Sequence record: OQ873415.1
Length of the DNA stretch: 64,000 bases
Source of the DNA: Escherichia phage PECP20
Strand: one strand, 5' to 3'
Part shown: one piece after another, positions 1-64,000 of the stretch
Layout: each line of letters opens with the position of its first letter
Position numbering within the stretch: the stretch's first letter is position 1
Notes under the pieces: model-generated
What the model was told of the DNA's origin: nothing
What the model saw: only the letters and a program-made list of their open reading frames with translations
Database searches by the model: none
Made by a program: the position numbers and the translations under genes

Positions 1-972
1 AATACGGTTTTCATCCACGCCTTTGTTATTTTTCAGAACTAATAGGTTCTCTACTTCTAAGTGCCACATCGGATAATACGCTGTAGCAGCACCACCACGA
101 ATACCACCTTGAGAACAAGATTTTACTGCAGTTTGGAAATGTTTCCAGAATGGAATAACACCCGTATGTCGAACTTCACCCATACCGATCTTAGAACCTT
201 CTGCACGAAGCATACCAACGTTGATACCGATACCAGCTCGTTTAGAAATATATTCAATAATTGATGCTGAAGTTTTGTTAATAGATTTTAACGAATCACC
301 AGCTTCAATAACTACACAACTAGAGAACTGGCGAGTTGGAGTACGAGCACCTGCCATAATTGGAGTAGGCAACGAAACTTGATGAGTAGAAACGGCATCA
401 TAAAAACGAATAATATGTTTCAAACGGCCATGAGTTTCGTCTTGATGTAAGGCCATACCAATGGCCATGATAGCAAACTGTGGAGTTTCATAAATCTTCC
501 CAGTTGTTTTATCTTTAACCAGGTATTTTTCTTTAAGCTGCATAGCACCAGCATAAGTCAGATCAAAATCTCGCTCATGTTTAATCCGAGAATCAAGATA
601 AATGATTTCTTCTGCAGAATATCTAGACAACAACTCAGGATCATATTTGCCTTCATTAACACAATACGAGATATGGTCGATAAAAGCAGGAGGTTCAAAC
701 TGACCATACACATCTTTACGAAGTGCAAACATTAATCCTTTAGCGGCAACATATTGATAATCAGGTTCTTCGACAGAAATCGAGTTAGCTGCAACTTTAA
801 TACAAATCTTCTGGATATCTTTGGTGCTCATCCCATCAACCAGATGAGTCTTAATTTCTTCATACAATTCGTATGGGTCGATTTGTGTTCCTTCACACTG
901 CCAAGTTAAGACTTGAATAATTTTCTGTGCATCAAAATTTTGGGATACCCCACTGCTCTTAGTTACTTGCAT
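1..972 (-). CDS. nrdA: Ribonucleotide reductase large subunit NrdA, N-terminal ~324 codons; 3' end lies beyond window start
   Basis: Minus-strand frame open from window edge to ATG at 972; translation MQVTKSSGVSQNFDAQKIIQVL... matches T4 NrdA N-terminus as recalled; position upstream of td as in T4. Confidence 0.9.
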   Translation of the reverse strand, partial: MQVTKSSGVSQNFDAQKIIQVLTWQCEGTQIDPYELYEEIKTHLVDGMSTKDIQKICIKVAANSISVEEPDYQYVAAKGLMFALRKDVYGQFEPPAFIDHISYCVNEGKYDPELLSRYSAEEIIYLDSRIKHERDFDLTYAGAMQLKEKYLVKDKTTGKIYETPQFAIMAIGMALHQDETHGRLKHIIRFYDAVSTHQVSLPTPIMAGARTPTRQFSSCVVIEAGDSLKSINKTSASIIEYISKRAGIGINVGMLRAEGSKIGMGEVRHTGVIPFWKHFQTAVKSCSQGGIRGGAATAYYPMWHLEVENLLVLKNNKGVDENRI

Positions 973-1059
973 ATATTCCTCAGTATAGGTTGATAGACAT
1001 TACTCCAAACGGGATAGTATTTATCCCGTTAATTTATTATACACTTTTAAACTGAAGCG

Positions 1060-1314
1060 TTAATTATTCTTAGCAATAATTTCTTTGTATTCTTTAGGTG
1101 TCAAGACTGTGATATTGAAATAAACCAACGGTTCTTTTTCCATACCGTAACCACCACAAAATTCACGATATTCATAAATTCGTTCGTGTGAATGACAAAT
1201 GAATCGTTCACCTTTAACTGTGATTTCACTATTCGGTGAAGGGATATCCAGTTCACTTGGATTTTTCATTTCAAAAATTGTGGTGCCATATGAATTAATA
1301 AAACGTAAAATCAT
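1060..1314 (-). CDS. hypothetical small protein (T4 nrdA.1/nrdA.2 position)
   Basis: ORF track 1060..1377; internal ATG at 1314 chosen because it abuts td stop (TAATATG); no recognisable motif. Confidence 0.35.
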   Translation of the reverse strand: MILRFINSYGTTIFEMKNPSELDIPSPNSEITVKGERFICHSHERIYEYREFCGGYGMEKEPLVYFNITVLTPKEYKEIIAKNN

Positions 1315-1315
1315 T

Positions 1316-2176
1316 TTATACCGCCATTTTAGCTTTGATAGCTGGATGTGATTCGTAATTTTTAAGAATGAAATCACTCGGATTCATATGCTCTGTTACC
1401 CAATGAAGCTGTAATGTCGTGCTCCAATCAGAGAATCCTTCAGGCCAATCAATTTTAAGTTCACACAGTTCTTTAGGCTCACGACGAAGAACTTCTTTGC
1501 ATTGCTCAACATGGTTGCTGTAGATATGCGTGTTGCCGCCTGAGAACACTAAATCACCTGGGATAAGATTACACATCTTAGCCACAATATGCGTCAAGGC
1601 AGCGTACGAGGCAATGTTGAACGGCAGGCCCAAGAAAACATCTACACTGCGTTGATACCATTGTAAATCAAGATGTCCATTACGCACATTAAATTGATAG
1701 AACATATGACAAGGAGGAAGAGCCATTTGGTCAATTTCGGCAGGGTTCCAGGCAGAAACAATTTGACGACGATCAGTTGGTAATTTTTTAATACGGTCGA
1801 TTGTTTCAACTAATTGGTCCACACCACCGAAATCACGCCATTGTTTACCATATATAGGACCAAGTTCACCACTATGATAACCAAGGTCTTTTGCCTGATT
1901 TTCGTAATTATCGTCCCAAATAGTTTTACCTTCAATTAGACTACCATGAGTACGAAGACGTAATTCATTAACATTAGTAGAACCGGACATGAACCACAGT
2001 AACTCGGCAATACAAGCTTTCCATGCTAATTTCTTAGTTGTTACTGCAGGGAATCCTTTAGTCAGGTCCCAACGTAATTTAGTTCCGAACAGGGCAATTG
2101 TTCCTGTGCCTGTACGGTCGTCTGTTTCGTAGCCATTTTCTAGGATATCATTAATCAGGTATTGGTATTGTTTCAT
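1316..2176 (-). CDS. td: Thymidylate synthase, uninterrupted reading frame
   Basis: 286 aa; ThyA motifs (LPPCH-type active-site Cys region, QRSVDVFLGLPFN, DRRQIVSAWNP); same size as spliced T4 td product; ATGA overlap with frd. Confidence 0.95.
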   Translation of the reverse strand: MKQYQYLINDILENGYETDDRTGTGTIALFGTKLRWDLTKGFPAVTTKKLAWKACIAELLWFMSGSTNVNELRLRTHGSLIEGKTIWDDNYENQAKDLGYHSGELGPIYGKQWRDFGGVDQLVETIDRIKKLPTDRRQIVSAWNPAEIDQMALPPCHMFYQFNVRNGHLDLQWYQRSVDVFLGLPFNIASYAALTHIVAKMCNLIPGDLVFSGGNTHIYSNHVEQCKEVLRREPKELCELKIDWPEGFSDWSTTLQLHWVTEHMNPSDFILKNYESHPAIKAKMAV

Positions 2177-2760
2177 TTATATACGCTCTCAGTAATTTCG
2201 GTGAGTTCATCGATTCTGTAGTAATGAGATTCTACCATAGAACGTTGAAGCATAATATCTTGGATGAAATCTTTATCAAGTTGAACATCGGAATTAACAC
2301 GACATTTCTTAATGATTTTAGTCATCACAATTTCATCGGCATAAGGCAGTGCTTGTTTTAATAAGGCAGGACCGCCGATAACAGATACATCAACATGTTC
2401 AGTAGAAAGTTTAAACGGTACGTCTGTTGAAGGGCTGAACAAGTTAATTTCACTACCAGTCACCAGGGTAATAAATTCTGCTTGGGTGATATAGAACCGT
2501 GCAAGTTCATCAGTTTTAGTCCTAGGCAGTTTTCTGGCCATATCAGTGACAACCACATGAGTACGATCTGGTAGTAGACGAGGTAATGATGCAAAAGTCT
2601 TAGCACCCATAACCAATACAGTGTTTTTAGTGCGAGCAACAAAGTTACTCATATCTTGTTTGATATGCTTCCATGGAAGTCCATCACCTAATCCAAAAGC
2701 ATATTCCAGTTTATCATCAACTGTTTTAGATGGTGCGCATGCGAATACTAATTTAAGCAT
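2173..2760 (-). CDS. frd: Dihydrofolate reductase
   Basis: 195 aa, T4 frd-sized, located between td and gene 32 as in T4; DHFR-like N-terminus (GLGDGLPW). Confidence 0.85.
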   Translation of the reverse strand: MLKLVFACAPSKTVDDKLEYAFGLGDGLPWKHIKQDMSNFVARTKNTVLVMGAKTFASLPRLLPDRTHVVVTDMARKLPRTKTDELARFYITQAEFITLVTGSEINLFSPSTDVPFKLSTEHVDVSVIGGPALLKQALPYADEIVMTKIIKKCRVNSDVQLDKDFIQDIMLQRSMVESHYYRIDELTEITESVYK

Positions 2761-2762
2761 TT

Positions 2763-3074
2763 TTATTTCCTCAGATTTTTCTTAACAACCTTCCAATCAG
2801 CTTTGAACATTTCAACGTCAGAGTGGCAAATCCAGAATCCTGCACTTTCACCATCTTCATAGAGTGGACATCCATCACATTCTTCGTTCCAACCCATTTC
2901 ACGTAAAGCTTCTTCAGCTTGTTCAAGGAGTTCAGCGTCTTTACCGACGATGTTGAAGTACCATTTACCTCTAACTTCAGAATCTTTGATGCTCTGACGT
3001 TGCAATCTCATTTTATTCTCCTTCACTTTTGATTTGATAGGGCTACTATAACATAACCCTATCTGATTGTACAC
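2763..3074 (-). CDS. hypothetical protein (frd.1/frd.2-like position)
   Basis: 103-aa ORF tightly packed between frd and next ORF; contains CDGC/ICH Cys-His pairs; no assignable function. Confidence 0.5.
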   Translation of the reverse strand: MYNQIGLCYSSPIKSKVKENKMRLQRQSIKDSEVRGKWYFNIVGKDAELLEQAEEALREMGWNEECDGCPLYEDGESAGFWICHSDVEMFKADWKVVKKNLRK

Positions 3075-3466
3075 TACTTTTTAAAAGTTTTTTGCAAAAG
3101 TTCGATGATTTCGTCGACGTTGGTTTCATCTACGATACAATGGATTTTTGTTACACCTAAAGTTATACCTTCGTTAGTAGTTTGAGGCTTTACTAAATCT
3201 ACCTCAGTAAAGTATTTGAACTCGTCAGGATAAATCTCAAAATAAGTTCCAATTTCACCACCGGCAGAACATACAGTACCATCTTCCATAGTTACACTTA
3301 CTACGTTTGGCGTATCGCTATCATAATCAGGTTCCATTCCGTTTACAACAAAACTAGGCCCATGGAGTTCAATCAATTTTAACATCTTAGCGTTATTATG
3401 TGGTGCTTCTTGAACAAAGTCGTCTTTAAATAAAGGGTTAATGATATAAGATTTTCCGATTTCCAT
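3074..3466 (-). CDS. hypothetical protein (frd.3-like position)
   Basis: 130-aa ORF, 1-nt stop/start overlap with downstream ORF; early promoter upstream. Confidence 0.5.
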   Translation of the reverse strand: MEIGKSYIINPLFKDDFVQEAPHNNAKMLKLIELHGPSFVVNGMEPDYDSDTPNVVSVTMEDGTVCSAGGEIGTYFEIYPDEFKYFTEVDLVKPQTTNEGITLGVTKIHCIVDETNVDEIIELLQKTFKK

Positions 3467-3495
3467 TTTGATTTCCTCATGTTGTTGATAGGTCT

Positions 3496-3524
3496 ATACT
3501 AACACATCCATGGAAGAAGTAAAC
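3496..3524 (-). promoter_or_regulatory. Early promoter upstream of ORF 3074-3466
   Basis: Minus strand GTTTAC ...17 nt... TAGTAT; same gataggtctata start-region motif. Confidence 0.45.
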
Positions 3525-3555
3525 AACTTTTTCGGCAATTTACAGATACTCAAAA

Positions 3556-3573
3556 GGGAGACCGAAGTCTCCC
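3556..3573 (-). terminator. Rho-independent terminator after gene 32
   Basis: Minus strand GGGAGAC-UUCG-GUCUCCC followed by UUUUG, immediately after stop. Confidence 0.65.
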
Positions 3574-3579
3574 GATTTA

Positions 3580-4482
3580 TTATAGACCAGCTAACAGGTC
3601 ATCGAGGTCGCCATCATCAGAGGATGAGGTAGAGCTCATGAAGTCATCTTCAGTTTTTGCAGAACTAAAGGCTTCCATGTCTTTATCAAAATCGTCAAGG
3701 TCAGAAGCAACTTTATCTGCAACAGAAGCTGCTGCGGCTGCTGCACCACCAAGAGCGGCAGTACCAAGAACCTTAGCGAAAGATTCATTTAATTTTTCAA
3801 AGGATTTGAACTGGTCTTTAGCCGTCAAAGTAGTAAGGTCTACCATCTGGTCATATAGTTCTTTCTGGAATGCTTCGTCATTAATACGAGGAATTTCAGA
3901 TTGACCCAAGAATTTAGATTCGTCGTAGTTGCTAAAACCAGAAACCTGCTTAGCTTTCAGAACGAAGTTAGCACCTTCAAACGGACAAGTAACATCAACT
4001 GGAGTTTCACCCATTTCGGTATCAACTGCAATCATTGCATTGATTTTGTCCCAAATCTTTTTACCGAAACGATATTTAAATACTTTACCTTCGTTATCTG
4101 GAGCTTGAGGGTCTTTAACAACCAGAATATTAGCCCAATAAGAAGTTTTACGTTTCAGTTGAGAATATTCAGTTTTGTTGGTATTGTACAGGTCATTTTT
4201 ACTAATGTACTGACATACAGGACAAGAGTCGTAATCACCATGTGTAGAAGAGCAATTTTCAATATACCATTTACCATTTTTCTTGAAACCGTGGTTAACA
4301 AGAATTGCAAATGGTAGTGCATCATCAGTTTTTGCTGGCAAGAAACGAATTACCGCTTGACCATTACCTGATGCATCTAGCTTCAGCTTCCATTCGCCTT
4401 TATCTTCTGAAGAGAAACCTTTGTTACCGTTCAGTTTAGCCATTTGAGCAGCGAGGTCAGCAGTAGATTTACGTTTAAACAT
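3580..4482 (-). CDS. 32: Single-stranded DNA-binding protein gp32
   Basis: 300 aa; [23 protein letters not shown]... zinc-binding Cys/His cluster and acidic Ser/Asp-rich C-terminus as in T4 gp32. Confidence 0.95.
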
Positions 4483-4556
4483 TATATTTACCTTTATTTA
4501 AATTATTTAATTTATTTACAGTTGGTTGCTACGACACTTATACCTCGTAGCTGGTA
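4483..4556 (-). promoter_or_regulatory. Gene 32 translational operator: 5' hairpin/pseudoknot region plus A/U-rich (UUAAA/UAAA)n tract
   Basis: Minus-strand leader ...CCAGCUACGAGGUAUAAGUGUCGUAGCAACCAACUGUAAAUAAAUUAAAUAAUUUAAAUAAAGGUAAAUAUAAUG; stem GCUACGA/UCGUAGC (4528-4534 / 4545-4551). Confidence 0.6.
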
Positions 4557-4561
4557 TGATT

Positions 4562-4569
4562 TATTTATA
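4562..4569 (-). promoter_or_regulatory. Late-type promoter (TATAAATA on minus strand) upstream of gene 32
   Basis: Plus-strand tatttata = minus TATAAATA, ~80 nt upstream of gene 32 start. Confidence 0.5.
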
Positions 4570-4598
4570 AAGTAATTTTAACACACAAGAAATAAAGC

Positions 4599-5252
4599 TT
4601 AATACTTACATGATTTGATTGTTTCTATGAACAATTTCTTAGCAGCATTTCCATCGATTTGAAGTATTTTTCGATATGCCTTTAATTTGGTAGAATAATT
4701 TTGCCAGACTAAATTGTCGGTGAGTTCGTCGTGCTTATCTATAATATTCAAGAATGAATCCAACAACAAGAAGGTTTCAAATGAAATTATATTGCTTTGT
4801 AGCAATTTAAATATGTAGCTCGACTGAACTTTATTATTATAATCAAATATCTCTTGAAGCGCACTAACTTCCACTTTCTTACTGAAATAGTAGATGTTAC
4901 GTACATCTTCAGCAAACGTCTCCTTGGCTTGTTTGAGACGTCCAATATATTCCCTATAGAAAACTAATGCATCAGCGTCTGATATCTCACCAATCCACGC
5001 ATCTTGGTTAGCAACTAAGTTACTGATGAATATCAAGGTGAGTTCCTTTAACTTATATTTCTCTGCTAGTTTCTCAAAGAAATATTTATCTCGGCGTTTT
5101 TGATACGCATTATCCGAAACACGCATGCACCAGTTATATTTGATTACGTCATACCGACCATTAAAATGTTGTTTGCACATCAAGTATAGTTTGTATACCG
5201 ATTTTCCGTTAATATAACGTTCTCCGTCAGGAGGCATGCGTATTTTAATCAT
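4599..5252 (-). CDS. 59: Helicase loader gp59
   Basis: 217 aa, identical length to T4 gp59; position between 32 and 33. Confidence 0.85.
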   Translation of the reverse strand: MIKIRMPPDGERYINGKSVYKLYLMCKQHFNGRYDVIKYNWCMRVSDNAYQKRRDKYFFEKLAEKYKLKELTLIFISNLVANQDAWIGEISDADALVFYREYIGRLKQAKETFAEDVRNIYYFSKKVEVSALQEIFDYNNKVQSSYIFKLLQSNIISFETFLLLDSFLNIIDKHDELTDNLVWQNYSTKLKAYRKILQIDGNAAKKLFIETIKSCKY

Positions 5253-5587
5253 AATAAGAAATCTAACGTATTAGTTTTTTCGCCACGAGCAACTGATGGG
5301 CGAAGCATGTTTTCGTCAATTGCTTCGCTTGTAATTTTTTCAACAATTCCTGTAGGAATAAATTTAGCAAATTGTGTTTCTGGAATAGAATTTTCTTCCA
5401 AGAAAGCAGTTGTTGCTTCTAAATAAGACATACCAAATTGTTCAACCATGGATTCGATAATGAATCCGTTTTCTTGGCGGTCAAGCAATTTAGCGATATC
5501 ATCTTTATCGTGTTTTACTGCTAATTCTTGTTCAGATAAACCGGTCTCATCAACCGGTTTAATATCACTTAGTGAAAACTGTGTCAT
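5249..5587 (-). CDS. 33: Late transcription co-activator gp33
   Basis: 112 aa (T4 gp33 is 112 aa); acidic; ATGA overlap with gene 59. Confidence 0.8.
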   Translation of the reverse strand: MTQFSLSDIKPVDETGLSEQELAVKHDKDDIAKLLDRQENGFIIESMVEQFGMSYLEATTAFLEENSIPETQFAKFIPTGIVEKITSEAIDENMLRPSVARGEKTNTLDFLL

Positions 5588-5834
5588 AAAGCTCGACTAC
5601 CTCTTCGTTTTCAGCTTCAAATTGGTCACGAGCATCTTTATGATAAAGAGCTAACAAACGATTAAACATTTTTCCATCGACACCAAGCTCTTCTTTAGCA
5701 CGAGTACGAATGTCTTTAATCAGTTCATTATAACCAGAAATTTTAAGTTTGTTATCGGAAGCTTCCTTGACTAGTTTAGCCAGTTCTTCACCATGCACAT
5801 CTTGATTAAATTCAACTGCTTCTTTCTTAGCCAT
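5565..5834 (-). CDS. dsbA: dsDNA-binding protein DsbA (late transcription enhancer)
   Basis: 89 aa as in T4; position between rnh and 33. Confidence 0.75.
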   Translation of the reverse strand: MAKKEAVEFNQDVHGEELAKLVKEASDNKLKISGYNELIKDIRTRAKEELGVDGKMFNRLLALYHKDARDQFEAENEEVVELYDTVFTK

Positions 5835-5841
5835 GTTTACC

Positions 5842-6759
5842 TCAGAATTCGTTAATTACACTTGTTAATTTAGAAAGACCCGATTTTACAAAGTATGAAT
5901 AAATCTTGCCTTTAGGTTGTTGTTTATACGAGTTATAATACTCTATAATGGTTGAAGCAATATTATCAGGGATATAATCAAAATCAATGAGAACCAAATT
6001 TTCTTGATACCGTTTATATTCTTCTGCACTTAATAATACTTCAGCTTGAGAACGGTCATTGGCAATTGCTTCAATAATCGTTGTTTTCATGCTTGGAGTT
6101 CGTTCGCCTTCAACTCGAGTAAACCAGAAGTCACCACGAACTCGAACAGACGCAACACCATCTTTACGGTCGCCTTTAAGAATTTTAGTCATGCAATCAA
6201 TTTCAGCAGAACCATTCTTAATTTTAACCCATTTTTTCTGCGGTGGCGACCACTGTTTAACGTTAGGGTACTTGTGTAATTGTGTAAAGTCACCATCTGA
6301 TGCAACAATACACACCTTATGACCAGCTAATGACAAATATTTAGTTAATACACCGATATGGTCATCCGCTTCGTATTTGTCAATATCCATTACAACGTAT
6401 GGCATATATTTCTTAATCTCATCAACAACTTGATGAAGTGCAGTAAAATATCCTTCCCAATCCCACTTTGAAGCTTCACGATCGGTTTTACGATTTTTCT
6501 TATAATAGTAAGCAAAGTCACGACGCCAATATCCAGAAGTAGCGTTATCCATGCACAATACAAATTTTGTATAACCTTGCTTACGGAACATCACTACGTT
6601 TTTACGAATTGAATTCAAGACTACATGGCGAACCATCGGAACAGTAATTTTATCACCGTCTTCAAAGTTGTTTAATGCAGCTGCCAATGCAATGTTACTA
6701 AAGTCGGCAAGTGCAATACCTTCTTTGTAATCTTCATTCAACATCATTTCTAAATCCAT
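5842..6759 (-). CDS. rnh: RNase H / 5'-3' flap exonuclease
   Basis: 305 aa as in T4; FEN-family acidic motifs (VLCMDNATSGYWRR, CIVASDGDF). Confidence 0.9.
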   Translation of the reverse strand: MDLEMMLNEDYKEGIALADFSNIALAAALNNFEDGDKITVPMVRHVVLNSIRKNVVMFRKQGYTKFVLCMDNATSGYWRRDFAYYYKKNRKTDREASKWDWEGYFTALHQVVDEIKKYMPYVVMDIDKYEADDHIGVLTKYLSLAGHKVCIVASDGDFTQLHKYPNVKQWSPPQKKWVKIKNGSAEIDCMTKILKGDRKDGVASVRVRGDFWFTRVEGERTPSMKTTIIEAIANDRSQAEVLLSAEEYKRYQENLVLIDFDYIPDNIASTIIEYYNSYKQQPKGKIYSYFVKSGLSKLTSVINEF

Positions 6760-6837
6760 ATGAACCTCTTGTTCAGTTAGTCAACTTGGACTATAGTAAC
6801 ATACTAGTTCGAAAGCGTAAATAGTCTTTTACTCGTT

Positions 6838-6845
6838 TATAAATA
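6838..6845 (+). promoter_or_regulatory. Late promoter TATAAATA for gene 34
   Basis: Exact TATAAATA 35 nt upstream of ATG, followed by SD AAGAGGA. Confidence 0.7.
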
Positions 6846-6879
6846 GTAAAATAGAACACATAATGATAAGAGGACTACC

Positions 6880-9800
6880 ATGGTTGACATCAAACGTAAG
6901 TTCAGGGCCGAAGATGGTCTTGACGCAGGCGGTGATAAGATAGTTAACGTTGCGCTTGCTGACCGCACAGTTGGCACCGATGGCGTGAACGTTGACTTTT
7001 TGGTGCAAGAAAACACCGTACAGAATTATGACGATACGCGCGCGTATACAAAAGATTTTATTGTTCTTTATGATAATCGTTTTTATCAAGCTTTAAGCGA
7101 TATTCCAGCTCCGGCAGGCCCTTTCTCTTTGGCTAAATGGAAGGCAACTCGTACAGATGCAGAATGGATTACAGTTCAAGGCGGAGATTTCCAATTATCA
7201 GTAGGTAACTCTATTGCGGTTGATACTTCAGCTGGCACTGATATTAATTTCACTTTGCCTAAAAATCCTTTAAATGGCGATACAGTTATTTTGTCTGATA
7301 TTGGCGGTAGAGTAGGCTATGTAAAAGTTCAAATTACTGCAGAGGCTCAAAGTATTGTAAACTTTAGAGGACAACAGGTTCGTTCAGTTTTAATGACGCA
7401 CCCAAAATCTAAAATGGTCTTCATTTTTAGCAACCGCCTATGGCAAATGTATGTTTCTGATTACGAACGTAATGCAGTCACAGTAACTCCTGCTAAGCCA
7501 TATCAGGCGCAACCTAACGATTTTATCATTCGACGTTTTACATCAGCCGCTCCTATTAATATTACATTGCCTCGCAATGCTAATAATGGCGATATTATTA
7601 ATTTAGTTGATTTAGACAAATTAAACCCGTTATATCACACAATTGTCAAAACTTACGATGATACAACTTCTATACGAGAAGCCGGTGTTCATGTAGCAGA
7701 AGGACGTAATACTGCGGAAGCATTCTTTGTTTATGATTCTGCTAATAGCTTATGGCGTGTTTGGGAAGGTGACCAGAAATCTCGTTTACGTATAGTTCGT
7801 AATGATACTGATTTACGCCCTAATGAAGAAGTTCTTGTTTTTGGAACTAATAATGATACAATCTCGACGGTAAATCTTACTTTGCCTACAGATATTTTGT
7901 CTGGTGATACTGTTAAAATATCGTTGAATTATATGCGTAAAGGGCAAACTGTAAAAATTAAAGCTGCTGAAGGCGATACAATTGCTAGCAGTATTTCTTT
8001 ATTACAGTTCCCAAAACGTTCAGAGTATCCACCTGATGCACAATGGGTTTCTGTTAGTGAGCTGGAATTTAATGGCGATACTTCGTATGTACCTGTACTT
8101 GAGTTAGCTTATATAGAAGATTATTCATCTGAAACAAAATATTGGGTAGTTCAGCAAAACACTGTAACCGTCGAACGAGTCGATGCATCGAGCAATACAA
8201 CTCGAGCTCGTTTAGGTGTTATTGCTCTTGCTTCTCAAGCGCAAGCAAATGTCGATTTAGAAAATGCTCCTGGTAAAGAACTTGCTATTACTCCGGAAAC
8301 ATTAGCAAATCGTACAGCAACTGAAACTCGTCGTGGTATTGCTCGTATTGCAACAACTGCACAAGTTAACCAGAATACCGATTTTGCATTCCAAGACGAC
8401 TTGATTATTTCTCCTAAGAAATTGAACGAACGTACAGCAACTGAAACCCGTAGAGGTGTTGCTGAAGTTGCAACTCAGGATGAAACTAATGCTGGCATAG
8501 ATGATACCACTATTATTACTCCTAAGAAATTGGATGCCCGTCAAGGTTCTGAAGTTTTATCTGGTATTGTAAAATACACATCTACGACTGGTACTACAGC
8601 GGCTACTGTTCGTGGTAATGCTGGGACTAACGTTTATAACAAAGCCGTAGATAATTTAACTATTTCTCCAAAGGCTCTTGACCAGTATAAAGCTACCCCT
8701 ACTCAACAGGGCGCAGTAATTCTTGCTATTGAAAGTGAAGTTATCGCTGGTGAATCACAAACCGGTTGGGCTAATGCTGTAGTGACCCCTGAAACACTAC
8801 ATAAGAAAACTTCTACTGATGGACGTATTGGTTTAATTGAAATTGCTACGCAAGCAGAAACTAACACTGGAACTGATTATACTAGAGCAGTAACGCCTAA
8901 GACGTTAAATGATAGGAAAGCTACGGAAGGATTATCCGGCATAGCCGAAATTGCTACGCAAGTTGAATTTGATACTGGAACTGACGATACTCGTATCTCG
9001 TCTCCACTGAAAATTAAAACTCATTTTGATTCTTCTGACCGTACCAGTGTTAATTCTGATTCCGGACTTATTGAAGAAGGAACCTTGTGGAACCATTATA
9101 CTCTTGATATTTCTAAAGCAAATGAAACACAACGTGGTACACTTCGCGTAGCGACTCAGGCAGAATCTAATGCCGGAACTTTAGATGATGTTCTTATTAC
9201 TCCTAAAAAACTTTTAGGGACTAAGTCCACTGAAACGTCTGAAGGCGTGATTAAGGTTGCTACTCAGGCTGAAACTGTAACAGGAACTTCTGCTAATACT
9301 GCTGTATCGCCTAAGAATTTAAAATGGATTGTCCAGGATGAACCAACATGGGCTGCTACTACGGCAATTCGTGGATTCGTTAAAACTTCATCTGGTTCTA
9401 TTACATTCGTTGGTGACGATACTCAAGGTAGTACCCAGGACCTGAATCTTTACGAGAAAAATAGTTATGCTATTTCTCCATATGAATTAAACCGTGTACT
9501 TGCTAACTATTTGCCATTGAAAGCTAAAGCCGTAGATAGTAATCTGTTAGATGGTCTAGATTCTCTTCAGTTCATCCGTAGAGACATCGACCAGACGGTT
9601 AATGGTTCTTTAAGTCTTACTAAACAGACCAACCTGAGTGCTCCTTTAGTATCTACAAGCACTGCTTCTTTTGGTTCCGAAGCATCTGTTACTCGTAGAT
9701 TAACTCTTAATGACTCTAGCGGTTCCGAAATAGTTTTCACTAAAGGAACTCAATCTCTTAGTAATAAAGAGAATTTCGTTGTTAGAGCATGGGGTAATAG

Positions 9801-10713
9801 CGCTACAGATGGTGCCCGTGATACAGTATTTGAAGCGGGTGACGAAACTGGATACCATTTCTATTCTCAGCGCGCTTCTGATAATAAAGTATCATTTAAT
9901 ATTAATGGAACACTTTATTCAACAGGCATTGTTTCTACAAATGGATTAAACGTTACAGGTGTTTCTACCTTTACCGGGCCTATTAGTGCTACAGGCGAAA
10001 TTGTTTCTAGTTCTCCTATTGCATTCAGAGCTATTAACGGTAACTATGGTGTTATGCTTTATAATGCTGGTAACAGTTCTTATATTGCATTAACTAACTC
10101 AGGTGACCAGACCGGGACGTTTAATAACTTACGCCCGATCACGATTAACAATGCCACAGGCCTAGTTCGTCTTGACAACGGTGTTCAAATCACAAGTGGT
10201 GCAACAATAACTACCGGTGGGTTAACTGTAAATAACAGGATTATTTCTAACGGCGTTAAAACTGCCACGGTTTATACCGATAAACCAACAGCTTCTACTG
10301 TAGGTTTTTGGTCTATTGACATTAACGATTCTGCTGTATATAGCCAATTCCCTGGATACTGGACGCGTGATAACAAAGGTAACCGTGACCAAGAAATTAA
10401 ATATCCTGGTACTTTGACTCAATTTGGTAATAGCTTAGATTCGCTTTATCAGGATTGGATTTGTTATCCTACAGGTGCAAATGGTGGTAGTATTCGTTAT
10501 ACTCGTACCTGGCAGAAAAATAAAGATGCTTGGACTTCATTTGCAATGGTATTTGATAGTGGCAACCCACCTTCACCTAGCGATGTCGGTGCTATCCCGT
10601 CTGATAATGCTGTTATTGGAAACCTTACTATTCGAGACTTCTTACAATTAGGAAATGTGAGAATTGTTCCAGACCCGGTTAACAAAACAGTTAAATTTAT
10701 ATGGGTTGAATAA
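6880..10713 (+). CDS. 34: Long tail fibre proximal subunit gp34
   Basis: 1277 aa; late promoter TATAAATA at 6838-6845 and SD AAGAGGA upstream; internal ~36-40-aa repeats typical of T-even fibre proteins. Confidence 0.95.
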   Translation: MVDIKRKFRAEDGLDAGGDKIVNVALADRTVGTDGVNVDFLVQENTVQNYDDTRAYTKDFIVLYDNRFYQALSDIPAPAGPFSLAKWKATRTDAEWITVQGGDFQLSVGNSIAVDTSAGTDINFTLPKNPLNGDTVILSDIGGRVGYVKVQITAEAQSIVNFRGQQVRSVLMTHPKSKMVFIFSNRLWQMYVSDYERNAVTVTPAKPYQAQPNDFIIRRFTSAAPINITLPRNANNGDIINLVDLDKLNPLYHTIVKTYDDTTSIREAGVHVAEGRNTAEAFFVYDSANSLWRVWEGDQKSRLRIVRNDTDLRPNEEVLVFGTNNDTISTVNLTLPTDILSGDTVKISLNYMRKGQTVKIKAAEGDTIASSISLLQFPKRSEYPPDAQWVSVSELEFNGDTSYVPVLELAYIEDYSSETKYWVVQQNTVTVERVDASSNTTRARLGVIALASQAQANVDLENAPGKELAITPETLANRTATETRRGIARIATTAQVNQNTDFAFQDDLIISPKKLNERTATETRRGVAEVATQDETNAGIDDTTIITPKKLDARQGSEVLSGIVKYTSTTGTTAATVRGNAGTNVYNKAVDNLTISPKALDQYKATPTQQGAVILAIESEVIAGESQTGWANAVVTPETLHKKTSTDGRIGLIEIATQAETNTGTDYTRAVTPKTLNDRKATEGLSGIAEIATQVEFDTGTDDTRISSPLKIKTHFDSSDRTSVNSDSGLIEEGTLWNHYTLDISKANETQRGTLRVATQAESNAGTLDDVLITPKKLLGTKSTETSEGVIKVATQAETVTGTSANTAVSPKNLKWIVQDEPTWAATTAIRGFVKTSSGSITFVGDDTQGSTQDLNLYEKNSYAISPYELNRVLANYLPLKAKAVDSNLLDGLDSLQFIRRDIDQTVNGSLSLTKQTNLSAPLVSTSTASFGSEASVTRRLTLNDSSGSEIVFTKGTQSLSNKENFVVRAWGNSATDGARDTVFEAGDETGYHFYSQRASDNKVSFNINGTLYSTGIVSTNGLNVTGVSTFTGPISATGEIVSSSPIAFRAINGNYGVMLYNAGNSSYIALTNSGDQTGTFNNLRPITINNATGLVRLDNGVQITSGATITTGGLTVNNRIISNGVKTATVYTDKPTASTVGFWSIDINDSAVYSQFPGYWTRDNKGNRDQEIKYPGTLTQFGNSLDSLYQDWICYPTGANGGSIRYTRTWQKNKDAWTSFAMVFDSGNPPSPSDVGAIPSDNAVIGNLTIRDFLQLGNVRIVPDPVNKTVKFIWVE
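8287..9324 (+). repeat. In-frame tandem repeats (~8 units of 36-40 aa) inside gene 34
   Basis: Recurring units I(T/S)PK.L...(T/S)TE..(R/S)G(I/V)A.(I/V)ATQ.E.N.GTD; DNA-level near-identity e.g. cgtacagcaactgaaac at 8311-8327 and 8431-8447. Confidence 0.8.
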
Positions 10714-10721
10714 GAGGTTAT

Positions 10722-11846
10722 ATGGAAAAATTTATGGCAAGGTTTGGACAGGGATACGTCCAAACGCCGTTTTTATCGGAAAGCAATTCAGTTAGATTTA
10801 AGCTAAGTATAGCGGGTTCATGCCCGCTTTCAACAACTAATCCGTATATTTTGTTCCAAAACGAGCCTTTAGGGTTGCAGTCTTTTGGTATTGGACTAAA
10901 TGTTAGGGTGATAAATCCGGAAAATGGAACTATAGTTGATAGTAAATTATACAATTTTGCGCCTACAAATAATGCAACTTCAGCTGCATTTATTTCGTTT
11001 GTTAATACATACGCGGATAATTTCATTTTCGCATTTATTTCTAATAACAAATTTAATTTGCCACCAGAAATAATTGAATGGTTTAAAGCTGCTGGGAGTT
11101 CAGTTATACCGTCAATTGAAGTTGCTAGTCTTGTTGATATTTCATATTCAGCGTTTTATGTTTCAGGTAAAAATACTATTGCATTAGAACACATAAAATA
11201 CAGTAATAAGAAAACAATTTCTGATTACGCAACCCCATTAGATATTGTATATGACTCTATTGCTGATATAGGTGCTACCGGCTATCCTAGACGTACATAT
11301 GAAGCTTTAGAAACGTTTTTATCTCCTGTTGGAGGAACTAACAATGAAATAAAAAGGATGCCTACGTCATCCCTTGTTACTCCTATCGCAAACTATGGAT
11401 TAAAGCCTGCAGATTTTCTTTATTTGAAATTTCAATTAATGGCTGATGAAGAATTATTAGAGGAAGGAACCACAAGACTTTCAATTCGTTTCTTTAAGTC
11501 TCCATCTAGCTCTCCTATATCATCTAAAGATATAAACTTTGATGGAACTGCCGGGGAGTGGAAGTTATATGAAGAATACGTTGAAATACCAGCTGAAGCT
11601 GATGGCTTTACAGTATATTGTTACCGTACGGCCTCAGTCGGTCAAGGTGGACTAAGAAATGTTATTTTCACTGAAGTATCATGTAACGGAAGTATAGCAA
11701 AACCCGCCGAGTTTGGCCTAAACGGTATTCGTGCTAATTACATCGATGAATCATTAATCGGTAATGATATAATGGACTTGCCTACCCAGTTATCTAACGA
11801 CACAGGTAAGGTATTTGGGCAGGAATTTAAAGAGTACACAGAATAA
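10722..11846 (+). CDS. 35: Long tail fibre hinge connector gp35
   Basis: 374 aa (T4 gp35 372 aa); follows gene 34 with 8-nt spacer. Confidence 0.85.
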   Translation: MEKFMARFGQGYVQTPFLSESNSVRFKLSIAGSCPLSTTNPYILFQNEPLGLQSFGIGLNVRVINPENGTIVDSKLYNFAPTNNATSAAFISFVNTYADNFIFAFISNNKFNLPPEIIEWFKAAGSSVIPSIEVASLVDISYSAFYVSGKNTIALEHIKYSNKKTISDYATPLDIVYDSIADIGATGYPRRTYEALETFLSPVGGTNNEIKRMPTSSLVTPIANYGLKPADFLYLKFQLMADEELLEEGTTRLSIRFFKSPSSSPISSKDINFDGTAGEWKLYEEYVEIPAEADGFTVYCYRTASVGQGGLRNVIFTEVSCNGSIAKPAEFGLNGIRANYIDESLIGNDIMDLPTQLSNDTGKVFGQEFKEYTE

Positions 11847-11865
11847 AGGAGACTTCGGTCTCCTT
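11846..11865 (+). terminator. Stem-loop/terminator after gene 35
   Basis: AAGGAGAC-TTCG-GTCTCCTT followed by TT; directly followed by gene 36 late promoter. Confidence 0.55.
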
Positions 11866-11871
11866 TTCGCG

Positions 11872-11879
11872 TATAAATA
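11872..11879 (+). promoter_or_regulatory. Late promoter TATAAATA for gene 36
   Basis: Exact TATAAATA immediately after terminator hairpin and 27 nt upstream of gene 36 ATG. Confidence 0.7.
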
Positions 11880-11905
11880 CTTTAATATTAATAAGGAGAC
11901 ACGAA

Positions 11906-12562
11906 ATGGCCGATTTAAAAGCCGGAAGTACAGTTGGTGGTTCCGTCATATGGCATCAAGGCAATTTTCCTTTAATGCCAGCTGGCGATGACATCCTATA
12001 TAAAACATTTAAATTATACACCGAATATAACAAGCCAAAAGCGGCTGATAACGATTTCGTATCTAAAGCAAACGGTGGGACATATCTCAAAAAGGTAATC
12101 TTTAACGAAGGTGTTGCAGTCAAAACAGCAGATGACCAAACGAATGGTATTTTTTCTGGTGGTGGTGACGCCGCGACATTCGACCAAACAAACATGGATA
12201 TTGTTTCGTGGTATGGTATTGGGTTTAAATCATCTCAAGGTACAGGTGAAAGAACCGCTGTAATTGATACTCGCACCGGTAATATAAGTTCTAAAGGCGT
12301 TATTGAAGCATCTCAATTCAGAGCCACAACGTTAGCACCTTTAAATAATTACGACCTTACTCGCAAAGATTATGTTGATAGTCAAATAAATACAGTTAAT
12401 GCTAATGCAAACAGTCGTGTACTCCGTTCAGGAGATACGATGACCGGCGCGCTAACCGCCCCAAACTTTTTCTCACAGAATCCTGCATCTCAACCCTCGC
12501 ATGTTCCACGATTTGACCAAATTGTTATTAAGGATTCTGTTCAAGATTTCGGCTATTATTAA
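11906..12562 (+). CDS. 36: Long tail fibre distal connector gp36
   Basis: 218 aa (T4 gp36 221 aa); own late promoter TATAAATA at 11872-11879. Confidence 0.85.
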   Translation: MADLKAGSTVGGSVIWHQGNFPLMPAGDDILYKTFKLYTEYNKPKAADNDFVSKANGGTYLKKVIFNEGVAVKTADDQTNGIFSGGGDAATFDQTNMDIVSWYGIGFKSSQGTGERTAVIDTRTGNISSKGVIEASQFRATTLAPLNNYDLTRKDYVDSQINTVNANANSRVLRSGDTMTGALTAPNFFSQNPASQPSHVPRFDQIVIKDSVQDFGYY

Positions 12563-12570
12563 GAGGACTT

Positions 12571-15500
12571 ATGGCTACTTTAAAACAAATACAATTTAAA
12601 AGAAGCAAAACTGCAGGAGCACGTCCTGCCGCTTCAGTATTAGCCGAAGGTGAATTGGCTATAAACTTAAAAGACCGTGTACTTTTTACTAAAGATGACC
12701 AAGGAAATATTATTGATCTAGGTTTTGCTAAAGGTGGTAGTATTGACGGGAATGTTATTCATACTGGCAATTACAACCAAACTGGTGATTATACTTTAAA
12801 TGGCGTCTTCACACAGACGGGTAATTTTAATTTAACTGGTATTGCTCGAGTAACTCGCGATATTATTGCCGCCGGGCAGATTATGACTGAAGGCGGTGAA
12901 CTTATTACAAAAAGTTCAGGCACAGCACATGTTCGTTTTTTCGATAACAATAGTCGCGAACGCGGAATCATTTATGCCCCGGCTAATGATGGTTTAACTA
13001 CACAAGTACTTAATATCAGGGTTCAAGACTATGCCGCTGGTAGCGAAAGCACTTATGCATTTTCAGGCAGTGGACTATTTACTTCACCTGAAGTATCAGC
13101 ATGGAAATCTATTTCGTCTCCACAAATTCTAACCAACAAAGTCATTACTAATAATAAATCTACGGGTGATTATGACATCTATTCGATGGCAGACAATGTT
13201 CCATTGTCTGAAAGCACTACTGCTATTAATCATCTTCGTGTCATGCGTAATGCCGTTGGTTCTGGTATTTTCCATGAAGTTAAAGATAATGATGGAATAA
13301 CTTGGTATAGTGGAGATGGATTAGATGCTTATCTTTGGTCATTTACCTGGAGCGGCGGAATTAAATCAAGTCACTCAATTTCTATCGGTTTAACACCAGG
13401 TAATAAAGATTATTCAATATTAGGACCATCTAGCATTGCTTTAGGAGATAATGATACTGGATTTAAATGGCATCAAGACGGATATTATTTCAGCGTTAAT
13501 AATGGAACAAAAACGTTTTTATTTAATCCTAGCGAAACAACTAGCCTAAGAAAATTTGTAGCTGGATATTCTACTAATGGAACCGATTTAACTACTCCTC
13601 CAACTGAAAACTATGCTCTTGCTACTGTTGTGACATATCACGATAATAACGCGTTTGGAGATGGTCAGACTCTTTTGGGATATTATCAAGGCGGTAACTA
13701 TCATCATTATTTCCGCGGCAAGGGTACTACAAACATTAATACTCACGGCGGTTTGTTAGTTACTCCTGGTAATATTGACGTTATTGGCGGTTCTGTAAAT
13801 ATAGATGGTAGAAATAATTCTTCTACACTAATGTTTAGAGGCAACACAACAGGATACAGCTCGGTTGATAATATGGATATTAAAGTTTGGGGTAATACGT
13901 TTGTTGATCCAAGCGGAGGTATCCGTAAAAACATTATGGAAATTTCTGATGCAACTAGCTGGATGAGCTATATTCAAAGACTTACTACTGGCGAAGTAGA
14001 AATGAACGTTAATGGTTCATTTGAATCATCTGGTGTTACTGCTGGAGATAGAGGAGTTCACACAACAGGTGAAATTTCATCTGGAGCAATGAATGCACTT
14101 CGCATTTGGAATGCAGATTATGGAGCCATTTTTAGACGTTCAGAAGGTAGTCTTCATATTATTCCAACTGCTTACGGTGAAGGCAAAAATGGTGATATCG
14201 GTCCACTTCGCCCGTTTAGTATGGCTTTAGATACCGGTAAAGTTACTATTCCAGATTTACAATCAAGTTACAATACGTTCGCAGCGAACGGCTATATTAA
14301 ATTTGTTGGTCATGGCGCTGGCGCAGGTGGATATGATATTCAATATGCCCAAGCGGCTCCTATTTTCCAGGAAATTGATGATGATGCTGTAAGCAAATAT
14401 TATCCTATTGTTAAACAGAAGTTTTTAAATGGTAAAGCCGTTTGGTCTTTAGGTACTGAAATTAATTCGGGTACATTCGTTATTCATCATCTGAAAGAAG
14501 ATGGATCACAAGGCCATACGTCTCGTTTTAATCAAGACGGTACTGTTAACTTCCCAGATAACGTTTCTGTTGGCGGCGGTGAAGCTACTATTGCTCGCAA
14601 TGGTAATATCTGGTCTGATATCTGGAAAACGTTTACTTCTGCCGGTGATACTACAAATATTCGCGATGCTATTGCGACTCGTGTTTCGAAAGAAGGCGAC
14701 ACGATGACCGGCACTCTTTGGATTAATAAAGATGCCGCTGGAATAGTTCTTAATCCTCCTTTGACCAGTGATTCATCATTTATTCGTTCTGATACGGCCG
14801 GGGCCAATAATTGGTATATTGGTAAAGGCGGTGCCGACAATGGTCTAGGTTTTTACAGTTATGTTACACAAGGCGGTGTATATATAACAAATAACGGAGA
14901 AATATCACTTTCTCCTCAAGGCCAAGGAACATTTAATTTTAATAGAGACCGCCTCCATATAAACGGTACACAATGGGCCGCACACCAGGGCGGTGGTTGG
15001 GGAAATCAATGGAATCAAGAAGCACCGGTATTTGTAGATTTTGGTAATGTTGGTAATGATAGTTATTATCCTATTATTAAAGGAAAATCCGGTATTACTA
15101 ATGAAGGATACATATCTGGTGTAGATTTTGGTATGCGACGCATTACTAATACATGGGCACAAGGTATTATTCGTGTAGGTAATCAGGAAAACGGTTACGA
15201 CCCACAAGCTGTATATGAATTCCATCATAACGGTACTTTTTATGCTCCAAGCTTACTTAAGAGCAGTAGAGTATCAGCTGGTGGTGGTGACCCTGCATGG
15301 GGCGGGCCGTGTATTGTACTTGGAGATAACGATACCGGTTTGCTTTGGGAAAACGATGGTATTTTCAACGCATATGCAAACGGCCAAGGTGTGTTTAGTT
15401 TTAGACCTGGTTTAGCTCAGACATTCGGTGATGTTAACTTCCACTGTAATGCAGGTATGTATGTTCGTGATAACATTGATGTTAATGACGTTTATATTCG

Positions 15501-15822
15501 TTCTGATATTCGTTGTAAGTCGGAAATTAAGCTTATTAAGAACGCTCAAGAGAAATCTAAACTATTGGGCGGTTATACTTATCTGCTTAAAAACTCTGTT
15601 ACAGACGAAGTTAAACCGTCCGCAGGTTTAATTGCTCAGGAAGTTCAAGAAGTATTACCTGAACTTGTTTCTGAAGATAAAGAGACCGGACTGCTTCGTT
15701 TGAACTATAACGGTATTATTGGTTTAAATACAGCTGCAATAAACGAGCATACAGATGAAATCAAGGAATTGAAATCTGAAATTACCGAATTGAAAGCATT
15801 AATTAAATCATTGATAAAATAA
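12571..15822 (+). CDS. 37: Long tail fibre distal subunit gp37 with C-terminal intramolecular chaperone (peptidase S74-like) domain
   Basis: 1083 aa; N-terminus MATLKQIQFKRSKTAGARPAASVLAEGELAINL typical of gp37/gp12 family; C-terminal SDIRCK motif and coiled-coil tail resembling auto-cleaving chaperone domains. Confidence 0.9.
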   Translation: MATLKQIQFKRSKTAGARPAASVLAEGELAINLKDRVLFTKDDQGNIIDLGFAKGGSIDGNVIHTGNYNQTGDYTLNGVFTQTGNFNLTGIARVTRDIIAAGQIMTEGGELITKSSGTAHVRFFDNNSRERGIIYAPANDGLTTQVLNIRVQDYAAGSESTYAFSGSGLFTSPEVSAWKSISSPQILTNKVITNNKSTGDYDIYSMADNVPLSESTTAINHLRVMRNAVGSGIFHEVKDNDGITWYSGDGLDAYLWSFTWSGGIKSSHSISIGLTPGNKDYSILGPSSIALGDNDTGFKWHQDGYYFSVNNGTKTFLFNPSETTSLRKFVAGYSTNGTDLTTPPTENYALATVVTYHDNNAFGDGQTLLGYYQGGNYHHYFRGKGTTNINTHGGLLVTPGNIDVIGGSVNIDGRNNSSTLMFRGNTTGYSSVDNMDIKVWGNTFVDPSGGIRKNIMEISDATSWMSYIQRLTTGEVEMNVNGSFESSGVTAGDRGVHTTGEISSGAMNALRIWNADYGAIFRRSEGSLHIIPTAYGEGKNGDIGPLRPFSMALDTGKVTIPDLQSSYNTFAANGYIKFVGHGAGAGGYDIQYAQAAPIFQEIDDDAVSKYYPIVKQKFLNGKAVWSLGTEINSGTFVIHHLKEDGSQGHTSRFNQDGTVNFPDNVSVGGGEATIARNGNIWSDIWKTFTSAGDTTNIRDAIATRVSKEGDTMTGTLWINKDAAGIVLNPPLTSDSSFIRSDTAGANNWYIGKGGADNGLGFYSYVTQGGVYITNNGEISLSPQGQGTFNFNRDRLHINGTQWAAHQGGGWGNQWNQEAPVFVDFGNVGNDSYYPIIKGKSGITNEGYISGVDFGMRRITNTWAQGIIRVGNQENGYDPQAVYEFHHNGTFYAPSLLKSSRVSAGGGDPAWGGPCIVLGDNDTGLLWENDGIFNAYANGQGVFSFRPGLAQTFGDVNFHCNAGMYVRDNIDVNDVYIRSDIRCKSEIKLIKNAQEKSKLLGGYTYLLKNSVTDEVKPSAGLIAQEVQEVLPELVSEDKETGLLRLNYNGIIGLNTAAINEHTDEIKELKSEITELKALIKSLIK

Positions 15823-15827
15823 TAAAA

Positions 15828-15841
15828 GGGCCTTCGGGCCC
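15828..15841 (+). terminator. GC stem-loop between genes 37 and 38 (no U-tract; possible RNA stabiliser or weak terminator)
   Basis: GGGCC-TTCG-GGCCC 5 nt after gene 37 stop, followed by SD GGAGG of gene 38. Confidence 0.4.
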
Positions 15842-15852
15842 TGGAGGTTTAT

Positions 15853-16632
15853 ATGGCAGTAGTAGGAATCCCTGGTTGGATTGGGACTTCAGCCGTTGCT
15901 GAAACGGGACAAAGATGGATGACGGCTGCTTCAAGGGAACTTCGTTTAGGAAACCCTTCATGGATGTCCCAATTCGCGGGCCGTTCAAGAGAAATAATTC
16001 ACACACTTGGAGCAGACCATAACTTCAACGGTCAATGGTTCCGAGATAGATGTTTTGAGGCAGGTAGTGCACCTATAGTGTTTAATATCACCGGAAATTT
16101 GGTATCATATAGTAAAGATGTTCCATTATTCTTTATGTATGGCGATACGCCAAATGAATATGTTACTTTGAATATTCATGGTGGAGTTCATATGTGGGGA
16201 CGAGGTGGTAACGGTACTGTAAACGGAAACCCAGGCACTAATGGTGGCGATGTAATCCAAAATGATATCGGCGGAAGACTTCGTATTTGGAACTATGGTG
16301 TTATTGCATCAGGCGGTGGCGGAGGTGGTGCAGTGTCATTACAGAATAGCTGGGCGCCAAATGCTACAGCAGGTGGCGGTGGTGGTAGACCATTTGGCAT
16401 CGGCGGAGGTGGAGTTAATTGGCCGGGTGGTAATGCTAGTTATGACGCCCCGGGCGGGGCCGGTTACACTTCCCAATTCGGCGGAGGCAATGGCGGTGAT
16501 GCTGGAGGTCGTGGCGGAGATGGATGGGGTAATCACTTATCTAGATCTGGCGGTGGTGCTCCTGGCAGAGCAGTATTCGGAAGTTCACCGTCATGGGGTG
16601 CTACAGGCACAATCTACGGCTCCTGGATTTAA
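15853..16632 (+). CDS. 38: Tail fibre adhesin gp38, T2-type with glycine-rich motifs
   Basis: 259 aa; conserved N-terminus [11 protein letters not shown]...[46 protein letters not shown] followed by poly-Gly motifs and C-terminal GSWI, as recalled for T2/T6 gp38. Confidence 0.85.
16192..16560 (+). repeat. Glycine-rich motif region of gp38 adhesin (poly-GGN/GGT codon runs)
   Basis: Protein segments [36 protein letters not shown] separated by short variable segments. Confidence 0.8.
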
Positions 16633-16650
16633 ACGATAATACCTCTCAAT

Positions 16651-16658
16651 TATAAATA
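16651..16658 (+). promoter_or_regulatory. Late promoter TATAAATA for holin gene t
   Basis: Exact TATAAATA 20 nt upstream of ATG 16678, SD GGGAGG. Confidence 0.7.
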
Positions 16659-16677
16659 TTGATAAATGGGAGGTAAT

Positions 16678-17337
16678 ATGGCAGCACCAAAAGTATCATT
16701 TTCGCCTAGTGATATTTTATTTGGGTTGCTAGACCGCATTTTCAAAGATAACGCCTCTGGAAATATTCTTATTTCAAGAGTTGCTGTTGTAGTTCTTTTG
16801 TTCCTAATGGCACTAATATGGTACAAAGGGAATATTTTTATGGATTATTACGTGAGGTCGAAATATGATACTTACACAGAAGTAATTCAAAAAGAAAGAA
16901 ATACACGATTTGAATCTGCGGCTTTAGAACAACTACAAATAGTCCACGTCACATCAAGGGCGGATTTTAGTTCGGTGTATTCTTTCAGACCTAAAAATCT
17001 AAATTATTTCGTCGACCTTATTGCGTATGAAGGTAAGTTACCTAGCACAGTAACTGAAAAATCTATGGGAGGATTTCCTGTTGATAAAACGACAGCAGAA
17101 TATTCGGTCCATTTAAGTGGACTTCACTTTACTTCTAAAACAGATTTTGCTTTCTTACCTACCAAATCAAAAACTCCGGAACTGGCGTATATGTATAGTT
17201 GTCCTTACTTCAATTTGGATAACATATATGCGGGAACTGTTTCTATGTATTGGTATAAGGGATCGGATGTGCTAAATGAAGAACGCTTGGCTGCAATATG
17301 CAACCAAGCAGCAAGGATATTAGGGCGGGCTAAATAA
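16678..17337 (+). CDS. t: Holin T
   Basis: ATG at 16678 gives 219 codons beginning MAAPKVSFSPSDILFGLLDRIFKDN, near-identical to T4 holin N-terminus as recalled; single TMD; late promoter at 16651-16658. Confidence 0.9.
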   Translation: MAAPKVSFSPSDILFGLLDRIFKDNASGNILISRVAVVVLLFLMALIWYKGNIFMDYYVRSKYDTYTEVIQKERNTRFESAALEQLQIVHVTSRADFSSVYSFRPKNLNYFVDLIAYEGKLPSTVTEKSMGGFPVDKTTAEYSVHLSGLHFTSKTDFAFLPTKSKTPELAYMYSCPYFNLDNIYAGTVSMYWYKGSDVLNEERLAAICNQAARILGRAK

Positions 17338-17610
17338 TTAGTTGTTAGAATACATCGTCAAATGGCGATAAATATTTTCAAAACCTTCATTGAATTCACT
17401 AATCAGTGTTTTCTTTTCTTCGGCAGTTAAATTTGTAATTAGTTTTCTGAACGAATTCTGATTTAGCTGCCGACCATCTTTTTTAATTCCAATCTCATTC
17501 AAGAATCCGATGAAATTTGCTCGGTCTTCAACAATATCTTCCCTAGAGAATTTAATCAAAATAGAAGCAATAGTAATAATTTCACGTACGATTTCAATGT
17601 CTTTATTCAT
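17338..17610 (-). CDS. asiA: Anti-sigma70 factor AsiA
   Basis: 90 aa; MNKDIEIVREIITIASILIKFSREDIVEDRANFIGFLNEIG matches T4 AsiA closely. Confidence 0.9.
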   Translation of the reverse strand: MNKDIEIVREIITIASILIKFSREDIVEDRANFIGFLNEIGIKKDGRQLNQNSFRKLITNLTAEEKKTLISEFNEGFENIYRHLTMYSNN

Positions 17611-17656
17611 AACGTTTTATTCATTCCACTTAATTGTTAGGAGTATAGTACCATTA

Positions 17657-17818
17657 TCAGTGTTGATTGTAAACGGCTTTTTCTACACTTTTAACGTAAT
17701 CAGTGTAGTCTTCCTGTTCGTACGAGTGTAAGGCCAAGAACGTGGCTAATAGTTCATTATAGACTAAAGCCTCACGCTCACGTTCTGCCTCTACTACGTT
17801 CTGAAGATTATGGCTCAT
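17657..17818 (-). CDS. hypothetical small acidic protein
   Basis: ORF track 17657..17872 trimmed to internal ATG abutting upstream stop; overlaps asiA early promoter region. Confidence 0.3.
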   Translation of the reverse strand: MSHNLQNVVEAEREREALVYNELLATFLALHSYEQEDYTDYVKSVEKAVYNQH

Positions 17819-17819
17819 A

Positions 17820-18107
17820 TCATTCCTTATAACTATCAATGTAGTCCTGTATGTCAAAGAACGACATTTCATATTCTAGGACATTAAGAGCCCGTTCTTC
17901 AGTATAGTCAGAACCAAAGACGATAGTGATTTCACCAGGCTTCATATGATTGAAATCAACGCTAAAAGGAATACGAGAACATACTTCGTCTGCCATATCT
18001 ACGATAACACTACGACACACTTCTCGGTTAACCTGATAAAGCTCTGCAAGTTCTTCACAACGAATAACAAGTTCAGTGGCAGGATTTTCTTTGATTTTAG
18101 TAAACAT
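17820..18107 (-). CDS. arn: putative anti-restriction protein Arn-like (acidic small protein)
   Basis: ATG at 18107 gives 95 aa (T4 Arn 92 aa); highly acidic C-terminal half; position between asiA and motA as in T4. Confidence 0.4.
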   Translation of the reverse strand: MFTKIKENPATELVIRCEELAELYQVNREVCRSVIVDMADEVCSRIPFSVDFNHMKPGEITIVFGSDYTEERALNVLEYEMSFFDIQDYIDSYKE

Positions 18108-18190
18108 AGTCTTTACCCTTATGTTTTTGTTTACGCTTAGATTGAAGTTCTGATTTCTTCTTGTCCTTATGGACAGAAGCCTTATTGAAA

Positions 18191-18409
18191 TCATGTTTTG
18201 CTACAAGATTGTTCATAATGATTTATAACCTCGTTTAAACATTTGTCTGTGAAAGAAAACTTTTTAGCCACAGAACATTCGATAATGTGCTCTTTCAAAT
18301 CTTTAGAGTCAGTATAACCCATCTCAGTAATAAAGTGGCGAATTAAAGCTTTATTCTTATCATTAACAGAATTAAAATAATCTGCTTTAGAATCAATTAT
18401 TCTCATCAT
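18191..18409 (-). CDS. hypothetical protein (arn.x position)
   Basis: 72-aa ORF in tight overlapping array. Confidence 0.4.
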   Translation of the reverse strand: MMRIIDSKADYFNSVNDKNKALIRHFITEMGYTDSKDLKEHIIECSVAKKFSFTDKCLNEVINHYEQSCSKT

Positions 18410-18674
18410 CTAATTTCCTTAATTGATATTGCAACGAGCTAATAATTTCTTCGTTCATTTTAATATACATGTCACGCAAGAAAGGTTTTAACCCATCACG
18501 AATAATTGCTAACGTATCACCTTTACATAAATTAACCAAATAAGGATGATCTAAAGCGTCCCAACCAGGCTGATTAGCATACATACCATAGTTTTCTTCC
18601 ATCATATGATTAAGACGTTTGATATCTTGGATACGTGATTCAATAGCATCTTTCTGGAGTTGTTTAATATTCAT
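18393..18674 (-). CDS. hypothetical protein (arn.x position)
   Basis: 93-aa ORF; 1-nt overlap with next ORF. Confidence 0.4.
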   Translation of the reverse strand: MNIKQLQKDAIESRIQDIKRLNHMMEENYGMYANQPGWDALDHPYLVNLCKGDTLAIIRDGLKPFLRDMYIKMNEEIISSLQYQLRKLDDENN

Positions 18675-19135
18675 TAATAAAGGTCCTCTGAATAAAGTTC
18701 TTTCTCACTTCCGCCACGTTCAATACGTACCTGTCCAGCATACGTTGCAATAATCATTGCTTCTTCACGTGTCCAGTAATTAGAGTATTGGTCAATAAAG
18801 CCTTGGTCGTCACCACAAACTTGTTGCGAGACTAATTGAGGACCGACTATGTCAAGTACTTCAGCCATATCTTTAGAGTAATGACGAACTCCAGGAATAA
18901 CCAGAGTTCCACCACTCTTCAATTTAAACCTATTAGCTGCACATACTATAACACGTTGAACTTTTTGGTCATTGTTCCAATAGCACGTTTGCCAACAGAT
19001 TTCAGGAACTTCATTCATTATATCATCAGCAGAATAATTATAACCGTAGGACTGGAATTTTTCTGCTAGACTTTCAGGAGTCTCACGAGACAAGGCTAAA
19101 TCTAATAGCTCTAAACGTTCTTTAAATGATTTCAT
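18674..19135 (-). CDS. hypothetical protein (arn.x position)
   Basis: 153-aa ORF; ATGA overlap with upstream ORF. Confidence 0.45.
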
Positions 19136-19461
19136 TTAAACCATTCCTTAATACGTTGCCAAATAGATTTTTGTGCTTGTTTATTTACACCAATCGAACG
19201 AATAACCGGTTGTGACTGCTGATATTCTTTATAATCTTCTTTATAGATTTCGTAAGCTGCATCAACAAATGAACTGATCGCTGCCATGTAGTTTTTACGA
19301 AGGCCAAATGGCGCGTCATTATTTTCACGAATAACCGTATATTGGCCTGCTTTAATCTTTACAATTGTCCCTAAATAAGCCCCGTGGTACCAAATATCCC
19401 ATCCTTCCTGAGTAGGTTCTGCACATTTACGAAGTTCGTTAATAATATTCAGCTTATTCAT
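19132..19461 (-). CDS. hypothetical protein
   Basis: 109-aa ORF immediately downstream of motA. Confidence 0.45.
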
Positions 19462-19471
19462 TATGTATTCC

Positions 19472-20104
19472 TCACAGTACGTTAGTTACAAGGGTAATGA
19501 TTTCTTTGGACACATTAGGGAAGTCAATGTAAGTATATTTACCACCGATTTTAATCTTAACATCATTTTCAAGAGAAGTAAACAGCTTTGATTCAGTTTC
19601 TGACATGTTGTATGCAAAGATTCTAAGAGCGCCATCTCGTCGAATTTCAATTTGGCGAATGCCTAGAACTCGTTTAGCGAATCGAACTTCTAAGTTACTA
19701 CGGTTTTCACCAATTTCTTTAACTTCAACTTTATCTTTAATATTTTCAAAAACAAAGTTCGCTAGTTCATGCATTTCAGGAGTAACTCCACGTGCTTTTC
19801 TGGTGTTACGTTTCTGGAGAAGTTCTGGAGCATTTTCTTGAGCAAATAGGTCTGCAGCTTTTTGGATAATATCCATTGCTTCGCCGGTTGCCACAAGTCC
19901 ATCACCGGATTTTTCGACTAAACCTTTTTTAATCAATACACCAATGTTAGAGTTAACAACCGATGCATTGTATTCCGCTTTCAGAGCTTCACGGACATTG
20001 GCAGCAGTGGTGAAGTTGTTCTTAATGATATAAACCATTATTGCAGCAGTTTTTTCATTCAGAGCGTTTTCAGAAGCTTTGATGATGTAAGTAACTTTAG
20101 ACAT
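19472..20104 (-). CDS. motA: Middle-transcription activator MotA
   Basis: 210 aa (T4 MotA 211 aa); N-terminus MSKVTYIIKAS...; early promoter at 20141-20169. Confidence 0.85.
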   Translation of the reverse strand: MSKVTYIIKASENALNEKTAAIMVYIIKNNFTTAANVREALKAEYNASVVNSNIGVLIKKGLVEKSGDGLVATGEAMDIIQKAADLFAQENAPELLQKRNTRKARGVTPEMHELANFVFENIKDKVEVKEIGENRSNLEVRFAKRVLGIRQIEIRRDGALRIFAYNMSETESKLFTSLENDVKIKIGGKYTYIDFPNVSKEIITLVTNVL

Positions 20105-20140
20105 TTTATTTCTCCAAATTAGTATTTGTTTGATAGGTCT

Positions 20141-20169
20141 ATAATATCATGTTTGAAGCAAAAGTAAAC
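20141..20169 (-). promoter_or_regulatory. Early promoter upstream of motA: -35 GTTTAC, 17-nt spacer, -10 TATTAT
   Basis: Near-duplicate of the 20462-20490 promoter including flanking ttgataggtctataatatcatgtttgaagca. Confidence 0.55.
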
Positions 20170-20206
20170 TTTATTTTGGGCTCTTTTTCAAAAGCCCTGG
20201 TAAAAT

Positions 20207-20422
20207 TTACAAACTCATTTCTTTAATAAGGCTAATAAGTTTTGCCTTTTTAGAACGAAGCTTTTCTAAATGATGTCCATTTGAACCGCGAACCACTAAA
20301 GAATTGATTTCAACTTCTAAGAAATTTAATTCTTCAACAAGTGCTTTACGGAGAGCATTCATACCAGGTTTAACTTTACCGAAACGAGTAGTTGTGTTTT
20401 GGGTTAATTTCATTTTAGACAT
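20207..20422 (-). CDS. hypothetical small basic protein (motA.1 position)
   Basis: 71 aa, Lys/Arg-rich; own early promoter at 20462-20490. Confidence 0.45.
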   Translation of the reverse strand: MSKMKLTQNTTTRFGKVKPGMNALRKALVEELNFLEVEINSLVVRGSNGHHLEKLRSKKAKLISLIKEMSL

Positions 20423-20461
20423 TTTATTTCTCCAATTTGGTTGTTTTGTTTTGATAGGTCT

Positions 20462-20490
20462 ATAATATCATGTTTGAAGCACATGTAAAC
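20462..20490 (-). promoter_or_regulatory. Early (sigma70-type) promoter: -35 GTTTAC, 17-nt spacer, -10 TATTAT
   Basis: Minus strand GTTTACatgtgcttcaaacatgaTATTAT; upstream of ORF 20207-20422. Confidence 0.55.
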
Positions 20491-20517
20491 TGTTTTGTGA
20501 GAAAAAAATGCACAAAA

Positions 20518-20533
20518 GGGAGCTTCGGCTCCC
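20518..20533 (-). terminator. Rho-independent terminator after gene 52
   Basis: Minus strand GGGAGC-CGAA-GCUCCC followed by UUUUGUG. Confidence 0.6.
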
Positions 20534-20609
20534 TAATCATGTTTGTCCAACCAATACAGCCAAATCACTAGTGCAGCTATTGCACCGAGAAATCCTAAGG
20601 CTAGGGCAC

Positions 20610-21935
20610 TCAAAGTGCCTCCAAGTCTTTAGTGTACTCTGACACAACATCAGTAGACTTCCAATACTCATTTTCTTCTTTCTTAGCTTTAGCTTCTTCT
20701 GCTAGTTTACGTGCTTCGTCAGAAGTGATATGGAAGATGTTAAGACCTACCAATTTATCGATATGTTCTTTATACATTTCGATTTGTGCTAGCTCTTCAG
20801 TCAAAGCTTTACGAGTCTTGCCTTGAATCACAATTTCGCCACTGATAACTTTTTTGATGAAGTGTGCCTTAGCAAAAGCCAGTTTAAATGCTTTTTCAGA
20901 TTCAATGATTTTGTTATCAATACGTTTCTGAACGTAAGTCTTACGGACTTCAACAAAATCTTTGATTAAGTCCACTACGTTATCGTAGACCGTTAATTTA
21001 CCCTTTTCATTAATCACTGTGATGTTTTGTGAACGACGTTCGATGAGACTAAAATCTTTCATGATTTTTTCATGACGTAGCTCTTCATCATCAGGAAGCG
21101 AGTACTCTTTACGGAACTTCACCTTAAACCCAAAACCGTGTTCACCACAATCATCTTCCCATGAGATTAGACCTTTGTCTTCCAACGGGTCAAGAACCTT
21201 ACTCACATACGTTTCACGGTCGAATTTATATGGGATTTCAGTTATCTGCATTTGAGTGCGAGATGTGAACTTATATGTTCCGTGAATCTCATAACGCCCA
21301 TCAACTTCATGCACTTCACCGCGGAATTCCGGGAATTCAACTTTTGGTTTAGTGACATTTTTACCTTGAAGAGCTTGTAATACAGCCTTTTTGACCGATT
21401 TAAAACTATGAGGCAGAATATTTGTTGCGTAACCGGTTGCAATACCAGAGACACCGTTCAAAAGAACTGTCGGAATAATAGGAAGATAGAATTTTGGTGG
21501 AACGTGTTCTTTATCTTCATGAGCTGGAGCATATTCGGTATCTTTATAGACATTATAGAAATTTTTGCTTACACGAGCAAAAATATAACGAGATGCTGCA
21601 GCTTTTTGGACTGTTCGAGAACCAAAGTTGCCTTGACCATCTAATAGTGGATAGTTGTTATTCCATGTGTTAGCCATCAATGCACCTGCATCTTGTGCAG
21701 AAGATTCACCATGGTGATAACCTAAATCTGCAACACCGCCTGCAATTGACGCAAGTTTATGAAATTTTTCTTTATTACCACGAGCCAAATCTAATGCACG
21801 ATGAACCACAAAACGTTGAACCGGCTTAAATCCATCAATCATGTTTGGGATTGCACGGTTTTCAACGGTGTACATAGCATATGCTAAGGCTTCGTTATCA
21901 ATAATACTTTTTAGATTACGAGAATTCAATTGCAT
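20610..21935 (-). CDS. 52: DNA topoisomerase II medium subunit gp52
   Basis: 441 aa (T4 gp52 442 aa); GyrA-like N-terminal region with YAMYTVENRAIP... and active-site Tyr context. Confidence 0.9.
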   Translation of the reverse strand: MQLNSRNLKSIIDNEALAYAMYTVENRAIPNMIDGFKPVQRFVVHRALDLARGNKEKFHKLASIAGGVADLGYHHGESSAQDAGALMANTWNNNYPLLDGQGNFGSRTVQKAAASRYIFARVSKNFYNVYKDTEYAPAHEDKEHVPPKFYLPIIPTVLLNGVSGIATGYATNILPHSFKSVKKAVLQALQGKNVTKPKVEFPEFRGEVHEVDGRYEIHGTYKFTSRTQMQITEIPYKFDRETYVSKVLDPLEDKGLISWEDDCGEHGFGFKVKFRKEYSLPDDEELRHEKIMKDFSLIERRSQNITVINEKGKLTVYDNVVDLIKDFVEVRKTYVQKRIDNKIIESEKAFKLAFAKAHFIKKVISGEIVIQGKTRKALTEELAQIEMYKEHIDKLVGLNIFHITSDEARKLAEEAKAKKEENEYWKSTDVVSEYTKDLEAL

Positions 21936-21939
21936 ATTT

Positions 21940-22080
21940 TCACCATATTAATGAACGAATAACCATTATAACATCTGAAATGAAAAGCACTACTTGGATT
22001 AGTCCAAACATCACACCGTAGTACAGAATCGTAAACAACAACAAGAGCCCGAAGGCTCCTGCTAAGATTTTCTTAATCAT
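21940..22080 (-). CDS. small hydrophobic protein (46 aa), T4 ac/stp position
   Basis: Hand-translated: MIKKILAGAFGLLLLFTILYYGVMFGLIQVVLFISDVIMVIRSLIW; ATG overlaps upstream stop (TAATG); below ORF-track size cut-off. Confidence 0.35.
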   Translation of the reverse strand: MIKKILAGAFGLLLLFTILYYGVMFGLIQVVLFISDVIMVIRSLIW

Positions 22081-22226
22081 TACTCGCCTTTTAACACGTT
22101 AAGAAGAGCTAAGACCGCTAAGGTACCTTGTGATACGGCCTGTTGAAATACCGTTGTTTCGCCTGTAACTAAAGTGTTAACGAATAAAAACGACCAACAC
22201 AACAATGCAATAATCCATGATACCAT
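22080..22226 (-). CDS. small hydrophobic protein (48 aa), T4 ac/stp position
   Basis: Hand-translated: MVSWIIALLCWSFLFVNTLVTGETTVFQQAVSQGTLAVLALLNVLKGE; below ORF-track size cut-off. Confidence 0.35.
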   Translation of the reverse strand: MVSWIIALLCWSFLFVNTLVTGETTVFQQAVSQGTLAVLALLNVLKGE

Positions 22227-22278
22227 TTTAATTACCTCACAAATAAATTAAAGGCCTAACTTAATAGGCCTGTATAAA

Positions 22279-22725
22279 TTAGTAACTCTGCAGAATAAAT
22301 TTGAAATTATCTGCCAGAAGACGGTTCATTTCAGTGAGTGTTTGATATTCTGATGTATGGTTGCGAGTGAATGCCAGAGCCAATTGACCTTTACCATAAC
22401 CAGTAGTCAGGGGTTTCATGTTCTTGGCTGAAACAAAGATTACGTCATATTCAATATTATTAGTGCCCATGGTACGGGCTAGTTGCGAACGGCCTTGACG
22501 AATGTGAGAAAGAATTGCATCCAACCCTTGTTTAGAACGTTGACGTCCTACAAAGAATCGTGCTGCTACTTGTCGCCAGTCAGATGAACCTTTAACAAAG
22601 AAGTAAAAACCTTCACGAGAACGAAACTCTTTAGAAACTTCAGAACCGTATTCGCCATTACGAACTACTGCAACAACTTCACCGCCAACTGCCAGAAGGT
22701 CTTTACGAGTTAAATATTTGGACAT
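22279..22725 (-). CDS. ndd: Nucleoid disruption protein Ndd
   Basis: 148 aa; C-terminal half (RQRSKQG...SHIRQ.RSQLART...[38 protein letters not shown]) matches T4 Ndd as recalled. Confidence 0.8.
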
Positions 22726-22801
22726 GCTAATTTCCTCAATTGATTAATGTTTTTGTAATCCATGAGAGCATTATACTCTGCTCTCAAGAGTTTGTACAAT
22801 T

Positions 22802-23017
22802 TTATTCGGCCATATCAGAACGTTCAAAAAGCTCTTCAACAGTTAAACATTCAGTGTCATCCTCGATAAAGAATCGGGTCCAACACGTTGGGGCGATGCA
22901 GTTATGAGTTTGTCCAGCTATAGAAGCTACACGAATAAGCTGCTGTCCATTATTCAGGACAAATTTTTCACCAATTTCAACATCTTTAAAAAGCTTAGCC
23001 ATTTTTGTATTCCTCAT
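22802..23017 (-). CDS. hypothetical protein (ndd.x position)
   Basis: 71-aa ORF with its own early promoter (23032-23061). Confidence 0.45.
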   Translation of the reverse strand: MRNTKMAKLFKDVEIGEKFVLNNGQQLIRVASIAGQTHNCIAPTCWTRFFIEDDTECLTVEELFERSDMAE

Positions 23018-23252
23018 GTTTAAGTAGGACTACTATACCATAATCCTACTGTGTTGTAAACAATTAAATTACATTAAAATATGTTAAAGCCAACCATGTT
23101 CCAGTGAACGAACATGCAATGTAAAAACCGTATCACAAAATGTTCTTAGTACAATAAGAAGTGCATTTTTCATAAGTACCTCAACACAATTGAAAATATT
23201 ATACAAATCATTGGGATACTAAGCAACCATATTCCTATCCACATTTTAGAGC

Positions 23253-23516
23253 TCATATCTCAACTTCCGTGAGTTCCATATATCCTTTGTTGATAACCTC
23301 TTTAAGGTCTTTAGAAAGAATAACACCAAAATGGTCGTTCATATGTCCATTAACTAAACGAGTTATTTCGGCTTCAGATGACATATAAGGCACGTCTGAG
23401 TCCCAATGAGATAGACCTAAATGGGTATAAATCATCCCTTCGTCATCTGCCGTGTTGTACATTGAAACAAATTCGCCTGTTACTTTATGTTTTGCGTAGA
23501 AAAATTTAAATTTCAT
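23253..23516 (-). CDS. hypothetical protein (ndd.x position)
   Basis: 87-aa ORF with its own early promoter (23544-23572). Confidence 0.45.
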   Translation of the reverse strand: MKFKFFYAKHKVTGEFVSMYNTADDEGMIYTHLGLSHWDSDVPYMSSEAEITRLVNGHMNDHFGVILSKDLKEVINKGYMELTEVEI

Positions 23517-23584
23517 GATGTTATCCTCTTTTAGATAGGACTACTGTATCATAGTCCTACTTAGTTGTAAACACTTTTATGAAA

Positions 23585-24142
23585 TTAAAGATGAAGATAC
23601 CACCCGTTGTAGTTGCTCTTGCGGACGATTTTCTTTAGGTCTTCATGGTCTCCCACGAACTTTATAGAATAAGAGAAGACGTCAGGTGAGGTTTCTTTGA
23701 CATTCAATATAATAATACAGTCAGCGACTCGATGATTAAGGAAGGGCCCTATGTTGATTCCGTTGCCACCCGGATAATCACCACTGTATCCTGTGGTAAC
23801 AGAAATCCATTTAGAATCCATCTGATGTGTCTTGACTTCGACACGCAACCCGCAGTATTTAGGATGAGCTAACACGTCCCATGCATACGTATACGGGTCT
23901 TCTACATCTTCAATACCTTTATTAACATATCCGTCTAGCCAATTTGCTACTACATACTCTGCAAAGACTGCAACCTTACAACGTCGAACTACATCTTCTT
24001 TGTTTTGGTCAGGATTTTGGCTCAACGAATATCGAGCAGTGTCAGCAATCTTCACCTTCATTTCACTAGTCAAAAACTCATTCGACAGGATAAATGTCGG
24101 AAGATTCTTCAGCCTCAACAGTCCCAAGTTCGTCTTTACCAT
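23585..24142 (-). CDS. denB: putative endonuclease IV DenB
   Basis: ORF track 23585..24205; internal ATG at 24142 gives 185 aa = T4 DenB length; position between ndd and rIIB; identity by synteny only. Confidence 0.55.
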   Translation of the reverse strand: MVKTNLGLLRLKNLPTFILSNEFLTSEMKVKIADTARYSLSQNPDQNKEDVVRRCKVAVFAEYVVANWLDGYVNKGIEDVEDPYTYAWDVLAHPKYCGLRVEVKTHQMDSKWISVTTGYSGDYPGGNGINIGPFLNHRVADCIIILNVKETSPDVFSYSIKFVGDHEDLKKIVRKSNYNGWYLHL

Positions 24143-24365
24143 AGATACCTCTGATGTGTAGTTCGCCAAAATAAATGCGGTCTCCTTCTTCAAGATATTC
24201 TGCATCTACAGGCGGGATTTCAATAACAACTTCGTCGCATTCTAACCAGCCGTAGTGTGCATCACCAGGATGTTTTACCAATTTAGCACAATAAACTGAT
24301 TTACACTTATGATGACCACGAAGATTAGCAATTTTGGATTCTGATACGTCAAATGGATGAATCAT
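24078..24365 (-). CDS. hypothetical protein (denB.1-like position)
   Basis: 95-aa ORF between rIIB and denB; overlaps denB start. Confidence 0.4.
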   Translation of the reverse strand: MIHPFDVSESKIANLRGHHKCKSVYCAKLVKHPGDAHYGWLECDEVVIEIPPVDAEYLEEGDRIYFGELHIRGIYGKDELGTVEAEESSDIYPVE

Positions 24366-24385
24366 AATTACCCCTAAAGAAAAAA

Positions 24386-24401
24386 GGGGACCGAAGTCCC
24401 C
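24386..24401 (-). terminator. Rho-independent terminator after rIIB
   Basis: Minus strand GGGGAC-UUCG-GUCCCC followed by UUUUUUC. Confidence 0.65.
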
Positions 24402-24406
24402 AATTA

Positions 24407-25342
24407 TTATTCTGCAAATAATTCAGTAACGTCTGAAATTACTTCATAACGACAAGTACGCATCTTAGCATCACCGTAGTCAACCGGGATGGATACAACA
24501 TCACGTGGATGAACTTTAACCTTAACAACTTTATCTGAGCTTGAACCAAAGTGGCGAATATAAGATTTAGCACAAACATGGAGACCGCGAGAACAGGTTT
24601 GAGTATCATCGTCGTTAACTCGAGTACGAGGCATTGAAACAACTTTACCTGGGGAGTTATCAAATGTACCACTATAGCAGTCTAAATAGTCCTTACGAAC
24701 TACTTTCCATGCATAGAAATACCCATCTTCAGTGATTTCAATATCGTTTGCAACCAAGAAGTCGAATAAACGTTGTACAGCTTTTTCGCTTGGGTTTTCT
24801 AACAGGTTTTCAAGGAACGGCAGATAGAATTTAAAGTCTTCGCCTTTTTCCATAGAATCAATAATACGATTAACCAGGCCAGAACGAATCTCTATACCTT
24901 GATAAAATAAACTACCACCTTCAATAACAACATTACCATCAACAAACTTACTAATAGCTTTCTTGATGTTAATAAGTTCGACAGCTTTACTAAGGTTTCC
25001 TGCGACCAGATTAGCTTTAATTTCTTCAAAATTTGCATGACTTGATGGGGTCGCATTGTATGCTACGCGTCCTTCAATAATTGAAATAAATTTAGATGAC
25101 GCGTTCCATACGATTTCTGGACGATGTCCGCCAATAATAGGTTCATCATTTTCTTGGACTTGTTCTTCGTCTTCAAATTCAGCGGCTTTCTCTTCAGCTT
25201 TAAAATTCTTAACAATCTTACGAAGAGTGTCAGTGGAAATATTGAAGTAATCAGCAATTTCCCGACGGGTCCATTTGCCTGATTCAACCAGGCCGTAAGC
25301 TTCTAACTGTTCTTCTTGGGACAAGCATTTGATATTGTACAT
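24407..25342 (-). CDS. rIIB: rIIB protein
   Basis: 311 aa (T4 rIIB 312 aa); immediately downstream of rIIA; terminator hairpin follows at 24386-24401. Confidence 0.85.
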   Translation of the reverse strand: MYNIKCLSQEEQLEAYGLVESGKWTRREIADYFNISTDTLRKIVKNFKAEEKAAEFEDEEQVQENDEPIIGGHRPEIVWNASSKFISIIEGRVAYNATPSSHANFEEIKANLVAGNLSKAVELINIKKAISKFVDGNVVIEGGSLFYQGIEIRSGLVNRIIDSMEKGEDFKFYLPFLENLLENPSEKAVQRLFDFLVANDIEITEDGYFYAWKVVRKDYLDCYSGTFDNSPGKVVSMPRTRVNDDDTQTCSRGLHVCAKSYIRHFGSSSDKVVKVKVHPRDVVSIPVDYGDAKMRTCRYEVISDVTELFAE

Positions 25343-25351
25343 AATGTTTCC

Positions 25352-27565
25352 TTATTTGGCCGCTTCCACGGCCTTCATGAATTTAACGATTTGAGCGACC
25401 TGTTCTTTAGAAAGAGTACCACGTCGTCCCATGTATTCTGACACAATATGATAATTGGTTTCGAATTCAATAACCATTTTATCATCATTATCGTAAGCGT
25501 TATCTTTAAGCTTATCGAAAATTTTAGCACATAGTTCTAACTTTTTATTCAGTTCTCTGTTAGTAGCACCTGAGAATCGATTCCATCCCCAACGATTATT
25601 TACTGTTGAGAGTTTTGCAAAATCTTTACTGATTTCTTTGTTTTTAAAGCTAAAATACTTACTAAGGAAGTTAAGCTCTTCATTACGAGTAATATGATTC
25701 AAATAAGGTTGAGCTCTACGACTTGGTGATACATACTCATCATAATCTACTTTATCGATTAGCATAATATAGTCGTTAATTGATTTTTCAAACAAACACT
25801 CTACTTCACCAAGTTTACGAACTTTCTTAGCAATCTGTTGGCGAACTACAGTGAACTCTTTAATACCTGACAAATCGGCAATACGAGTCAAGAAATTAGA
25901 ATCATAGTTCAACCAACCTTTATCTGCGTCAAGACATTCAGCATTAGAACGATTACGAACTATAGCATAACCTTGGATTTCATCTGCTTCACTTGCCGAA
26001 ATAAAGAGGTCTTCTGATACCCAAACATCGTTTTCATTCTTAAAGAATCGATGAGCACTTGGCGATTTAGGACGAGGCTCATTAGTCCGTTTCCTGACTT
26101 CAATCCATGGCTTAACGATTTGTAAAAGCTCTGAAGTCTTGTACATGTTAATGTTGTCGCCATCAAAGATAACTTTAAGGCGTTCCAGAAGTTTCATTGC
26201 ATCTTCGTCTGTAGGGTCAACGAATAGTACACTTTTACCAAAACCGCGTGGAACTTTACCAGTTAATTTAACCTCGTCTTTAGACATTTCAATTGAATTA
26301 AGAGCTCGCATTAATGGAACGCGTCCCTTAACGTCGTCAATAACAATTTCAACGTTTTTAATGTTAATGCCAATCAAACTGTTAATTGAAATGGTTGTCG
26401 TTGAGCTACCACTTTCACGAATACGACGAAGACGAGGGGATTCAACGATATCGTATACGACGCCAAGATTACACCACTCAGGCCCCATTTTAAAACGTTT
26501 GTACAACTCAGAATAAGTTAGTTGTTCTTTAGAGTATTTCAGTGATTCAATATTGGACCCGGCCTTTTCCATGTATTTACGAGCGGTATAGCCAAGAGAA
26601 TCAATTTCACGGAACACATGGCGTGGGTATTTACAATCAATCCATTTCTTAGAATCTTCAGCGAACAATTTAGCATCGATTTCTGCAACACGTTTATGGA
26701 TATTTGCTACTGTACGTTTATCAAATGACAATGCTTCACGAGACGGGGCTACATCTAGTTCACCCATAGGGAATTTAATATAAGCTGTAGTGCATCGCGT
26801 CATCATCCATGTTTGTTCTTTAATAACACTTCCGATCGGATATACAATACCACCATAAACAGCCATGATATTACCACGTTCACCCCATGGAGCTTCCTTG
26901 GCCAAATATACATCGTCAAATTCCGGGAAGTATTTGATATCTTTAACACCACGAACTTCTGCAATATCACCTAGAGGACGCATAACATATGCAATTTCGG
27001 ATGCAAACTTTTCAAAATCTTCCGGGTTAACCGGTACGACTACTTCTACACCCGTACGGTCATCAGGACCCATCTTATCTACAAAGGTCGGCTTAATTTG
27101 TGGACCCGTGTCATCTTGGTAGATTACGTAACCACGAACTTCACCATTGTGATAAGACGTAAGGTTAAACGTATCGGTATATGCTAGCGGAGCTTTAGAG
27201 CCGAGTCCGAATCCACCGATGAAATCGTTACTCGATGTTTTAGTTGAAGCAAAATATGAGTTATAGATTCCTGGCTCTTCGTCATTACCTCTAATGGTGA
27301 AATCACTCATACCAGGACCAAAGTCTCGAACTACAAAACGTGGGTCTAAACGACCTGGAGCCTGAACAATAAACTTATCAGTGCAACCGTTAAGAATTTG
27401 TCCATCGATACAGTTTGTAATTAATTCACGTACACAAGCCAATTCTTTGTTTGTATAAAGGTCATTAGACAAAATCTTATAAACTTTGCTATTGCCTTGA
27501 ATAGTGAATGCTGTGCTCTTACCGCCTGAACCAATAATCGTTTCTTTAGCCGTTTCAATAATCAT
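25352..27565 (-). CDS. rIIA: rIIA protein
   Basis: 737 aa; N-terminus MIIETAKETIIGSGGKSTAFTIQGN and GHKL-ATPase-like region as in T4 rIIA. Confidence 0.9.
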   Translation of the reverse strand: MIIETAKETIIGSGGKSTAFTIQGNSKVYKILSNDLYTNKELACVRELITNCIDGQILNGCTDKFIVQAPGRLDPRFVVRDFGPGMSDFTIRGNDEEPGIYNSYFASTKTSSNDFIGGFGLGSKAPLAYTDTFNLTSYHNGEVRGYVIYQDDTGPQIKPTFVDKMGPDDRTGVEVVVPVNPEDFEKFASEIAYVMRPLGDIAEVRGVKDIKYFPEFDDVYLAKEAPWGERGNIMAVYGGIVYPIGSVIKEQTWMMTRCTTAYIKFPMGELDVAPSREALSFDKRTVANIHKRVAEIDAKLFAEDSKKWIDCKYPRHVFREIDSLGYTARKYMEKAGSNIESLKYSKEQLTYSELYKRFKMGPEWCNLGVVYDIVESPRLRRIRESGSSTTTISINSLIGINIKNVEIVIDDVKGRVPLMRALNSIEMSKDEVKLTGKVPRGFGKSVLFVDPTDEDAMKLLERLKVIFDGDNINMYKTSELLQIVKPWIEVRKRTNEPRPKSPSAHRFFKNENDVWVSEDLFISASEADEIQGYAIVRNRSNAECLDADKGWLNYDSNFLTRIADLSGIKEFTVVRQQIAKKVRKLGEVECLFEKSINDYIMLIDKVDYDEYVSPSRRAQPYLNHITRNEELNFLSKYFSFKNKEISKDFAKLSTVNNRWGWNRFSGATNRELNKKLELCAKIFDKLKDNAYDNDDKMVIEFETNYHIVSEYMGRRGTLSKEQVAQIVKFMKAVEAAK

Positions 27566-27577
27566 ATTTTTCTCTCA

Positions 27578-27778
27578 TCACAAGTTACGTTTAAAAATTT
27601 CTGCTACTTCAAGAAGTTCTTCTTTAGTAGCTGTATCGGTTTGTATTTTATATCGAATTTCTTTAAAGCGTTCTTTAAAGGACTCTGCTGATTCGATATC
27701 AAAAAATCTTTGGATAAGCCGGAATTCCCGGAGCACTGCTTTATCAAAAAGTTCCAAGTCCACGTTATACGTTCTCAT
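27578..27778 (-). CDS. rIIA.1-like small protein
   Basis: 66 aa, position immediately upstream of rIIA. Confidence 0.55.
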   Translation of the reverse strand: MRTYNVDLELFDKAVLREFRLIQRFFDIESAESFKERFKEIRYKIQTDTATKEELLEVAEIFKRNL

Positions 27779-27870
27779 AATATTCTCTTCAGTAGATTCC
27801 TAGGGCACTATTACTAAAGACCATATAATCTATCATCTTATGTGTAATAGTGCCTCAGGCGATTCAGGAT

Positions 27871-28971
27871 TTACGCTGTGAAGATTTTATCCCACATCGC
27901 AACAACTGCATCTCGGTTATACTTCTTCCATACGGCTTCAGCACGTTTAACTCGAGCTTCGTATGTGTCAGTGAATTCTAATACAGCTTTTGTGTAAAGC
28001 GCAACTACTTCTTTCTTAGGAGTAGAGGAATCAATTTCTACACGCACAGTATCTGGGTCATATTCGAATGTCGCGTGCGGATAATCCTTAAAAACTAACT
28101 GAATCACAGGGACACCTTTAGAGATGGCTTCAATAGAACTATTCTCTACCGTACCCGTGTCAGGACACGTATTGATAAGTGCTTTAGCTGTTTTAAGACG
28201 TTCCATGATTTCACTGTGTGGAGCATCAATAATAACAGGATACTTAGCCGGTGGTGCCCATTTACTAGGACAGTATCCTGCACCATTTTCGCCTAGTGCT
28301 TTAATCGCTTCAAGAGCAACATCAGTACGACGCATTTTAGTGTCATAACGTTGTGCACTAATAATCAGATCAGTCGCCGGAAGAACTTCAGGTTTCTCAT
28401 TCAAACAAATAACCGGATAATCTTCGGCTTCAAACAACGGATTTGCTCGCCAATAATCATAATCAATTTTGTCAGTCAGACCTGAAGTCATATAACAATA
28501 TTTGCGTTCAAATTCACGGAAGGCTTTAGTAGGAGCATAACTCTTACCACCGTTCTTATGAATTTGAATAGTCTGGTCCCAAATTTGAACAATACCACGA
28601 GATACCGGTTCAAATGGTGTTGCCATAAAATTCTTATGAACTTTAGAGAGACCTGCGTCTTTAATTGCCTGAACGGTTAGTTTGGTCGGTTCCATTGTAA
28701 CAACGAAATCGTACTCATTAATGCCGGCTAGTTCAACAATCTTACGAGCCATAGTATAACTCATACCTAGACTGAATTTAGTCAGATGACCAACAGGATG
28801 ATGATTAACCTTCCAATCACCAAATGTGTCATTATCAAAACCGATATAATCAATATCGGCACCGATAGAAACTAAATATTTCAACACATTTAAATGTACT
28901 GCTTCAAGACCACCTTGTACACGTTCAGGATTAAATGGGACTGCACGAGATGGGATAAACATAACTTTCAT
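27871..28971 (-). CDS. putative GT-B fold glycosyltransferase (candidate DNA hmC sugar transferase)
   Basis: 366 aa; C-terminal donor-binding motif PDTGTVENSSIEAISKGVPVI matching the E-x7-E / EAxxxGxPVI signature of GT-B (GT4-like) enzymes; occupies the gene 60/mobA slot of T4. Confidence 0.6.
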   Translation of the reverse strand: MKVMFIPSRAVPFNPERVQGGLEAVHLNVLKYLVSIGADIDYIGFDNDTFGDWKVNHHPVGHLTKFSLGMSYTMARKIVELAGINEYDFVVTMEPTKLTVQAIKDAGLSKVHKNFMATPFEPVSRGIVQIWDQTIQIHKNGGKSYAPTKAFREFERKYCYMTSGLTDKIDYDYWRANPLFEAEDYPVICLNEKPEVLPATDLIISAQRYDTKMRRTDVALEAIKALGENGAGYCPSKWAPPAKYPVIIDAPHSEIMERLKTAKALINTCPDTGTVENSSIEAISKGVPVIQLVFKDYPHATFEYDPDTVRVEIDSSTPKKEVVALYTKAVLEFTDTYEARVKRAEAVWKKYNRDAVVAMWDKIFTA

Positions 28972-28997
28972 AATTAAGCCTTATTAAAATTAAAATG

Positions 28998-29015
28998 AAG
29001 CTCCTAAAGGAGCTT
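28998..29015 (-). terminator. Stem-loop overlapping gene 39 stop, followed by U-rich tract
   Basis: Plus text aagctcc-taaa-ggagctt; separates gene 39 from the glycosyltransferase gene. Confidence 0.4.
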
Positions 29016-30831
29016 AGGACATCCATTCTTTACGAAGTTCTGAATCATCACCCAACAACATTTCAAAGAGTTCTTTCCAATTTTCAGGAAGTTTAACTAC
29101 GTCGTACACAGGGTTCTGAATCATTTCACGATACTCTGACTTTTCAAGGGAGCCTAATCCCTTGATGTATCGAATACTATGCTTAGGCAGTGTATCTTTA
29201 ACTTCTTCATACTCAGCTACAGTATAAAACCATTTTTGAGTTTTGCCAATTTGTGCAATAATTACAGGTGTTTTAACAAAGCGAATACGTCCTTGTTCAA
29301 ACAATTCAGGCCAATTACTAAAGAAAGCAAGCAAAGCCGGATAGATACTTCCAAGACCGTCATGATCGGCATCGGTCATAATTGCAATATTACGATAGTT
29401 CGTATTCTCTGCCTTTTCACCAAGAATAAGACCTGTGATAGCACAGATATCGAATAACTCTTTGTTCTTCATCATATCAGCATATGACATACCCCAGCTA
29501 TTCATCACCTTACCACGTAATGGGAATCCACCGTGTAGTTCACGGTCACGAACATCAATGAGATATCCAATTGCCGAATCACCTTCTGTTAAGAACAATG
29601 TCGTATCTGCATCTTTACCACATTGGTTAGCTTTAATATGCTTATGAACCTTAGCTTTAGTTGCCTTTTTAGCTGCTTTAGTTTCTGCAGCCTTTTCTGC
29701 TGCCAATTTACGAGCTAATGCTGCTTCAACAATAGGCATAATCAAGGCTTCGTTTTTAAGAAGTGCCTGGGCAATTTTCTTAGCATCTAATTGGATATGA
29801 TTACGAATATCACCATACGTTGACGTTAAACGTTCTTTAGTCTGAGAATCAAAACGCATGTTGCTCATGTCTCGAATAAACATCAACATTGTGAGGCATT
29901 CTTTAACACGAGCTTTAGTGACTTCAATACCCTTATATTTCTTTTTAATACCTGGCAAAAGATGTTCGCAGATATCATCCATTACACATTCAACATGATG
30001 ACCACCATTTTTAGTATGGATGTTATTCACATAAGTTAAATGACGGAAGCCATCTGGTGATGTTGTGAATGCTATAGAGACTTTATCATTTTCTTGAATG
30101 ATGTTATCTTCACCAAATTGTTTAGCAAATCGTTTAAAATTACCATCGACCTTTTTACCATTAAATGTGAACTTGATATCAGGATAAACGACTGCCAATG
30201 TTTGAAGTCGATCTAAAGTAATATCTAAATAAATTTGAGATAAATTATGCTCTTCAAATGAAGTGAAATCAGGAGTGAAGATTACTTTAGTGCCTTTACC
30301 TTTAGATTTCTTAGAAGACCATGATTTGTTTTCCATTCCGTTTGAACAGTTAACAGTGATTTCATTTTCGCCATCTGACGTGATGCCTGTAAACAACGTA
30401 GAGAAGATATTAGTTAAACTACTCCCGACGCCGTTCATACCACCAGTCTTGCGTTCAGAGTCATCACCAAAGTTACCACCGGCCTTTGGAATAGTCCAGG
30501 CTGCTACAGGCCCAGGAATTTGTTCACCTGTTTGGTCGGTAACTAAACCTTGAGGAATACCACGTCCGTTATCTTCCACCGAAACTTGATTATTTTTAAT
30601 TTGCACATCAATTTTATTTGCAAACTTAAATGATGTACGAATAGCTTCATCAACCGAGTTGTCAATAATCTCATCGATTAATTTAACCAGGCCAGGAACA
30701 TATTCAACTTGTTGATATTTACCAAACAAAAAACGCTCGTGGGCTTCTTTAGCAGAAGAACCAATATACATACCACTACGTTTCTTAATATGTTCTACAT
30801 CTGACAATACCTTAATTTCATTTTTAATCAT
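29014..30831 (-). CDS. 39: DNA topoisomerase II large subunit, unsplit 39+60 fusion
   Basis: 605 aa single ORF; GyrB-like ATPase N-terminus plus TOPRIM/C-terminal region that in T4 is encoded by separate gene 60. Confidence 0.9.
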   Translation of the reverse strand: MIKNEIKVLSDVEHIKKRSGMYIGSSAKEAHERFLFGKYQQVEYVPGLVKLIDEIIDNSVDEAIRTSFKFANKIDVQIKNNQVSVEDNGRGIPQGLVTDQTGEQIPGPVAAWTIPKAGGNFGDDSERKTGGMNGVGSSLTNIFSTLFTGITSDGENEITVNCSNGMENKSWSSKKSKGKGTKVIFTPDFTSFEEHNLSQIYLDITLDRLQTLAVVYPDIKFTFNGKKVDGNFKRFAKQFGEDNIIQENDKVSIAFTTSPDGFRHLTYVNNIHTKNGGHHVECVMDDICEHLLPGIKKKYKGIEVTKARVKECLTMLMFIRDMSNMRFDSQTKERLTSTYGDIRNHIQLDAKKIAQALLKNEALIMPIVEAALARKLAAEKAAETKAAKKATKAKVHKHIKANQCGKDADTTLFLTEGDSAIGYLIDVRDRELHGGFPLRGKVMNSWGMSYADMMKNKELFDICAITGLILGEKAENTNYRNIAIMTDADHDGLGSIYPALLAFFSNWPELFEQGRIRFVKTPVIIAQIGKTQKWFYTVAEYEEVKDTLPKHSIRYIKGLGSLEKSEYREMIQNPVYDVVKLPENWKELFEMLLGDDSELRKEWMS

Positions 30832-30853
30832 GTTGTCTCCTCGTTATGAAGGT

Positions 30854-30880
30854 ATTCTATCATCCGAAATCTAAAGCAAA
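30854..30880 (-). promoter_or_regulatory. Middle (MotA-dependent) promoter for gene 39: MotA box TTTGCTTTA, 12-nt spacer, -10 TAGAAT
   Basis: Minus strand TTTGCTTTAgatttcggatgaTAGAAT; matches (a/t)(a/t)(a/t)TGCTT(t/c)A consensus; ~20 nt upstream of gene 39 ATG. Confidence 0.45.
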
Positions 30881-30882
30881 AA

Positions 30883-30894
30883 GGGCCGAAGCCC
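30883..30894 (-). terminator. Terminator hairpin whose U-tract overlaps the MotA box of the gene 39 middle promoter
   Basis: Minus strand GGGC-UUCG-GCCC followed by UUUUUGCUUUA. Confidence 0.5.
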
Positions 30895-31317
30895 TTATTT
30901 AAATTTAATTTTCTGAAGTGCATCAATTGCAGCCAAACGCCCTTGTTCACTTTTAACCGTAATGACCACATCACCTGATACGATCACTGAACCATCAACA
31001 AATTCTATAGAGCCTTTTTTGAAATCGACAGCTGTATCTGATTCCGGAACTTCTTCAAAGAATTTAAATTCTGCACCATAAATCAGAATATCACCTTGCA
31101 TACTAATGATTGTACGTCCAGGTCCATCGGTTTCAGCGGCAATCATTGAAACACCGTAGCCAATCATCTCTTCTACAATAAAATCTCTTGATAATAAAAC
31201 TGTATGCAGAGTAGTGTTAAGACGTTTACCAGTTGTATTAAGAATTCTCAAGAAATTATCTTCTTGACCTTTGATAATACGATATTTCTTACCAACTTCA
31301 AAACCTTTAAAAGCCAT
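30895..31317 (-). CDS. hypothetical protein (39.1/goF region)
   Basis: 140-aa ORF; terminator hairpin directly after stop. Confidence 0.5.
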   Translation of the reverse strand: MAFKGFEVGKKYRIIKGQEDNFLRILNTTGKRLNTTLHTVLLSRDFIVEEMIGYGVSMIAAETDGPGRTIISMQGDILIYGAEFKFFEEVPESDTAVDFKKGSIEFVDGSVIVSGDVVITVKSEQGRLAAIDALQKIKFK

Positions 31318-31319
31318 AA

Positions 31320-31499
31320 TTATCCCTTCTTAAGTAAGTCGTAAAAACCACCATTCACATGTTTAGGAGCAGAAACCCGACGAGTAGACAGACGATGACA
31401 TTCAGGGCAAACATCGTTTTCTCGTTCAGAAATCCTTTTAATTTTTTCATATTCATGGCCACAATCTTCAGATTGACATTTATAGTCGTATAACGGCAT
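31320..31499 (-). CDS. small zinc-ribbon protein (59 aa)
   Basis: Hand-translated: MPLYDYKCQSEDCGHEYEKIKRISERENDVCPECHRLSTRRVSAPKHVNGGFYDLLKKG; CxxC...CxxC; not in ORF track (below size cut-off). Confidence 0.45.
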   Translation of the reverse strand: MPLYDYKCQSEDCGHEYEKIKRISERENDVCPECHRLSTRRVSAPKHVNGGFYDLLKKG

Positions 31500-31501
31500 T
31501 A

Positions 31502-31924
31502 TTATTCCTTAAAATGTGCTTTCAACATTTGATACAAAGACCATGCCTGGTCGTTATTTTCGATAGTAACTTTCATTACTGGGAATTCTGTGAAATCTTC
31601 TATCTGTTCTTGCTCTTCAGATGCTTGATATGGATTTCCAACTTCATCAAAAAACTCTGCTTCACTAGTAGAGAGCCAGATAAAGTTTTCATCAAGAATA
31701 TCACCACCAGTTGCGTATCCAACCATGCCAGTAGATGTCACAATTTTAGTAGGTCGTCCAAGATGGTCAACATCTAATACTTTAAATGGTTCCATGCCAA
31801 GACGTCGTGCATAAATCCCATTATCAGTGTGGTTTTTAATAAACTCTTCTTGGGCACGTTTATCTTTAAATTGGTACCATGAGTTAACGCGGAATTTATT
31901 AGCCATTAGTAAGTTTCCTTCCAA
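31502..31924 (-). CDS. hypothetical protein
   Basis: 140-aa ORF, coupled to flanking ORFs. Confidence 0.5.
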
Positions 31925-32178
31925 TAAGTTGTACCGTTTTCAGTGATTTCACGGAAGATACCATAGATAGGCATTTCATCACCGAGTTTTTCGTAAACGT
32001 AAACCACTTCAGTGTAGCATAAAAATTCAGTCCAGTTTTTCTGTACAACAACTAAATCAGGATTAAACAGAACATCTTCAAACTCATCGATGTTTGAATC
32101 AGTAGTTACGTTTTTAATGATTTGACGTTTCATAATATTCTCCTCTTGTTTTGATAGGTCTATAGTATCATAGACCAT
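31906..32178 (-). CDS. hypothetical protein
   Basis: 90-aa ORF with early promoter at 32161-32190. Confidence 0.45.
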
Positions 32179-32190
32179 AGTTGTTGTACA

Positions 32191-32715
32191 TCATTTTAGC
32201 AAAATAAAATCAACTTGTTCTGCCAATGAACGTCTAAACATTAATTGACAACTTCCGAGGATGAAATCAGGTGCTTCATAGACCGCGATGTAGTATCCTT
32301 TAGCTTTCAAGAGTTCAACATCCACCTGGTCATCAAACCATGCATAAACCGCGTCAACGCTTTCAAATCCAAAATAGAACCCTTGAGCCCAATCTTCACT
32401 CAATTCAAATGTGTACTCAATTCTATGGTATCTTAAGATATTTTGTTCAAGAAGTTTGTCTTCATTTACTGTAGGACGATTAGGGACATTATAGTTGTCG
32501 CCGTGATGGTAGAAGTTACCTGAGATTATTCCATGTTTATCAAGGAACTCCCATGTTTCTTCAGAGTTGTCAGTGCCAGACCAACCGTAAGGTGAGCGTG
32601 GTTCTTTATTCCAAGAGGTTTCCCAAATTCTGACGGCTTTACCGTCTTCGATAGCAATTCCTGGTAATGATTCACGTTGAGTACAAAAACTACGTTCTAC
32701 GCGGTAAACTAACAT
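32191..32715 (-). CDS. hypothetical protein
   Basis: 174-aa ORF, Trp-rich. Confidence 0.5.
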   Translation of the reverse strand: MLVYRVERSFCTQRESLPGIAIEDGKAVRIWETSWNKEPRSPYGWSGTDNSEETWEFLDKHGIISGNFYHHGDNYNVPNRPTVNEDKLLEQNILRYHRIEYTFELSEDWAQGFYFGFESVDAVYAWFDDQVDVELLKAKGYYIAVYEAPDFILGSCQLMFRRSLAEQVDFILLK

Positions 32716-32774
32716 ATTATTCTCCTCTGGTTAATATGGTTATAATATCAAAACCAGAGGAGAAGTAAACAACT

Positions 32775-33194
32775 TTATGCGAAAGCAGCTGGGCTATATT
32801 TTTTAATTTGGAATTCAGGAACTACCATGAACTGTCCAGCGAAAACGATGTTATAAAGCTTAACACCATCTTCTACCCAACGGTCGCTAATAAAACCAGC
32901 AATTTGCTTAGTTTTCCATGGCGTTCCATCAGTTGCCGCAGCAATAGTGAATTCATGGTCTTTTTCAACAGAAACTGATCTGCATAGTCCCCATTTGAAC
33001 GCTTTTTCTTCCGGTTCAATGAATTGGCCTGAGACATAGCCAATGTTACCATCGGCGTCACGAACTTTAACTTCATTACGTCCAAAAACCGGATCGCTCA
33101 CAGAAAGAACTTCAACCAACTTCCCGGCAACTTTAGAGCGAGAAGCAACAGATACATATACGTAATCACCTGTAGAGAGATTTACAATATTCAT
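32775..33194 (-). CDS. hypothetical protein, member 1 of tandem paralogue triplet
   Basis: 139 aa; shares SRSK.AGKLVEV, FKW.LC and GFISD.WVEDG.KLYNIVF.G.F.VV motifs with next ORF. Confidence 0.5.
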   Translation of the reverse strand: MNIVNLSTGDYVYVSVASRSKVAGKLVEVLSVSDPVFGRNEVKVRDADGNIGYVSGQFIEPEEKAFKWGLCRSVSVEKDHEFTIAAATDGTPWKTKQIAGFISDRWVEDGVKLYNIVFAGQFMVVPEFQIKKYSPAAFA

Positions 33195-33203
33195 AATAAT
33201 TCC

Positions 33204-33689
33204 TTAAGCTTTACGAGGAGACACATAGCGAGTGATTTCAGATTCTTTAACAACTCGGAAGTCACCTAAGAATACGATATTGTATAACTTTTCACCATCT
33301 TCTACCCATTGGTCACTAATGAAGCCACACATAGTATCAGTTTTGCTTGGATAACCGTATTCATCGATGAAGTCAAATTCTTTATCAGTCTGGAATTCAA
33401 CACCTTTACACAAGGCCCATTTGAACTGTGCATTAGGCTCTGTGGATTCAACTTTTTCTCTTGAAGCAAAAGCACCACTCACAGGAGTTTCCAAGAACTT
33501 TGCACGAACATAAGCAAATTGGGTTTCCATTGACCCAAGACTAGGAATAATACGAACTTTTACCTCAGAATCTTCATCTTTAACACCTTCTTTAAGTTGA
33601 ATACTTACAACTTCGACCAATTTTCCTGCTGCTTTAGAACGAGATTTGTTAGATACGCGAACGATTTCACCAATAATACCAAGATTCAT
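33204..33689 (-). CDS. hypothetical protein, member 2 of tandem paralogue triplet
   Basis: 161 aa; same motifs as 32775-33194. Confidence 0.5.
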   Translation of the reverse strand: MNLGIIGEIVRVSNKSRSKAAGKLVEVVSIQLKEGVKDEDSEVKVRIIPSLGSMETQFAYVRAKFLETPVSGAFASREKVESTEPNAQFKWALCKGVEFQTDKEFDFIDEYGYPSKTDTMCGFISDQWVEDGEKLYNIVFLGDFRVVKESEITRYVSPRKA

Positions 33690-33750
33690 AATTTTCTCTC
33701 TTTGTTTAAGTTGAATTCATTATACTCCATCCGTCCTTGGATGTACAACA

Positions 33751-34245
33751 TTAATTAAGGATATTAACCACAGCACTACGTGGAACTACACTAAAATCAC
33801 CTGCATGAACAACGTTCAGAAGTTCAACACCGTCTTCAATCCACTGATCAGTCACCCATCCATTTACTGGACCAGCGAATGGGCGTCGAATTGAAACATA
33901 TTTACACAACAAATCGGTAGGCTCAATAGGCTTAATCAGAGTACCGTACATACAAGCGATATCCATATCAATACAGATATCTTTAACGGGTTCTACTTCT
34001 TCAATCAACAGTTCAAAGTCGGTGCTTGGAAGGGCGGTGGTAGAAATTGTACCATATGAATTTTTAATTTCTAAGAATAACCAAGGGCCTTCAACTTGTT
34101 TGATGAAGTTAACAATAGTGAAACTATTACCTTGAGTGGCACCTAAAATTTCGCAAAACTTTTCATAAGCTCGCACTGAAGCACTGTACCAGTTGATTTG
34201 TTTTTCGTCTTTCAGGATATAAGTAGCCGTAGTATTGATATTCAT
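33751..34245 (-). CDS. hypothetical protein, member 3 (divergent) of tandem paralogue triplet
   Basis: 164 aa; shares C-terminal GWVTDQWIEDGVELLNVVHAGDFSVV with the other two. Confidence 0.5.
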   Translation of the reverse strand: MNINTTATYILKDEKQINWYSASVRAYEKFCEILGATQGNSFTIVNFIKQVEGPWLFLEIKNSYGTISTTALPSTDFELLIEEVEPVKDICIDMDIACMYGTLIKPIEPTDLLCKYVSIRRPFAGPVNGWVTDQWIEDGVELLNVVHAGDFSVVPRSAVVNILN

Positions 34246-34276
34246 AATGTTTTTCCTGTTTGGTTAAGATAGAAAG

Positions 34277-34306
34277 ATTATACTCCAACCATCCTTGGTT
34301 GTAAAC
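34277..34306 (-). promoter_or_regulatory. Early promoter upstream of ORF 33751-34245
   Basis: Minus strand GTTTAC ... GTATAAT (plus text attatact ... gtaaac). Confidence 0.45.
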
Positions 34307-34311
34307 TGATT

Positions 34312-34989
34312 TTATCGCTGTTTTACACTTAACGGGTCAGGATTCTCAGGGACATCTTCAAGGCCAAGCGCATAACGCTGAGCATATTTTAACATCAAAA
34401 TATCTTTAGCACAATCATGAACACTATCATGGGCAACGAATCCTTTTAGCGTACCCATTGGTAACGGACACATACTTAATCCTCGCGTCAACGAGTAAGC
34501 TTCGATTGCCGTACGAATATCGCGTTGAGCCCAGAATTTAACCGGTTCTAATTTATCAGTATCAATATCTGGTTCAAGAACACCTTCATCACGATAGAGG
34601 TCACGAATCAAATCGACCAAGATTGGGAAGTCAAAACTCATACCACGGCACCACATTTGTGATTTCCATTGGTCAACTTTATTAGCTCGACAATAATCTA
34701 AAAAGATTTTAATGCCATCAAGCGTAGTGACATCGTCTTCAGATGGGGCCAAGTTTTTACGTGCTTCAGCCGATTGTTCTTTCCACCATTTCATGGTGGA
34801 TTTAGCGAAAACTCGCTTCCCTTTTTGAGAAGCTAAATTAAATTTAATTCGCTTACCTCGTTGAACAAGTTCTTCGAATGATTCAACAACTTCAGGGTCT
34901 GAATTATATGCAATAACCGCAAGGTCAATAACAGCCGCTTTTGATGTATTGCCGAATGTTTCAAAGTCTATAATAACATCAGTGCTCAT
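34312..34989 (-). CDS. dexA: Exonuclease A (DEDDh 3'-5' exonuclease)
   Basis: 225 aa (T4 DexA 227 aa); N-terminal IIDFETFG motif and C-terminal H-x4-D motif. Confidence 0.8.
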   Translation of the reverse strand: MSTDVIIDFETFGNTSKAAVIDLAVIAYNSDPEVVESFEELVQRGKRIKFNLASQKGKRVFAKSTMKWWKEQSAEARKNLAPSEDDVTTLDGIKIFLDYCRANKVDQWKSQMWCRGMSFDFPILVDLIRDLYRDEGVLEPDIDTDKLEPVKFWAQRDIRTAIEAYSLTRGLSMCPLPMGTLKGFVAHDSVHDCAKDILMLKYAQRYALGLEDVPENPDPLSVKQR

Positions 34990-34998
34990 AATTTTCTC

Positions 34999-36312
34999 TC
35001 AAATAAAATGGACGTCAAAACGACCACGAGTTGTGCCGACATACAATAGCTGTTTAGCTAATTCTGAATCGGCATAATGGATACACGGTGTATAAACAAA
35101 GGCCGTGTCAACAGACATACCCTGAGCCTTATGGAAGGTTGATACAGGTAGCGCCTTCACCTTAGTGAACATGCGTTTAGCATCCCAGAATTTACTCCAT
35201 GGAGCTTTACCACCTTTATTCCAGAATTTGTATGTTTCTGCGGTCTTAGCCAAAAACAAATTGAATTTATAAAGCTCTTCTTCGGAAGAAATAACCTTTA
35301 TATCCTCGCGGACGTATTCTTCATCATCCCCATATGTTTCTACTGTAAGATTCCAGTATCGTATCATATATTCGCCTGAAACACCACGTGCTTTAACGAA
35401 TGTAGACGTTTCTACAGCATCTCGAATACGAACGAATTGCCCGTTATTGAAAAGCATTTCGGTCATATTTTTGCCATCTAGCTTATACGTCTTGGTAAAC
35501 GGCTCTTGTAGAACAATGACTTCGTCTTTAATAAATGGCTTTTCTGTTTCAAGAAGTTTTCGGCGAATAATTGAATTTAACTTGTCCACCGACTTATTTG
35601 TGAATGCCATCATTCGATTTTCGAAAAGGTCTTCAGGAGTTTTAACGACATTAAAATAGTTCATCATATACGATTTAAGGTCTGTATATCCATGAACACC
35701 GTGCCCATCAACTACTTTATCATAAATCCATTTGCCATTACGAATATCAGTCGCAACATCAATAATTGGTGCATTGCTACGTTTAACTTCTGTAAGGTTG
35801 CATTGCACGAAGTCTTTGTGAGTGAAGAAAGGACTTAGATACGCAGTGGATTCGCCTGGGTCTACCGGACGAATCTGGCATCGGTCACCAATTCCAATTA
35901 CTGTGCACCATTTAGGGATACTAGCTAACATTATTTTAAACAGAGAACGGTCACACATTGATGCTTCATCAAATAACAGTACACGACACAAGGCTAAGTC
36001 GGGAACCTTTTTCTGTTCAAATAATACGTTTTCTTCGTATGTAGTTGGGTTGATTTTAAGAATGCTATGAATAGTCGATGCTTCTTGACCCGCAAGTTTG
36101 CTTAGAACCTTTTTAGCAGCATGTGTAGGGGCTGCTAAAATAATACCTGATTCTCCGGCAGAAATAAGGGCTTCAACGATGAATCTAGTAAGGGTTGTTT
36201 TACCTGTACCAGCAGGCCCGTTAATAGTTACGTGATGTTTCTTTTCTTTAATAGCTTTCATAACAACGTTGAAGGCGTTTTTCTGGCCTTCGGTCAAATC
36301 ATCAAATGTCAT
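34999..36312 (-). CDS. dda: DNA helicase Dda (SF1B)
   Basis: 437 aa (T4 Dda 439 aa); Walker A GPAGTGKTT, N-terminus MTFDDLTEGQKNAFN. Confidence 0.9.
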   Translation of the reverse strand: MTFDDLTEGQKNAFNVVMKAIKEKKHHVTINGPAGTGKTTLTRFIVEALISAGESGIILAAPTHAAKKVLSKLAGQEASTIHSILKINPTTYEENVLFEQKKVPDLALCRVLLFDEASMCDRSLFKIMLASIPKWCTVIGIGDRCQIRPVDPGESTAYLSPFFTHKDFVQCNLTEVKRSNAPIIDVATDIRNGKWIYDKVVDGHGVHGYTDLKSYMMNYFNVVKTPEDLFENRMMAFTNKSVDKLNSIIRRKLLETEKPFIKDEVIVLQEPFTKTYKLDGKNMTEMLFNNGQFVRIRDAVETSTFVKARGVSGEYMIRYWNLTVETYGDDEEYVREDIKVISSEEELYKFNLFLAKTAETYKFWNKGGKAPWSKFWDAKRMFTKVKALPVSTFHKAQGMSVDTAFVYTPCIHYADSELAKQLLYVGTTRGRFDVHFI

Positions 36313-36620
36313 CGTAAAGTCCCTGCAATTGGAATACTAACAATACGGCCAGTATCTAGAATTCGTTGATACAATCTTTGCGTCTCCGCATCTAGTTTAA
36401 TGTGTTTCATTTCAAGCTTATTAAACCAGAACTTACGCGGAGTTTCGACCATTCTTAGAACTCCCATTTTTAAATCTGTTTTATACTGTGTTTTCAAAGT
36501 ATCGAAAACTTTATCTGCAATATCCTTTCTAAAAAATACTGCAGGACGATGTTCATCAAGTGGAACTGGGACAGTAAATCCTTCCATATCTCGATAAACT
36601 ATTGCATATACATAAACCAT
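36309..36620 (-). CDS. hypothetical protein (dda.1 position)
   Basis: 103-aa ORF, ATGA overlap with dda. Confidence 0.45.
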   Translation of the reverse strand: MVYVYAIVYRDMEGFTVPVPLDEHRPAVFFRKDIADKVFDTLKTQYKTDLKMGVLRMVETPRKFWFNKLEMKHIKLDAETQRLYQRILDTGRIVSIPIAGTLR

Positions 36621-36622
36621 AA

Positions 36623-37369
36623 TTAACCTTTAATCAGTTGGAATAATGATGCGCTAAGTGGTAGGCCACGTTTCAATTTTAATTTACCAATGAAACCAAT
36701 CTTTTCAAAACGTTGCAGACCTTGGATAACTTTATCATATGTATCGAAAAGCGATTCAGCGTCAGTTAATTTAGTTTTAGTTTTCCAGTCAGAGCCTTTA
36801 AGAAGAACGTTGAGTTTAGTAAGTTCATGGCCTTCTGCTTGATGCGAGCCATTAATGCGTGCTTTCAAAGCAACAATTCTAAGTTTAGATTCGTTAGATA
36901 AAGGTTGATTTTTCATCATGTTCGTCATATGCTTAACACGATTTTCACGTTTTGCTCGGATTTTTAAAATAGTATCATAAACCTTTTTGATTTGGGCCCA
37001 TTTCTTCTCGTCGAGATTAAGTTTCTCTACTTTACGGGCAGAAGGATTAGCGATACGCCTTGCAATGGCATCACGTTTCTCGATAAGTTCTTCTAATGTT
37101 AAATCGGAACGAGCCGTGTTATATTTTTTCTTAACTGGGATAACATTACCTTTAATGTAGCCGATATCGTTATCAAAACGTTCTAAGGATAATTTCTCAC
37201 CTTCAACAGAGTTATTGAAAGATTCACCTGAGTAAGCGCAGACCTTTTGATCAAGAATGTTTTTAAGGTAATTAAAGTCTAAGTTAAAATCCTTAGAGCG
37301 TCTCTTCGCAGAAGCTCTGGTGTGGTCAAGACGACGATTGATTTTGTTAATTTTATTATTTGATAACAT
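36623..37369 (-). CDS. srd: Srd-like protein (by position)
   Basis: 248 aa (T4 Srd 250 aa), between dda.1 and modB as in T4; basic, Lys/Arg-rich. Confidence 0.45.
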   Translation of the reverse strand: MLSNNKINKINRRLDHTRASAKRRSKDFNLDFNYLKNILDQKVCAYSGESFNNSVEGEKLSLERFDNDIGYIKGNVIPVKKKYNTARSDLTLEELIEKRDAIARRIANPSARKVEKLNLDEKKWAQIKKVYDTILKIRAKRENRVKHMTNMMKNQPLSNESKLRIVALKARINGSHQAEGHELTKLNVLLKGSDWKTKTKLTDAESLFDTYDKVIQGLQRFEKIGFIGKLKLKRGLPLSASLFQLIKG

Positions 37370-37426
37370 AATATTTTCCTCTGTCTTACGGACGTTAAGG
37401 TCATTTAGCTGATAAGCTTATAATAT

Positions 37427-37448
37427 CATGCCCTCAGGTAGTGTACAC
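37427..37448 (-). promoter_or_regulatory. Early promoter-like element upstream of srd-like gene
   Basis: Plus text cttataatatcatg...gtgtacac; same family as other early promoters. Confidence 0.4.
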
Positions 37449-37522
37449 TCTTTTTTCGTAAAATGCTTTAATTTTTTATGTGTTATAATGGTTCTGAGTT
37501 CCATCCGGTTATTCCAATCCAG

Positions 37523-38131
37523 TCAGTAACCGACAATAGACAGATTCCAGATTGTATAATTTCCATCTTGAATAATAGAATCTACACGCAGTGTAGTCCC
37601 TATAGGGAGCATAAATTCACATTCGTCAGATATAAGTCTAGCATTAGACCGTCTTGTCGCTTCAGGGAAAGCTCCATTGAACTCACAAGATGGCGCAGCC
37701 AGAATCATGTTAAGCATATGTTCACGGAAGTTGAAAGCAAATGGTGCATCTTTGATGCAGAACATATTAAATGTTCCGTAAAAATTATACGAAGCAAAGT
37801 TACGTGCTACACCGAACACTGGACTAAAGCTCATTACTCTGTCAAATTTAATAATACTACCAATGCCTTTATCATCGAGTGTGGCCATAGTTTTCTTAGA
37901 GATTCCACGATACATTGTCTCAGGAACAGAAGACGTCCAATTTCTACGAACAATTGCACTTAAATCTTGTTGGATGCTATCAGGCTTGTTTTCCATACAC
38001 TGCCATAGTACACTTTGTTCAATGTCGCTGAATTGACTATCAATTTCGTACTGCAATTCATCTTGATATTCAGGGCATTGAGCACGACGAACCATTTCTT
38101 CAATTTCACACTCGTTATACGGCATAAACAT
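37523..38131 (-). CDS. modB: ADP-ribosyltransferase ModB
   Basis: 202 aa; R-S-E triad context (MYRGI ... SFS ... ECEF) typical of Alt/Mod ARTs; position as in T4. Confidence 0.6.
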   Translation of the reverse strand: MFMPYNECEIEEMVRRAQCPEYQDELQYEIDSQFSDIEQSVLWQCMENKPDSIQQDLSAIVRRNWTSSVPETMYRGISKKTMATLDDKGIGSIIKFDRVMSFSPVFGVARNFASYNFYGTFNMFCIKDAPFAFNFREHMLNMILAAPSCEFNGAFPEATRRSNARLISDECEFMLPIGTTLRVDSIIQDGNYTIWNLSIVGY

Positions 38132-38188
38132 TTAGGTTTCTCCTGTGGTTGATAAAGGTATAGTATCATCATCGGAAGAGTTTGTACA

Positions 38189-38770
38189 CTAAAAATTCAA
38201 CATTTTCAAATGAATGATTTTGTATAACCGAGATAAAGGGTCATATTCTAAGTCTTCAATTTCTACAATCTCAAATCTAGAGATACCTGAGACCATGTAT
38301 TCTTGTTCAGATTCAATCATATCTAGGACGTCAACACGTTTTTCTTCCATAACATGCTTAGGGTTCTTTCCGGCGAGTACAATGTTAACCATGTTTTGGT
38401 AGTAATCGAAAATGAACGGAGCATTCCTGAGACTAAGAATAGTGTACGTTTGATATTCCCAACTCCCAGAGAACTGTCTGGCCGTACCAAAGTCTGTTGT
38501 AAACGATGTTACTCGTCCAGGAGACCAATGGCATCCTACAGATAACAATGAAAGATGTTCTACTTCTTCTGGAGTTACACCACGGTAGAGTTCTACTGGT
38601 ACTGTAGAAGTCATATGCTTACGAACAAGACGGTCTAATTCATAGTGGAAATCTGGGTCTTCCTTATAATCAGTGCAAGCCCAGAGAATGTTTTGTTCTT
38701 GTTTAGTGAATTTATCATCAATTAGTGCTGCGAGATATTCGCGTTCTTGAAGTTCAGATTGACATGTCAT
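38189..38770 (-). CDS. modA: ADP-ribosyltransferase ModA
   Basis: 193 aa; LYRGV ... TSFTT ... EQEYMV motifs; paralogous to modB. Confidence 0.6.
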   Translation of the reverse strand: MTCQSELQEREYLAALIDDKFTKQEQNILWACTDYKEDPDFHYELDRLVRKHMTSTVPVELYRGVTPEEVEHLSLLSVGCHWSPGRVTSFTTDFGTARQFSGSWEYQTYTILSLRNAPFIFDYYQNMVNIVLAGKNPKHVMEEKRVDVLDMIESEQEYMVSGISRFEIVEIEDLEYDPLSRLYKIIHLKMLNF

Positions 38771-38986
38771 GATAGACCTCCATTTAAAGATAAGCCTATC
38801 ATAACACGAGAGGAGGGAATGTAAACTACTTTTTAAGCTTTCCTACTAAAGGTCCATCAGGGCCAGGTTGTTCTAACATGAATAACGATGCTTTAAAAAG
38901 CAATGTTAACCCTTTCACCATTCGATACCATGTCTCAAAGTCTTTTTCCTTGATTTCTAGTAAGAATTTCTCTTTAAATTTCTCTT

Positions 38987-39175
38987 TCATTTCCAAGGAC
39001 TCCATGGTGGAGGGTCGTCATAATAAGAGGCAAGGTCTTTCAGGGCTTCAACAGGTAAACTAAAGCCGTGTCGTTGTATAATACTATCTAGTTCATCAAC
39101 AAGTTCACTACGATGCACTTTAGGAGCCTTGACTTCAGGCTCATCAAACATACTCATAAGGTCCATCTTATTCAC
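38987..39175 (-). CDS. hypothetical small protein
   Basis: 62-aa ORF, modA.x region. Confidence 0.35.
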   Translation of the reverse strand: MNKMDLMSMFDEPEVKAPKVHRSELVDELDSIIQRHGFSLPVEALKDLASYYDDPPPWSPWK

Positions 39176-39632
39176 CTAAATAAAAACTAGCAGGTTCAGA
39201 GAATGTTTCTAGTGCTACACCTTTTGTCTTAAAAAATTTCCAAATAGCTCGTTGCAAATGGATTAAATCTGCTAATGATGTAATAAAGTATTTTTTGGCA
39301 AAATACGTATGGTCTCGCTTTTCAAACAGGTCTAAACGCTTTTCAGGATTCACATAAACAGCATTTTCTGTAGATTCATAACCTAAGTCCTTTATGCCTT
39401 CTTCAAGACTAAACGGAGAATTTTTAGAATGAGTAATAGCTCCAACTCGCTCTACACGAATTTTGTAACCTTTAGGAATCTGCAATTTGCAGAATTCTTC
39501 TACGATATATTGCGGATTATTTAGACTTTTGTTAATGAGAATAGCTATTTCTAGTGGAGTCTTATCTTCTACTGGTATATGTTTAAATGACTTGGCTTCA
39601 AGCAAATACATTTTAAATAACATAGCATCCAT
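39168..39632 (-). CDS. hypothetical protein
   Basis: 154-aa ORF; upstream small ORF stop overlaps its ATG. Confidence 0.45.
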   Translation of the reverse strand: MDAMLFKMYLLEAKSFKHIPVEDKTPLEIAILINKSLNNPQYIVEEFCKLQIPKGYKIRVERVGAITHSKNSPFSLEEGIKDLGYESTENAVYVNPEKRLDLFEKRDHTYFAKKYFITSLADLIHLQRAIWKFFKTKGVALETFSEPASFYLGE

Positions 39633-39810
39633 TATAATTTCCTCGATGGTTCACCCATATAAAGTTTTACAATACGTTCGCCTTCATCTTCGACGAGCTT
39701 TTCTTCATGTTTCTGGAATTCTTTAGCCATATTCTCTTCAAGAACATCTAACCAATCTTCTGGTCCGACTCCATCATTCCAGCTTTTAAACCATTTTACT
39801 ATTCTGTTCA

Positions 39811-40122
39811 CTAATCACAACTCCCAGAGTCCGAACTACAATCGGAATAACTTGAACCAGAATCTCCAGACCAGGATGATACGTAAGAATGATTATAACT
39901 TGAAGAGTTTGAAGCAGACTTAGGACGAATAACTTCTTCCATCACGCCGTCACCAATATATTCCCAACTTTTTTCATGTGTATCAGGAATAGGCATCATA
40001 CCTTCGCCTGGTTTAACAACAAATAACTTCTTCAGCATCGTAAGCATTAATTGTTCCTCGAACAAAACGAACACCACCATCATCCCAACGGATTTCGGCA
40101 TTAAATTTGACGTCTTCACCAT
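39811..40122 (-). CDS. hypothetical protein with Ser-rich low-complexity C-terminus; true start uncertain
   Basis: ORF track 103 aa; C-terminus KSASNSSSYNHSYVSSWSGDSGSSYSDCSSDSGSCD; overlaps upstream ORF in another frame. Confidence 0.3.
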   Translation of the reverse strand: MVKTSNLMPKSVGMMVVFVLFEEQLMLTMLKKLFVVKPGEGMMPIPDTHEKSWEYIGDGVMEEVIRPKSASNSSSYNHSYVSSWSGDSGSSYSDCSSDSGSCD

Positions 40123-40240
40123 CCATCATGAATGAGTGTACGACTACGTCATCATAATATCCAAGACCGTATTTCAGCGAAACTTCTTGTGCAATCAAAG
40201 CGCCTAATGTGTTATTAGGTTTAATCCAACGATTTAACAT
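40013..40240 (-). CDS. hypothetical small protein
   Basis: 75-aa ORF ending in CC; overlaps 39811-40122 ORF. Confidence 0.3.
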   Translation of the reverse strand: MLNRWIKPNNTLGALIAQEVSLKYGLGYYDDVVVHSFMMDGEDVKFNAEIRWDDGGVRFVRGTINAYDAEEVICC

Positions 40241-40314
40241 ATTGTTCTCCTCTTGAGTAAGTAAGAATATCTTAACATAGTTTTTAGTGGATGTAAACTC
40301 TAGAAACGAAAAAA

Positions 40315-40332
40315 GGAATCCCGAAGGATTCC
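40315..40332 (-). terminator. Rho-independent terminator after soc
   Basis: Minus strand GGAAUCC-UUCG-GGAUUCC followed by UUUUU. Confidence 0.6.
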
Positions 40333-40341
40333 TTAAATTAT

Positions 40342-40578
40342 TTAACCACTTACTGGTGTAGGGGTAAACATTGCAGCGTTCTTAGTACGCCAATCTGCTG
40401 CGTCAGTCACCACAGTAGTGTAAGCAGCTTTTTCAGACGGGAAAGTCTGATAATGAGAATCTGCAATCCGATGTTCGTTTGAATAAATCTCAAACGGAAC
40501 AGAAACTTCCATACCTTTAACTTCTTTGCCTTCACCAGCAGGATGCGTAAAGGTTTTGATGTTTACATAACCACCCAT
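40342..40578 (-). CDS. soc: Small outer capsid protein Soc
   Basis: 78 aa; GYVNIKTF ... HYQTFPSEKAAYTTV matches T4 Soc as recalled. Confidence 0.8.
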   Translation of the reverse strand: MGGYVNIKTFTHPAGEGKEVKGMEVSVPFEIYSNEHRIADSHYQTFPSEKAAYTTVVTDAADWRTKNAAMFTPTPVSG

Positions 40579-40623
40579 AATTAACTCCTTTGTTGTTTAA
40601 TTACAGGTGTATTTATAACTTAA

Positions 40624-41145
40624 TTAGTAACCATTATCCTGACGTTCAAAGTTGTGTTGGTTTTTCAAGTAGTAAAGTTTAAAGATTTCTTCAGCAGAAA
40701 GACCAAGACCTTGGAACATATTTAGAACGAAATGCAGAATATCAATCATTTCAAATTTAATTTCAAGCTGGTCTTCAGGAGACAGTTCATCGATACGACG
40801 ATTTCGATATTCAGCATGTTGTGCTTTCCATGGCTTCCATACACTGCTAGCGGCTTTTTCACCATTGCTCATACCACCAAGTGAAGTCAGCAGTTCACGG
40901 AATTCATCATCAATATAATCTTTCTGATTACGCAGCCAATCAACAACATCACCAGCAGTAGCCAATTCATCAGGATGTTTGTTATGTTCAGGCTTGTCAT
41001 TTGCCAGACGAACCTGTAAAGATTTCTGCATATCAAGCATTACCTGCAGTGGGTCTTTATCTTCGTGAATCAGAGCATTAAAATAAGCTTCTTCTGCTTT
41101 ATCAACACCAGAAATAAGTTGTGAACATTCATTAAAGTGCGCCAT
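40624..41145 (-). CDS. 56: dCTP/dUTP pyrophosphatase gp56 (MazG-like)
   Basis: ATG at 41145 with SD AAAGGAAAAATA upstream gives 173 aa (T4 gp56 171 aa); MazG-type E-rich motifs. Confidence 0.8.
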   Translation of the reverse strand: MAHFNECSQLISGVDKAEEAYFNALIHEDKDPLQVMLDMQKSLQVRLANDKPEHNKHPDELATAGDVVDWLRNQKDYIDDEFRELLTSLGGMSNGEKAASSVWKPWKAQHAEYRNRRIDELSPEDQLEIKFEMIDILHFVLNMFQGLGLSAEEIFKLYYLKNQHNFERQDNGY

Positions 41146-41233
41146 TATTTTTCCTTTCAATTCAGTATAAGAGAGTTAATTCTAACATTAATTTTATAAA
41201 GCGTAATAAATAATAGGTAACTAAGGAGATATT

Positions 41234-41431
41234 ATGTTTAAACTTCCATCGTTAATCAACGCTATTAAAGGCAATAAAAAGAAAACTGCTATCGCCGCAA
41301 TAGTTGTAGGTGGCATTATTTCATGGAACTTCGGGATTGCACCATTGTTAGTTGCCCATGGTATTATAGTTCCTTCTGTTCCATTGGATACTGTAGTTGA
41401 TTTGGCCTTTGCTATTATAGGGCTTGTTTAA
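41234..41431 (+). CDS. small membrane protein (65 aa) on opposite strand between genes 56 and 61
   Basis: Strong SD TAAGGAG 7 nt upstream of ATG; two hydrophobic segments; no minus-strand ORF of comparable size in this gap. Confidence 0.4.
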   Translation: MFKLPSLINAIKGNKKKTAIAAIVVGGIISWNFGIAPLLVAHGIIVPSVPLDTVVDLAFAIIGLV

Positions 41432-42450
41432 ATCTTCGAATAACGAGATAATCTCATTTTAGCATGCAACCCACTTGAAATATTCTGTTTCATATATTCT
41501 AAAATTTCTTGTGGTGTTGCATTTTCTTTCATTACCATATCATTCACATCCTTTGAACTCCATGGAGCTCGGTCCCAGAACATAACACGTTCGCCTGCAT
41601 CTACTAATCGCTTCATACGAGCTATAGTATCCGGATGCCTAGGTTCATTATCCATCACCCATACCCGACGTTCTTTAAATGGTACCACATCTAAATCTAT
41701 TGAACCGCCTGTAATAGCGATTGCATTGGGTATGAATAAACTATCAATAGGGCCTTCCATTACCCAGACGTCTCCTTCCTTAACACGTTCAACACCATAA
41801 ATTTTTGTTGCAGACTCAAACGCTTTAATAGTTATATATTTCTGAGGAGCATCTTTGCGAAGTGCACGTCCTTGAAATGACTCAGCCTTCCCGTCTTTAT
41901 TAAAAATAGGAATCACTAAACGCGGTTCTGGAATCTCTTTCTTATACGTGCCTGGTTGAATCTTGTTGACCAATTTAGGCCATTCTAATGTGAACCATAA
42001 TCTGTTCCACGATTCTTTAGGAATACACCGAGACTTAACATATTTCACAATAGGATGCTCTTCAGGCAACTTGTCCAGACGAGAACAAGACGGCAAAGAA
42101 TTTATAGTCTTTTTCTCCGGTTCTGGTTTATGTTCAGGAACCTTTTCAATCTTTGGTTCCATTCTAGCTTTTTCTTTACGAACTTCCATTAGATATTCAC
42201 GATAAAGCTCTTCGTCATACTCTTTTAAGTATCCGGAAATCGTATTATGATATTGACAGTTATAGCAATGCACATTACCTGGAGTACCGCCATAATACCA
42301 TCCGCGGGCTTTCATTGCATCTGTCTGAGAGTCGCCACAAACTGGACAACGAAACGTTAATTTAAATGTGCTTGAATTATTGATTTGTCTAAAACGAGGT
42401 AGGTGAGAAAACGCACGATAAGCAAATTCATTATCTATCCATTCAGCCAT
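41428..42450 (-). CDS. 61: DNA primase gp61
   Basis: 340 aa (T4 gp61 342 aa); N-terminal zinc ribbon CPVCGDS...CYNC and TOPRIM region. Confidence 0.9.
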   Translation of the reverse strand: MAEWIDNEFAYRAFSHLPRFRQINNSSTFKLTFRCPVCGDSQTDAMKARGWYYGGTPGNVHCYNCQYHNTISGYLKEYDEELYREYLMEVRKEKARMEPKIEKVPEHKPEPEKKTINSLPSCSRLDKLPEEHPIVKYVKSRCIPKESWNRLWFTLEWPKLVNKIQPGTYKKEIPEPRLVIPIFNKDGKAESFQGRALRKDAPQKYITIKAFESATKIYGVERVKEGDVWVMEGPIDSLFIPNAIAITGGSIDLDVVPFKERRVWVMDNEPRHPDTIARMKRLVDAGERVMFWDRAPWSSKDVNDMVMKENATPQEILEYMKQNISSGLHAKMRLSRYSKI

Positions 42451-42489
42451 AGTATTCTCCAGAGGCCTTAAATTAATAAGGCCATCATA

Positions 42490-42984
42490 TCACAACTTAT
42501 TGATATTTACTTTAATTCGCTTTCTTTTCTTGGAAGGAATTTGTTCTGGACCTTTATTTACGACTGCACCTGTAGTTGTTCCTGATGCAATAGCTTGAGG
42601 GCTGCCACCTGAATCACCGGCCACCATATCCTCAAATAAAGGGAGTTCTTTAAATATTTCTTTCTGCTGTTCTTCCGTAATGTTATAGCGTGAAGCTACA
42701 GCACTCCAGGCAGACATCATTGAGGCCATTCCATTAAGACCTGGAACAGTACTCATCATTCGCTTCATTGAACGAACTGAAGCGTGAAAAGGTGTATAAG
42801 CCGCTTTCTCTTCGGGAGTAGAAGGACGTTTAAGAACACTTCCACGTTCGTCGATTATTTTGGCTTCGTACGCTTTCCATTCGGTAAAAGGTTTTTGCAT
42901 TAGTCGAATAAACTTATATGCGTAAACAGAATCTATTGCAGTGTTAATAATACCCATAGGTACCTCCTGAGTATATTTAATCAA
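42490..42984 (-). CDS. hypothetical protein (61.1 position)
   Basis: 164-aa ORF. Confidence 0.45.
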   Translation of the reverse strand: MIKYTQEVPMGIINTAIDSVYAYKFIRLMQKPFTEWKAYEAKIIDERGSVLKRPSTPEEKAAYTPFHASVRSMKRMMSTVPGLNGMASMMSAWSAVASRYNITEEQQKEIFKELPLFEDMVAGDSGGSPQAIASGTTTGAVVNKGPEQIPSKKRKRIKVNINKL

Positions 42985-43174
42985 TCACAAAGATCGCTTT
43001 ATCACCGTTCGCATCTGTGACTTCATATGTAGTGTCTTCATAGTGTGGAATATTCCAAATTACACCATCATTAGCTTTTACGCTAATATGGTATTGGTGT
43101 TTTGAAACAACTTCATAATCTTCAAAACTTGTAAAAACACTAATTTTAGAACCAGTGCAAATTGCAGTAGTCAT
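42977..43174 (-). CDS. hypothetical small protein
   Basis: 65-aa ORF in overlapping array. Confidence 0.35.
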   Translation of the reverse strand: MTTAICTGSKISVFTSFEDYEVVSKHQYHISVKANDGVIWNIPHYEDTTYEVTDANGDKAIFVID

Positions 43175-43175
43175 T

Positions 43176-43835
43176 TTAACCTCGATTCATAAATGCATTA
43201 AATATTTGGTCATCAACAGAAATTTCTAATTCGGCTTCAATTGCTTCAGCCTTTTCTTCAGGTGGTAATTCGTATCCACACACTACAATTTTTTCATCGA
43301 TATCAAAATATACAGAAGCAATACGATTAATGTTACTTTCAGTTAAGTCTAAATCAACATCAACATCTTTTTGACCTACACTTAAAGGATAACTAATACG
43401 GGTTATTTTATTATCTTTAACAAAGAGTCCACCAACATACTCTGTACTACGTTTGAAGTTTACACGTTTCCGAATTGAAAGATATGATACATCTTTACCG
43501 TGAGCTCGGCTCATAGGACATAATGAATAGCTAGAATAAGAGATGTCAAATCCTACACCTTCAATATGAGCCAACGTGTCATGAGTAAACCAATTATAAT
43601 CATATGCCAAATCCATTAAATTATAATATGTGAAAGGCACTGGATTAACATCATATGTTGTACCTTTAAAATCAGCCCAGGCAACGATTTCGTTATCTTT
43701 AACAATTACAAAAATTACACCAATATGGTATCCGTTATTATTTTCATTCGGCGTTATATTATAACATTGTGCATTAGGAAATTTACCATATTTAAATGGT
43801 GCGTTTTTGTGCATGTAATAAATCATATTATTCAC
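43176..43835 (-). CDS. hypothetical protein (61.2 position)
   Basis: 219-aa ORF. Confidence 0.45.
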   Translation of the reverse strand: MNNMIYYMHKNAPFKYGKFPNAQCYNITPNENNNGYHIGVIFVIVKDNEIVAWADFKGTTYDVNPVPFTYYNLMDLAYDYNWFTHDTLAHIEGVGFDISYSSYSLCPMSRAHGKDVSYLSIRKRVNFKRSTEYVGGLFVKDNKITRISYPLSVGQKDVDVDLDLTESNINRIASVYFDIDEKIVVCGYELPPEEKAEAIEAELEISVDDQIFNAFMNRG

Positions 43836-44121
43836 CTGTGATTTCGGTTACGATATCTTTGTTATCGAAATTAGGGTCACAATACAAAACATAGTTGTAC
43901 TGCATGATACCGCCAGACTTAAGTTGTTCAACAACTTTATTAACCATATTAGGACGGTCTCGTTTAGTGATGTTCATGATATCAGAGAAGATTTGTTGTT
44001 CAACATCTTCTTGATTTGCAGTCATTGACCACTCACAGAGGTCTTTATCATAACCTGCTGTAACTGGAGCTGGTGCACATGATACTGCGAGTAAGATTGC
44101 TGCCAATGATAACTTTTTCAT
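43828..44121 (-). CDS. sp: Spackle periplasmic protein (superinfection exclusion; lysozyme inhibitor)
   Basis: 97 aa with signal peptide; AGYDKDLCEWSMTA ... KRDRP ... QLKSGG.MQYNYVLYCD.NF.NK.I matches T4 Sp as recalled. Confidence 0.75.
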   Translation of the reverse strand: MKKLSLAAILLAVSCAPAPVTAGYDKDLCEWSMTANQEDVEQQIFSDIMNITKRDRPNMVNKVVEQLKSGGIMQYNYVLYCDPNFDNKDIVTEITGE

Positions 44122-44150
44122 TTTAACTCCTTAGTTGATTTGATAGGACT

Positions 44151-44180
44151 ACTATACTATAGACCATCTATAATGTAAAC
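44151..44180 (-). promoter_or_regulatory. Early promoter upstream of sp
   Basis: Minus strand GTTTAC ... TATAGT with gataggactactata motif. Confidence 0.45.
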
Positions 44181-44184
44181 AAAT

Positions 44185-44433
44185 TTATTCTTTTTCGCGA
44201 ATAATAATTACTTGTTGAGGCTGCTGAGCAGATTTCTTTTCGGCAACGATAGACCAAATTAAAGTTCCAATCCAACCAATCATCGTCCAGTTAAAGAGTA
44301 AAGATACAAAGAAGATTGCTGTTGTGCTTTTTGTGCCACGAATAAGTGCGATTACCCAAGGCAACATGTAAATGATGATTGAACCAATACCTGCGATTAA
44401 AACTGCCACTGAACTAGCTACGAATAATTCCAT
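44185..44433 (-). CDS. small integral membrane protein (61.4 position)
   Basis: 82 aa, two predicted TM helices, Trp-rich. Confidence 0.45.
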   Translation of the reverse strand: MELFVASSVAVLIAGIGSIIIYMLPWVIALIRGTKSTTAIFFVSLLFNWTMIGWIGTLIWSIVAEKKSAQQPQQVIIIREKE

Positions 44434-44494
44434 GTTAATTTCCTCTTGATTTGTTATGTTTATAATATCTCGTTTTAACTTTGGCGTAAACCAA

Positions 44495-44863
44495 TTAATT
44501 AAATTTGTTTAAACGTTCAATACACTGGACGTAGTTATTCGCGATTTGTTTCTGGGAAGGCTCTTTGCCAGTTGTTTCAACATAGCGAATGAATGCGATT
44601 TCAGTAGCCTGTAAGCAATGTTCTTTAACGCGTTGTTCTTTTGACAATGCTACAGTATCAGAGTCACGATAACGTTGAGCATGGGCATCAGCTTGAATCA
44701 TTCGATTACCTACAGTAACCGGGTCTTCCACTTCGACTTTAGGTTGGTTGTACTGTTTAACATTCGGGTTATAAATCAATTGGCCAACATTATTAGGGAT
44801 AAAGCCATGAGCACCACATCCAGTTAATCCGAATACCATTGCTAAAGCTATTAATTTTTTCAT
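44495..44863 (-). CDS. putative lipoprotein
   Basis: 122 aa; signal peptide with lipobox LTGC. Confidence 0.5.
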   Translation of the reverse strand: MKKLIALAMVFGLTGCGAHGFIPNNVGQLIYNPNVKQYNQPKVEVEDPVTVGNRMIQADAHAQRYRDSDTVALSKEQRVKEHCLQATEIAFIRYVETTGKEPSQKQIANNYVQCIERLNKFN

Positions 44864-44923
44864 TTCAATTTCCTCTGTAGTTGATAGAAAGATAGTAACA
44901 CAGTATGTGGTGCTTGTAAACAG

Positions 44924-45136
44924 CTATTTTAAACTTTTGCGAAATTTGCGTTTTTCTTGACGAATCTGTCGTTTAGTCGGACGTACAGCAAATTTAACGA
45001 AGTCCACTTTGCCGTGTGGAAACTTTTCAGATGCTTCACAGTCCATCATTAGTTCCCATCCTTCTAGAATAAGAGCTTTCCATTGTGTAGTTGATGCAAA
45101 TTCGTATGTTGATGGTTTAAACACAGTTGAATACAT
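44924..45136 (-). CDS. hypothetical small protein
   Basis: ORF track 44924..45175 trimmed to internal ATG abutting dmd stop. Confidence 0.35.
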   Translation of the reverse strand: MYSTVFKPSTYEFASTTQWKALILEGWELMMDCEASEKFPHGKVDFVKFAVRPTKRQIRQEKRKFRKSLK

Positions 45137-45137
45137 A

Positions 45138-45329
45138 TTATCCTCTGAAATCAGCTTCAAAAACTTTCTCGTCATTAATAAATGCTTTAACTAATGCATT
45201 GTTCACTTCAGCAAGTTGTACCGTAACCCACTCGATTTCTTCGCGATCACCTGATAATATGATATCTTTAGTGAACATCTCGCCGCTTTTAAACCAGCCA
45301 ATAAAAGTAACTTTAGTTAATTTGCTCAT
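45138..45329 (-). CDS. dmd: putative Dmd-like antitoxin (inhibitor of RnlA/LsoA-type host toxins)
   Basis: 63 aa from ATG at 45329 (ATGA overlap); GWFK...MFTK...AEVN.ALVKAFI.D.KV.EAD.RG resembles T4 Dmd as recalled; correct map position upstream of gene 41. Confidence 0.45.
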   Translation of the reverse strand: MSKLTKVTFIGWFKSGEMFTKDIILSGDREEIEWVTVQLAEVNNALVKAFINDEKVFEADFRG

Positions 45330-45643
45330 ATTTCCTCGCAAAATGCCCATTCAGCATGATAAACTGTAGCACCTTTAGTATCATTCATTTGAACTACATC
45401 TACCGGAGAAATTACTCGATAGAGACGTGGTTCACCTCCATAAGAGCGTGCTGCTCGTCCTGCGTAAATCTTTGCTAAACCGATATCTTCAGTAAAGAAT
45501 ACACGATTCAAGTTTTTCTTACGTCCGGTTTCAGACAGAACTCCTGTTTCTTCAGGAGGACAAAGCATGTTTTCGATTTTAGCTGAACTACTTGAACCGT
45601 GATAAAAAATCTTAAATTCTGCTTTACAATCGATGGTTTTCAT
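45326..45643 (-). CDS. hypothetical protein
   Basis: 105-aa ORF with early promoter at 45668-45698. Confidence 0.4.
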   Translation of the reverse strand: MKTIDCKAEFKIFYHGSSSSAKIENMLCPPEETGVLSETGRKKNLNRVFFTEDIGLAKIYAGRAARSYGGEPRLYRVISPVDVVQMNDTKGATVYHAEWAFCEEI

Positions 45644-45698
45644 TTTGTTCTCCAGTAGTTGATAGGTCTATAATAACACAACTACTGGAGAAGTAAAC

Positions 45699-46073
45699 TT
45701 AAAAACGTAATTTAGATATATCTGCGTTGATTTCGTTTTGGTTTGCGTCGTATGCAATTAAACGAACCGCTTTAGATGGGTCATTCAATGCATAGAAATG
45801 ATGGAACATTGCTCGAACGATATCACCATTTACGAGTTCTACCTGGATAGGAGAACCTTTTTCGAGTTGGAAATGTTCATAAGCTTTGATGGTTCGCAGA
45901 TAATCAAGTTTTTGATTTCCAGCTCCAACTATTTGTACGATACGTTTGCCCATGTTTTCCATACGAGATACAATAGTTTTAGGAGCAAGAATAACGTAGG
46001 TTGCCAGTGGAGAAACTACTTCAACAGTTGTGTTTTCGGTGATTGCAGTAAAAATTGCTTGAGACATATTCAT
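45699..46073 (-). CDS. hypothetical protein
   Basis: 124-aa ORF with early promoter at 46104-46132. Confidence 0.45.
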   Translation of the reverse strand: MNMSQAIFTAITENTTVEVVSPLATYVILAPKTIVSRMENMGKRIVQIVGAGNQKLDYLRTIKAYEHFQLEKGSPIQVELVNGDIVRAMFHHFYALNDPSKAVRLIAYDANQNEINADISKLRF

Positions 46074-46136
46074 AATGTTTTCCTCTTGGTTGGTGTAAGT
46101 TCATCATATCATGCCTAGAGGAAGATGTAAACCCCG

Positions 46137-46158
46137 AAAGGAGACCGAAGTCTCCTTT
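46137..46158 (-). terminator. Terminator after gene 41 (bidirectional-looking: A-run/stem-loop/T-run)
   Basis: Plus text aaaggagac-cgaa-gtctccttttt. Confidence 0.6.
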
Positions 46159-46161
46159 TTA

Positions 46162-47604
46162 TTAAAATTTTAACTCATTGGCTAAGCTATCTAGGTCAGC
46201 ACGTGTTGCTTTGGCTTTACCTACGCGTTCCGTACGATTCACCTCTGCCTGACGCATCTGAGCACCTGCGTTTTCATTTACCGTGTTAGGTGTGTTCATG
46301 CCTTCTTGCTCAATCTCAACCCATTTCTGATTGCCTTTACGTACACCCATCAAGAACTTGTTCCACTTATTCTTATCACCGTATCGTGATTTGATTTGTT
46401 TGATAAGTTGTTGTTCAGCTTGTGCAAGTTCTTCGGTTTCAATTACAGCCAACATGAAATCTGCCGTTGCTGGTAAACCTGCTGATTCTGCGATATCACT
46501 CATGTTCATGTCTGAAGCATCCCATGCTGCACGTCCTACTTGAGCTGCAGTCCATAGAACTGTTTCAGATTCTACTGCTAATGCACGAAGTTCTTCTGCG
46601 ATAGCTTTAACTAATGTGTAGCTATTTTCAGTGTAAACTCTGATACGACAAGACCCACAAATACCTAAGTAATCGACTATGATTACAGACGGCACAAAGT
46701 TCTTCTTGAGTTTCAATTCATTAAGCAATGCACGGAATGTATTAGCATTAGCTCCACCAGTAGGATACTGTTTGACTACTAAACGTCCTAATGTTGATTT
46801 TGAACGCCATTTTTCCATCTTGGCTTTATATTCAGCATAAGATACATTACCATCATCGATATCATCGAGTGATACGTCAAGCATGTTTGCATCTATACGC
46901 TTAGCACAAACTTCTTCAGCCATTTCCATGGAAATATAAAGAACATTATGTCCTGTTTGAAGATAATCTGCAGCAAGTGAACAAAGGCCTAAAGATTTAC
47001 CAACGTTAACACCAGCCATTAAAACGTTCAGTGTACCTGTTTCTGCACCGCCTTTGGTGATTTTATTCAAAATGTTTAATTTGAACGGGACCTTACGTGC
47101 TTTATTTAGATAAGAAAGCCAGCGTGCTTCATAGTCTTCCATCCAGTCATGACCAACATAACTATCAAACGAAATTGAAAGTGCTTGACGCATAATATCA
47201 GGAATAGCTCCTACGTCAGGCATTTTCTTGTTACGTTGTTCTGGAGGTAGTTCAGCATTAGACTGAATCTCAATGATTTTGGATGTAGCATTATACATCG
47301 CTTTTTGCTGGACATATTTCTCAGTTTCTTTAACCAACCATTCGTGGTCTTCAGGAGTATCAGCCAATTTTTCAATTAGGTCCGAAGTTCCTTTATATTC
47401 GGCTTCAGTTAAAGAACTGTTATCTAAAGCCACCTTTAATGCATTGATAGATGGCATTGCATTATATTCGTTAACGTGGCTCTTTATAATTTTAAAGACA
47501 TTTTTTGCCGGTCCACGCTCAAAATACTCAGAATCCATATAAGGCCAGACCTTAGAAAAATAAGCCTGGTCATATACTAGATGAGACAAAATAATTTCTA
47601 CCAC
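46162..47604 (-). CDS. 41: Replicative DNA helicase gp41 (DnaB family)
   Basis: 480 aa (T4 gp41 475 aa); Walker A GVNVGKS, RecA-like core. Confidence 0.9.
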   Translation of the reverse strand: MVEIILSHLVYDQAYFSKVWPYMDSEYFERGPAKNVFKIIKSHVNEYNAMPSINALKVALDNSSLTEAEYKGTSDLIEKLADTPEDHEWLVKETEKYVQQKAMYNATSKIIEIQSNAELPPEQRNKKMPDVGAIPDIMRQALSISFDSYVGHDWMEDYEARWLSYLNKARKVPFKLNILNKITKGGAETGTLNVLMAGVNVGKSLGLCSLAADYLQTGHNVLYISMEMAEEVCAKRIDANMLDVSLDDIDDGNVSYAEYKAKMEKWRSKSTLGRLVVKQYPTGGANANTFRALLNELKLKKNFVPSVIIVDYLGICGSCRIRVYTENSYTLVKAIAEELRALAVESETVLWTAAQVGRAAWDASDMNMSDIAESAGLPATADFMLAVIETEELAQAEQQLIKQIKSRYGDKNKWNKFLMGVRKGNQKWVEIEQEGMNTPNTVNENAGAQMRQAEVNRTERVGKAKATRADLDSLANELKF

Positions 47605-47613
47605 GATAACTCC

Positions 47614-47955
47614 TTAAAAGAATTTAAATTTTTTCTTGGTCCGTTCATTAAAAGCTTGTTGTACTTGCATTGTAACACATTTTTCAACATGTGGTGCAAG
47701 TTCTGCTTTTCTGTCCTGGTCAAGAACTGCAAAGTCCATTACGATTTTACCATCAACCCAGTCTAGTTTTGTAATATAGACTATATGATGAGAACCATCT
47801 TCAAGTGTAATCAGAATCTCTTGAATGACATTTTCCATTGCTGAACGGATAATTTTAAGAGATTCATTAAACACTCGTTCTTTGCGAATGTCTTCCCCTT
47901 CCGAAGAAGGGGATTCATCAACGATTTCTAGATTTAAATCATCGAGATTATTCAT
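47614..47955 (-). CDS. 40: gp40-like head assembly protein (by position)
   Basis: Internal ATG at 47955 gives 113 aa (T4 gp40 ~114 aa); lies between uvsX and 41. Confidence 0.5.
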   Translation of the reverse strand: MNNLDDLNLEIVDESPSSEGEDIRKERVFNESLKIIRSAMENVIQEILITLEDGSHHIVYITKLDWVDGKIVMDFAVLDQDRKAELAPHVEKCVTMQVQQAFNERTKKKFKFF

Positions 47956-49120
47956 CGAAATCTTCCATTTCGTCAAGGTCGTTTTCAATATCTGCTGCAG
48001 ACGGAGCATCAGAAGCTTTAACCGGAACTTTAGTTGTTGCTTTGCAATTAATAAGGTCGTTAACAGCGTCATCAACTTCTTTAATAGAAGAGATAGCGCC
48101 TAGTTTATATTTAGTTTCAATTGCATCTCGGAAAGGTTTGTGTTTAAACAACGGTCCCCAGAATTCTACACAATCAGTAGCTTTAGCACGCCACGATTTC
48201 TCTTCACGAATCATTTCACCTGTTTCTTCGTCAAGGAATTCACGAGCATACCAACCAGCTTTAGGCTTAACAACAAATCCAATTTCAGTTGCCATTTCTA
48301 ACAAGCCACTGAATGGATCGATACCGCCGTCAAAATTAACCGTGATTGGGAAAGTAGATTTCTCTTTAACTGTACGAGATTTTTCTGCTTTCAACGTGAA
48401 GTCATAACCGGTCAATTCTGTACCTTCTTTAACCTGACGTTTAGAGATAAAGAATACAGTGTTAGCAGAGTAAAGAATACCTGTACCACCACCCATAATC
48501 TCTTTAGGATATAGTCCGCCGATTTCCATTGCTGTATGGTTGATTGCAACACACGGAATATCTTTAATAGTCAGATAAGGAGTCACAATACGGAACAGAG
48601 ATTTAAGTGCCTTAGCACGAGACATATCACCTACGACTTTCTCGTTCAATGCATCTTCGGTTTCTTTCTTAGATGCAGTATTACCGATTGAATCGATAAA
48701 GATAATAACTTTATCACCGCGTTCAATAGCGTCAAGCTGATTAGTCATATCAACTTTAAGTTGTTCTACAGATTGAATCGGAGTATGAACTACACGGTCT
48801 AAATCAACACCCATTGAACGAAAATAAGATTCTGAAGCACCGAATTCCGAGTCATAAAACAAACAGATTGCATCTTTATATTTCTTCATATACGCTGCAA
48901 CCATAGTCAGCCCAAACAATGTTTTAAAGTGTTTAGAAGGAGCAGCAAAAATAGTTAAGCCTGATTGCAATCCTGCATTCAGAGCACCACCTAGTGCGAT
49001 ATTCAACATCGGAATACGAGTAGGGACTTCATCACGATTATTAAACAGCTTAGACTTAGTCAAGTCTGCAGTCATTTTAGAAGTAGAAGCTTTAATCAGA
49101 CGAGATTTTAAATCAGACAT
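47948..49120 (-). CDS. uvsX: Recombinase UvsX (RecA/Rad51 family)
   Basis: 390 aa (T4 UvsX 391 aa); Walker A and acidic C-terminal tail. Confidence 0.9.
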   Translation of the reverse strand: MSDLKSRLIKASTSKMTADLTKSKLFNNRDEVPTRIPMLNIALGGALNAGLQSGLTIFAAPSKHFKTLFGLTMVAAYMKKYKDAICLFYDSEFGASESYFRSMGVDLDRVVHTPIQSVEQLKVDMTNQLDAIERGDKVIIFIDSIGNTASKKETEDALNEKVVGDMSRAKALKSLFRIVTPYLTIKDIPCVAINHTAMEIGGLYPKEIMGGGTGILYSANTVFFISKRQVKEGTELTGYDFTLKAEKSRTVKEKSTFPITVNFDGGIDPFSGLLEMATEIGFVVKPKAGWYAREFLDEETGEMIREEKSWRAKATDCVEFWGPLFKHKPFRDAIETKYKLGAISSIKEVDDAVNDLINCKATTKVPVKASDAPSAADIENDLDEMEDFDE

Positions 49121-49218
49121 TGTATTTTTCCATAGGCATCATTATATTTTACTCATGTTTAAAAGATAAGACGATTATATACTAAGGGTTATACAGCATT
49201 TAAAACTTTAAATGGCTC

Positions 49219-49767
49219 TTAACGAGCCCATTTGATGATTTCTGTAATCAAACCATTACGTTCGCTTGCATTAAATCCTATAATTTTGTTAGCACCATCA
49301 TGATTAAGTAATTGATACGTTTGGATTTTGTTATGAATTGCAAACTCTTCAAAATGTGAAATGACTGTATTAAAACCGAATGAAGACAAAGTAATAAGGT
49401 CGTCTTCAAAACTTTCAGTCATTTCATTACGTGTTAAAATAATTGTGAACACATCATGGTTTTGGCAAAGACGAACATAGTCCTGTTCATAAACATCAAG
49501 AACAGAGTCCGCATCTTGCCGAATACGTCCATAAACCCAGTTACTAATATATCCACGGTCTAACAGATAAATCTTAGTAGGGTCTAAATAATTCAACATC
49601 GTTTCGAAACAGCCAACTTCATTTCGAGACTTAACATCGAAACGTCCATCAACTGTTCGTTTAGGAAAATCAATCTTTACATATCTTTCACTAATTTCCA
49701 TTATGTCATTAATGAAAGTTGTTTTACCAGCATTATCTGGGCCGTCTACTAAAATAATTTTAGCCAT
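49219..49767 (-). CDS. P-loop kinase-like protein (unknown substrate)
   Basis: 182 aa; Walker A GPDNAGKTT at residues 9-17; size and layout of small nucleoside/nucleotide or sugar kinases; not a T4 gene at this locus. Confidence 0.5.
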   Translation of the reverse strand: MAKIILVDGPDNAGKTTFINDIMEISERYVKIDFPKRTVDGRFDVKSRNEVGCFETMLNYLDPTKIYLLDRGYISNWVYGRIRQDADSVLDVYEQDYVRLCQNHDVFTIILTRNEMTESFEDDLITLSSFGFNTVISHFEEFAIHNKIQTYQLLNHDGANKIIGFNASERNGLITEIIKWAR

Positions 49768-49768
49768 T

Positions 49769-50668
49769 TTATTCCTCGATTACGACATCTTCGTATTTAG
49801 GTATATTATATGGTGAAGAAATTAAAGCATTAAAGTAGATGAACTCACCAAGACCTGGATGGAATACTTCTTCAGGATTTTCGAAATATTGAATCTTCGG
49901 GCGTCCTTTAAGAATTTGATAGTACTCAGTTTTAGTTGGTTTAAAAATTCGAATCAGCGCTTCTTCAGGATACTTATTTCTGTCGAAGCTATTATTTGGA
50001 TCGGTTATATAAAGCGGTTGACCTAATTGAATTGCACATTCAACCACTTGTTCAAAACGATAACATGGGTCACTAATTCGAAATGGATGAAAAATACCAT
50101 CTAGATGAATAGGAGCCAAATCACCTACAAGACGCTGCATGATGGAAGGACGTATAACTTTCTGAGTTACGATAATCTTATTACCATCTGCACCTGCGTT
50201 AACCAGCACTTCTTTTTGACGTTCATTCAACACGGTAGTTTGAAGTGAACGATTAACTGACAACATATCGGTTTTTAAGAATTCGTCAATATAAAAACGT
50301 TGTTTATTAGGGTCTGCAGTGATATTGAAATTGAATTCTACATCAAAAGCGCCGCCATAACCAGTGATATCTGTGATTAGAAAATCACAATCATAATAAT
50401 CAATTAATGAATCAACCACAAATTCATTTTCAGTCCAGAAATATTTACGAGTGTTATACGCGTTATCTTTATACCATAATGGAACAAACTTAAATTCTGG
50501 GAAAAGACGTTCGCATTCTTTAATATCAGATGCATTACGTGGATATGTAATCACATCACCCGGATTAGCACGGTGCAAATGAAGTTGGAAGTTGCCATCC
50601 TTAAGGATAGCATACTGTCCAGTTTCATAAGACCGCATACTCAAGATTGGTACGCGGAAAATAGCCAT
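49769..50668 (-). CDS. hypothetical protein occupying T4 beta-gt locus (possible transferase)
   Basis: 299 aa; no confident motif (a DCD tripeptide after a hydrophobic stretch could be a DxD); translationally coupled to flanking genes. Confidence 0.45.
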   Translation of the reverse strand: MAIFRVPILSMRSYETGQYAILKDGNFQLHLHRANPGDVITYPRNASDIKECERLFPEFKFVPLWYKDNAYNTRKYFWTENEFVVDSLIDYYDCDFLITDITGYGGAFDVEFNFNITADPNKQRFYIDEFLKTDMLSVNRSLQTTVLNERQKEVLVNAGADGNKIIVTQKVIRPSIMQRLVGDLAPIHLDGIFHPFRISDPCYRFEQVVECAIQLGQPLYITDPNNSFDRNKYPEEALIRIFKPTKTEYYQILKGRPKIQYFENPEEVFHPGLGEFIYFNALISSPYNIPKYEDVVIEE

Positions 50669-51384
50669 TAGTCAAGGAATCCTTTAACATAATCAAAATC
50701 ACGTTCAAACACATGGGCGCTTACCATGGTATGAGTATAATCACCAACTTCTACACCGCATTCGTTAGCGATATAATGAAGTAATTTTCCTTGGAGATAA
50801 AAATCCAACTGCATAACAACAGCACAGTTCTGAGAACGCATATGACAGTGGGTATAAAGCTTACCATCACGAATATAATAAGTTACTGAGTCAGTACATG
50901 GATATTCAAGTGTTTCGTCCGAATCAAGCAAAGCCTGATCAGAACTTTCTAGAATTTGGAACACAACTCTTCGAGAGTTAGGTTTTTCTTTAAGTTCTTT
51001 TAGAAGAGTTGGTAATTGGGCCGCAATGCGAGGGCCATAGAAAGTGTTGAAGTTCGCCGGCAAAACATCTGATTTTGGTTTAGAAATAAATTTAGCGACA
51101 TTAGGATATGCCTTAAACGCTTCTTCTGCGTTGGTACCACCAGAAATCATAAACTTCCAGAAGTCTTCGGCATATTCATAAGAGATGCGGTTAATACGTG
51201 GGTCGGTCATTTTGAATGATGATGGAGTGTCAACAACTACTGTCATAGACCCAATTTCATTACAACGTCCAATACGAGAATCAGTTACGAATTCGGGGTT
51301 TTCTAAAATTTCACGATTGACTGCTTTAAATGCGGTTTGAAAATCTGCGGCTTTGATATATTTCATTGTGTTATGTTTTCCCAT
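50668..51384 (-). CDS. 42: Thymidylate-synthase-fold pyrimidine hydroxymethylase, gp42-like (dCMP hydroxymethylase)
   Basis: 238 aa; motifs NSRR, PCTDS (catalytic Cys), MRSQN and C-terminal SAHVFERDF parallel T4 gp42 NPDSRRG / MCTNT / MRSND / SLHVYSRHF as recalled. Confidence 0.6.
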   Translation of the reverse strand: MGKHNTMKYIKAADFQTAFKAVNREILENPEFVTDSRIGRCNEIGSMTVVVDTPSSFKMTDPRINRISYEYAEDFWKFMISGGTNAEEAFKAYPNVAKFISKPKSDVLPANFNTFYGPRIAAQLPTLLKELKEKPNSRRVVFQILESSDQALLDSDETLEYPCTDSVTYYIRDGKLYTHCHMRSQNCAVVMQLDFYLQGKLLHYIANECGVEVGDYTHTMVSAHVFERDFDYVKGFLD

Positions 51385-51426
51385 GTTTACCTCAATACAA
51401 TTTATTATATACTCAATTCATAAAGC

Positions 51427-51666
51427 TTATTTGAATTTCTTGACAATGTTGATATAACGTAAAGCTTCAGAATCTATACTTCCAAGAACACTATGAAGGA
51501 ATGCATCAGTGTAGTATTCCAATTGAACAGGTTCTTTAATCACTTTAGCCGCTTTGGTTTCAAACAGGCCCATAAGGGCCTTTTTAAGAATTTGTTCGTT
51601 AGTGTTCAGTTTCATAGTCAAAATCTCTTCGTTAAGTTTATAATTAAAACTTTTTCTAGAAATCAT
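51427..51666 (-). CDS. hypothetical small protein
   Basis: 79-aa ORF, coupled to upstream gene (ATGA-type overlap). Confidence 0.35.
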   Translation of the reverse strand: MISRKSFNYKLNEEILTMKLNTNEQILKKALMGLFETKAAKVIKEPVQLEYYTDAFLHSVLGSIDSEALRYINIVKKFK

Positions 51667-52823
51667 TCCGGGTACCTCAAAGCGTCATCAGAGTTAGTTA
51701 TATCAATAATAGATATGGAGTTTTCTGCTAACCCGTTTTTAGATAATTGACGTTTATAATACCTTTCACAATATGTACACGTTGACCCACAGATTTCATT
51801 AGCACAATCAAAATCTGGATGTCTGAACCACCTTTTTTCTAAAAAGCCATCTAACAAAGAGGTTTCAATATTTACTGTATGTGAAAACTCAGTCTCATTT
51901 TCAAGAGTGAAAATAGTCTCTAAAGGCTTCCACAGTTCTAACAAATTACCTTCAAACTTTTCAGAAGCGTATGCTTCAAGAACTTTCAAAATGTAGTCTG
52001 TGCTACCTGTACGTCCTGAAACTTTGAATTGAGTGATACCAATATCATTATAAAGTTTCAAATCTTGAGGACGAACAAAACGAGTTCTCAACCAGTTAAA
52101 TGGGTCTGTATCACGAGCTTTAATACAGTGCTGCATAGGATATCCATTTAAGGATTTAGCATCATCAGCGGTAACATCAGTACTATGGAAAATATAGCAA
52201 GAGTCACGATAACTACAATGTGTTGTATACCCTTTACCAGCATTAGAACAGAACTCATTTACAAGAACTTCAAATATTATATTGTTCTTATTGCAAAACT
52301 CTGCTGCACGCTTCAGGAAAGAAACTGAACGGTTCTTATGAATTCCGCAACAGACCTTTTTGATGTTATATTGGTCATGTAAGTATTTGATTTGAGTTAC
52401 CGCATCGACATGTAGAATTGTTGAAACTTCAATCTCAATATCTTTATTGACTTCACGAACAATTTCCATAACAACAGGGTTAGCGATAGTAATACGCCAT
52501 ACGCCTATTGACCAAAGATACTGAACATAATCCTGAATAGCTTTCTTCTTCCACTCAACTAGTTCTCTTTTTGAACCAGGATTTATCGTGTTGAGTGTAT
52601 AGTTAAAGCAAATACCTAATTCGTTACAACGTTTAACGTAGTCTTCTAACATCTTTTTGTCAACGTCAGGAAGCCTAAAATCAGGTCTGGCTGCTACAAA
52701 AGCCATTTCTCTTGTAGAGCCATATACTTCGTTTATCAAGCTATTAGGATAGGTTTTATTGAGCTCTACGATTTTATCAAGAAGAGCTAAATCAAAATTC
52801 GTTCCGATTTTAAAAGTATTCAT
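51663..52823 (-). CDS. Cys-rich putative metalloenzyme (possible Fe-S enzyme, U32-like?)
   Basis: 386 aa; many Cys including C-terminal CANEICGSTCTYC (C-x4-C-x3-C-x2-C) and HCSYRDSC resembling the U32 signature CxSYxxxC; assignment speculative. Confidence 0.45.
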   Translation of the reverse strand: MNTFKIGTNFDLALLDKIVELNKTYPNSLINEVYGSTREMAFVAARPDFRLPDVDKKMLEDYVKRCNELGICFNYTLNTINPGSKRELVEWKKKAIQDYVQYLWSIGVWRITIANPVVMEIVREVNKDIEIEVSTILHVDAVTQIKYLHDQYNIKKVCCGIHKNRSVSFLKRAAEFCNKNNIIFEVLVNEFCSNAGKGYTTHCSYRDSCYIFHSTDVTADDAKSLNGYPMQHCIKARDTDPFNWLRTRFVRPQDLKLYNDIGITQFKVSGRTGSTDYILKVLEAYASEKFEGNLLELWKPLETIFTLENETEFSHTVNIETSLLDGFLEKRWFRHPDFDCANEICGSTCTYCERYYKRQLSKNGLAENSISIIDITNSDDALRYPE

Positions 52824-52879
52824 TTTTTTGCATCTCGCGTTAATTGATGCGATGGTTTTTGCAGGTCTTACTTAAATTA

Positions 52880-53281
52880 TTATAGATTTGGTTTATATGA
52901 TTTAAATGTTTCGAATTCGCCTTTATTCATAAGAGCTTTGAATTCGTCAGGACGCATAGCTTTGTCGTCGATAATCCAATCATATACTGGTTTATGTGTT
53001 AGCAAATTATGGTACTTCAAACCAATGTTTTCCAAGTTCTGAATCAGACTTGGGAGAATGTCAATTGCTATACGACCAGGACCTACCGACTTCATACCAC
53101 GGGCAGTGTAAAGCGTTATGGTATGCCCTGCATCATACAGGGCATTAATGGCAGACACCATTTCGACGTCTGGTTTGAAGTTCACGTAATCACGATTGTT
53201 ATTCCACTCTGTTATACAATCATCGACATCAAAACAAAGATTAAGCATGTTTTCTACACGGTGCATTAGATTCGTTCCCAT
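52880..53281 (-). CDS. putative HAD-superfamily phosphatase-like protein
   Basis: 133 aa; N-terminal FDVDDC (DxDx motif I-like) followed by TLYTARG; weak. Confidence 0.4.
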   Translation of the reverse strand: MGTNLMHRVENMLNLCFDVDDCITEWNNNRDYVNFKPDVEMVSAINALYDAGHTITLYTARGMKSVGPGRIAIDILPSLIQNLENIGLKYHNLLTHKPVYDWIIDDKAMRPDEFKALMNKGEFETFKSYKPNL

Positions 53282-54951
53282 TGATGAGTGATATCGCCGC
53301 CGATTGGACGATAGGAAACACCAGTTTCTTTATCAGTTAGTACCCATTTACCAGGATTTTTTGTAATCAGAGTAGCCGTTACAGGTTCTGCTACGTCATA
53401 ACTAATAGAGCCGTCTTGAAGTACACGGCCCATGTTACGTAATTGCTTAGTCAGAAGTTCCATACCTTTATAATATGCGGCAACCGCTTTAAGTGGATTA
53501 TTCTTGAAATAACCACCTAATGCAATCCAGATAATTGCTACTGCCAAATGATGATACTCGTTAAACGAACTCATCTTTCCATATTTGTAAACTAATGGAT
53601 TGATGTTAATAGTCAAATTACAAGTTGTTTCATCAATAGTAAACTGACCCCAGGTCGGATTAGCATTGAATTCATCATAACCTGAAACAGCATAAAGCAC
53701 TTTAGCTTCATCATACAATTTTGGCCCGTAAATCTTGGTTTCACCAAAATATCCACGAGGGTCGATAAACTTGACTTCGCCGTTATCGGTAATCATAGTA
53801 TTACTGAAGTTCGGGTCACCATGAATAACAGAGTACTGTCCCTGAGAACGGTTATGATAACGAATAAGATGTTCTAAAGCTTGTTTCAACATTGGCTTCA
53901 GACGTCCAATCTTAGTGTAGTTCACATGTGTGATTTTACCAAATGAATCAATCAATGGCTGAATGCTTTCACAACGATCAATAACTTTCGTATAGAACTC
54001 TTTAGTGAAATCACGGCGAACAGTTTCAGGACTTACAAAATAAGTGTCCGTGCTGAATTTCAGTGCATCTAAAATTGCATCAACAATTTGTGGACGAGCA
54101 AGACTTGATTTGGATTTAATATATTCAAATGCCGGCTTACCTTTAATACGTTCCATTTCAAAATTATTTTCATTTACCGAAACTAACTGAGGAACTGAAT
54201 CTGATTTCACTTTCAAATACCATGAAATCTCATCTTTTTGAAGAGCTCGACCTTGTTCGGTTAACGCGAATTTAGTTACAGTTTCTTCGCCAATTTCAAC
54301 TGCATTAAAACTACGATTCAGTTCACGAACTTCATGAGCCTTTTCAAGTTTAGGCATATCACCTAAATCAATTAGATTCATAAGCTCTGATTTATTGAAT
54401 GCACTGCCGTAAAGGAATTCTACGAAATCACGACCTTTGCAGTATTCGTGAATTTCCTCATCAGTAGAACCCATGTAGAATTCCCAGTCTTTGAACTGAT
54501 AAATTCCTACAACATTACCACCTGTTGAACCTACGTTAGTGATATTTTCACCATCGAAATTATATCGACATTCATCACCCTTAACATAGATTGCGTTAAC
54601 ATTCCAAGACCATGAACCAAAGTCAGGAATAATATCACACCAGTTAACAATTACGTTATGGCCATCTAAATCTTTGTATAATTTAGCAAGAGCATAAGCA
54701 GAACCATACGCTTCATCAACTGTACGAATAGTCACATTGAACCCTTCTTGCTCGCAATAAGCTCGAACAGTTTCAGCAAATTTTGAATGAACTACTACAA
54801 TAATTTCATCTGCGCCAAGGTCAGAATAAATTGTATACAAATTGCTCAGAATAGTGTCTTGTTTATAGTTAACAAGCACCTTAGGAATATGGTGAGTAAT
54901 TGGATATAAACGAGTTGCTAATCCAGCACCAAGAATAACAGCTTTTTTCAT
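53266..54951 (-). CDS. Bifunctional sugar-1-phosphate nucleotidyltransferase (N-term) / APH-like anomeric sugar kinase (C-term)
   Basis: 561 aa; N-terminal MKKAVILGAGLATRLYPIT (G-x-G-T-R-L nucleotidyltransferase motif); C-terminal VIHGDPNFSNTMITDNGEVKFIDPRGYFG (HxDxxxxN catalytic loop plus IDxR of choline-kinase/APH fold). Confidence 0.6.
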   Translation of the reverse strand: MKKAVILGAGLATRLYPITHHIPKVLVNYKQDTILSNLYTIYSDLGADEIIVVVHSKFAETVRAYCEQEGFNVTIRTVDEAYGSAYALAKLYKDLDGHNVIVNWCDIIPDFGSWSWNVNAIYVKGDECRYNFDGENITNVGSTGGNVVGIYQFKDWEFYMGSTDEEIHEYCKGRDFVEFLYGSAFNKSELMNLIDLGDMPKLEKAHEVRELNRSFNAVEIGEETVTKFALTEQGRALQKDEISWYLKVKSDSVPQLVSVNENNFEMERIKGKPAFEYIKSKSSLARPQIVDAILDALKFSTDTYFVSPETVRRDFTKEFYTKVIDRCESIQPLIDSFGKITHVNYTKIGRLKPMLKQALEHLIRYHNRSQGQYSVIHGDPNFSNTMITDNGEVKFIDPRGYFGETKIYGPKLYDEAKVLYAVSGYDEFNANPTWGQFTIDETTCNLTININPLVYKYGKMSSFNEYHHLAVAIIWIALGGYFKNNPLKAVAAYYKGMELLTKQLRNMGRVLQDGSISYDVAEPVTATLITKNPGKWVLTDKETGVSYRPIGGDITHQWERI

Positions 54952-54992
54952 GTTGAAGTCCTCATTGGTAAGTAGGTGTATTGTACACTATT

Positions 54993-55136
54993 CTAGTTAA
55001 AGCATTCATACTTTGCCTGTAGACCAATCATAATCCATCCAATTACAAGTGTTGGAATCATTACTGGAGCCGTTAAGCCCCAGTAGATAGTCATGGCAAG
55101 CATCAATAGTAAAAGTCCTATTGTTATTGCTTTCAT
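54993..55136 (-). CDS. small hydrophobic protein (47 aa)
   Basis: Hand-translated: MKAITIGLLLLMLAMTIYWGLTAPVMIPTLVIGWIMIGLQAKYECFN; ATG overlaps stop of SIS gene; possible Imm-like membrane peptide. Confidence 0.3.
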   Translation of the reverse strand: MKAITIGLLLLMLAMTIYWGLTAPVMIPTLVIGWIMIGLQAKYECFN

Positions 55137-55768
55137 TGTTCGCCTCGTAACATGGCACCTAGTGCACCACCAGGGTGGAACTTAAGGAAGTCATTAGAGG
55201 TAAATCCACGTTCAGACGAAAGGTTGATAGCAAACGTATCGATAAGCGCTAACAACAATGTAGTGGACATGGTCGGAGCCAGAGAATTCTCATCAACCTC
55301 TACCGCGATGCCTGTACAGAACGTATAATCAAAAAGAGCTTCGTATTCTTGCGGAATGTCAGGGTTACAATGTAACAGAATCTGTTTAACCTGAGGACGA
55401 ATCATACGAAGATGTTTAGCAACACCTATCATTTCTTCAGTCTTACCAGAACGACTGATGTGAACTAATACATCATTAGGTGCAATAAATCCTGCGTCGC
55501 CATGAGAATAATGCCCGGTGTTCAAATACATGCTAGGAATACCTAGTGAAGCAAAAGTCTCGGAAGCTTTAGTTGCGATATTAGCGTTCTTACCAACACC
55601 TGTAATAATTACTCGGCTTTCATAATTACTCAGTCCAGGGCGACGAAGAGTTTCAAGAATAGCATTATATCGGGCAGAGTTTTGACTAATTACTTTAGCC
55701 ATAGTGGCAAGAGATGAAGCTTGTTTTACGATTGCGTCAATAGCGATAGTGATTGGTGTAGTTTTCAT
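55133..55768 (-). CDS. SIS-domain sugar-phosphate isomerase (arabinose-5-phosphate isomerase KdsD/GutQ-like, no CBS domains)
   Basis: 211 aa; ITGVGKNANIA...HGDAGFIAPNDVLVHISRSGKTEE...APTMSTTLLLALIDTF...FLKFHPGGALG parallels the KdsD SIS domain motifs as recalled. Confidence 0.65.
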   Translation of the reverse strand: MKTTPITIAIDAIVKQASSLATMAKVISQNSARYNAILETLRRPGLSNYESRVIITGVGKNANIATKASETFASLGIPSMYLNTGHYSHGDAGFIAPNDVLVHISRSGKTEEMIGVAKHLRMIRPQVKQILLHCNPDIPQEYEALFDYTFCTGIAVEVDENSLAPTMSTTLLLALIDTFAINLSSERGFTSNDFLKFHPGGALGAMLRGEQ

Positions 55769-55808
55769 ATTTCTCTCATTTAATTAGTTTACCGTCCATG
55801 GCATTATA

Positions 55809-58520
55809 TCAAAAATCGAACATATCGAACAGAGATGCTTTCTTCTCGTAATCGAGTTTCGCTGCTGATGTGAATCCTTCAAGTGGTTTAATAAATGTCT
55901 TCTCAAGGAGAACAGTGTAGTCCATCCAATGAAGTACGTCGTCTTTAATTAAATCTGTGATTTCAGTACCAGAAGGCCATGCGATACATTTATCACCGAA
56001 CGGGTTTCCATCACGTAAAGGCAGAACGTATACCTTTTCGCCTTCTACAACTTGTGGAGCATCAATATTACCTTTGATAGCTCTGTTATATGTCAGAATT
56101 CCACGAATATGGAACGGGCATTTAGGACCAGGGAATCCACCAACGTCATATTTAGCAATGTTATTCGCAGAAGATACTGACGCGATGCTAATATAATTCA
56201 ATTGACGGAATTCTTTTTCAAACTCTTTAAAATATTCTTGTAATGATTCTTCACCTTCTTGAAGCATACGACGAATACATTCTTTAAGAGCTTTCTGTAC
56301 TGCTTTAGGGGTCGAAGATTTCTGTGTTTCGAGACCCATGATTTTGAGTTTAGGCTCAGCGTATCTGGTTCCTTCCATATCCCACACGTTTAATGCATAA
56401 CGTTTCTTACCAGTCCAGAATCCACCAATACCTTTAGAACCGAGTGGAGGACCAGCAATAGCTTCTCGGTCCATGAACATCAAATGTTGCTTATTATTCA
56501 TGTATTCACACATTTCACGGAAACCTCTATCAATAGCCGGTTCCATACGTTCACGAGCGAACTTATCTAAGAAGTCTACCCAATGGTTGGTATCACGGAA
56601 TTTAGATTCACCAACCTTATCAATAATTTTATCTGCAGATACGTAAATAGAGTCTGTATCACCATAAAGAACGAAAGCTTCACCTTCTGTACCACAAACT
56701 TCGTTCAGATATTCATTAACTTTACGTTCAATCCACTGTAAAGCCATTTGACCAAATGTTGTGATTGCAGTTGCATTACGCAAATCGTAATAACGGAACC
56801 AAACGTTACCAAGTGCACCATAAAGCGAGTTGATGAGCAATTTACGGTTAATTTGTGCAGTCATACCTGCAACTTCAGTACGTTGAGCTCTAAACAACAT
56901 TTCATTAAGAGATTTAGCAGACAACTTTTTAATCTTTTCTTTAATCTCATCGCTGAAGTCGAAACGATAATCAACATCTAATGGTTCGTCAACAGAAAGA
57001 TTAGGATTATGCAACGCCTCTTTAATTATTTCACCATTACGTTGAGCCGCAAGCATGTAACCTTTATGTTCTTTACGTTGATTAAAGACCTTAGTGATTT
57101 CAGTTGGAACTACACCATCACGGTCTTTATAATACATCATGCCATTAGGAGAACAACTGTACACATCTGAAGGACGTTCAGCGATTGCGTTAATATAATC
57201 ATGCAGTGGAGCTACTTTAAACGTTCCTGCTATTGTTTCCGGGCTAATATTCACTTGGCGAATAATACTTGGATACAGGGATGTAAGGTCGAAACTCATT
57301 ACATATTTGTATCGATTTGGAATAGGTTCCTTAACAAAAGCGCCAGGATAAGGTTGAACCGGGTGAGAACGACCTTGTGGAATCACCTTGTTCTGCTCTT
57401 TAAGGCTATTAAAAATAATAGCATCCCATGTTTTAATTGGGCTAAACACAGATTGAATCTGTATCTTAGCATAATAACCCATGTCCAAACTCAAGTTGAT
57501 GAACTGACGCTTAGCATCAATTTGCAATACACGATACACGTCGATAATGTTATAAGAAATATATCGTTGGTGATTGCTTTCACGAAGCTTAGAAATAGGG
57601 CCGTCATATTTCAGTTTACCAACGTTCAATTCAAATTCTGAAATGTAATCCAGAGAATACGACGGTTGATTGGTAAAAGAGAATTTTTTGTAAAGGTCAA
57701 TGTAATCAAGAACAGAGATACCGAACAATGTAATGATTTCACGAGAACCATACATGTTTTCGATAACTTTAACACGAGTTTTACGATGTGGTGATAAACG
57801 TTTTGCTGTGGATTCACCAAAAATATTCTTGATTCTGTTATACACATATGGAATATCAAATGACTCAACGTTCCATCCAGTCAAAATGACAGGAGTTTTC
57901 TGTTGCCAGAAGTTGAGATATTCCATCAACAATTCTTTTTCGTTATCGAACGGCATATAAATGATTTTATCGATAATTTCGGATGGAACTTCATCACCAC
58001 CTTGTTCTTGAAGCTTAGCAGCGATTTCAATAGACCATTCTTCTACATTACCATATGGAGAATTCAATAGATCAAATACGTAGAACCTGTCGTCAATTGA
58101 GTCATAATGAGTGATAGCATCAATCGGATGTTTTGCTTGTGACGGCTCAGGGAACCCATCCGGAGATGTTACTTCGATGTCGAAGTTAGCCACACGAATT
58201 TTTGTATGGTCGTATTTGATTTCATAGTTATAAGTGTCAGACAAATACGCCAATTTGAAATCGTCCATGCCAAGTGCTTCAAGTCCGATATCTTCCATGC
58301 GTTTAATCCATTGGGAGGCATCACGCATATTAGCGAACAACTTACGAGTACACGGCTTACCGTAGATATCGAAATATTTCGTAGCCTGACTTTCTGGACA
58401 ATGTGCAAACAACGATGGCTTATACTCTACTTCACGAGTACGTTCACGGCCATTAGAATCGATGTAACGTTCAAAAATTGAATCACCAATCTGTTCAACC
58501 GTTAAGTAAAATTCTTTCAT
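55809..58520 (-). CDS. 43: DNA polymerase gp43 (family B, with 3'-5' exonuclease)
   Basis: 903 aa; N-terminus MKEFYLTVEQIGDSIFERYIDSNGRERTREVEYKPSLFAHCPESQATKYFDIYGKPCTRKLF and exo motif NFDIEV match RB69 gp43 as recalled; pol motifs SLYPSII, YGDTDS. Confidence 0.95.
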   Translation of the reverse strand: MKEFYLTVEQIGDSIFERYIDSNGRERTREVEYKPSLFAHCPESQATKYFDIYGKPCTRKLFANMRDASQWIKRMEDIGLEALGMDDFKLAYLSDTYNYEIKYDHTKIRVANFDIEVTSPDGFPEPSQAKHPIDAITHYDSIDDRFYVFDLLNSPYGNVEEWSIEIAAKLQEQGGDEVPSEIIDKIIYMPFDNEKELLMEYLNFWQQKTPVILTGWNVESFDIPYVYNRIKNIFGESTAKRLSPHRKTRVKVIENMYGSREIITLFGISVLDYIDLYKKFSFTNQPSYSLDYISEFELNVGKLKYDGPISKLRESNHQRYISYNIIDVYRVLQIDAKRQFINLSLDMGYYAKIQIQSVFSPIKTWDAIIFNSLKEQNKVIPQGRSHPVQPYPGAFVKEPIPNRYKYVMSFDLTSLYPSIIRQVNISPETIAGTFKVAPLHDYINAIAERPSDVYSCSPNGMMYYKDRDGVVPTEITKVFNQRKEHKGYMLAAQRNGEIIKEALHNPNLSVDEPLDVDYRFDFSDEIKEKIKKLSAKSLNEMLFRAQRTEVAGMTAQINRKLLINSLYGALGNVWFRYYDLRNATAITTFGQMALQWIERKVNEYLNEVCGTEGEAFVLYGDTDSIYVSADKIIDKVGESKFRDTNHWVDFLDKFARERMEPAIDRGFREMCEYMNNKQHLMFMDREAIAGPPLGSKGIGGFWTGKKRYALNVWDMEGTRYAEPKLKIMGLETQKSSTPKAVQKALKECIRRMLQEGEESLQEYFKEFEKEFRQLNYISIASVSSANNIAKYDVGGFPGPKCPFHIRGILTYNRAIKGNIDAPQVVEGEKVYVLPLRDGNPFGDKCIAWPSGTEITDLIKDDVLHWMDYTVLLEKTFIKPLEGFTSAAKLDYEKKASLFDMFDF

Positions 58521-58568
58521 TTAATTTCCTTTAGACGAGTTATTGTCTTTTGTTTGTTGATGAACTTA

Positions 58569-58588
58569 TTATACTCCAAATGGGACCG
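58569..58588 (-). terminator. Stem-loop after regA, upstream of gene 43
   Basis: Minus strand AAUGGGAC-UUCG-GUCCCAUU followed by UGGAGUAUAAU. Confidence 0.5.
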
Positions 58589-58601
58589 AAGTCCCATTGC
58601 T

Positions 58602-58970
58602 TTAATTACCAATTGTATATTTTGCTTTCAAAGTCCAGTCATCTTTCTGTTTAAAAGAGATAACACGGAAGTTATTAGTCAGGCTAAATAGATCTTCACG
58701 AGCAGAGTCTTCAATAACAATTAACCCCCAGTCTTCAAGCAACTGGGCAATCGAATCACGTCGCTGATAGTCTTCACCGTCGATATCAACTTGTCGTCCG
58801 TCCATACGCAGCATTTCTTTAAAGTGGACGATGTAGTATTTACCTTGCTTTTGGAGGATATGACAGGACTGATAAAGAACTTTATCCTTGTTATTAGCGA
58901 TGCCCATACGGGTCAGAGTCTCTTTGACTTTCAGAAAATCTTCGGGGTTCTTCAATTTAATTTCGATCAT
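58602..58970 (-). CDS. regA: Translational repressor RegA
   Basis: ATG at 58970 gives 122 aa beginning MIEIKLKNPEDFLKVKETLTRMGIANNKDKVLYQSCHIL, matching T4 RegA. Confidence 0.85.
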   Translation of the reverse strand: MIEIKLKNPEDFLKVKETLTRMGIANNKDKVLYQSCHILQKQGKYYIVHFKEMLRMDGRQVDIDGEDYQRRDSIAQLLEDWGLIVIEDSAREDLFSLTNNFRVISFKQKDDWTLKAKYTIGN

Positions 58971-58972
58971 TT

Positions 58973-59536
58973 TTACCATTCCAATGCTAATTTTTTAAAT
59001 TGTTTTTGTTCTTTCACATTTTTTGTAACTTCTTTGAGAAACTCATCAGTGACCATGGCCTTCAGTTCTTTAAGGACTATTGGCAGCTTGTTATTTTTTT
59101 CAAGGAGCCGTTTATACTCGGTGGCATCATTCATGTTGATTGTGTAATGTTTCATCAACAATTTGATAACTAGTAACTCTGAAGTGTCTTCGACTAGTTT
59201 AGCCCATTTAGAGAATCGACGACCACGCGGAATTGCCGCCATCATATAGTTGAAGTGCGCTTCATCACTTAATTCAGAACCGACTAAGTTCATCATGTAA
59301 ACAGCTGGCATACATTCCGGGAACTGGGATAATGAGTTCTCAACCATAAATTTTGAGTAGTCGACCTGAGCAATTGACATAGATTTCTTTTCATTAATAG
59401 CATTAACGATTTTAAAGAATTCATTCTCAGGTTTTTCTTTAAACATATCAGCACATTTTTGAATCGCATCAGCGTCATTAGACTTCCATGCAATTTGGTG
59501 CTCGTTAAGCTGGACGTCATCATCGAATAAGTTCAT
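58973..59536 (-). CDS. 62: Clamp loader small subunit gp62
   Basis: 187 aa, identical length to T4 gp62; between 44 and regA. Confidence 0.8.
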
Positions 59537-59537
59537 A

Positions 59538-60500
59538 TTATTTCCAAGTCAGTTCGCAGGTCAGTTGAAGAAGCATATACATAACATGTAATTCAATATT
59601 ACTTGCTAGTCCATGAAACTTATTATTTTCGCCTGCAATTTCGTAAAGCGAAATAATACTTTTACCAGGTGCAACTTGGTCATAACATTCTGAAACTAAT
59701 TTATCGATGAACCATGAATAATCTGCAGCATATTTTGGAGCTAATGCACGAAGTTGTTTGATATCTTTGTTCTTCATTGCTTCGATAACATCAGAGACTG
59801 TGCCACGATCATTGGTTACAATCGACAAAATACCCGCATCAAGAACACCTTTAGACGAGTACTGGTCTAATTGACCAATTGTACGACGAAAGTCTGGGAA
59901 GTTCTTTTTAACCAGAGCTGCAACAACTTTCATATCAGCGATTTCGATATTTTCGTTCTTACAGATTTCAACCATGCGATGAATCATTTTCTTCATCATT
60001 GAGATTTTATCTTCTTCAGTCGGACGACCGAATTCGATAACTCGACAACGGCTACGTAATGGTTCAATAATTCCATCAATATTGTTAGCAGTGATAATAA
60101 TAGAGCAGTTACTAGAGAATTCTTCCATAAACGTACGAAGGTGACGTTGTGATTCGGCAAGGCCACTACGGTCAAATTCATCAATAACAATAACTTTCGG
60201 CTTGCCTTCCATTGAGACTGAACGAGCGAATGCAGTTAACGGACCACGCACAAAATCAATTTTACAATCAGAACCGTTGACGAACATCATTTCAGCGTTG
60301 ATATCGTTACATAATGCTTTTGCTACGGTTGTTTTACCGGTACCAGGAGATGGAGAGTGTAAAATAATATGAGGAAGTTTTCCTTTAGTAACCAAAGACT
60401 TGAATGTTTCATGGTCGTAGGCAGGCAGAATACATTCGTCAATGGATGAAGGACGATATTTCTGTTCTAGAATGTGTTCTTTGGAATTGATAGTAATCAT
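59538..60500 (-). CDS. 44: Clamp loader large subunit gp44 (AAA+)
   Basis: 320 aa; Walker [14 protein letters not shown]-type motif (SRCRVIEF). Confidence 0.9.
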
Positions 60501-60575
60501 GTAATTTTCCTCATTATCATTAATCTGGAGGATTTCTCCTCCATAATCGTACTACATTAAACGTAAAGCTTTGTC

Positions 60576-61262
60576 TTAGAAGTCGTGAGTAGAATCGGCT
60601 TCCATTGCAATAACATAACTTACTTGAGAGCTTTCAAACTTGGCTGCAACTTTATCACCAGCTCCCCACAACATTACTTTATAGTTACCTGGCTGGATTT
60701 TCATATTAGCCATATTGATTACGAAGTTAAAGTTGTTAGAACCGTCATAATCGGTAAGAGTCAAAGAATACTTAGGACGAGTTAGTCCAGAATCTTCAAC
60801 TTTATTGTAACCATTGATAACAATTTTACCATCTTTATTTGTAATAGCAATTGTATCAATCTGGAGACCACGTGAAACTCGAAGCAATTGTTGAAGGTCT
60901 TCAGCTTTAATTTCAGTAATCACAGAAGCCACCGGGAATTGAATTGGCTTATTAGGAAAAACAATAGTGCTCTTGTCGGCAGCAGGCCAATAAACTGTGG
61001 AACGTGTATCTGCAATTTTAATATTGCCATCGGTGTGCATTGAAATTTCAGCATCATCAGACACTAGACTCAAAATGCTTAAGAAGCTATTCAAATCATA
61101 AAGTGCTACGTCAAAATCAATTTCATCAGAGATATTTGCTTCCGCATAAGTGGTGCCATTAACTGCACGGGTCATAATAAATTTACCTTGACTCAGCAGA
61201 ATACCGGAGTTAATAGAGGCAAAGTTTTTCAGAATAGCGATAGTATCTTTAGACAGTTTCAT
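60576..61262 (-). CDS. 45: Sliding clamp gp45
   Basis: ATG at 61262 (SD GAAAGGAAAT) gives 228 aa beginning MKLSKDTIAILKNFASINSGILL and ending ALEADSTHDF, as T4 gp45. Confidence 0.9.
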   Translation of the reverse strand: MKLSKDTIAILKNFASINSGILLSQGKFIMTRAVNGTTYAEANISDEIDFDVALYDLNSFLSILSLVSDDAEISMHTDGNIKIADTRSTVYWPAADKSTIVFPNKPIQFPVASVITEIKAEDLQQLLRVSRGLQIDTIAITNKDGKIVINGYNKVEDSGLTRPKYSLTLTDYDGSNNFNFVINMANMKIQPGNYKVMLWGAGDKVAAKFESSQVSYVIAMEADSTHDF

Positions 61263-61304
61263 TTTATTTCCTTTCAAGACAATTCAAAGTTTATAACAAA
61301 TTTA

Positions 61305-61721
61305 TTATGCAGCAACCATCTGCTTTTTAATAGCTTCAGGCAGTGATTCAATATATTCTGGAATTTTAGAAGCAACAATTTCGCCGGCTGCAATTAATTG
61401 TTCGTCGGCATCAACACAGTAGAAATCTTCCAGACGCTCAGAACCGTCTTTATCAAGAACGATTTTTCCACCTGCTTCAATAGAATCTTTATAGTGCTTA
61501 CGCATCAGATGAATCCACATATCAGATACATCGTTATCAATAAAACCATAAATCATAAAACGAGTTTCTTGTGGCAAAGATTGAAGCTTTTTAGCACTTG
61601 CGTCATCACAATGCAGGACCCATGCTTTACGAACACGATTATGGTTATGCGGGTTAGCGTCAGTACGGATAGAAGTAACTTTCAGATCAGCAGCAGTGAA
61701 ACCTTTAGCAGTAGTAAACAT
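61305..61721 (-). CDS. rpbA: RNA polymerase-binding protein RpbA-like (by position)
   Basis: 138 aa (T4 RpbA 129 aa) immediately upstream of gene 45. Confidence 0.55.
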   Translation of the reverse strand: MFTTAKGFTAADLKVTSIRTDANPHNHNRVRKAWVLHCDDASAKKLQSLPQETRFMIYGFIDNDVSDMWIHLMRKHYKDSIEAGGKIVLDKDGSERLEDFYCVDADEQLIAAGEIVASKIPEYIESLPEAIKKQMVAA

Positions 61722-61733
61722 ATTATTTCTCTC

Positions 61734-61934
61734 TTATTCGTAGAAGTCAGTAACTGTCCATGCGGAATTGCGATTAGACATTATTTTATTATACTCATCT
61801 TTAAAAGCAGATTTGAGCATTTGTTCAGTAACAATATGTTCTTCACCTGAAAACGTATTGGTCAAAACATATTTTTTAATTTCAGGGACAACGAGAAGAT
61901 GTTGTCCGGTTGAATACTCCATGTTGTTCTCCAT
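61734..61934 (-). CDS. hypothetical small protein (45.2 position)
   Basis: 66-aa ORF. Confidence 0.4.
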   Translation of the reverse strand: MENNMEYSTGQHLLVVPEIKKYVLTNTFSGEEHIVTEQMLKSAFKDEYNKIMSNRNSAWTVTDFYE

Positions 61935-61976
61935 TTAATTTGATGTGGTCATTATAACCACATCGTGTTAAAGCGT

Positions 61977-63665
61977 TTATGAAACAGTCATCACAGTAAA
62001 TCGTCCAACTTTGCTCATTTGAAGATGTTGTCCATAAGCTTGTGGGTCATGGTCTCTGTGACTAATTATAAACACGTTTGCATCGGTTAGAGAGTTAAGA
62101 ATTGTTGAAATAGCTTTAATACCTTCAGAATCAGTCGCGGAATCCATGACTTCGTCCATAATTAATGTATTGATTCTAACACCAGAGACTTTTTCAGCAA
62201 TATCTCGCCATGTAAACAACAATGCGATATCGATACGTGCCTTTTCACCTTGACTAAATGAAGCATAACTGAACTCTTCACGGCCACGTGATTTTATAGA
62301 TTCATTGAATTCTTCATCAATAGAAAACACGTAATCGGCTTCCATGATTTTAAGATAATGGTTAATCTGCTTGTTGAACAGAGGCACATATTTTTTAATG
62401 ATAGCACCTTTAATACCAGAATCTTTTAACATATCTGTGATAATACCACGATGGTATTTTTCAAGAACGATATCTGATTTTGTTTTAATGATTTTATCAA
62501 GTTCTTTTTGAAGCAAAGCTATCTCATCGGCATGGTCGATAAATTCTGCCGAGGCTTGCTCTATTGCAGCTTTAACTTTCTTAGCTTTATCAATAGTGGC
62601 AATCATTGCTTGTTTCTTGGTACGAATATCAGATGCAAGGTCCTGCTTAGTCTTAACATTAGCTCTATATTCGTCCACTAGGACACTCAGATTATCTCTG
62701 TGACAGGTAAGTTGCTCGAATGAGTGATTACATTCATGAAGCTTATCGGTAATCTTAGAGACAATAGGATCACCCTGGTGCAACTGTGATGCACAAGTAG
62801 GACATGTACCGCCATCATGATACATCTTAATAACTTTGTTATATGAGTCAATTTTAGATTTAATCAAGAATGCTTCTTGTCCTATCTTGTTGAATGCCTC
62901 AGTAGGGTCTTCGTCAAGAACGATATTAAGTAGACGCTCATTGGCTTCTTCAATTTCTGCTTTTAATGAACGAGCTTCTTTGGCTAGGTCGTCATACATA
63001 TTCTGTAGACGTGCTACATTATCGCCAGATAATTTCTTTTGGCGTTCGATATTCTCGTTATAAATCTTAATTTGTTGGATAACACCATCTTTCTTGGCAT
63101 CGAGAACTTGTCCCTGGGAATTAAGTTCTCGAACTTGAGACTTATTGATTTTATCCATTTCAGCGAGTGTTCCAACTTCTAATAAGTCTTCAACAAGCTT
63201 TCTGCGAGCAGGGGTGCTAAGAGCCATGAAAGGGGTATACCCTGCCGTCCCAAGCACAACGATCTGTTTAAAAGACGCGTATGACATTCCGATGCTACGT
63301 TCAAATTCTTCTTGGAAGTCACGACTGCTGGCAGATTCATCAAGACGAACACCGCCAACGGAGATTTCGAAAATATTGGGCTTTTGGCCACGTTTAATGA
63401 AGTATTTTTTATCATCAAATTCCATCCAAAGCTCAACTAAGAGCTCTTTCTTGTTCGTGCTATTAATGATTTGTCCTTTCTTAACATCACGAAATGGTTT
63501 ACCGAAAAGTCCGAAAGTAATGGCTTCTAACATCGTAGATTTACCACCGCCATTTTTACCAGTGATTAATGTCTTTTGGACTTTATCTAATTGGATATCA
63601 ATAGGATTCCCACCTACCGACATGATGTTTTGATAACGAACACGATTTAATTTAAATGATTTCAT
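61977..63665 (-). CDS. 46: Recombination endonuclease subunit gp46 (Rad50/SbcC-like ATPase)
   Basis: 562 aa (T4 gp46 560 aa); Walker A GKNGGGKST, zinc hook CPTC, signature/Walker B region near C-terminus. Confidence 0.9.
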   Translation of the reverse strand: MKSFKLNRVRYQNIMSVGGNPIDIQLDKVQKTLITGKNGGGKSTMLEAITFGLFGKPFRDVKKGQIINSTNKKELLVELWMEFDDKKYFIKRGQKPNIFEISVGGVRLDESASSRDFQEEFERSIGMSYASFKQIVVLGTAGYTPFMALSTPARRKLVEDLLEVGTLAEMDKINKSQVRELNSQGQVLDAKKDGVIQQIKIYNENIERQKKLSGDNVARLQNMYDDLAKEARSLKAEIEEANERLLNIVLDEDPTEAFNKIGQEAFLIKSKIDSYNKVIKMYHDGGTCPTCASQLHQGDPIVSKITDKLHECNHSFEQLTCHRDNLSVLVDEYRANVKTKQDLASDIRTKKQAMIATIDKAKKVKAAIEQASAEFIDHADEIALLQKELDKIIKTKSDIVLEKYHRGIITDMLKDSGIKGAIIKKYVPLFNKQINHYLKIMEADYVFSIDEEFNESIKSRGREEFSYASFSQGEKARIDIALLFTWRDIAEKVSGVRINTLIMDEVMDSATDSEGIKAISTILNSLTDANVFIISHRDHDPQAYGQHLQMSKVGRFTVMTVS

Positions 63666-63910
63666 ATGTATTCTCTTCGAATGAAGTCCTCTACATATTT
63701 TAACATGTCATTTCTATCAGCAAAATATTCATCTAGTTCTGCATACATAACAACACCTGGTGCGTACTCACAGGTAACATACATTGTTCCAAAGAAACGA
63801 GGAGTTGATTCCTCGTAATTCTCAGTCCATTCAACGATACCAATATAACCGTCGCCAATACTAAATTCGTGACGATGGATTTCATAGTCAGTCTTCGTCA
63901 TTATACGCAT
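63662..63910 (-). CDS. hypothetical small protein (46.1 position)
   Basis: ORF track start at 63916 is a TTG; first ATG at 63910; ATGA overlap with gene 46. Confidence 0.4.
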   Translation of the reverse strand: MRIMTKTDYEIHRHEFSIGDGYIGIVEWTENYEESTPRFFGTMYVTCEYAPGVVMYAELDEYFADRNDMLKYVEDFIRREYI

Positions 63911-64000
63911 CCTCAATACACGCTTCAGCCATTTTAAGAATAGAGCCAGGAGTATCGTTGTCCATTATATTAAAGCTAAATTCAATAGCCCAGTCGGTGC
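63888..64000 (-). CDS. 3'-terminal fragment of upstream ORF, possibly gene 47 (Mre11-like) or 46.2
   Basis: Open minus-strand frame from window edge to TGA at 63888-63890 (...ILKMAEACIEDAYNDED*); too short to identify. Confidence 0.3.
   Translation of the reverse strand, partial: TDWAIEFSFNIMDNDTPGSILKMAEACIEDAYNDED

Follow-up and report, generated by a model that had tools for sequence, protein, structure and literature searches.

The 561-amino acid protein encoded on the minus strand of Escherichia phage PECP20 (OQ873415.1; the window is the whole stretch of 64,000 nucleotides that was analysed) is very probably the orthologue of AfhE, a bifunctional enzyme that makes UDP-D-arabinofuranose to glycosylate 5-hydroxycytosine in the phage DNA. 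The genome is that of a Mosigvirus, an RB69-like T-even phage. Support for the assignment from PECP20 itself consists of the architecture, the fold, the catalytic residues, the synteny and the 97% identity with the protein of phage HY126, while the enzymatic activities, the D-arabinose 5-phosphate (Ara5P) substrate and the UDP carrier are taken second-hand from the literature. A sequence-only reading had proposed that a sugar-1-phosphate nucleotidyltransferase (NTase) and an APH-like kinase are joined in this single protein, and the coordinates, both strings that it quoted, the Pfam NTP_transferase match, the AF2 model and the conserved motifs agree with it; the architecture is far above chance level. 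The gene is not new: publications of 2018 and 2025-2026 already contain it, together with its architecture and its part in the pathway. Thomas et al. described in 2018 the single 561-residue ORF53_52c of RB69, as well as arabinose in RB69 DNA (PMC6024577), and the enzyme had been characterised by 2026 according to Lee et al. (PMC13326640).

Coordinates of the 561-residue ORF, its domains and its neighbours in the window
Feature	Position	Strand	Remarks
561-aa ORF	53266..54951	-	orthologue of RB69 ORF53_52c (gp52:53) and HY126 AfhE
N-terminal sugar-1-phosphate nucleotidyltransferase domain, aa 1-205	54337..54951	-	minimal LicC/MurU/HddC type without beta-helix domain
NTP-binding signature G8-A-G10-L-A-T-R14-L-Y-P-I-T ... 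K24	54880..54930	-	G10, R14, K24 invariant in 43 homologues and 12 four-domain fusions
APH/choline-kinase-fold small-molecule kinase domain, aa 210-507	53431..54324	-	reported activity of the orthologue: D-arabinose-5-phosphate 1-kinase
Catalytic loop H377-G-D379-x4-N384 (Brenner motif) and Mg-binding I-D397-P-R-G	53743..53829	-	conserved; aligned with APH(2'')
C-terminal beta-rich tail, aa 508-561 (54-55 aa)	53269..53430	-	missing in about 40% of homologues
HAD-type phosphatase, 128 aa, AfhF orthologue	52880..53266	-	downstream; start codon overlapping the stop codon of the 561-aa ORF (TAATG)
SIS-domain D-arabinose-5-phosphate isomerase, 211 aa, KdsD/GutQ-like, no CBS domains	55133..55768	-	upstream; Pfam SIS
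Thymidylate-synthase-like 5-hydroxy-dCMP synthase	50668..51384	-	Pfam Thymidylat_synt; forms the base that accepts the arabinose, function from PMC13326640
Putative DNA arabinosyltransferase, 299 aa, RB69 gp46:47 orthologue	49769..50668	-	synteny with RB69p046/047; phrog_3891

The interval of the ORF is exactly one complete frame, from ATG to TAA with the stop codon included in the coordinates, and the ATG at 54951 is preceded, at a distance of 7 nt, by a Shine-Dalgarno GAGGA. Read on the plus strand, 53266-54951 gives a translation riddled with stops, which places the ORF on the minus strand. The AF2 model of the protein has a pLDDT of 94 and a pTM of 0.90; phmmer and profile searches found no full-length structure of it in the PDB, and single-sequence phmmer matched only the N-terminal 95 residues, with no match for the kinase. 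Both domains are larger than the sizes of about 110 and 200 residues first given to them, as the NTase occupies approximately aa 1-205 and the kinase approximately aa 210-507, and the tail of aa 508-561 had been missed. Residues G10, R14, K24, D106, D195, D198, K227, E241, G378, D379, N384 and D397 do not vary among 43 homologues, whose identity goes down to 29%; H377 is at least 90% conserved among the same 43 and invariant in the comparison with the four-domain fusions.

The NTase domain has a Rossmann-like alpha/beta/alpha fold and can be superimposed on family members of solved structure. Pfam NTP_transferase (PF00483) matches aa 3-99 with 38.4 bits against a curated cutoff of 21.2, and LicC aligns over 201 residues with 21% identity. 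The G-x-G-T-R motif that the sequence-only reading recognised in aa 7-19, LGAGLATRLYPIT, departs from the canonical form at one position: the signature as such is present, but the second Gly, which the distant four-domain homologues retain, is replaced by Ala throughout the phage clade (A12 in the protein). Residues D106, D195 and D198, all invariant, are candidates for metal binding or catalysis and may correspond to the Asp residues that bind Mg in LicC and RmlA.

The kinase domain adopts a bilobal kinase fold that is nearer to small-molecule kinases than to protein kinases. The Brenner motif H377-G-D379-PNFS-N384 and the segment I-D397-PRG, within aa 375-403, VIHGDPNFSNTMITDNGEVKFIDPRGYFG, align with HxDxxxxN ... 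ID of APH(2''), and G378, D379, S383, N384, I396, D397, P398, R399 and G400 are invariant in the homologue alignments. The ATP-binding Lys of beta3 and its alphaC Glu partner correspond to K227 and E241, both invariant and each aligned with its counterpart in APH(2''). In the Pfam search suggested in the earlier reading the protein itself scores 14.1 bits with APH (PF01636), under the cutoff of 23.2. The family is matched by 14 of 25 relatives, with a best E of 1.9e-10, and the homologue P0082 reaches 28.6 bits. Moreover, a profile of the kinase family alone finds APH(2'') 3uzr in the PDB with an E of 1.8e-6, choline kinase aligns with the domain over 241 residues, and PHROG 21938 spans aa 211-517. 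A reading of the region as a protein kinase was rejected; the RIO and Bud32 matches are weak (E 0.01-0.04) and confined to the catalytic loop. Beyond the kinase, the tail contains strands at 546-549 and 558-560 in the AF2 model (pLDDT 80-88) and has a gap fraction of 0.3-0.5 in the homologue alignment.

The HY126 protein XAN60479.1 is identical to the PECP20 protein at 543 of 562 positions over the full length, the 19 differences including a one-residue indel. Twelve of them fall in aa 242-265, in the N-lobe of the kinase, only two (positions 92 and 193) in the NTase domain, and none at a catalytic residue. XAN60479.1 is the sole NTase-kinase gene in the HY126 cluster and, from synteny and from the description in PMC13326640, we infer that it is the protein named AfhE. 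AfhE of HY126 (He et al., Nat Chem Biol 2026, via PMC13326640) has the same two domains and is reported as an Ara5P kinase and UDP-arabinose pyrophosphorylase. The flanking genes are also those of PECP20, namely isomerase, 47-aa ORF, HAD phosphatase, U32, ThyA-like hydroxylase and glycosyltransferase; no sequence in the PDB matches U32 at E <= 0.01. The HAD phosphatase is identical at 127 of 128 positions to PDB 9iqw and to its HY126 neighbour, and matches the EcbF-BcbF phosphatase model TIGR01689 (E 1.9e-13). The isomerase shares 205 of 211 residues with that of HY126 and matches the KpsF/GutQ (E 8.5e-32) and KdsD (E 3.4e-30) profiles. The ThyA-like protein is about 97% identical to PDB 9iqc/9ir2, whose sequence is 100% identical to that of HY126, and the arabinosyltransferase function of the orthologue of the 299-aa protein was assigned in PMC13326640. 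The isomerase, the phosphatase, the 5-hydroxy-dCMP synthase and the glycosyltransferase are all present in PECP20, collinear with RB69, p000v and HY126. Scanning 49000-56000 for promoters and terminators yielded fewer sites than shuffles, or no more (18 vs 26.3; 5 vs 3.8), and the outcome is uninformative about transcription units.

These elements can be arranged in a pathway in which the upstream SIS isomerase would turn host ribulose-5-phosphate into Ara5P. The C-terminal APH-fold kinase would then use ATP to phosphorylate the anomeric C1-OH, giving arabinose-1,5-bisphosphate, with K227, E241, D379 (the base) and N384 and D397 (for Mg) as predicted catalytic residues. The HAD phosphatase, produced from the translationally coupled downstream gene, would strip the 5-phosphate, and the N-terminal NTase (G10, R14, K24, D106, D195/D198) would join arabinofuranose-1-phosphate and UTP to yield UDP-arabinofuranose and PPi, to be consumed by the DNA arabinosyltransferases. 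Hence the fused domains would carry out steps 1 and 3 of a three-step kinase/phosphatase/NTase route, with the phosphatase between them. Phosphorylation of C1 while a phosphate still blocks O5 would lock the furanose ring, which would explain why the kinase precedes the phosphatase and why the pathway can do without a pyranose-furanose mutase. PMC13326640, reporting on He et al., states for HY126 that AfhE phosphorylates Ara5P at C1 and that the NTase step follows once AfhF, encoded by the adjacent gene, has taken off the 5-phosphate; it also states that both 'prepare the UDP-arabinose' and gives AfhE a 'UDP-D-arabinose pyrophosphorylase' activity. The order in the text of Lee et al. is Ara5P to Ara-1,5-P2 to Ara-1-P (PMC13326640).

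The logic is identical in the heptose pathways, HldE, GmhB and GmhA for ADP-heptose and HddA, GmhB and HddC for GDP-heptose, which proceed from a SIS isomerase to an anomeric sugar-phosphate kinase, a HAD bisphosphate phosphatase and a nucleotidyltransferase. HldE is likewise a kinase-NTase fusion in charge of steps 1 and 3. However, the kinase of HldE folds like ribokinase (PfkB) and is joined to an NTase of the cytidylyltransferase type, HddA belongs to the GHMP kinases, no member of these pathways is known to have the APH fold, and the substrate is a heptose instead of the pentofuranose of the AfhE type. Within the APH/choline-kinase fold, 5-methylthioribose 1-kinase (MtnK) transfers phosphate to the anomeric OH of a pentofuranose with a 5-substituent and has a similar 'IDPxx' Mg-binding segment.

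The start from a sugar phosphate contrasts with the sequence-only reading, which had a free sugar channelled straight to the NDP-sugar by a kinase of the NahK/AmgK type. In such a salvage route the HAD phosphatase would free D-arabinose, a NahK/AmgK-like anomeric kinase would follow and the NTase would use the product at once, so that the fused domains would perform consecutive steps and could channel the intermediate. Table 1 of Lee et al., in conflict with their own text, has the phosphatase converting Ara5P to free arabinose and the kinase acting on free arabinose (PMC13326640). We consider this route unlikely. That text, citing in vitro work on HY126, gives Ara5P as the substrate of the kinase and Ara-1,5-P2 as that of the phosphatase, which places a phosphatase between the steps of the two domains (PMC13326640). 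At equilibrium, moreover, most free arabinose would be in the pyranose form. The sugar on the phage DNA, in contrast, is arabinofuranose by NMR (PMC13326640). The C-lobe of the kinase has four Arg/Lys residues assigned outside the canonical catalytic motifs (R326, R399, K417 and K488), which would suit an anionic substrate, and the Pfam and NCBIfam matches at E <= 0.1 include no model for NahK or AmgK. AmgK-MurU, from MurNAc recycling in Pseudomonas, and NahK are, unlike the PECP20 fusion, separate proteins that take free sugars and act in consecutive steps.

The nucleotide carrier and the class of substrate can be weighed in the same way. That PECP20 follows the same pathway with GDP-, CDP-, dTDP- or ADP-arabinose instead of UDP-arabinose is suggested by HddC, a guanylyltransferase and the best PDB match of the NTase-domain profile, by homologue records labelled 'mannose-1-phosphate guanyltransferase' and by the wording of Lee et al. 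on RB69, 'NDP-arabinose, potentially UDP-arabinose' (PMC13326640). Such a change of carrier is nevertheless very improbable, given the UDP-arabinose reported for AfhE/AfhF of HY126 in that paper, the mere two substitutions that separate the NTase domains and the glycosyltransferase matches pointing to UDP-sugar users (PMC13326640). The pairing of domains also recalls LicA-LicC, choline kinase and CTP:phosphocholine cytidylyltransferase, and a fusion of this kind would activate choline, another amino-alcohol or a non-sugar substrate as a CDP derivative. LicA-LicC differs in using choline and a CDP carrier, with no phosphatase between and in an unrelated genomic context. The PECP20 gene is flanked by an arabinose-5-phosphate isomerase and a sugar-phosphate-type HAD phosphatase, to which its distant homologues are fused, has a 5-hydroxy-dCMP synthase and a glycosyltransferase nearby, and shows the low LicC identity given above, while RB69-type DNA contains arabinose and not choline (PMC6024577, PMC13326640); a choline-type function can thus practically be discarded. 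The synthesis of UDP-D-arabinofuranose from Ara5P is the preferred reading.

The sequence-only reading called the fusion unusual in phages, but it is common: many genera of Straboviridae share the gene, which is found in 373 of 50,697 phage records and forms its own PHROG family, phrog_4098. The protein has 317 homologues. Among them, four-domain proteins of about 900-955 aa and 28-35% identity carry HAD, SIS, NTase and kinase in a single chain that keeps every catalytic residue, which may be regarded as Rosetta-stone support for the pathway. The contigs that encode them look like those of giant eukaryotic viruses, with MutS7-HNH and the RNA polymerase subunits Rpb2 and Rpb10; the source of one is a eukaryotic transcriptome. 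In one contig they are placed among glycan-synthesis genes and not near a ThyA-like gene, and a distant 350-kb jumbo phage repeats the module SIS / GT / NTase-kinase / HAD / ThyA-like. It is possible, if somewhat doubtful, that the NTase-kinase unit is the core of a general portable module from sugar phosphate to NDP-sugar beyond phage DNA modification. If the four-domain homologues make NDP-D-arabinofuranose, giant viruses would run the entire pathway from ribulose-5-phosphate on one polypeptide, probably for capsid or fibril glycans. In the RB69-like phages, arabinosyl-5-hydroxycytosine guards the DNA from restriction enzymes and CRISPR and lays it open to type IV systems; the AfhE-type enzyme supplies the activated sugar for it, which bears on phage therapy and on the enzymatic synthesis of UDP-arabinofuranose.

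The practical value of the assignment is mainly annotational, as the public labels of the gene and of its phosphatase partner are out of step with function. In phage p000v, 99.2% identical in nucleotides over the 7 kb of 49000-56000, the orthologue is annotated 'hypothetical protein'. The RB69 GenBank record has the gene, intact in PECP20, broken into p052 and p053 by a one-base sequencing error; once this is corrected, ORF53_52c (gp52:53) agrees with the PECP20 ORF in genus (Mosigvirus), locus and length of 561 aa. Public records call the gene 'hypothetical protein', 'bifunctional protein GlmU' or 'mannose-1-phosphate guanyltransferase'. The GlmU identity was rejected: the protein lacks the left-handed beta-helix acetyltransferase domain, and every GlmU score falls far short of its cutoff. 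The phosphatase partner appears in public records as 'phosphoheptose isomerase'.

The interval 53266-54951 encodes on its minus strand a single 561-aa ORF (the window protein), with GAGGA 5' of the ATG at 54951; its TAA stop and the start codon of the following gene share bases in a TAATG. The plus-strand frame of the interval is interrupted by many stops. Both peptide strings quoted in the sequence-only reading occur in the protein (aa 7-19 and aa 375-403), and the GxGTR signature of nucleotidyltransferases (NTases) is present, but as G10-L-A12-T-R14, with alanine in place of the textbook second glycine. Residues 3-99 match Pfam NTP_transferase above the curated cutoff, and the kinase half gives only sub-threshold Pfam matches, to fructosamine kinase, EcKL, RIO and APH; 14 of 25 relatives are recognised individually by Pfam APH (best E 1.9e-10). 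HddC was matched by a whole-family profile (E 2.4e-14) and APH(2'') by a kinase-only profile (E 1.8e-6), the latter with the ATP-binding Lys, the alphaC Glu, the HxDxxxxN loop and the Mg-binding Asp in register. The AlphaFold2 model, built from a 43-sequence alignment, had a mean pLDDT of 94 and a pTM of 0.90, with all residues at 70 or more, and no eukaryotic-type (Ser/Thr/Tyr) protein kinase stood among its top 60 matches. From the model and the profile matches, the NTase and kinase domains could be delimited (Table). The two-domain structure proposed from sequence was accurate; both folds were matched, and the kinase half was not protein-kinase-like. In the alignment of 43 homologues, reaching down to 29% identity, the invariant positions of the N-terminal half are G10, R14, K24, W104, D106, D195, G197, D198 and K201, and those of the C-terminal half K227, E241, G378, D379, S383, N384, D397, P398, R399 and G400, with H377 conserved in at least 90%; such conservation is not due to chance.

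The phage belongs to the RB69-like T-even genus Mosigvirus. Its DNA in this region shares 99.2% identity with phage p000v and over 97% with about 150 other records, and the flanking DNA polymerase is, as in RB69, a homologue of T4 gp43. The ThyA-like neighbour is about 97% identical to PDB 9iqc and the HAD neighbour about 99% to PDB 9iqw. By tblastn the 9iqc sequence recovered, at 100% identity, the HY126 genome PP658200.1, whose cluster is collinear with the window and holds a single NTase-kinase gene, XAN60479.1, identical to the window protein at 543/562 positions (97%); phosphatase and isomerase are identical at 127/128 and 205/211. None of the 19 differences from XAN60479.1 falls at a catalytic residue. 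The 97% identity, the collinear cluster and the unchanged catalytic residues identify the window protein, at the level of sequence, as the orthologue of the biochemically characterised HY126 enzyme.

Table. Coordinates of the domains, neighbouring genes and related loci
Feature	Minus-strand order	Position (strand)	Remark
NTase domain		~aa 1-205	fold model and profile matches
Kinase domain		~aa 210-507	fold model and profile matches
Beta-rich tail		aa 508-561	absent in ~40% of homologues
Cluster of differences from HY126		aa 242-265; 54157-54228 (-)	kinase N-lobe
DNA polymerase	1
SIS-domain arabinose-5-phosphate isomerase	2		KpsF/GutQ, E 8.5e-32
Hydrophobic ORF	3	54993-55136 (-)	47 aa
NTase-kinase gene	4	53266-54951 (-)
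HAD phosphatase	5	52880-53266 (-)	128 aa; annotated start 53266
HAD phosphatase, longest ORF		52880-53281 (-)	begins at 53281
U32-family protein	6	51663-52823 (-)	386 aa
79-aa ORF	7
Thymidylate-synthase-like gene	8
Glycosyltransferase candidate	9		299 aa
Nucleotide kinase	10
UvsX	11
Fusion P0085		L002 8001-10781	HAD-SIS-NTase-kinase
Fusion P0119		L008 10001-12679	HAD-SIS-NTase-kinase
Jumbo-phage module		L007 7135-12997	five genes in one block

The minus-strand genes at 49000-56000 are tightly packed, with several overlapping stop and start codons. Neither sigma-70 promoter-like sites (18 against 26.3 expected from shuffles) nor intrinsic-terminator-like sites (5 against 3.8 in shuffled sequence) are in excess there, and the cluster looks like one transcription unit with phage-specific promoters, outside the reach of a sigma-70 scan. 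The longest ORF of the HAD phosphatase begins 15 nt upstream of the annotated and crystallised start.

In the most probable pathway the SIS isomerase would convert ribulose-5-P to arabinose-5-P, the kinase domain would use ATP to produce arabinose-1,5-P2, the HAD phosphatase would leave arabinofuranose-1-P, the NTase domain would form UDP-arabinofuranose with UTP, and glycosyltransferases would place arabinose on 5-hydroxycytosine in DNA. Phosphorylation of C1 with the O5 phosphate on would fix the furanose ring, which would explain why the fused domains carry out the first and third steps from arabinose-5-P and why a mutase is not required. The logic is that of the ADP- and GDP-heptose routes, in which GmhA, HldE or HddA, GmhB, and HldE or HddC act in that order, although the kinases of those routes have a different fold. 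Four Arg and Lys residues of the kinase C-lobe, R326, R399, K417 and K488, are not part of the assigned canonical catalytic motifs and would be fitting for an acceptor that carries a phosphate. The folds, the catalytic residues, the linkage of the genes and the orthology are our own results; enzyme activities, substrate and nucleotide carrier are second-hand, from the published account (PMC13326640).

That account, by Lee et al., is inconsistent on the order of the steps. Its Table 1 has the phosphatase release free arabinose from arabinose-5-P and the kinase act on arabinose, which agrees with the channelling of a free sugar to an NDP-sugar proposed in the sequence-only reading; however, in its text, in the section on UDP-arabinose biosynthesis, the kinase produces arabinose-1,5-P2, which the phosphatase then trims (PMC13326640). 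The free-sugar order is not supported by that text and is considered very improbable. Lee et al. describe AfhF, the HY126 HAD phosphatase, as Mg-dependent and as converting the 1,5-bisphosphate to the 1-phosphate (PMC13326640).

The architecture and the role in the pathway have already been published, as has, by the literature's account, the biochemistry; the finding is known. Thomas et al. (2018) found arabinose on RB69 DNA and recognised that a sequencing error had divided a single 561-aa gene, which they named ORF53_52c, into ORF053c and ORF052c; they noted that it has NTP-transferase-like matches and that bacterial homologues carry a fused SIS domain (PMC6024577). The split persists in the RB69 record. 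Lee et al. (2026) described the modified base as arabinosylated 5-hydroxycytosine instead of hydroxymethylcytosine, identified the ThyA homologue as a flavin-dependent 5-hydroxy-dCMP synthase, and modelled RB69 gp52:53 as a MurU/LicC-like N-terminal with an APH/choline-kinase-like C-terminal domain; they equated gp52:53 with HY126 AfhE, which, citing He et al., they reported as a bifunctional arabinose-5-P kinase and UDP-arabinose pyrophosphorylase (PMC13326640). Nor is the fusion rare in phages, as had been supposed: among 50,697 phage records, tblastn found 373 that carry it, 176 of them from Escherichia, 57 from Acinetobacter, 25 from Klebsiella and 17 from Vibrio phages, and it has a PHROG family of its own, phrog_4098, labelled 'unknown function'. 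Public annotations of three of the enzymes are misleading. The NTase-kinase is named 'bifunctional protein GlmU', 'mannose-1-phosphate guanyltransferase' or 'hypothetical', the HAD phosphatase 'phosphoheptose isomerase' (RefSeq, PHROG 1238) or 'Capsule biosynthesis protein' (PDB 9iqw), and the 5-hydroxy-dCMP synthase 'dCMP hydroxymethylase'.

Distant homologues (28-35% identity) are single chains of 890-955 aa in the order HAD-SIS-NTase-kinase (P0085, P0088, P0089, P0091, P0092 and P0119), with every catalytic residue kept; the joining of the four domains in one chain gives independent 'Rosetta-stone' support for the pathway. P0085 adjoins MutS-HNH, RNA polymerase Rpb2 and Rpb10 on a giant-virus-like contig of 103 kb, and P0091 comes from a eukaryotic transcriptome. 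The L008 contig carries two paralogous fusions amid fucosyltransferase, epimerase and GT2 genes, a setting that suggests glycan synthesis, not DNA modification. On a 350-kb T4-like jumbo-phage contig, one block holds an SIS isomerase, a GT2 glycosyltransferase, an NTase-kinase (P0082, 37% identical to the window protein), a HAD hydrolase and a 303-aa thymidylate-synthase homologue; therefore the link of this enzyme with pyrimidine modification is old and widespread.

The U32 protein inside the modification cluster matches Pfam Peptidase_U32 (E 7e-11) and, weakly, UbiU, and had no match among PDB sequences at E <= 0.01. The U32 family includes prephenate-dependent, O2-independent hydroxylases, RlhA forming 5-hydroxycytidine in 23S rRNA and TrhP 5-hydroxyuridine in tRNA, and also UbiU/UbiV (PMC6599085, PMC10990095). 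Lee et al. gave the orthologue in RB69 the label 'sugar or heterocycle reductase' and made no connection to these hydroxylases (PMC13326640). By analogy, the phage protein could provide an anaerobic route to 5-hydroxycytosine, complementing the O2- and flavin-dependent ThyA-like enzyme.

Between the isomerase and NTase-kinase genes lies a conserved, strongly hydrophobic 47-aa ORF (MKAITIGLLLLMLAMTIYWGLTAPVMIPTLVIGWIMIGLQAKYECFN), whose ATG overlaps the isomerase stop in an ATGA. It is annotated as hypothetical in p000v and HY126, as is the shorter RB69p054 at the same RB69 locus, and is probably a small membrane protein. A 24-residue segment of the kinase N-lobe (Table) holds 12 of the 19 positions at which the window protein departs from HY126 AfhE, a one-residue indel among them, and the remaining 537 residues hold only 7; the segment has the look of a patch acquired by mosaicism or recombination between lineages of Mosigvirus.

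Follow-up and report, generated by a model that had tools for sequence, protein, structure and literature searches.

Why would a T-even-like coliphage carry, next to its DNA polymerase gene, a gene for what appears to be a sugar-phosphate isomerase? The question is raised by an open reading frame encoding a SIS-domain protein in a 64,000-nt stretch of Escherichia phage PECP20 (OQ873415.1), which we refer to as the window. The source phage is a Mosigvirus, an RB69-like coliphage; the 5-kb stretch around the SIS gene is 99.5% identical to that of Escherichia phage p000v and 95–99% identical to that of about 150 other genomes of Mosigvirus (RB69-like T-even phages). Our analysis of the gene and its surroundings leads us to assign a probability of roughly 0.9 to the following answer: the ORF encodes a stand-alone D-arabinose-5-phosphate (A5P) isomerase (EC 5.3.1.13) that supplies the arabinosylation of phage DNA, and we infer that the enzyme interconverts D-ribulose-5-phosphate (Ru5P) and A5P. 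In the order of transcription, the features considered here are as follows.

55809..58520, minus strand: gene 43, DNA polymerase, 903 aa; the upstream neighbor of the SIS gene in transcription
55133..55768, minus strand: predicted single-domain SIS arabinose-5-phosphate isomerase, homolog of RB69 gp55 (ORF055c); 211 aa, ATG start
54993..55136, minus strand: small hydrophobic ORF, equivalent of RB69 gp54; 47 aa; PHROG 3610 (unknown function), E = 2.5e-26
53266..54951, minus strand: N-terminal sugar-1-phosphate nucleotidyltransferase plus C-terminal kinase-like domain, RB69 gp52:53; 561 aa
52880..53281, minus strand: HAD-type phosphatase, RB69 gp51, analog of HY126 AfhF; TIGR01689 (E = 1.9e-13), PHROG 1238 and the p000v annotation
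51663..52823, minus strand: U32-family protein, RB69 gp50; 386 aa; Pfam Peptidase_U32, E = 7.3e-11
51427..51666, minus strand: 79-aa ORF, RB69 gp49; its slot is held by chorismate mutase in related genera
50668..51384, minus strand: thymidylate synthase homolog, 5-hydroxy-dCMP synthase, RB69 gp48; Pfam Thymidylat_synt, E = 1.9e-15
49769..50668, minus strand: putative first DNA arabinosyltransferase, RB69 gp46:47; 299 aa; role proposed in PMC13326640
49219..49767, minus strand: thymidylate-kinase-like nucleotide kinase, RB69 gp45; 182 aa; Table 1 of PMC13326640

The translated SIS protein contains all the motifs that the first-pass annotation had listed for it, namely GVGKN (residues 57–61), HGD (89–91), SRSGKTEE (105–112) and HPGGALG (198–204). 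Its sole Pfam domain is SIS (PF01380; E = 9.6e-10, residues 51–181, above the cut-off), and Pfam detects no CBS domain anywhere in the 211 residues. Since the chain ends only 7 residues past HPGGALG, the tandem CBS domains of KdsD and GutQ are indeed missing, as had been claimed. PHROG 5670, 'arabinose 5-phosphate isomerase', matches the protein from end to end (E = 2e-116), a tblastn search returned homologs in 275 phage records, and dN/dS is 0.054 in comparison with either RB69 or HY126, at a dS of about 0.4. Taken together, the PHROG match, the tblastn records and the dN/dS value argue that this is not a chance ORF, and the gene is under strong purifying selection.

The gene had also been described as lying immediately upstream of gene 43. 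This is the case in plus-strand coordinates only: since the minus strand carries both genes, the SIS gene, separated from gene 43 by 40 nt, is on its downstream side in transcription. The start codon is preceded by a Shine-Dalgarno-like GAGAGA, and the stop codon overlaps the start of the 47-aa ORF (ATGA). Just upstream of the SIS start there is a TATAAT with no visible MotA box. A promoter and terminator scan of positions 49000–58700 was not informative, with fewer promoter-like sites than in shuffled sequences. A further claim, that the gene has no counterpart in T4, agrees with what is found in the T4/T2-type phage HY01, where only imm and two small ORFs lie between genes 43 and 42. It also agrees with the earlier report of eight RB69 genes in this region without T4 homologs (Thomas 2018, PMC6024577).

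To which of the SIS subfamilies does the protein belong? The three best NCBIfam models are KpsF/GutQ (TIGR00393, E = 8.5e-32), KdsD (3.4e-30) and GutQ (2.5e-22), followed by SIS regulators (HexR, AlsR, MurR/RpiR) at 1e-6 to 1e-3. The scores are below the curated cut-offs, 110.8 versus 203.7 bits for TIGR00393 and 105.4 versus 505 for KdsD. The TIGR00393 match spans profile positions 2–153 of 268, that is, the SIS half only, and we attribute the low scores to the missing CBS pair, which leaves a single half of the two-part profiles to be matched. No GmhA or hexulose-phosphate isomerase model in NCBIfam matched the protein at E ≤ 0.01. The sequence search against PDB (E ≤ 0.001) returned a Bacteroides fragilis protein (3etn, 1e-24), c3406 (5uqi, 2e-22), the SIS domain of KdsD (2xhz, 2e-18) and a Listeria protein (3fxa, 1e-12). 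All four are A5P isomerases of the KpsF/GutQ/KdsD kind or their single-domain relatives; GmhA was absent from the PDB sequence matches even at E ≤ 10.

The structural comparison gave the same picture. An AlphaFold2 model, built on an alignment of 24 sequences (members of the phage clade plus two cellular homologs with CBS domains), had a pLDDT of 95.2 and a pTM of 0.90. The top nine Foldseek rows were chains of the same four structures, 3etn, 5uqi, 2xhz and 3fxa, with TM-scores (normalized to the target) of 0.78–0.91; superposition of the model on 2xhz gave a TM-score to the target of 0.91 and an rmsd of 1.8 Å. SIS regulators appeared at lower ranks (about 1e-7), and GmhA was found only at rank 44, with 2.5e-6 compared to 1e-13 for KdsD.

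Within the 24-sequence alignment, K60, H89, E112, E157 and H198 are invariant. We take these to be the equivalents of the KdsD active-site residues K59, H88, E111, E152 and H193, a list that is said to go back to Gourlay 2010. The register of the active site can be read from the structural matches: the alanine of the K59A mutant captured in 2xhz is opposite K60, and the HPGG motif is aligned with both 5uqi and 3etn, the alignments to which (residues 46–205 and 48–206, respectively) reach the C-terminal motif. The SIS protein is closer to the KpsF/GutQ/KdsD isomerases than to other SIS subfamilies. The comparison with the KdsD/GutQ/KpsF and GmhA families that the first-pass annotation had suggested thus comes out in favor of the former in profiles, PDB sequences and Foldseek alike; the best matches are isomerases rather than GmhA or a regulator, and the five active-site residues, far from being lost, are invariant.

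Next we turn to the genes that accompany the isomerase. The module at 49219..55768 lies on one strand and is 97–100% identical to its RB69 and HY126 counterparts, except for the 79-aa ORF (about 88%). The 47-aa ORF is kept in RB69, HY126 and Virsaitis27 and has a partial match in the imm–42 spacer of Tequatrovirus HY01; its counterpart in the RB69 record bears the remark 'similar to T4 42-imm intercistronic region'. The 561-aa protein, the analog of HY126 AfhE, matches Pfam NTP_transferase (1.3e-9) and NCBIfam nucleotidyltransferase models, with weak matches to kinase families. It is 96.6% identical to its HY126 counterpart and 99.4% identical to that of RB69 over the 343 aa matched, the gene being split there. 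The HAD protein matches a model for capsule biosynthesis phosphatase (the TIGR01689 of the list), and its RefSeq start is 4–5 codons further in, at about 53267. Identity to RB69 gp48 reaches 98.7% for the thymidylate synthase homolog. The 299-aa arabinosyltransferase is 98.3% identical to its HY126 counterpart and 96.7% identical to that of RB69 (181 aa matched, the gene again being split there). The gene for the thymidylate-kinase-like protein is followed by uvsX. The window therefore carries the complete and intact arabinosyl-5-hydroxycytosine module of RB69-type phages.

Much of the biochemical setting of this module has been described. Arabinose on RB69 DNA was identified by Thomas 2018, who put forward ORF055c and ORF53_52c as possible UDP-arabinose synthesis genes, a proposal aided by a Butyrivibrio protein that fuses a kinase/nucleotidyltransferase to a SIS domain (PMC6024577). 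Both RB69 and HY126 have since been shown to carry arabinosylated 5-hydroxycytosine, and for RB69 gp48 synthesis of 5-hydroxy-dCMP with O2 and flavin was demonstrated experimentally (Lee 2026, PMC13326640). The modified base is thus 5-hydroxycytosine, not hmC. Arabinosyl-5-hydroxycytosine blocks many restriction enzymes and shapes the sensitivity to type IV systems (PMC13326640, PMC13390438). Lee 2026 proposes that gp55 converts Ru5P to Araf5P and that gp52:53 and gp51 act thereafter; as cited there, this scheme follows He 2026, which characterized HY126 AfhE as an enzyme with A5P kinase and UDP-arabinose pyrophosphorylase activities, and AfhF as a phosphatase (PMC13326640). The enzyme at the head of the pathway in published schemes is accordingly gp55, acting on Ru5P to give A5P, which is where the first-pass annotation had put it. 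The RB69 reference record, too, labels gp55 'arabinose 5-phosphate isomerase, similar to GutQ'. In PMC6024577 and PMC13326640, no enzymatic assay was found for either the SIS protein or RB69 gp55.

Applied to the window, the pathway would run as follows. The SIS isomerase would draw Ru5P from the pentose-phosphate pathway of the host and convert it to A5P, which the kinase domain of the 561-aa protein is predicted to phosphorylate at C1, giving Araf-1,5-P2. The HAD phosphatase would then remove the 5-phosphate, and from the resulting Araf-1-P the nucleotidyltransferase domain of the 561-aa protein would make UDP-arabinofuranose. Finally, the phage arabinosyltransferases would place arabinose on 5-hydroxycytosine in DNA, which is expected to protect it from restriction.

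Does the phage need an isomerase of its own? The E. coli host has its own KdsD and GutQ, so A5P can exist even without the SIS gene. The demand can be estimated at about 0.6–2.5 × 10^7 arabinose units, and hence A5P molecules, per infected cell, if the genome is taken to be about 168 kb long with the 37.5% GC of the window, which gives about 63,000 cytosines, and if each of these bears one or two arabinoses and the burst is 100–200. By our own estimate, this is more than the host's Kdo demand per generation. We infer that the phage isomerase probably raises A5P flux above what host KdsD and GutQ supply.

The distribution of the gene in other phages bears on the same point. Genes for the isomerase, the kinase/nucleotidyltransferase and the HAD protein occur together in Mosigvirus, Winklervirus and Acinetobacter phage Acj9. 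In Acj9 and in Erwinia phage Virsaitis27 the isomerase is accompanied by the set of bifunctional kinase/nucleotidyltransferase, HAD phosphatase, 5-hydroxy-dCMP synthase and arabinosyltransferase. Sphingomonas phage PAU encodes homologs of the isomerase and the kinase/nucleotidyltransferase close together; PAU gp214, considered as a possible HAD phosphatase, showed no similarity. No phage SIS gene was found in the related clusters of Klebsiella phage F48, Proteus phage Pm5461 and Shewanella phage Thanatos-2, where TH2_064, a candidate, turned out to have no similarity to the SIS protein and to be a HAD phosphatase. Likewise, neither Klebsiella nor Proteus appears among the organisms returned by the SIS tblastn search; the U32 gene is carried by 26 Klebsiella and 7 Proteus phages. 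These SIS-less clusters suggest that the isomerase step is dispensable in some phage–host pairs, and they fit an auxiliary role for the phage gene. The phage isomerase may thus be an optional, CBS-less flux booster, which Mosigvirus, Winklervirus and Acinetobacter phages carry and the otherwise equivalent Klebsiella, Proteus and Shewanella clusters do without.

Other explanations of the gene have to be weighed against this reading. The fold is common to all SIS enzymes, both MJ1247 (1jeo) and GmhA (5lu7) are in the Foldseek list, and some related phage clusters manage without a phage SIS gene. All this might be expected if the protein were a phosphosugar isomerase with another substrate (GmhA-like heptose-7-phosphate, hexulose-phosphate or another pentulose phosphate) and the arabinose came from host A5P. 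We nonetheless regard such a function as very unlikely, given that GmhA and hexulose-phosphate isomerase models are missing from the NCBIfam matches and GmhA ranks so low in Foldseek, that the full isomerase active-site set is invariant, the C-terminal HPGG histidine included, and that the sugar on the phage DNA is arabinose. Still less probable is a non-catalytic, sugar-phosphate-binding SIS sensor or regulator similar to the effector domains of RpiR, MurR and HexR. It would account for the weak profile matches to HexR, AlsR and MurR/RpiR and for the regulator structures found by Foldseek, but matches to isomerases are stronger by at least 20 orders of magnitude, and the catalytic Lys, His and Glu are invariant. 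Moreover, Pfam detects no HTH domain, the 211 residues being taken up by the SIS domain and N-terminal helices only. The NCBIfam, PDB sequence (E ≤ 10) and Foldseek searches thus agree in rejecting an identity with GmhA or with a regulator.

One might also accept A5P isomerase activity and suppose that it mainly serves a purpose other than DNA modification, such as the upkeep of host Kdo/LPS synthesis during infection. Kdo synthesis is indeed the housekeeping role of the A5P isomerase family, and a KdsD–KdsC–Lpt operon was seen at one of the loci examined. Against this, the phage gene is embedded among UDP-arabinose and 5-hydroxycytosine genes and co-inherited with them in several phage genera, and no phage KdsA, KdsB or KdsC lies nearby; we consider this the most improbable explanation of all. 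An A5P isomerase that feeds DNA arabinosylation remains our preferred assignment. Both the identity and the role of the enzyme had already been annotated and published, so that the first-pass reading, while supported, is not new. The value of the SIS gene lies in confirmation, as the assignment holds under profile, structure, active-site and synteny tests.

A different member of the cluster, the U32 protein, deserves separate consideration. The U32 family includes RlhA, TrhP and UbiU/UbiV, enzymes that work without O2. For RlhA, which makes 5-hydroxycytidine in 23S rRNA, dependence on prephenate and an Fe-S cluster has been shown (PMC5727448). In an alignment to E. coli RlhA, TrhP, UbiU and UbiV, the Glu of the U32 motif and all but one of its four cysteines are conserved in the phage protein, which has an additional C-terminal CX5CX3CX2C. 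Within the cluster it shows the strongest conservation, with 82–86% identity across genera; a PDB sequence search with it returned no match. In Winklervirus, Marfavirus, Bragavirus, Thanatos and other phages, the U32 gene adjoins or lies near a gene for chorismate mutase (Pfam CM_2, 1.7e-11; AroQ catalytic residues conserved; 54 phage records), located mostly between the U32 gene and the thymidylate synthase homolog. We could not detect a chorismate mutase in Mosigvirus by BLASTP or by hhalign on the 79-aa ORF. The possibility that this ORF is itself a diverged chorismate mutase was rejected, as BLASTP found nothing in comparison with phage chorismate mutases and the hhalign probability was 0.1. 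Large phage-like contigs from metagenomes encode U32 relatives of 48–58% identity, with dCMP deaminase, thymidylate kinase, deoxynucleoside kinase and NT5C as neighbors, and in one such contig a DAHP synthase (2.6e-70) directly follows the U32 gene. Acinetobacter hosts are strict aerobes, and Acinetobacter phages lack the U32 gene though the rest of the module is present; Acj9p080, considered as a diverged U32 protein, showed no similarity. This correlation between the U32 gene and host aerobiosis is confounded by phage phylogeny.

The U32 protein might tentatively be read as a prephenate-dependent, Fe-S, O2-independent pyrimidine C5-hydroxylase, providing an anaerobic route to 5-hydroxycytosine beside the O2- and flavin-dependent gp48 homolog; we think this possible, though we would not yet favor it. 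It has been listed as 'sugar or heterocycle reductase' (Lee 2026, PMC13326640), and the Durham paper counts an 'epimerase' among the sugar-modifying genes of the cluster. We found no paper that links the U32 protein to prephenate-dependent hydroxylation in the literature covered, which did not extend to He 2026 and Mahler 2025. If the hydroxylase reading is true, these gut phages would gain an anaerobic route to 5-hydroxycytosine. The U32 gene is the one lead from this cluster worth handing on.

How, then, does the phage isomerase compare with known systems? RB69 gp55 (RB69ORF055c, NP_861745.1) is 96% identical to it, with 8 substitutions, none at conserved positions, and the HY126 homolog (XAN60481.1) is 97.2% identical; both agree with it in length, in their place after gene 43 and in their neighbors. 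The RB69 reference differs in that genes 52/53 and 46/47 are split by sequencing errors, whereas both genes are intact in the present phage.

With KdsD, GutQ and KpsF the phage protein has the catalytic domain and the active-site residues in common, but the C-terminal CBS pair is theirs only. The first-pass annotation had remarked on a stand-alone SIS domain. The protein does lack CBS domains, but this is not unusual, its nearest solved relatives being single-domain proteins as well. E. coli CFT073 c3406 (5uqi/5vhu), which was crystallized with A5P, B. fragilis 3etn and L. monocytogenes 3fxa are, like the phage protein, SIS proteins of about 200 aa that end in HPGG(A/S)LG and have no CBS domains, although identity to the phage protein is only 22–31%. 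The activity of single-domain isomerases has reportedly been measured, in work attributed to Mosberg 2011 and Cech 2014, and the CBS pair is unneeded for catalysis in these enzymes. Their cellular roles are in capsule or Kdo synthesis or are unknown, whereas the phage product is proposed to feed DNA modification. An analogy may also be drawn with the GmhA–HldE–GmhB route to ADP-heptose, in which the order of activities appears alike (SIS isomerase, anomeric kinase, HAD phosphatase, nucleotidyltransferase) and the kinase and the transferase are likewise fused. However, that route handles C7 substrates and the phage pathway C5 ones, the enzymes belong to other subfamilies, and the phage SIS protein is not a GmhA.

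Two genes of the arabinosyl-5-hydroxycytosine cluster are each present as one intact ORF in the window:

49769–50668, (−) strand: glycosyltransferase, 299 aa
53266–54951, (−) strand: kinase/nucleotidyltransferase, 561 aa

In the RB69 reference genome (NC_004928), by contrast, both are divided in two, the glycosyltransferase into ORF046/047 and the kinase/nucleotidyltransferase into ORF052/053. These splits have been published as sequencing errors (PMC6024577, PMC13326640), a view that the single intact ORFs in the window support.

Klebsiella phage F48, Proteus phage Pm5461 and Shewanella phage Thanatos-2 carry genes for the kinase/nucleotidyltransferase, HAD protein, U32 protein, chorismate mutase, thymidylate-synthase homologue and glycosyltransferase, and neither inspection of their clusters nor tblastn detected a phage SIS isomerase gene. 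These phages presumably obtain A5P from host KdsD, or else use another sugar. A further SIS match, in the 378-kb record CAKLQF020000001.1 ('Acinetobacter phage MD-2021a'), lies within an ordinary bacterial kdsD-kdsC-lptA-lptB operon adjoining cysS and a tRNA. This record holds host chromosome, and its SIS match is not a phage isomerase.

Three smaller ORFs also lie in the cluster:

51427–51666, (−) strand: 79-aa ORF, in the slot held by chorismate mutase in other genera
52880–53281, (−) strand: HAD-type phosphatase, matching TIGR01689 (capsule biosynthesis phosphatase, 1.9e-13)
54993–55136, (−) strand: 47-aa hydrophobic ORF with an ATGA overlap with the SIS gene

BLASTP and hhalign detected no similarity between the 79-aa ORF and phage chorismate mutases. 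It occurs in Mosigvirus only and evolves faster than its neighbors (80–96% identity vs 99% for the U32 protein); in many relatives it is truncated, and in HY126 only 40 aa are annotated. The 47-aa ORF, translationally coupled to the SIS gene through the ATGA overlap, matches PHROG 3610 (unknown function). Its Winklervirus counterpart is kept at 62%, and the imm-42 spacer of one Tequatrovirus matches it partially. As for the HAD-type phosphatase, RefSeq phage records widely give it the wrong name 'phosphoheptose isomerase', as does PHROG 1238.

A U32-family protein is also encoded within the cluster:

51663–52823, (−) strand: U32-family protein

It has been labelled a reductase (PMC13326640) or an epimerase (Durham paper). 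According to the alignment, the U32 Glu is retained, as are all but one of the four motif cysteines, and the C-terminus bears CX5CX3CX2C. No other protein of the cluster is as well conserved: identity between genera is 82–86%. Related loci are L008, L009–L011 (from F48, Thanatos-2 and Pm5461) and L015–L020. A genuine chorismate mutase gene adjoins or neighbors it in 54 related phage records. Homologs with 48–58% identity have dCMP deaminase, thymidylate kinase, dNK and NT5C as neighbors; in one contig, DAHP synthase follows immediately. Acinetobacter phages, which infect strictly aerobic hosts, lack the U32 gene. Taken together, the residues, the conservation, the chorismate mutase, DAHP synthase and nucleotide-gene neighbors, and the absence from Acinetobacter phages suggest that the U32 protein is a candidate prephenate-dependent, O2-independent pyrimidine hydroxylase. 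Such an activity would resemble that of the hydroxylases RlhA and TrhP.
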